From positions 1-15,391 of the forward strand of contig JANOTL010000082.1 of the NCBI GenBank assembly GCA_031416315.1: a stretch of DNA of 15,391 nt, read 5' to 3'. Source of the DNA: Pseudomonadota bacterium (GTDB lineage: Bacteria; Bdellovibrionota_B; Oligoflexia; Oligoflexales; CAIYRB01). The notes below the pieces were generated by a model. The model worked only from the letters and a program-made list of their open reading frames with translations, had not been told where the DNA came from and ran no database searches. The translations under genes and the position numbers were made by a program. Below, in pieces: positions 1 through 15,391 of the stretch. The number at the start of each line of letters is the position of its first letter. Position 1 is the first letter of the stretch.

Positions 1-1
1 C

Positions 2-187
2 GCCGCCCTTGTCATCGGTGCCATCCTGCTCTTCTACGGCCTGAGCGAACGCGACTCGGTAACCTCCCAAGTGAAAGAGGTCTTCACCGGGTCCCCGACC
101 AACAACTCCGTTCTCCTCATGGCCTGTGGCGGTGGCTTGGCAGCGGTAGGCTTGGGGCTGCTTGTCTTCGGGAAGAAGAGCGTTTGA
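2..187 (+). CDS. 3' part of a small two-TM membrane protein, DUF3185-like (5' end outside the window)
   Basis: Not in the ORF track. Frame 2 reads AALVIGAILLFYGLSERDSVTSQVKEVFTGSPTNNSVLLMACGGGLAAVGLGLLVFGKKSV*, with TGA at 185-187. Two hydrophobic segments flank S..S....FTGSPT, the motif I recall for DUF3185. Confidence 0.75.
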   Translation, partial: AALVIGAILLFYGLSERDSVTSQVKEVFTGSPTNNSVLLMACGGGLAAVGLGLLVFGKKSV

Positions 188-277
188 CCGACCGTCGCTT
201 CCGTTCCGACCGTGGTCGTTGCAACCGACTAATCTGACTGGCGAATCGTTCTGACCGCTGCAAACCGAGCGAAGCAC

Positions 278-306
278 TCAAGATCGCGGACGTTGCCTCC
301 GAATTT
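278..306 (+). promoter_or_regulatory. Candidate sigma28 (FliA)-type promoter of the NHL lipoprotein gene
   Basis: TCAAG (278-282), 16 nt, then CCGAATTT (299-306), followed by GGAGG (319-323) and an in-frame GTG at 331. Confidence 0.5.
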
Positions 307-330
307 AGAGTGATCAAGGGAGGTTCGTTC

Positions 331-3300
331 GTGCGCGCGCCCGGCTCGATTTTGGCACGGTTATGCTTCTGGCTCGCTGTCATCAGCGTAGCCCCGAGCT
401 GCTCAAAATCGTCGATCGCTGCGAAGTCCAAGAGCGGCGCGCCGGAGGCAGCCGGTCCATACTCGCAAAAAAAGTTCGCCGCGGGTGAGGCGGCCGCCTG
501 GTCGCCGGGCGCGGCACTCGCCGGTTTCGAGCTCGCCTTTCCCGCGGGTGCGCTGACCACTCCGGTCGTGATCACGGCGACCCTGCTAGGGACTCCGGCT
601 GCACCAGTCCTGCGCCTTGAAAGCACCCCTCCCGTCGTCATCCCCGGCATGACCGTAAGACCGCCGACGGCTCTGACCGCGTCGCTCGGCGCCGCCTCCG
701 CCTCGGCCATCTTCTTTTTGTCTAAGGACGGAGCCGAGGTTCAGCTCGCGCGCACCGCAGTTCCCGACGGTCTCACGCTGGCGCTGCCGTATTTCGGGGA
801 GATCCGCGCCGCCGTTCCCGCACCGCTCCCGGAACTCACCGACCTCAGCCTCGCCTTCGCGCCGCCCGCCGTGATCGACACGTCGAGCGATGTCATTTTC
901 ACGTTTACAACGACGCATCCCGGCACCTTCGCCCTTAGCGTCGAAGGCGCGGCTGTCGCCAGCGGCGCCGCCTCCAGCGGCGCCAACGAAGTCGCGGTGT
1001 CCAGCAGCCTCTTTCCTTCGCGCGACTTCACCGCGGTTCTCCGTCTCGACGTCACCGACGCGCAAGGACGCAGCGTAACAGTCGAACGCGAAGTCGCCCT
1101 CGATCATTCGCCGCCTGCGGTAACGCTGTCGACCGTCCCAGCCCTGCTGCAGGGCGGCACGGCGCTCACGGTGGAGTGGACCGCAATCGACGTCTTTCCG
1201 ACGTCGCCGCCCTCTTCAATCTTGGAATACTTCGACGGTCAGTGGCACACGATCGTAACGAGCGAAGACCCCGTCGCCGCCGTCAACTGGACGGTTCCGC
1301 CGATTACAGGGTCGATGCGCTTGCGCGTTTCCACCACCGACGCATCTGGCAAGACCGCGAGCCTCGAATCCTCCGTGATCGTCGTCGACTCGACGCCGCC
1401 CGCGCCGCCGCAGGCGAGTTTCGTCGCGCCGCGCGAGCTCACGCGCCTGACCGAGTCGCCGAACCTCGCCCTCACGCTCGCCACTTGCGCCGACGCCGCG
1501 CAGATGCTTCTCAGCGAAAGTACGAGCGCGCCGGCCGAAGGGTGGCAAGCTTGCAGCACCGACCCTGGAGCGTTGACCGCGGTCCTCGCGCCGGCGCCAG
1601 CTGGCTGGCGAGAGCTTCGCATCTTTTTGCGCGATCTCGTCGGCAACGTATCTGCGGGCGGCCCGGTGACGGTTTTCTTCGAGCCTAGCGACGCCGATGT
1701 GCATGTGTTTGGCCAACCGACGCAGTACTCGGTCGCGACCTTCGGTGCTGAGATGCGCGGCGACACTTATCATGCGCCGGTTTCCTTTGTGAAGATCTCC
1801 GGCCTCTGGGTCGTCAGCGACTACATCAACAAACGCGTGCTGATTTACAACGGTGCGATGGGGACTGACGACTATCTGCAAATCGGCGGCAAGCGCGCCC
1901 CGTTCGAGCCAGTCAGCGCCGGCGTCATCGGGCGTCCAGCCCAGGTTGCGAGCAACGGCCAGAATTTGATCGTCGTCGATCAAGACCATGCGCGAGTCTT
2001 GATTTGGAACCAACTGCCCACCCGTTCGTTCCAGCCGGCTGACCTCGTCATCGGGCAGAGCAGCTTTTCAGGCTACACGCCTTGGGCTGGAGGGCCAGGC
2101 CCAAGCGCCGCGTCGTTTTACGAGCCGTTCGGCGCCGTCATGGTGGGGAAAAAGCTGGCGATCAGCGACTTCACTCACGACGCAGGTTCCGGCCGTGTGA
2201 CGGTGTTCAATCATCTGCCGACCGCGAACGGCGCGAGCGCCGACACCGTCCTCGGCCAACCGAGCATGACCTCCTACGTTCCGCAGCCGCTGAGTGCCGG
2301 GCAAATTAGCCTTCCCGCGCAACTCGATTCCGACGGCCTACGCCTTTCGGTGCCGAGCAGCTATCCAATGCGCGTGACCATTTTCAACAGCCTTCCGAAC
2401 GCCTTGCCGCCCGGTTCGTCGGCGCAAGTCGTCCTCGGCCAAACGAGCTTTATGTCGTCCGATTACGGGTTAACCCGTTCGAGTTTTTTTCGCCCCATGC
2501 ACGCGGCATTTGCCGGCGACCGCATCTACGTGTCGGATTGGCCCGGAAGTCGCCTCATGTACTGGAGCGACGAAACCTCCGAAGGCAGCGCCGGCGACGC
2601 CGCCGGAGTCGTCGGCCAAGCGGATTTCGTCACGAACCCCGGCGGCTACTCGCAGTCTTTGCTCGGAGACGCGTTCTTCTCGCGTTACGATCCCGATGAC
2701 GATGAGACCTACGTCGCCAATCGCAATGCCAGTCGCATCGCCGTTTACGCTGGTCGTCCCGACTCCGGCGCCTCGATCAAGCGCATCATTGGTCAGCCGA
2801 ATCATACTGCCGTCATGCCCAACCGACGGAACGCCGGGACGCCTGGCGGCCTCGTTGAAGCCTTTGGAGTGTGGGCGACCGACACGCGCCTCTTGGTCTC
2901 CGACGGTGCCGCGGGGCGGGTCCTCGTCTACGACCGAGCGCTTCCGAGCGTCGACCCGCTGGCCGTCATCGGTAAGGCGGACTCGTCCGACACCTGCCTT
3001 TTGCGCGCGTGCACGCCTTCGGCGACCGTGATGACCTCGCCGCGCGGGATCACGATGGACGGTTCCGGCAAGCTCTACATCGCCGACTCCGCGGCCAACC
3101 GTGTGCTGGTTTACGACGGCGTCCCGACCGTGACGGGTGCCGCCGCGGCGCTCGTCCTTGGGCAAAGCGACTTCGCAGGTTCGGCGGCGAACGCCGGTGC
3201 CCTAAGTGAAACCTCTCTCAGCAGCCCTTCGAGCTTGGCCGTCGCGAACGGCATGCTGTGGGTCGCCGACAGCGGCAATCACCGCATCCTCGGTTTCCCG

Positions 3301-3834
3301 CTGCCGATCGTCGCCAACCGTCCCCAGGCGACGATCGTCCTCGGTCAAAGCGGATTCACCACGGCAAGCTCGGCGACGACCGCCACGACCTTGAGCCATC
3401 CGACGGCGATTCGCGCCGCGAGCGGCCGCCTTTGGGTCGTCGACGCCGGCAATGCCCGGGTTCTCGGCTATGCGCTCGCCGCGGCGAGCGGCGATGCCGC
3501 GGAGATCGTCCTGGGCCAAGCCGATTTTACCAGCGGCCTCGGCAACGTGGCGAAGGGCCGCTTTTCCACGAACATGAGTGACGCGCTGTGGGTCGTCGAC
3601 GGGGATCTCTTGGTCGGCGACGCCGGAAACAGCCGCATGACCGGCTACCAACTCGCCGCTGTTGTTTCAGGTCAGGCGCCGACGTGGACGATCAGCGGCC
3701 GCGCGCGCCCGCGCGCTTTCGCGGCGAGCGCAGGCGCCGACCCTTGGTTCTACGTCGCCGAGGACGGGCACGTCGGCACCAACCGCGTCATTGGCGTCAA
3801 AAAGACCAAGCTAGCGACCATGCGCGATCCGTGA
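331..3834 (+). CDS. Large putative lipoprotein: ZU5-like N-terminal region, Ig-like/Big repeats and C-terminal NHL-repeat beta-propellers
   Basis: ORF 310..3834, but GTG 331 has a GGAGG RBS 7 nt upstream and is the more likely start. Hydrophobic signal ends in VAPSC. FPAGALTTPVVIT is ZU5-like. DHSPPAVTL, DSTPPAPP and RDLVGNVS are Ig-like linkers. About 10 repeats of [VI][VLI]GQ.[DS]F alternate with L.[VI]AD..N.R[VI]L (NHL). Confidence 0.85.
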   Translation: MRAPGSILARLCFWLAVISVAPSCSKSSIAAKSKSGAPEAAGPYSQKKFAAGEAAAWSPGAALAGFELAFPAGALTTPVVITATLLGTPAAPVLRLESTPPVVIPGMTVRPPTALTASLGAASASAIFFLSKDGAEVQLARTAVPDGLTLALPYFGEIRAAVPAPLPELTDLSLAFAPPAVIDTSSDVIFTFTTTHPGTFALSVEGAAVASGAASSGANEVAVSSSLFPSRDFTAVLRLDVTDAQGRSVTVEREVALDHSPPAVTLSTVPALLQGGTALTVEWTAIDVFPTSPPSSILEYFDGQWHTIVTSEDPVAAVNWTVPPITGSMRLRVSTTDASGKTASLESSVIVVDSTPPAPPQASFVAPRELTRLTESPNLALTLATCADAAQMLLSESTSAPAEGWQACSTDPGALTAVLAPAPAGWRELRIFLRDLVGNVSAGGPVTVFFEPSDADVHVFGQPTQYSVATFGAEMRGDTYHAPVSFVKISGLWVVSDYINKRVLIYNGAMGTDDYLQIGGKRAPFEPVSAGVIGRPAQVASNGQNLIVVDQDHARVLIWNQLPTRSFQPADLVIGQSSFSGYTPWAGGPGPSAASFYEPFGAVMVGKKLAISDFTHDAGSGRVTVFNHLPTANGASADTVLGQPSMTSYVPQPLSAGQISLPAQLDSDGLRLSVPSSYPMRVTIFNSLPNALPPGSSAQVVLGQTSFMSSDYGLTRSSFFRPMHAAFAGDRIYVSDWPGSRLMYWSDETSEGSAGDAAGVVGQADFVTNPGGYSQSLLGDAFFSRYDPDDDETYVANRNASRIAVYAGRPDSGASIKRIIGQPNHTAVMPNRRNAGTPGGLVEAFGVWATDTRLLVSDGAAGRVLVYDRALPSVDPLAVIGKADSSDTCLLRACTPSATVMTSPRGITMDGSGKLYIADSAANRVLVYDGVPTVTGAAAALVLGQSDFAGSAANAGALSETSLSSPSSLAVANGMLWVADSGNHRILGFPLPIVANRPQATIVLGQSGFTTASSATTATTLSHPTAIRAASGRLWVVDAGNARVLGYALAAASGDAAEIVLGQADFTSGLGNVAKGRFSTNMSDALWVVDGDLLVGDAGNSRMTGYQLAAVVSGQAPTWTISGRARPRAFAASAGADPWFYVAEDGHVGTNRVIGVKKTKLATMRDP

Positions 3835-3863
3835 AGCGCGTAGCGCCCCGGGCGGTTTGACGC

Positions 3864-3890
3864 AAAAAAACGCGGCTCCGAAAGCCGCGT
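3864..3890 (-). terminator. Rho-independent terminator of the CAP-domain gene
   Basis: Minus strand reads ACGCGGCT-TTCGG-AGCCGCGT followed by a T run (A7 at 3864-3870 on +), about 20 nt past the stop at 3911, between convergent genes. Confidence 0.8.
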
Positions 3891-3910
3891 CGTCCTTGAC
3901 TCATTTGGGG

Positions 3911-4726
3911 TTAAAGCGAGCAACTCGCCAGTATCAACTCGTTGCAATCCTGACCACCCGACTGCACGCAGCGCTGGCGAGCCTGCATTCCGGCGGCGTT
4001 GATGGCCGGCATGCCGTTGCCGCCCGCGAGGCCCGCGCCCCAGGCGCCGGTGCTCGGATCGCGTTTCACGACGCCGCAGCCCTTGCGGTAGCTCAGCGCG
4101 AGGGTGCAGTCGTCGGAGGCGTTCGAGCAGAGGCTCATCGCCTCGGCTAGGGCGGCGGCGGCGCTCGCTTTGTCCTTCGACGCGATCGCGGCGCCGAGCT
4201 TTGGGGAGTAGGCGATCGCGCCCCAGGAGCCGTCGCCGTTGACCGCTGCTGAGCCGAAGTTTTGCACGTAGATGTGCTTGCCGTCCGCGACGGTGATGGC
4301 TAGGCCGACGCCGAGCTCCGTGTAAATCGGGTTCAGAATGTTGGCGCGGTGGCCCGGGCTCGCCATCCACGCGGTGAGGGCGGCTTCGGGCGAAGTGTAC
4401 GAAGTGCTGCCAAAGCCGTTGTAGATGTTTTCGCCAGTCGTACTCTGCGCTTCGTAGCCAAGGGCCAAGATGCGATCACGCGGGGTGAGGCCCTCGGGCG
4501 AATTGTGGCCGAAGTAGTTACGGCGCGACTGGTCGTCGGCGTGGATCTGCGCCGCCTGCTGCAGGAAGCCGGAGACGCGCAGCTCGCGCACGCCGTTGGC
4601 GCGGCGCTCGGCATTGGTGAGGTCTACGACCTTTTGAACGAAAGCGGGGTCGTGCTCCTGCGCGTAGGCGTCGACTGCAAGGAAGGAAGAGAGGACGGTC
4701 AGTGCGATCAGGATCTGCGTTACCAT
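3911..4726 (-). CDS. Secreted CAP/SCP (YkwD-like) domain protein with a C-terminal DUF4189 domain
   Basis: Sec signal ending AYA-Q. CAP motifs: LTNAERRANG, AAQIHADD, YFGHNSPEG, GENI, WMASPGHRANIL, GVG, VQNFG. The C-terminal WGAIAYSP...C...C...CG...WGAG...C...C...CS pattern (6 Cys) is typical of DUF4189. Confidence 0.9.
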   Translation of the reverse strand: MVTQILIALTVLSSFLAVDAYAQEHDPAFVQKVVDLTNAERRANGVRELRVSGFLQQAAQIHADDQSRRNYFGHNSPEGLTPRDRILALGYEAQSTTGENIYNGFGSTSYTSPEAALTAWMASPGHRANILNPIYTELGVGLAITVADGKHIYVQNFGSAAVNGDGSWGAIAYSPKLGAAIASKDKASAAAALAEAMSLCSNASDDCTLALSYRKGCGVVKRDPSTGAWGAGLAGGNGMPAINAAGMQARQRCVQSGGQDCNELILASCSL

Positions 4727-4795
4727 GGTGTAGGCCTTTGGTTTTGGGATGGGGTGCTCGTCTCACCTCCCGAAACGCCGCGCCCGGGTGTTTGC

Positions 4796-4817
4796 TGCAT
4801 CTATATATTTATGTCAA
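4796..4817 (-). promoter_or_regulatory. Sigma70-like -35 box (TTGACA) overlapped by an AT-rich imperfect palindrome, upstream of the CAP gene
   Basis: TGTCAA at 4812-4817 is TTGACA on the minus strand. CATCTATATATTTATG (4798-4813) is self-complementary at 12 of 16 positions. No good -10 box at canonical spacing. Confidence 0.35.
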
Positions 4818-4975
4818 TTATTCTGGCGTGTTGCCCTGTCGGCTGCAAGCGCGACGCGCCGAAGACCCCAGCTCGCGAGCGCCGACGCCGACCTTGAGGA
4901 CGGCCCTGAGCTCTGCCTAAGCCACCGTCTCGTGAAAGGGTTGCCAGTGACCCTCAGTTTCAACGGAGCATCTCC

Positions 4976-6523
4976 ATGACGCGCCTCGCTCCTTGCCTCG
5001 CCTTCGCCGCCGCCGCCGGTGCCTTCGTATTCGCCTGCAAATCGACGGACCCCACCAAGAGCCGGACGCTAGACGCCACCGTCCTACCCGGGACCACCGC
5101 GGTGCCGCCTCGCGAGGACGTCTCGTATCGCGCGCTCGGCGTTTCGCCCGACTGCAATGAGAAGGCGTTCTCCTATTCGGAGCTGCTCGAGATCGCGCGC
5201 AGGCCAGAAATCAAGACGCAACAAGAATTCCTCGACGCCCTGCCGAAAGGCATCATGCAGACCTTCACGTTGATGCACGTCAGTGAGAGCGCGCAGGCCG
5301 AGGGCGTCTCCGAGGACTTTCCCGGCGCGATCCGCATGACGCAGGACGGCCGCCTCGTCTTTCGCTACACCTGCGATCCGCGCTCGCCGGTGTACGGCGG
5401 CATCGAGGTGATGCGCTTCGACGAGCCGACGCAGAGTTTCCATTTCACCGAGATCCACTTCCCCAACGAGATCCCCGAGCGTGTCCGCGAGGACGCCGAG
5501 GACTGCGACGGCTGCCACGACCATGGCGGCGGCGGGCTCAGGCCACATTGGGCGATGTATCCCGACTGGCCGGGATTCTTCGGCAGCCACGACGATTTCT
5601 TCCCGACGGGGACGCCGAAGGACGTCGAGCAAGTCTCGCACGCAGCGGGCTGGGCACCGACTGCGGTCGCAAAGGAGCACGAAATCTTCCGCCGGTTCCT
5701 CGACGCGAAGGTCCTCAAGAACGACGCGAAGGGCGTGTCCCCCGATCCGTGCTACGCGGCATTGCCCTGGCCCAAGCCCTTCCTCGAAGGGGGTACGGTG
5801 CCGCCCCTCTACGCCGAATATCCGTTCGGGACCTACAATGCTCACGCCGGCGGTCGTATCTACGCTCTCAGGCCGAACCTCAAGCTGACCGAGATCTTTT
5901 CCAAGCTCCTGGCGCGACGCAACACGCGTCACATACTCGCGCACGCCGAGTATCCGAAAGTAAAGCTCCTGCTAGCGTTTGAAGCCGCGCGATGCATGGC
6001 TCGGCCGCTCGCGGGTAATCGGAAGATCAGTTACGCGCAGCTACACGGCTTGATGAAAAAGGCGCTTCCTGCGTACGTGGCACCGCTCGCGAGCCAGGCG
6101 ACGGCGGTGGATTTACGCGGCAACAAGATGCTGCACCACGATCCGCGCCATCCCAAAAGCCTCGCCCAAAGTCTTTTCGGCGCGGCCAAGGTCATGGGGC
6201 TCGAAGGCAGCGACTGGACCCTCGTCTACAGCGGCGACTCGCCCGCCTTCGAGACCGGCGCCGGTCCCGGCGCCAACGCCGATTTCCCAGGCGACTTGCC
6301 GCTCACCGCATACGTCCAGCACGAGATCCTGGCCGACGTCGCCACCGACCCGCGCGTGGCCGACGCGGCGCTCGCGAGCCTATGGACGCGCGGCACCGGC
6401 GAGACTGACGACTTCGGCGAGCACTTCGCGTGTATCGACCAACTCGCGGGACCGACAGTGTTCAAGAGCGAAGCGGCGCGTGTCGGCGTTTGCGACGCCT
6501 TGGCGAAGCTGATCCAGCCTTAA
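4976..6523 (+). CDS. Putative lipoprotein with one CxxCH heme c motif, function unknown
   Basis: GGAG RBS at 4965-4968. Lipobox AFVFAC (Cys21). CDGCH near 5503-5517 is followed by LRPHWAMYPDWPGFFGSHDD. 515-aa ORF with GC3-biased codons. Confidence 0.8.
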   Translation: MTRLAPCLAFAAAAGAFVFACKSTDPTKSRTLDATVLPGTTAVPPREDVSYRALGVSPDCNEKAFSYSELLEIARRPEIKTQQEFLDALPKGIMQTFTLMHVSESAQAEGVSEDFPGAIRMTQDGRLVFRYTCDPRSPVYGGIEVMRFDEPTQSFHFTEIHFPNEIPERVREDAEDCDGCHDHGGGGLRPHWAMYPDWPGFFGSHDDFFPTGTPKDVEQVSHAAGWAPTAVAKEHEIFRRFLDAKVLKNDAKGVSPDPCYAALPWPKPFLEGGTVPPLYAEYPFGTYNAHAGGRIYALRPNLKLTEIFSKLLARRNTRHILAHAEYPKVKLLLAFEAARCMARPLAGNRKISYAQLHGLMKKALPAYVAPLASQATAVDLRGNKMLHHDPRHPKSLAQSLFGAAKVMGLEGSDWTLVYSGDSPAFETGAGPGANADFPGDLPLTAYVQHEILADVATDPRVADAALASLWTRGTGETDDFGEHFACIDQLAGPTVFKSEAARVGVCDALAKLIQP

Positions 6524-6589
6524 TTGACAGGCGAGGTCCAAGTACATGCGCGCGTTGTACGCCTTCGCGCGCGGCGGAATCGGCTCTGA

Positions 6590-6652
6590 TAGCTAGTTTC
6601 TGGCGCGGAACGAGCCAGAAGCTATCCTGAGGGCGAAGCCCGAAGGATCTCG
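6590..6652 (+). repeat. Left inverted-repeat arm: outer hairpin plus REP-like ATCCTGAGGGCGAAGCCCGAAGGATCT
   Basis: TAGCTAGTTTCTGGCGCGGAACGAGCCAGAAGCTATCCTGAGGGCGAAGCCCGAAGGATCTCG. Confidence 0.95.
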
Positions 6653-6780
6653 TCGATTACAACGCCGACCTCCGCAGACAAATCACGACGCTCATGATTA
6701 CCAAGGTCGACGATCGCGTCTTTCTTGGCGCGGCTAAGCCCCTTGAGCTGACGCTCGCGGCGCCGCGCAGAAGGGAAGTC
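6622..6780 (-). pseudogene. Remnant of a small GIY-YIG (YhbQ/UPF0213-like) nuclease gene, C-terminal part only
   Basis: Minus frame from 6780 reads DFPSARRRERQLKGLSRAKKDAIVDLGNHERRDLSAEVGVVIDEILRASPSG*. This matches the family tail as I recall it, A..RE.Q[IL]K.W.R.KK..LI...NP.W.DL. There is an in-frame TAG at 6826-6828, no start codon and no N-terminal GIY/YIG motifs. Confidence 0.65.
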
Positions 6781-6949
6781 CAGACGCAGCAGAATGAAAA
6801 GCGATGCGGCAACGCTCGCCGCGGGCTACGGCTCTATCATTGGCATCTATCTGCGGCAGATGATCAAGAAGCAGAGCGATACCTCAGCGAAAGCAGCATA
6901 GAGCAAACGCCACGGCGGGCCGAAAGGCGCGAGCGGAGGTGCAATCGGG

Positions 6950-7012
6950 CGAGATCCTTCGGGCTTCGCCCTCAGGATAGTTTCTGGCGCGTTCCGCGCC
7001 AGAAACTAGCTA
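6950..7012 (-). repeat. Right inverted-repeat arm, containing a perfect 14-bp-stem hairpin (6978-7008)
   Basis: CGAGATCCTTCGGGCTTCGCCCTCAGGA-TAGTTTCTGGCGCG-TTC-CGCGCCAGAAACTA-GCTA. Its last 3 nt are the stop codon of the dikinase-like gene. Confidence 0.95.
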
Positions 7013-9289
7013 CTTGTGCCCGGAGAACTCGCGAACCTGTTTACTAACGAACTGCCCGTTTTTGAGCAGTTTGAACTCGAAGTCCAGCGCCCGCGGCTTG
7101 TCTTCGTCCCATAGCGACCACTCACAGCCGTGGGTCACCGCTTTCGGATAATAGTCCGCATTGGTCCGGCAGTAGGCCAGCTCGACCGCGCGCGCGATCT
7201 CGACCATCGCCAGTGTTTGCTCGCGCGTCATCACCTGTCGCGTCATCTCCGGTTTGTCCGCCCGCGGCTTCGCAAAGCGCGTCACGGTGATCGAGGTCGG
7301 CACCTCGGCCGTCAAAAGGACCGCGATCCCCTGCTCCGACCAGCTGCCGGGTGCCGGGTTGGTCACGAGGTTATTCTTGTCGTTTGTCGAGATCGAGTAG
7401 CCCGACAAAGTGTCCGTGTTCAAGACCCGCGTGATTAGCACGGCGTTGGCGTCGATCTTCGACTCGAGATCGTAGGCCGGGACGATCGCGAGTCCCATCG
7501 CCGCGGTCGCGTGGTCGACGCGCGCGAAGCTCCGCTCCTCGATCGCGCGCAAGTTCCACAGGCTCGCATAGGCGGCCTTCATCGCGCACTCGACGGTGTC
7601 GGGCACCAGCTTCTTCTTCAGCGCTCCGACTTTGTTGAGCTTAGTCTGGATGAAGCACTCGCTCGAGTCTTCGCTCAAGCCGGGCCGGACCTTGAAGCTG
7701 TCGTAGAGGCCGGCGCCGTTGAAGCCCGTGATGTCCTCGGCGTTGGCGCTCGAACGGACTTTCACGCTCGCGACCTCGCCGAACGTCGCCTTGATCTTCG
7801 CCTTGACCGGCGAAGACAGCGCTTCCGGAAGCTTCGCTCGCAGGAAGAGCGCCTGCACCTCGGCCGCTTGCGCCCTGCGTTCCGACGTCGACAAAGTTCC
7901 CGCCTTTTCGGCCAAGACCAGGACGTCGACCTTCGCTTTGAGCGCCGCGTTCGCCGGATCGGCGAGCATCTTCGGATAAAAGCCGACCGGAACCGCGACC
8001 CCTCTGGGGCTGAGATCGTAGCCGAGCCGCGCGCTCATCGTGCCTGCGTTCGCCGCTCGACCGAGCACGTCCCGCTGCGCCAAGAAGCCGATGTTCGCTG
8101 CCTTGGAGCCGTACTTTGTGCGCGCCGCCAGGCAGTCCGCCGCGTCCTCGTCGCAGAGCTCGTCGACGCTCGCTACGACTTCGGTGTCGTCGTAGCCCAT
8201 CGGCACCCAAGGCTTCGCCATGCGCTCGGCCAGGCGCCTCTCGACCTCGGCTTCGGTCGCTGGCTCGATCCTGAAGCCGTCCATGCGCACCGTCAGCTTC
8301 ACGGGCTTACCCGCGAGCCCTAGCCATTCCGCGGTGTCCGGCGCCGCACGGCGTAGCATCATGTTCGGAGTATCGCGCTCGCGCGATTTCAAGTTCACGT
8401 GCGAGTTGGGGTCTTGATAAGCTCTCGTTACGACGCCGGCGACCACCGTCAGATCGAGCGGCAGCTCGTCGAAGACGACGATGTCGGTGGCGCGCAGCGT
8501 GTCTTGGGACGTCGGAAAGACCTGCAGGTAACCGTACGCCACGCCCGGGTTCAAGGGCAGGTAGTCGGTCGCCCCGAGCACGTCGTTCATGGACAGGACA
8601 CGCAGGCCGAGGGCGGAGAGATCGGCCGCGACCGTGGCGGTCGTTTGCTGCACGCCGGTCGCGACGAAGGCCATGTTGACGTTCGGGAGCTTGAAGAATG
8701 GCATCACCGTCTTCGCAACGCGGAGAATGGCCGCCTCGCTCGCCACGTCCTGCGGGAAAAACTGCAGGCCGTAGATGTCCTCTTTCGTCGCGTCCAGCCG
8801 ATAACGCTGGATCGCCCCCGCGACGTAACGTTTGTCGTCGGTGAAGTAGGTGACAAGGTTGTAGGCCATCGGTGCCTCTGGAATCTGCAGATATTCCCGC
8901 GCGAAGTTGTAGTGCATGAGCGCCGACTGCGGAACGGCGCCGTTGACCGTGAAGTTGCCGTTCATGAAGTGGACGACGGGGGCCTCGGGCTTACGCGCGT
9001 CGATCAAGAACTTCACCGACTTTCCGTGGACGCCGAGCTGGTGGTCGTTGCTCGCGAACATCTCGAAGAGCTCGACGGTCGAGATCTTCGCGACCTCGCT
9101 CAGTGCGCGGCAGTCCTGGTCGGCGCAGTCGCTAGCCAAAGCTTGCGCGGCGTCGACCGGATCTTTCGTCGGCCGGGCGACCGGCATCTTGACGACGGCT
9201 TTGGGCTCGCCTTCTCCCCGTTTCGTGCAGCCGGCGATGGCCGAGACGACCGCGACAAGGGCCAGGGTCGAGAGGAGCTTTCTTTTCAT
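7010..9289 (-). CDS. Lipoprotein of the PEP-utilising dikinase superfamily: novel N-terminal domain + phosphohistidine-like domain + PPDK_N ATP-grasp domain
   Basis: Probable start ATG 9289 (MKRKLLSTLALVAVVSAIAGC, lipobox IAGC). His-domain-like VAGVVT.....NSHVNLKSRERDTP (His codon 8399-8401). PPDK_N motifs: YGSKAANIG, PRGVAVP, VRSSANAEDITGFNGAGLYDS, YASLWNLRA, DFEFK, KQVREF. Confidence 0.85.
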   Translation of the reverse strand: MKRKLLSTLALVAVVSAIAGCTKRGEGEPKAVVKMPVARPTKDPVDAAQALASDCADQDCRALSEVAKISTVELFEMFASNDHQLGVHGKSVKFLIDARKPEAPVVHFMNGNFTVNGAVPQSALMHYNFAREYLQIPEAPMAYNLVTYFTDDKRYVAGAIQRYRLDATKEDIYGLQFFPQDVASEAAILRVAKTVMPFFKLPNVNMAFVATGVQQTTATVAADLSALGLRVLSMNDVLGATDYLPLNPGVAYGYLQVFPTSQDTLRATDIVVFDELPLDLTVVAGVVTRAYQDPNSHVNLKSRERDTPNMMLRRAAPDTAEWLGLAGKPVKLTVRMDGFRIEPATEAEVERRLAERMAKPWVPMGYDDTEVVASVDELCDEDAADCLAARTKYGSKAANIGFLAQRDVLGRAANAGTMSARLGYDLSPRGVAVPVGFYPKMLADPANAALKAKVDVLVLAEKAGTLSTSERRAQAAEVQALFLRAKLPEALSSPVKAKIKATFGEVASVKVRSSANAEDITGFNGAGLYDSFKVRPGLSEDSSECFIQTKLNKVGALKKKLVPDTVECAMKAAYASLWNLRAIEERSFARVDHATAAMGLAIVPAYDLESKIDANAVLITRVLNTDTLSGYSISTNDKNNLVTNPAPGSWSEQGIAVLLTAEVPTSITVTRFAKPRADKPEMTRQVMTREQTLAMVEIARAVELAYCRTNADYYPKAVTHGCEWSLWDEDKPRALDFEFKLLKNGQFVSKQVREFSGHK

Positions 9290-9390
9290 GCTTGCGCCTT
9301 CACGCACCTAGGTCCAGCGACGTAACTCAGTATAGGCACGGCACTGTCGCGACGCTCTGCTTTTGAGGGGAAGCTCCGAGAACCAGTACC

Positions 9391-9419
9391 AATTTCGGTC
9401 GCTCGCGCCCGCACCTTGA
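9391..9419 (-). promoter_or_regulatory. Candidate sigma28-type promoter of the dikinase-like gene
   Basis: Minus strand TCAAG (9419-9415), 16 nt, then CCGAAATT (9398-9391), about 100 nt upstream of ATG 9289. Confidence 0.4.
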
Positions 9420-9482
9420 CCAAAACTTGCGAGCTGCCCTTGCCGGCAGTATTCTGCCAATGAAGATCAAGACTTACCTGGA

Positions 9483-10199
9483 GTGCAAAACGTGGCGGGC
9501 CTTTCCGACCTCCCGGACTTTTTCGGCAAGATGGGAGCCACCAGCGGCGCACCCGCGACGCCGCTCGAGTTCGTTCTGCAGCTGACCTCCGGTGCGGTCG
9601 CGAGCGGACTGCTAGCCTGGTTCTACGCGCGTCACGGCCGCTCCTTGGCCGATCGCCGCGCCTTTGCCGCCAACTTCGTGCCGGTGACGGTAGCGACCCT
9701 CTTCATCATTTCGGTGGTGAAGTCGTCGTTGGCGCTCTCGCTCGGCCTCGTCGGCGCCTTGTCGATCGTCCGCTTCCGGACCGCTGTGCGCGAGCCTGAG
9801 GAGCTCATCTACCTTTTCATCTGCATCGCGCTCGGCCTCGGCTTCGGCGCCGGCGCCTGGCTCGTCTCGGGCCTCTCGTTCGTCGCGCTCGTGATCGTCC
9901 TCTTTCTCGTCAGCCTCGTTCGGCGCCGTGCCAATGGCAGCGGCAGCGGCCTCTTCATCGTCATTCAGGGCCCGCAGTCACCCGCCTTCGACGTTCAAAG
10001 TCTCTTGCAGCTCTTGGCGAAACACGTCCGCCGTTCCGCCCTGCGCCGTTACGAGGTCGGCGACGGTCGCACCGAGGCCGCCTTCAGCATCGAGGTCGCG
10101 TCGAGCGCCGTCCTTGCGACCCTAGTCTCCAGCGTGCGGGCGCTCGATCCGAGCGCCCGTCTCGTCCTCTACGATCATCAGGGAAAAACCCTCGAGTAA
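9483..10199 (+). CDS. DUF4956 family membrane protein (MgtC/SapB-like TM region plus C-terminal ACT-like domain)
   Basis: Signature VKSSLALSLGLVGALSIVRFRTAVREPEELIYLF.CIALGLG.GAG, 4-5 TM segments and a soluble C-terminal alpha/beta region. Start uncertain (GTG 9483 or ATG 9531). Confidence 0.9.
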   Translation: MQNVAGLSDLPDFFGKMGATSGAPATPLEFVLQLTSGAVASGLLAWFYARHGRSLADRRAFAANFVPVTVATLFIISVVKSSLALSLGLVGALSIVRFRTAVREPEELIYLFICIALGLGFGAGAWLVSGLSFVALVIVLFLVSLVRRRANGSGSGLFIVIQGPQSPAFDVQSLLQLLAKHVRRSALRRYEVGDGRTEAAFSIEVASSAVLATLVSSVRALDPSARLVLYDHQGKTLE

Positions 10200-10209
10200 G
10201 GTCTTGAGC

Positions 10210-10899
10210 ATGCTGCGAACCTTAGTCGAGCGCTCGACGCCCCGGCTGGAGCGCAAGTTGATCGCCGACGCGGCGGGCGGCAGCGACGTCGGGGCGCTCG
10301 TCTGGGCCGTGAAGACCCTGCCGGCAATGGTGCGCGAGCCTTATCCACCGCGCAGCGTCCACAGCCTTTATTACGATACCGAAGATCTGGCGTTTTTCCG
10401 GGAGCACGCCAACGGCTTGGCCGAGCGCTGCAAGCTGCGCGCACGCTGGTACGGTCGCCCCGGAGAGCGGCCGATGCAGGCCCTGGCGCGCGCGACGAAC
10501 GTCGTCCTCGAGCTGAAGACGCGCTCGGGCGACGTCGGCGGCAAGCTCCTCGTGCCGCTTCGTGAGACGCCGCGGAGCCTCGACGCGCTCGCGCGCGCGA
10601 AGGACTTCGCCCCTTGTCCGATGCCGGTTCTGCTACCGGAGTGCATCGTGTCGTACGACCGCCGTTACTTCGCCTGCGGTACGAGCGACCTGCGCCTCAC
10701 GATCGACTACCGCTTGCGCTGCAGCTCGTTTGGCGGCGACGAGCGCGGCGTGCCGCTCGGGGAGGGCGCCGTGATCGAGCTCAAGGCCAAACCCGAGCAC
10801 GGTCTCGCCCTAGCCGACCTTGCCGCCGCGCTCGGCCTGCCGCCGAGCAAGAACTCGAAGTACCTACGAGCCCAACGCGTACTGAAGCGGTTTCTCTAG
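10210..10899 (+). CDS. VTC-domain (polyphosphate polymerase-like, CYTH/triphosphate tunnel metalloenzyme) protein
   Basis: Motifs RLERK, SLYYDT, KLRARWY, LELK, SYDRRYF, RLTID, IELK, SKY occur in the canonical order. ATG 10210 follows TAAGG and lies 10 nt after the DUF4956 stop, so the two are probably an operon. Confidence 0.9.
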   Translation: MLRTLVERSTPRLERKLIADAAGGSDVGALVWAVKTLPAMVREPYPPRSVHSLYYDTEDLAFFREHANGLAERCKLRARWYGRPGERPMQALARATNVVLELKTRSGDVGGKLLVPLRETPRSLDALARAKDFAPCPMPVLLPECIVSYDRRYFACGTSDLRLTIDYRLRCSSFGGDERGVPLGEGAVIELKAKPEHGLALADLAAALGLPPSKNSKYLRAQRVLKRFL

Positions 10900-11162
10900 G
10901 AGCTGCGCTTGAGACGCCGCAAGAGCCGGCGAGCTAAGCTCGGGCCGGGACTCCAGTCGTCCTGCGTCAGCCTTTGCACTTCCTCGTCGAGCGGTTCGTC
11001 GTCGCCCTCCAGGCGCGACCAACTCTCCTCGAGGTCATCCTTGGCGATCTTCAACTCGTCCTCGAAGCGGCTGTCGACCAGCTCGGTCTTCGGCGGGTAG
11101 GAGAAGCGCATGGTGGGCGGCGGCGGGACGAAATGGTGCGGAAGCGGGATGCCGGTCTTCAT
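10896..11162 (-). CDS. Small hypothetical protein, 88 aa (Pro-rich N-terminus, acidic core, basic C-terminal helix)
   Basis: AGAGGA RBS upstream of the ATG and a sigma28-like promoter further upstream. Its stop overlaps the VTC stop in CTAG 10896-10899. Confidence 0.7.
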   Translation of the reverse strand: MKTGIPLPHHFVPPPPTMRFSYPPKTELVDSRFEDELKIAKDDLEESWSRLEGDDEPLDEEVQRLTQDDWSPGPSLARRLLRRLKRSS

Positions 11163-11208
11163 GGATTGGTTCCTCTAGGGGTCGTGGTCCGCGCTCGGAC
11201 TAGACACC

Positions 11209-11235
11209 AGGTCGGCCTGCCGCCCAGAGTCTTGA
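11209..11235 (-). promoter_or_regulatory. Sigma28 (FliA)-type promoter of the 88-aa gene
   Basis: Minus strand TCAAG-actctgggcggcag-GCCGACCT, with the same spacing as the 13310 site. Confidence 0.6.
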
Positions 11236-11254
11236 CGAGCCTCCGCAAGCAACC

Positions 11255-11284
11255 GAAATCCATACGTAAATACTCATGGATTTC
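11255..11284. promoter_or_regulatory. Palindromic candidate operator between divergent genes
   Basis: GAAATCCAT-acGTAaaTACtc-ATGGATTTC: perfect 9-bp inverted repeat with a 12-bp spacer, AT-rich in a GC-rich background. Confidence 0.45.
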
Positions 11285-11352
11285 AGGCCTTGCCAAGATG
11301 CCGTCGAAAACTCTCTCAGGTCGAGCCGGTCAAAGGACCCCCGACCTCCCCG

Positions 11353-11387
11353 AAACGCCGGTCCGCCTAAGGAGCCGGCGTTTTTTT
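11353..11387 (+). terminator. Terminator-like hairpin in the leader region upstream of the 586-aa lipoprotein gene
   Basis: AAACGCCGG-TCC-gcctaa-GGA-g-CCGGCGTTT running into a T7 tract. No + strand gene ends immediately upstream. Confidence 0.45.
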
Positions 11388-11515
11388 CGCGCCGTCCAAG
11401 CTTTGGTCGGCGAAAAGACCGCCGCGCCCTGCGTAAATTGCGGAAATGCGTGGCGAAGGGGCACGGCACGGAATATGAATTATGAAACGCCAAAGGTTAC
11501 CTGCAGGAGTTCCTC

Positions 11516-13276
11516 ATGACGCGCCGTTTCAGCCGCCATCCCCAGTCGTGCTTTGGCAAGCTCACGCTCGTCGCGCTAATGCTCGCAACCTTCCCCCTTG
11601 CCACCTCGTGCCTCTCGCGCGACGGCCGCATGGGCGGCAACGGCGGCGTCGGTGACGGCGGCGCGGCCGTCCTCGCCTCGATCGGCGGCATCTCCGACCA
11701 GGACCTGGCCCGCCCCGATCTGGGCTTCTTCTTGGCCTGCAACAACGGCATCCGCCTCAAAGGCGAGGCGAAGAAAGACGGCGGCAAGGAGTTCGTGCGC
11801 TTCTCCGGCGACGGCATCGAGGACGGCAAGACCTCCTGCTCGATGGAGATCCGCGCCGACGTCAAAGACGAGAATTACATCTGGTTCGCCCGCGACAAGG
11901 GCGAGCCCGTCAAAGGCTTCCTTTACGGCTCGAACGAAAAGCTGGTCGAGAAGCGCTCTCTGTCTTTGACCCTTTACAAGCTCTACTCCATCAAGGAAGC
12001 GTCGGAAGACTTCGCCGCGACCGTGGCGGTCGAGCTCGACTTCGCCGAGGGCGCGACCGCGCCCGACGCCGCGAAGTCTTCGGCCAACCTCGAGTGCGGC
12101 GATAAAAAGCACGGCGGCACCTACGTCAAAGGCGAGGGCAAGCTGGCGACCCTGAAATTCCCGAGCCTCAAGGTGAAGGACATGAAGGGCGTGAAGTGCG
12201 AGAAGGTCGTCATCCTCGTCGACCAGGTCTCCGCCTTTACGGGCGAGACGGCGGCAGTGGAGCTCCTCGAGTTCAAGGACCCGAAGAAGGCCGACGACCT
12301 AAAGTTCCCGACCGACCCAGCCAAGCGCTACCTCTTGAAGGCGACCCCCACCGGCGGCATCGACGTCGGTGCCGAGCTCGTCGGCCCCTGTCTCCGCTAC
12401 GAGGCGCCCAAGTGCCTCGACATGGTCGAGTTCGACAAGTTCCCGTTCACGAAGAATTACATGGTCGCTTTGGTCGAAGGCAAAACCAACGCCGGAGAAG
12501 GCGAGCGCGTCGCTTACTACGTCGCCGTCGGCGAAGCCGGCATCAACCCGCAATCGGGCATGCTCGACCGCGCGGCGATCAACGCCGCACTCAAGGCCGA
12601 CGCCACCGAGGCGCAAAAGAAAGCCTTCCACTTCTATGCCGAGGCTCTCGGGGACGAGCTCTTCAAGGCGCCTTTCGACGCCAAGGTGATCTCCGGCGAA
12701 GCCCTCGCCGCCCACAAGGTCTCGCTCGAAGAAGTCGCCGTCACCAAGAAGGTCATGTTCCTCAACCTCCACAAGATCTGGGTCCACGGCTTCCAAGCCG
12801 TCGACGAGGCCGCGCTCGCCGCCAAGGCCGAGGCGGCGAACGGCGCCGTCTGGTTCGCGACGGTCAAAGGCAAAAAAGACGCGCAAACAGACGTGGAATT
12901 CGTGGTCACCGGTTTCGACAAGTACTTGCGCTCGGCGAAGGCCCCGGCCCTCGTCGCCGAGAAGCCCGTCTTCTTCAAGGACACGCTTTTCATCGAGGAC
13001 CTCAAGTCGGCGCAGCCCTCCGAGCGCTGGCGCGTCTACGCGCTGAAGGGCGCCGCGATGGCGGAAGCCACCTGTGAGCTCGAGAAGCCCTACCTCCTCG
13101 ACTTCCAGCCTGAGCTCCTCGCGACTGAAGCGAAAGACCTTAAGCTCGATCTTTGCGAGATCGCCAAGGACAAGTTCAAGCCCGAGCTCCTCGACGGCAG
13201 CTGGAAGCTGGAAGCCAGCTACCAAGCCATGGGTTGGTTCGTCGCAGGCCACTGTCCGGGCTGCAGCGGCACCTGA
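11516..13276 (+). CDS. Putative lipoprotein, Lys/Glu- and Cys-rich, unknown function
   Basis: CAGGAG RBS at 11504-11509. Signal ends in LATSC (Cys32). Codon bias is very strong (AAG, GAG, TTC, GTC). Several Cys pairs, and a C-terminal HCPGCSGT. Confidence 0.8.
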   Translation: MTRRFSRHPQSCFGKLTLVALMLATFPLATSCLSRDGRMGGNGGVGDGGAAVLASIGGISDQDLARPDLGFFLACNNGIRLKGEAKKDGGKEFVRFSGDGIEDGKTSCSMEIRADVKDENYIWFARDKGEPVKGFLYGSNEKLVEKRSLSLTLYKLYSIKEASEDFAATVAVELDFAEGATAPDAAKSSANLECGDKKHGGTYVKGEGKLATLKFPSLKVKDMKGVKCEKVVILVDQVSAFTGETAAVELLEFKDPKKADDLKFPTDPAKRYLLKATPTGGIDVGAELVGPCLRYEAPKCLDMVEFDKFPFTKNYMVALVEGKTNAGEGERVAYYVAVGEAGINPQSGMLDRAAINAALKADATEAQKKAFHFYAEALGDELFKAPFDAKVISGEALAAHKVSLEEVAVTKKVMFLNLHKIWVHGFQAVDEAALAAKAEAANGAVWFATVKGKKDAQTDVEFVVTGFDKYLRSAKAPALVAEKPVFFKDTLFIEDLKSAQPSERWRVYALKGAAMAEATCELEKPYLLDFQPELLATEAKDLKLDLCEIAKDKFKPELLDGSWKLEASYQAMGWFVAGHCPGCSGT

Positions 13277-13309
13277 AAATCCGGTCTTTTCCGGCGTCTA
13301 GGTGCTCTC

Positions 13310-13336
13310 TCAAGTTTTCTGCGCTGGGGCCGATAA
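13310..13336 (+). promoter_or_regulatory. Sigma28 (FliA) promoter of the 96-aa gene
   Basis: TCAAG-ttttctgcgctggg-GCCGATAA: exact sigma28 -10 consensus with 15 nt between TCAA and GCCGATAA, then GAGGAG RBS and ATG 13366. Confidence 0.8.
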
Positions 13337-13365
13337 GCTCCCGCACGAACTCGAGGAGAACCTAG

Positions 13366-13656
13366 ATGAAGGACCTCTCGAACAAGAATCCCAGCCAGAT
13401 CCGCCGTAGCCACAATTCGGAGCTTCTCCGGAAAATGCGCAACGGGGAATCGCTCACGAGCTTCGACTCGAAGGCGTCCTGGTTTCCGCCTCGGCCGATG
13501 ATCGAGAAGGACAAGGACGCCATCATGCGTCTTTACGACGTCGACGCGCCCGGACACTCCGACGCGTCGAACGCGGGCTCGCGCGTCGAGCGTGAGAAGA
13601 AGCCGGCACGCGAGGGCTTCAAGGTCCTCACCTTCGACAAGAAGCCCACGCCGTAA
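13366..13656 (+). CDS. Small hydrophilic hypothetical protein, 96 aa
   Basis: Strong RBS GAGGAG (13353-13358), its own sigma28 promoter and GC3-biased codons. It fills the gap between two genes. Confidence 0.75.
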   Translation: MKDLSNKNPSQIRRSHNSELLRKMRNGESLTSFDSKASWFPPRPMIEKDKDAIMRLYDVDAPGHSDASNAGSRVEREKKPAREGFKVLTFDKKPTP

Positions 13657-13672
13657 AGGCGTCGCTCCCGAG

Positions 13673-14674
13673 TCAAAGGCGCCAGTAAAAGCCCACGTCG
13701 GAGGCCGGCTGCACGCCGGCCTGGTCGATTTTCTCGCCGTCGAGATCCTTGCCCGACATGACGAAGTACTGCATCCCGATGCCGACCCGCATCTGGAAGC
13801 TCGACCACACCCATTGGTGGGCGACCGTCAGGCGGAAGAAGTTCGACTTCAGCTGCTCGAAGGCCGTCTGCTCGATGCGCGTCGTCATGAGGACCTTGTT
13901 GCCGTTTGCCCGCGAGTACTCACCAGTGAGCTGGAAGCGCTCCTGCGCTAGGCCTGTGATCGACTGGACCTGGATCGACTGCTGGGTCAGAGAGCTTTCC
14001 CCCGCCTCGTCCTTCGCCTGGTTCTCGGTCGTCGCGACCGGCTTCTCGTCGCCCGCCGCGGGCGTCTCCTCGGCCTCGGCCTCGGCGGGCGAGGGCTCGG
14101 GCGCCTTCGTCTGCTCGTTGCGGCTGTCGTAGTCGGCGTCCGGGTGCTTCGTCTCCCAGAGCTTGCGTTGCCCCTTCTCGGAGAGCTTCGCGTGCACCTT
14201 GCCAAAGCCTTTGCCCCAGAACGTGTGCAGCTTCAAACGCGGCGACAGCGTGTTCGTCCAACTGATCGACGGGCGCACGATGCGCGCGTCGAGCTCCTGG
14301 AAGTGCTCGTCGACGCTGCCCCAAAGGAAGGTGCTCTTGCTCAAATAAGCTGCGCGCATGCCGACCGCGATCAGGTGCTCGCTGGTGCGAAAGACGGTCG
14401 CCTTGCCCTGAATCGTCGTCGCGCCAACGGCGGTGGAGATCAGGTCGGTGCCGATCATCAAGGATCCGGTGAGTCCGACCTCGAGCTCGGTGCCGATCTT
14501 CACCTCACCCTCGGCGAGGGTCGCGGCCGTGAACTCCTCGACCAGGGTGTAGCGGTCGGACTCGCCCGAGGCGGCTGCGACGACGGCGGCAGGCTGCGGC
14601 CCTTGGGGCTCGCCTTCCGAGCCCACGGCAATGCCGGCGCCCCCCCAGGCGATGGCCAGTGGCAGGAGCCTCAT
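13673..14674 (-). CDS. Probable outer-membrane beta-barrel protein with an acidic low-complexity loop
   Basis: The listed TTG start (14842) overlaps hisS, so ATG 14674 (MRLLPLAIAWGGAGIAVG) or 14704 is more likely. Alternating amphipathic strands (FQLTGEY, FRLTVAHQWVW, FQMRVGIGMQY) and a C-terminal DVGFYWRL resembling a BAM beta-signal. Confidence 0.7.
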   Translation of the reverse strand: MRLLPLAIAWGGAGIAVGSEGEPQGPQPAAVVAAASGESDRYTLVEEFTAATLAEGEVKIGTELEVGLTGSLMIGTDLISTAVGATTIQGKATVFRTSEHLIAVGMRAAYLSKSTFLWGSVDEHFQELDARIVRPSISWTNTLSPRLKLHTFWGKGFGKVHAKLSEKGQRKLWETKHPDADYDSRNEQTKAPEPSPAEAEAEETPAAGDEKPVATTENQAKDEAGESSLTQQSIQVQSITGLAQERFQLTGEYSRANGNKVLMTTRIEQTAFEQLKSNFFRLTVAHQWVWSSFQMRVGIGMQYFVMSGKDLDGEKIDQAGVQPASDVGFYWRL

Positions 14675-14804
14675 GGAAATCCGTTGGTTTCCTTGCGAGC
14701 GCATGGACGGGCGCGGACTCCATGTAGTATGGATGGCGATCTCATTCGGTAGTAACGCTGATAAGTTAGCCCAAAACCGCTCTGGGTGGAACGGAAAGGC
14801 ACAG

Positions 14805-15391
14805 ATGACCACGCGCGCCAGGATAGAGCCCAGGAGGCTCAAGGGCTTCCGCGACTATCTACCCGATCAGATGGCGACCCGAACCGCGATCGTCGACGCG
14901 ATCCGCGCCGAGGCCCGCATCGCCGGCTACGCTCAAATCGGCACTCCGGCCCTCGAGTACGCGGACACGCTCCTCGGCCAGGGCGGAGCCGAGACGGACA
15001 AGCAGGTTTACCGCTTCAAGGACCACGGCGACCGCGACGTCGCCTTGCGCTTCGACCTCACCGTGCCGTTCGCGCGCTTCGTCGCCGAGCACCAGAGCGA
15101 GCTCTTCTTCCCGTTCAAGCGGCTCCAAATCGGCGAGGTCTGGCGCGGCGAGAACACGCAAAAAGGCCGCTACCGCGAGTTTTGCCAGTGCGACCTCGAC
15201 ATCATCGGCGTCGACTCGCCGTCGGCCGACGTCGAGATCCTCTCGACCTTCCACAAGATCCTGGGCCGCGTCGCCACCGGTCCGTTCACGATCAGCGTCG
15301 GCAACCGCGTGATCCTCTCCGCGCTGATCAAGAAGGCTCTGCCCTCCCTCGAGAGCGAGACGGCGGCCCTGATTGCCCTCGACAAGCTGGC
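14805..15391 (+). CDS. hisS: Histidine--tRNA ligase, N-terminal part (runs off the window)
   Basis: Not in the ORF track because there is no stop in the window. Reads MTTRARIEPRRLKGFRDYLP...TPALEY...YRFKDHGDRDVALRFDLTVPFAR...IGEVWRGENTQKGRYREFCQCDLDIIG...ALDKL, i.e. class II motifs 1 and 2 of HisRS. AAAGG RBS upstream. Confidence 0.96.
   Translation, partial: MTTRARIEPRRLKGFRDYLPDQMATRTAIVDAIRAEARIAGYAQIGTPALEYADTLLGQGGAETDKQVYRFKDHGDRDVALRFDLTVPFARFVAEHQSELFFPFKRLQIGEVWRGENTQKGRYREFCQCDLDIIGVDSPSADVEILSTFHKILGRVATGPFTISVGNRVILSALIKKALPSLESETAALIALDKL

Follow-up and report, generated by a model that had tools for sequence, protein, structure and literature searches.

The window, which is the whole stretch of 15,391 nucleotides analyzed here, corresponds to one contig in full, and no plasmid match was found for it. 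The gene for a predicted exported dikinase-like lipoprotein (7010..9289, reverse strand) is placed head-to-head with two forward-strand genes, which encode a DUF4956 membrane protein (9483..10199; the start, GTG 9483, is uncertain) and a VTC (triphosphate tunnel) protein (10204..10899). The divergent starts flank an intergenic region of 193 bp (9290..9482), which is single copy in the genome and in which no sigma-70-like promoter was seen. The VTC gene starts 4 bp past the DUF4956 stop, and thus these two genes are adjacent. Genes for pel or other polysaccharides were not recognized within the window, and no CotH match was obtained among its 11 main ORFs. The preliminary description of this DNA had reported both the divergent arrangement and the lack of CotH, and both hold.

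The dikinase-like protein is 759 aa long (ATG 9289, stop 7010). Its N-terminus shows basic residues, a hydrophobic stretch, and a lipobox ending in AIAG/C21 (residues 1-21, 9227..9289, reverse strand), all features of a lipoprotein signal; lipidation and a periplasmic location are predicted from them. The N-terminal domain (approximately residues 55-245, 8555..9127, reverse strand) includes the invariant residues K93, D97, R99, H126, Y148, Q176, and D181. It has no match in Pfam or PDB, and neither CBM45 nor the GWD central domain was recognized in residues 1-400. It may bind the acceptor. Look-alikes in the atlas reached best scores of 0.83 for this domain and 0.85 for DUF4956, and they serve as leads only.

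A His (swivel)-type domain follows (approximately residues 246-345, 8255..8554, reverse strand). Its motif QDPNSH297VNLKSRE precedes the ATP-grasp domain, and His297 (codon 8401-8399), the putative phosphohistidine site, is conserved in 120/120 homologues. GWD1_pHisD gave no match for the window protein and a weak match, below the cut-off, for 2 of 14 family members (best E 0.002). The ATP-grasp domain (7025..8122, reverse strand) ends the protein. PPDK_N (Pfam) was recognized at residues 410-604 with E 8e-14 and 52 bits, above the cut-off of 27, and K396, R512-SSxNxED, E738, and K750-Q751-x-R753 are also conserved in all 120 homologues. In the profile search against PDB, the ATP-grasp matched 2OLS (E 3e-16) and 5HV6 (E 5e-16), and its similarity to water dikinases (PEP synthase, RPH) exceeds that to PPDK.

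The domain order is that of starch dikinase. Alpha-glucan water dikinase GWD1, as outlined in PMC13553574, has an acceptor domain, a His domain, and a C-terminal ATP-binding domain in the same order, whereas the window dikinase has no CBM45 match, an N-terminal domain without a family match, and a bacterial lipoprotein signal. The homologous ATP-grasp and an invariant His are shared with PEP synthase, rifampin phosphotransferase, and dikinases of small molecules such as HpeHI (PMC12167813). The window dikinase differs from these in domain order, in lacking a PEP/pyruvate-binding barrel, and in its predicted export. In the window dikinase, QDxNSH is found instead of the T/SxxGGxxxH of rifampin phosphotransferase/PEP synthase-type dikinases, and Pfam revealed no PEP-utilizer or PEP-binding domain. 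With whole-protein NCBIfam models, membership was rejected for PEP synthase/PPDK (31-33 bits against cut-offs of 598-740, with a different domain order) and for rifampin phosphotransferase (22 bits against 999); PigC scored 14 bits against 1300.

Linkage of the dikinase to the DUF4956-VTC pair

The reading preferred here is that VTC and DUF4956 may deliver a phosphoryl donor that serves several exported transferases, interchangeable with one another and including the dikinase, with a probability of roughly 45%. The linkage of the genes supports it at several levels. The head-to-head layout is retained in the closest orthologues, whose dikinases are 54-57% identical to that of the window. One such locus (G031:C485) shows identities of 57% for the dikinase, 51% for DUF4956, and 35% for VTC, and the metagenome loci L270 and L271, from one organism, show 54%, 43%, and 32%; the inner halves are missing from another head-to-head locus (G036:C296). 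The genome-derived orthologues constitute one clade in the dikinase tree (support 1.0). Among 100 myxobacterial DUF4956 loci, 11 have a family dikinase within ~9 kb, while 0.6-1.4 are expected by chance, and six of these 11 dikinases adjoin the DUF4956-VTC pair. The linked dikinases represent distant branches, spread over both trees. Two genomes (G099:C9 and G100:C385) encode an in-frame VTC-signal-dikinase fusion, as separate events. In both, DUF4956 is followed by a single frame with VTC, a signal-like segment, a helical domain, and the His motif, and PPDK_N is present in the complete copy of 1469 aa.

Co-occurrence was analyzed in 301 myxobacterial genomes. DUF4956 is present in 100/117 genomes with the dikinase versus 53/184 without it, an odds ratio of 14.5, which is to be read against 5.1 for the control family GH18 and the non-independence of related genomes. 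The association persists within GH18-positive and within GH18-negative genomes.

The linkage is not general, however. Homologues from genomes, mostly 39-53% identical, have neither DUF4956 nor VTC nearby at any of their 76 loci, and the same is true of 78 of 80 metagenome loci, where many contigs are short and 45 loci reach 10 kb. Neighbor clustering at the 76 loci revealed no conserved partner in more than eight. Of 50 genomes that encode a homologue (completeness not given), neither DUF4956 nor VTC was matched in 32, and at least 10 of these bear the lipoprotein form; obligatory coupling was rejected on the count of 32 and on the number of close homologues that have no lipobox. In the window's own dikinase subfamily, only one of four genomes in the myxobacterial sample has DUF4956. 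The divergent genes are not a single operon, which also counts against coupling. The linkage claimed in the preliminary description thus stands for orthologues and for separate, distant branches, but most homologous dikinases are not beside DUF4956 or VTC.

The dikinase family includes 1,686 clusters at 50% identity (E up to 1e-30), and a second paralogue (C176) is encoded in the same genome. Of 125 representatives that start with Met and are at least 600 aa long, 85 have a hydrophobic N-terminus by a crude score, consistent with a mostly exported family. The lipobox is conserved in 48/120 homologues overall. Its expected conservation was borne out among the closest relatives, where the Cys is kept in 8/9, but 57 of the 120 have no lipobox, largely through one Actinomycetota branch, which counts against the model. 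Long members bear Fn3, cadherin, Calx-beta, or RTX domains, in a Pfam scan that left out thirty long representatives. Among 148 representatives searched with purpose-built profiles, none has a CotH, DUF4956, or ASST domain, and the known fusion is the only one with a VTC domain. No paper on an exported starch-dikinase-like family was found in the literature search.

These distributions bear on a different explanation, in which the dikinase is a self-sufficient ecto-enzyme. It would use ATP from lysed prey or other cells, either to transfer phosphate to an acceptor on surfaces or in the environment or to break the ATP down to AMP and phosphate; the clustering would reflect only shared handling of envelope phosphorus. 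Most homologues stand alone, many are large adhesin-like surface proteins, the phyla with homologues include predators, and the 32 genomes without a match to DUF4956 or VTC fit as well. Water also accepts the His phosphate of GWD, as far as the text of PMC13553574 goes. Still, this explanation is rather unlikely: adjacency recurs on several branches, the VTC fusion is in frame, and the co-occurrence, seen in both GH18 classes, has an odds ratio close to threefold that of the control.

The VTC and DUF4956 proteins

The VTC protein (231 aa, E 4e-18) is, judged by residues and profile, of the catalytic Vtc4 type, in line with the VTC/CYTH tunnel enzyme of the preliminary description. R79, R81, and E192, invariant in 105 rows, align with R264, R266, and E426 of Vtc4 by numbering counted on the profile-PDB alignment; these are named as catalytic tunnel residues in the available part of PMC9911596. 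A profile built on the VTC part only, excluding the dikinase part of the fusion, matched yeast Vtc4 with E 4e-28 and Vtc2/Vtc3 with 1e-10 to 2e-16, in favor of the model. A dedicated search revealed no VTC forms that are longer or fused, which is weak evidence because the fusion was found in another way.

The DUF4956 protein (238 aa, E 1e-14) has a hydrophobic N-terminal half with the conserved GALSIVRFRT and a soluble C-terminal part. A PDB search with its profile, at E up to 5, yielded none of the Vtc chains, and the membrane/channel subunits of yeast VTC were unmatched, which counts against the model. The eukaryotic VTC complex (yeast Vtc4/Vtc3/Vtc1), as presented in PMC9911596, is similar in that the tunnel domain is nearest to catalytic Vtc4 and a small membrane protein is the partner. 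In contrast, the window enzyme stands alone without a signal, a membrane segment, or SPX, and Vtc1-type subunits were not recognized. PPK1 and PPK2 are both encoded in the genome, and ordinary polyphosphate therefore does not require VTC, another point against the model.

It is improbable that VTC is instead a cytoplasmic triphosphatase or signaling enzyme under an MgtC-like membrane sensor, with no export and with the exported kinases as inputs or co-regulated neighbors. DUF4956 is weakly similar to MgtC (E 0.01 in Pfam, atlas score 0.77) and not to Vtc1, the tunnel-fold residues are common to triphosphatases, and inorganic triphosphatase was weakly matched (E 0.004). The VTC profile is, however, far nearer to Vtc4 than to triphosphatases. 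The pair is accompanied by an HlyD-type adaptor cluster at 44/100 myxobacterial loci and by an outer-membrane efflux protein cluster at 14/100, which points to transport.

CotH, other putative clients, and the proposed supply of a phosphoryl donor

The genes cotH, polyphosphate polymerase (VTC), and DUF4956 constitute an accessory set of Gram-positive pel loci, on whose function the authors only speculate in the available text (bioRxiv 10.1101/768473). Clostridium perfringens NELoc-2 also bears VTC and CotH genes, according to the accessible part of PMC2879425. As in the pel set, so far as it is described there, the VTC and DUF4956 genes of the window are adjacent with a kinase gene alongside, but the neighbor enzyme is a divergent His/ATP-grasp dikinase lipoprotein, and CotH is elsewhere in the genome. 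The sole CotH match is an unlinked lipoprotein gene on contig C198, and an absence of CotH from the organism was therefore rejected.

The association of such pairs with CotH named in the preliminary description holds for the relatives of the window's pair. This pair falls in a clade of 20 rows (SH-aLRT 97); a dikinase is missing from 16 of these, and 13 of the 16 have CotH in their operon. At 26 DUF4956 loci of the window's class, CotH was found at 8, the dikinase at 3, and an arylsulfotransferase-like protein at 5 by Pfam (6 by a purpose-built profile), and never two of them together. Both observations favor the model. Against it, CotH is present at 2/11 myxobacterial DUF4956 loci with a dikinase versus 39/89 without, a difference that is not significant (p 0.19). 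At the genome level, 147/153 myxobacterial DUF4956 genomes encode CotH or the dikinase, in the model's favor. CotH is present in 101/117 dikinase genomes, and all three genes in 93/301. Among 14 control genomes, CotH is found without DUF4956 or VTC in Bacillus subtilis, and together with both in the other three that encode it, again in favor. Since this genome encodes CotH, and since genomes with the dikinase usually encode CotH as well, the proposed CotH role of the dikinase applies at the locus only.

The least probable explanation is a periplasmic ATP regenerator, in which exported polyphosphate would donate phosphate to His297 by way of the N-terminal domain, and the ATP-grasp would remake ATP from AMP for CotH kinases, serving CotH rather than replacing it. 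Pyruvate dikinases are reversible, the need for ATP outside the cytoplasm would be fulfilled, and the co-occurrence above, the CotH lipoprotein of this genome, and the CotH-dikinase neighbors in L185, L188, L285, and L290 are compatible with it; against it, 47 of the 153 DUF4956 genomes encode CotH but gave no strong dikinase match, the ATP-grasp is nearer to water dikinases than to PPDK, in these enzymes the reaction run in reverse from polyphosphate is expected to be uphill, and the accessible text on published cotH/polymerase/DUF4956 sets names no dikinase.

In the preferred reading, which builds on the observed arrangement of the genes, the order of domains, the conservation of catalytic residues, and the recurrent linkage and co-occurrence, VTC and DUF4956 likely constitute an inner-membrane unit that would convert cytoplasmic ATP to a phosphoryl donor and deliver it to the periplasm. 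VTC would polymerize phosphate, and DUF4956 would bind VTC and conduct the donor. Dikinases pass the beta-phosphate of ATP on by way of a phospho-His and leave AMP. The predicted exported dikinase would likely spend the donor, phosphorylating an envelope or external acceptor via His297; by analogy with starch and rifampin dikinases, the phospho-His would swing from the ATP-grasp to the N-terminal domain. CotH kinases and arylsulfotransferase-like propellers may be parallel clients. Within this model, polyphosphate is a reasonably probable donor, and ATP itself is a serious, less probable candidate. With its ATP-grasp intact, the dikinase probably continues to depend on an adenine nucleotide, and export of polyphosphate only would not supply it; this is where the model is weakest. 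It is doubtful that the VTC-type machine makes inner-membrane polyphosphate as a general periplasmic energy supply for exported dikinases, CotH kinases, and sulfotransferase-like propellers, with the dikinase using the donor directly or rebuilding ATP, in what would be a phosphorylation economy outside the cytoplasm.

To our knowledge, the periplasm has no ATP pool, and yet export signals are found on thousands of bacterial proteins that have ATP-dependent kinase folds. If VTC and DUF4956 supply a donor, this would explain how exported CotH kinases and dikinases can work. Bacteria would gain a second, PPK-independent polyphosphate polymerase related to that of yeast. Both the locus of three genes and the VTC-dikinase fusion offer compact systems for a direct test. 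Even without the coupling, the exported starch-dikinase-like family with its putative acceptor domain is a new enzyme target.

Divergent locus and surrounding genes

The dikinase-like lipoprotein (759 aa; 9289-7010, minus strand) is encoded by an ORF with the lipoprotein signal AIAG|C21 at its start. DUF4956 (9483-10199, plus strand) and VTC (10204-10899, plus strand) were recognized by family matches, and the pair stands head-to-head with the dikinase gene, with 193 bp between them. The positions of the three genes in the preliminary description were thus confirmed. The window spans a whole contig of 15,391 bp, and the parent genome is 6.36 Mb and 93% complete. Other ORFs in it encode an NHL-repeat protein with a lipoprotein-like start (1174 aa; 310-3834), a CAP/DUF4189 secreted protein (3911-4726), a predicted lipoprotein of 515 aa with a CxxCH motif and without Pfam match (4976-6523, plus strand), two proteins without family (a lipoprotein-like one of 586 aa, 11516-13276; one of 389 aa, 13673-14842), and a histidyl-tRNA synthetase interrupted by the contig end (14631-15391). 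A homologue of the 515-aa lipoprotein (24% over 322 aa, E 3e-19) is encoded directly upstream of a family dikinase in locus L035, and a weaker one directly downstream in L053.

Positions 6590-7012 hold a 423-bp element. Its terminal inverted repeats are 63 bp long (97%), and the dikinase stop codon falls inside the right arm. On contig C68, near-identical element ends bracket 2 kb that include a 464-aa ORF, DDE transposase-like by eye, and five weaker copies are found elsewhere. The element is likely a non-autonomous IS derivative.

Domains and signals of the dikinase family

PPDK_N (residues 410-604, E 8e-14) is the sole Pfam match of the dikinase; the NCBIfam dikinase models all score far under cut-off. 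H297 in QDxNSHVNLKS, K396, R512-SSxNxED, E738 and K750-Q751-x-R753 are conserved in 120/120 of the homologues listed. By analogy with RPH/PPDK, these residues would have nucleotide-binding roles. H126 and D181 are invariant in the N-terminal domain, to which family and structure searches gave no match. Over the C-terminal half only, a profile of 100 homologues matched PEP synthase 2OLS (E 3e-16) and also chains 5HV6 and 5FBS from Listeria; these two are rifampin phosphotransferase entries according to an excerpt of PMC12167813. The same order of N-terminal domain, His domain and C-terminal ATP-grasp is described for glucan water dikinase in a portion of PMC13553574, and GWD1_pHisD matches weakly in two of 14 relatives.

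The family is large, with 1,686 clusters found at an E limit of 1e-30, and, judged by sequence, appears to be mostly exported. Conservation of the lipobox proved partial: a heuristic assigned 48 of the 120 closest homologues to lipoproteins and 57 to forms that begin with 'GFL' and no signal, the other 15 being of another kind or truncated. The C379/C386 pair is present in 48/48 lipoprotein forms vs 0/57 GFL forms, while the C545/C568 and C707/C722 pairs are present in all. The GFL forms (P0011-type; loci L012, L013, L067) show a conserved MxGFL(P/R) start where the signal peptide would be. They make up a single branch of the dikinase tree, mostly from Actinomycetota, and thus stand for a single loss. 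Other members (P0123, P0152, P0177, P0129, P0200) are as long as 3,227 aa and bear repeats of the Fn3, cadherin, Calx-beta, LRR or TSP1 type; among the long members, two have two dikinase modules, one has GH43 and one a protein kinase domain.

Linkage of DUF4956-VTC to exported enzymes

Among 131 genomes of the window's class, DUF4956 is present in 40 and a close dikinase in 12. The genome-derived orthologues of the window dikinase form one clade. In genome G031 (contig C485), VTC-DUF4956 is divergent from a lipoprotein-dikinase pair. The orientation is the same in G036 (contig C296, L130), where near 770 the C-terminal part of DUF4956 abuts the dikinase His motif, and both genes lack their inner halves through deletion or misassembly. 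Locus L009 stops 1.4 kb upstream of the dikinase and carries the same lipoprotein as G031. Only two metagenome loci exceed 50% identity (L270 and L271, one organism), both with the window's layout. In L133 (11180-12547), L271 (3015-4511) and L009 (69-1400), the gene immediately upstream of that for the orthologous dikinase encodes a Cys-rich lipoprotein that weakly matches Lcl_C. These proteins of three relatives are 35-44% identical, and none was found in the window's genome; they are candidates for a substrate or partner of the dikinase.

In G099 and G100, genomes of one genus with another dikinase branch, DUF4956 is followed by one frame with VTC, a signal-like segment, a helical domain and the His motif (L135 2265-6674; L136 7916-10936). 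PPDK_N follows in the complete copy (1469 aa, including a ~700-aa domain without known family). The single frame could reflect either a genuine fusion or the loss of a stop ahead of a second start.

An outside test used 301 genomes from the phylum of G154 (Myxococcales), of which 153 have DUF4956 (177 matches, 150 of them listed). From the 113 listed matches at least 9 kb from the contig start, 100 loci were sampled with ~9.5 kb per side. Own profiles found VTC in 95, CotH in 41, a family dikinase in 11 and an arylsulfotransferase (ASST)-like protein in 2; CotH and dikinase are together in 2, and none of the three partners is present in 49. By chance, 0.6-1.4 dikinases per 100 loci are expected for 2-5 copies per genome, vs the 11 observed. 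HlyD-type adaptor (44) and outer-membrane efflux (14) clusters also neighbor these loci. Among the 26 loci drawn from 44 DUF4956 matches of the window's class outside its own genome, the partner is CotH in 8, dikinase in 3 and an ASST-like protein in 5-6, never two together. The ASST-like loci are L138, L139, L140, L143, L164 and L167 (5 by Pfam, 6 by own profile), and in three of them there is a further CYTH-like protein, whose N-terminus is hydrophobic.

In the concatenated DUF4956+VTC tree (49 of 112 rows used), the window pair falls inside a 20-row clade (SH-aLRT 97), where the operon includes CotH in 13 of the 16 rows that lack a dikinase. Because dikinase-linked rows branch first, the tree does not order dikinase and CotH as partners. 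At genome level, DUF4956 is found in 100/117 myxobacterial dikinase genomes (E up to 1e-50) vs 53/184 others (odds ratio 14.5), in 140/167 CotH genomes vs 13/134 (48), and in 83/111 vs 70/190 for the control family GH18 (5.1), with p values not to be trusted because kinship and completeness inflate every comparison. All three of dikinase, CotH and DUF4956 occur in 93 genomes.

The proposed neighborhood link holds for the orthologues and part of the myxobacterial loci, but not for the family at large. DUF4956, VTC and CotH are in none of the 76 genome loci of dikinase homologues in the DNA around each, and neither DUF4956 nor VTC lies near the dikinase in 78 of 80 metagenome loci, two of these 78 having CotH upstream. 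The 50 genomes behind the 76 loci include 17 with DUF4956, 16 with VTC and 32 with neither; genomes lacking both include lipoprotein dikinase forms in large myxobacterial assemblies. Dikinase paralogues of the window's genome and its relatives are unlinked to DUF4956-VTC as well. Some members must obtain the donor another way, or come from incomplete genomes. An independent ecto-dikinase fed by outside ATP accounts best for the unlinked members, and is rather unlikely as the overall explanation.

The exclusion of CotH from dikinase loci is not significant, and the window's genome encodes its only CotH, a predicted lipoprotein, on contig C198. Thus, the dikinase does not take the CotH role in the cell as a whole, contrary to the preliminary description. 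At L007 7337-10602, this CotH gene is divergent from that of a purple-acid-phosphatase-like metallophosphoesterase, possibly forming an exported kinase/phosphatase pair. PPK1 and PPK2 are also encoded in the genome.

Proposed supply of a phosphoryl donor

The VTC profile is much closer to Vtc4 (E 4e-28) than to Vtc2/Vtc3 or to a triphosphatase. Invariant residues in 105 rows are Y56, R79, R81, K105, K114, R153, R164, D168, E192, K194 and K219. Counted on the profile alignment, R79/R81/E192 correspond to Vtc4 R264/R266/E426, which were replaced to inactivate the yeast VTC complex according to an extract of PMC9911596. DUF4956 has hydrophobic segments within residues 60-145 and then a soluble tail; comparison with Vtc membrane subunits gave no PDB match. 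It bears a weak likeness to MgtC and is a plausible conduit candidate. That VTC acts in the cytoplasm alone, under an MgtC-like sensor, is improbable, as the adaptor and efflux neighbors fit this poorly.

The preferred reading, with a probability of roughly 0.45, is that VTC with DUF4956 would move activated phosphate over the inner membrane, where it would feed interchangeable exported transferases. Polyphosphate as the donor is favored by the conserved Vtc4 chemistry; that the ATP-grasp is intact and that CotH is a kinase speak for a nucleotide. A dikinase running in reverse as ATP regenerator would reconcile the two, but is the least probable reading and is superfluous in the 47 DUF4956 genomes with CotH and without a strong dikinase match. 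Bacillus subtilis has CotH and lacks both DUF4956 and VTC. This fits donor supply provided that B. subtilis CotH acts in a compartment containing ATP, presumably the mother-cell cytoplasm.

Searches on DUF4956, bacterial VTC and bacterial or secreted GWD-like dikinases, with most subscription journals outside their coverage, found no account of an exported dikinase or of donor export. The available part of 10.1101/768473 reports the cotH/polyphosphate-polymerase/DUF4956 set as accessory genes and only speculates on function; sections of PMC2879425 list VTC and CotH genes, and sections of PMC10657179 cover VTC distribution in eukaryotes. The locus is a variant on a known, functionally unexplained gene set. 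It is possible, if doubtful, that a VTC-type polyphosphate machine would serve as a general periplasmic supply for exported dikinases, CotH and sulfotransferase-like propellers.
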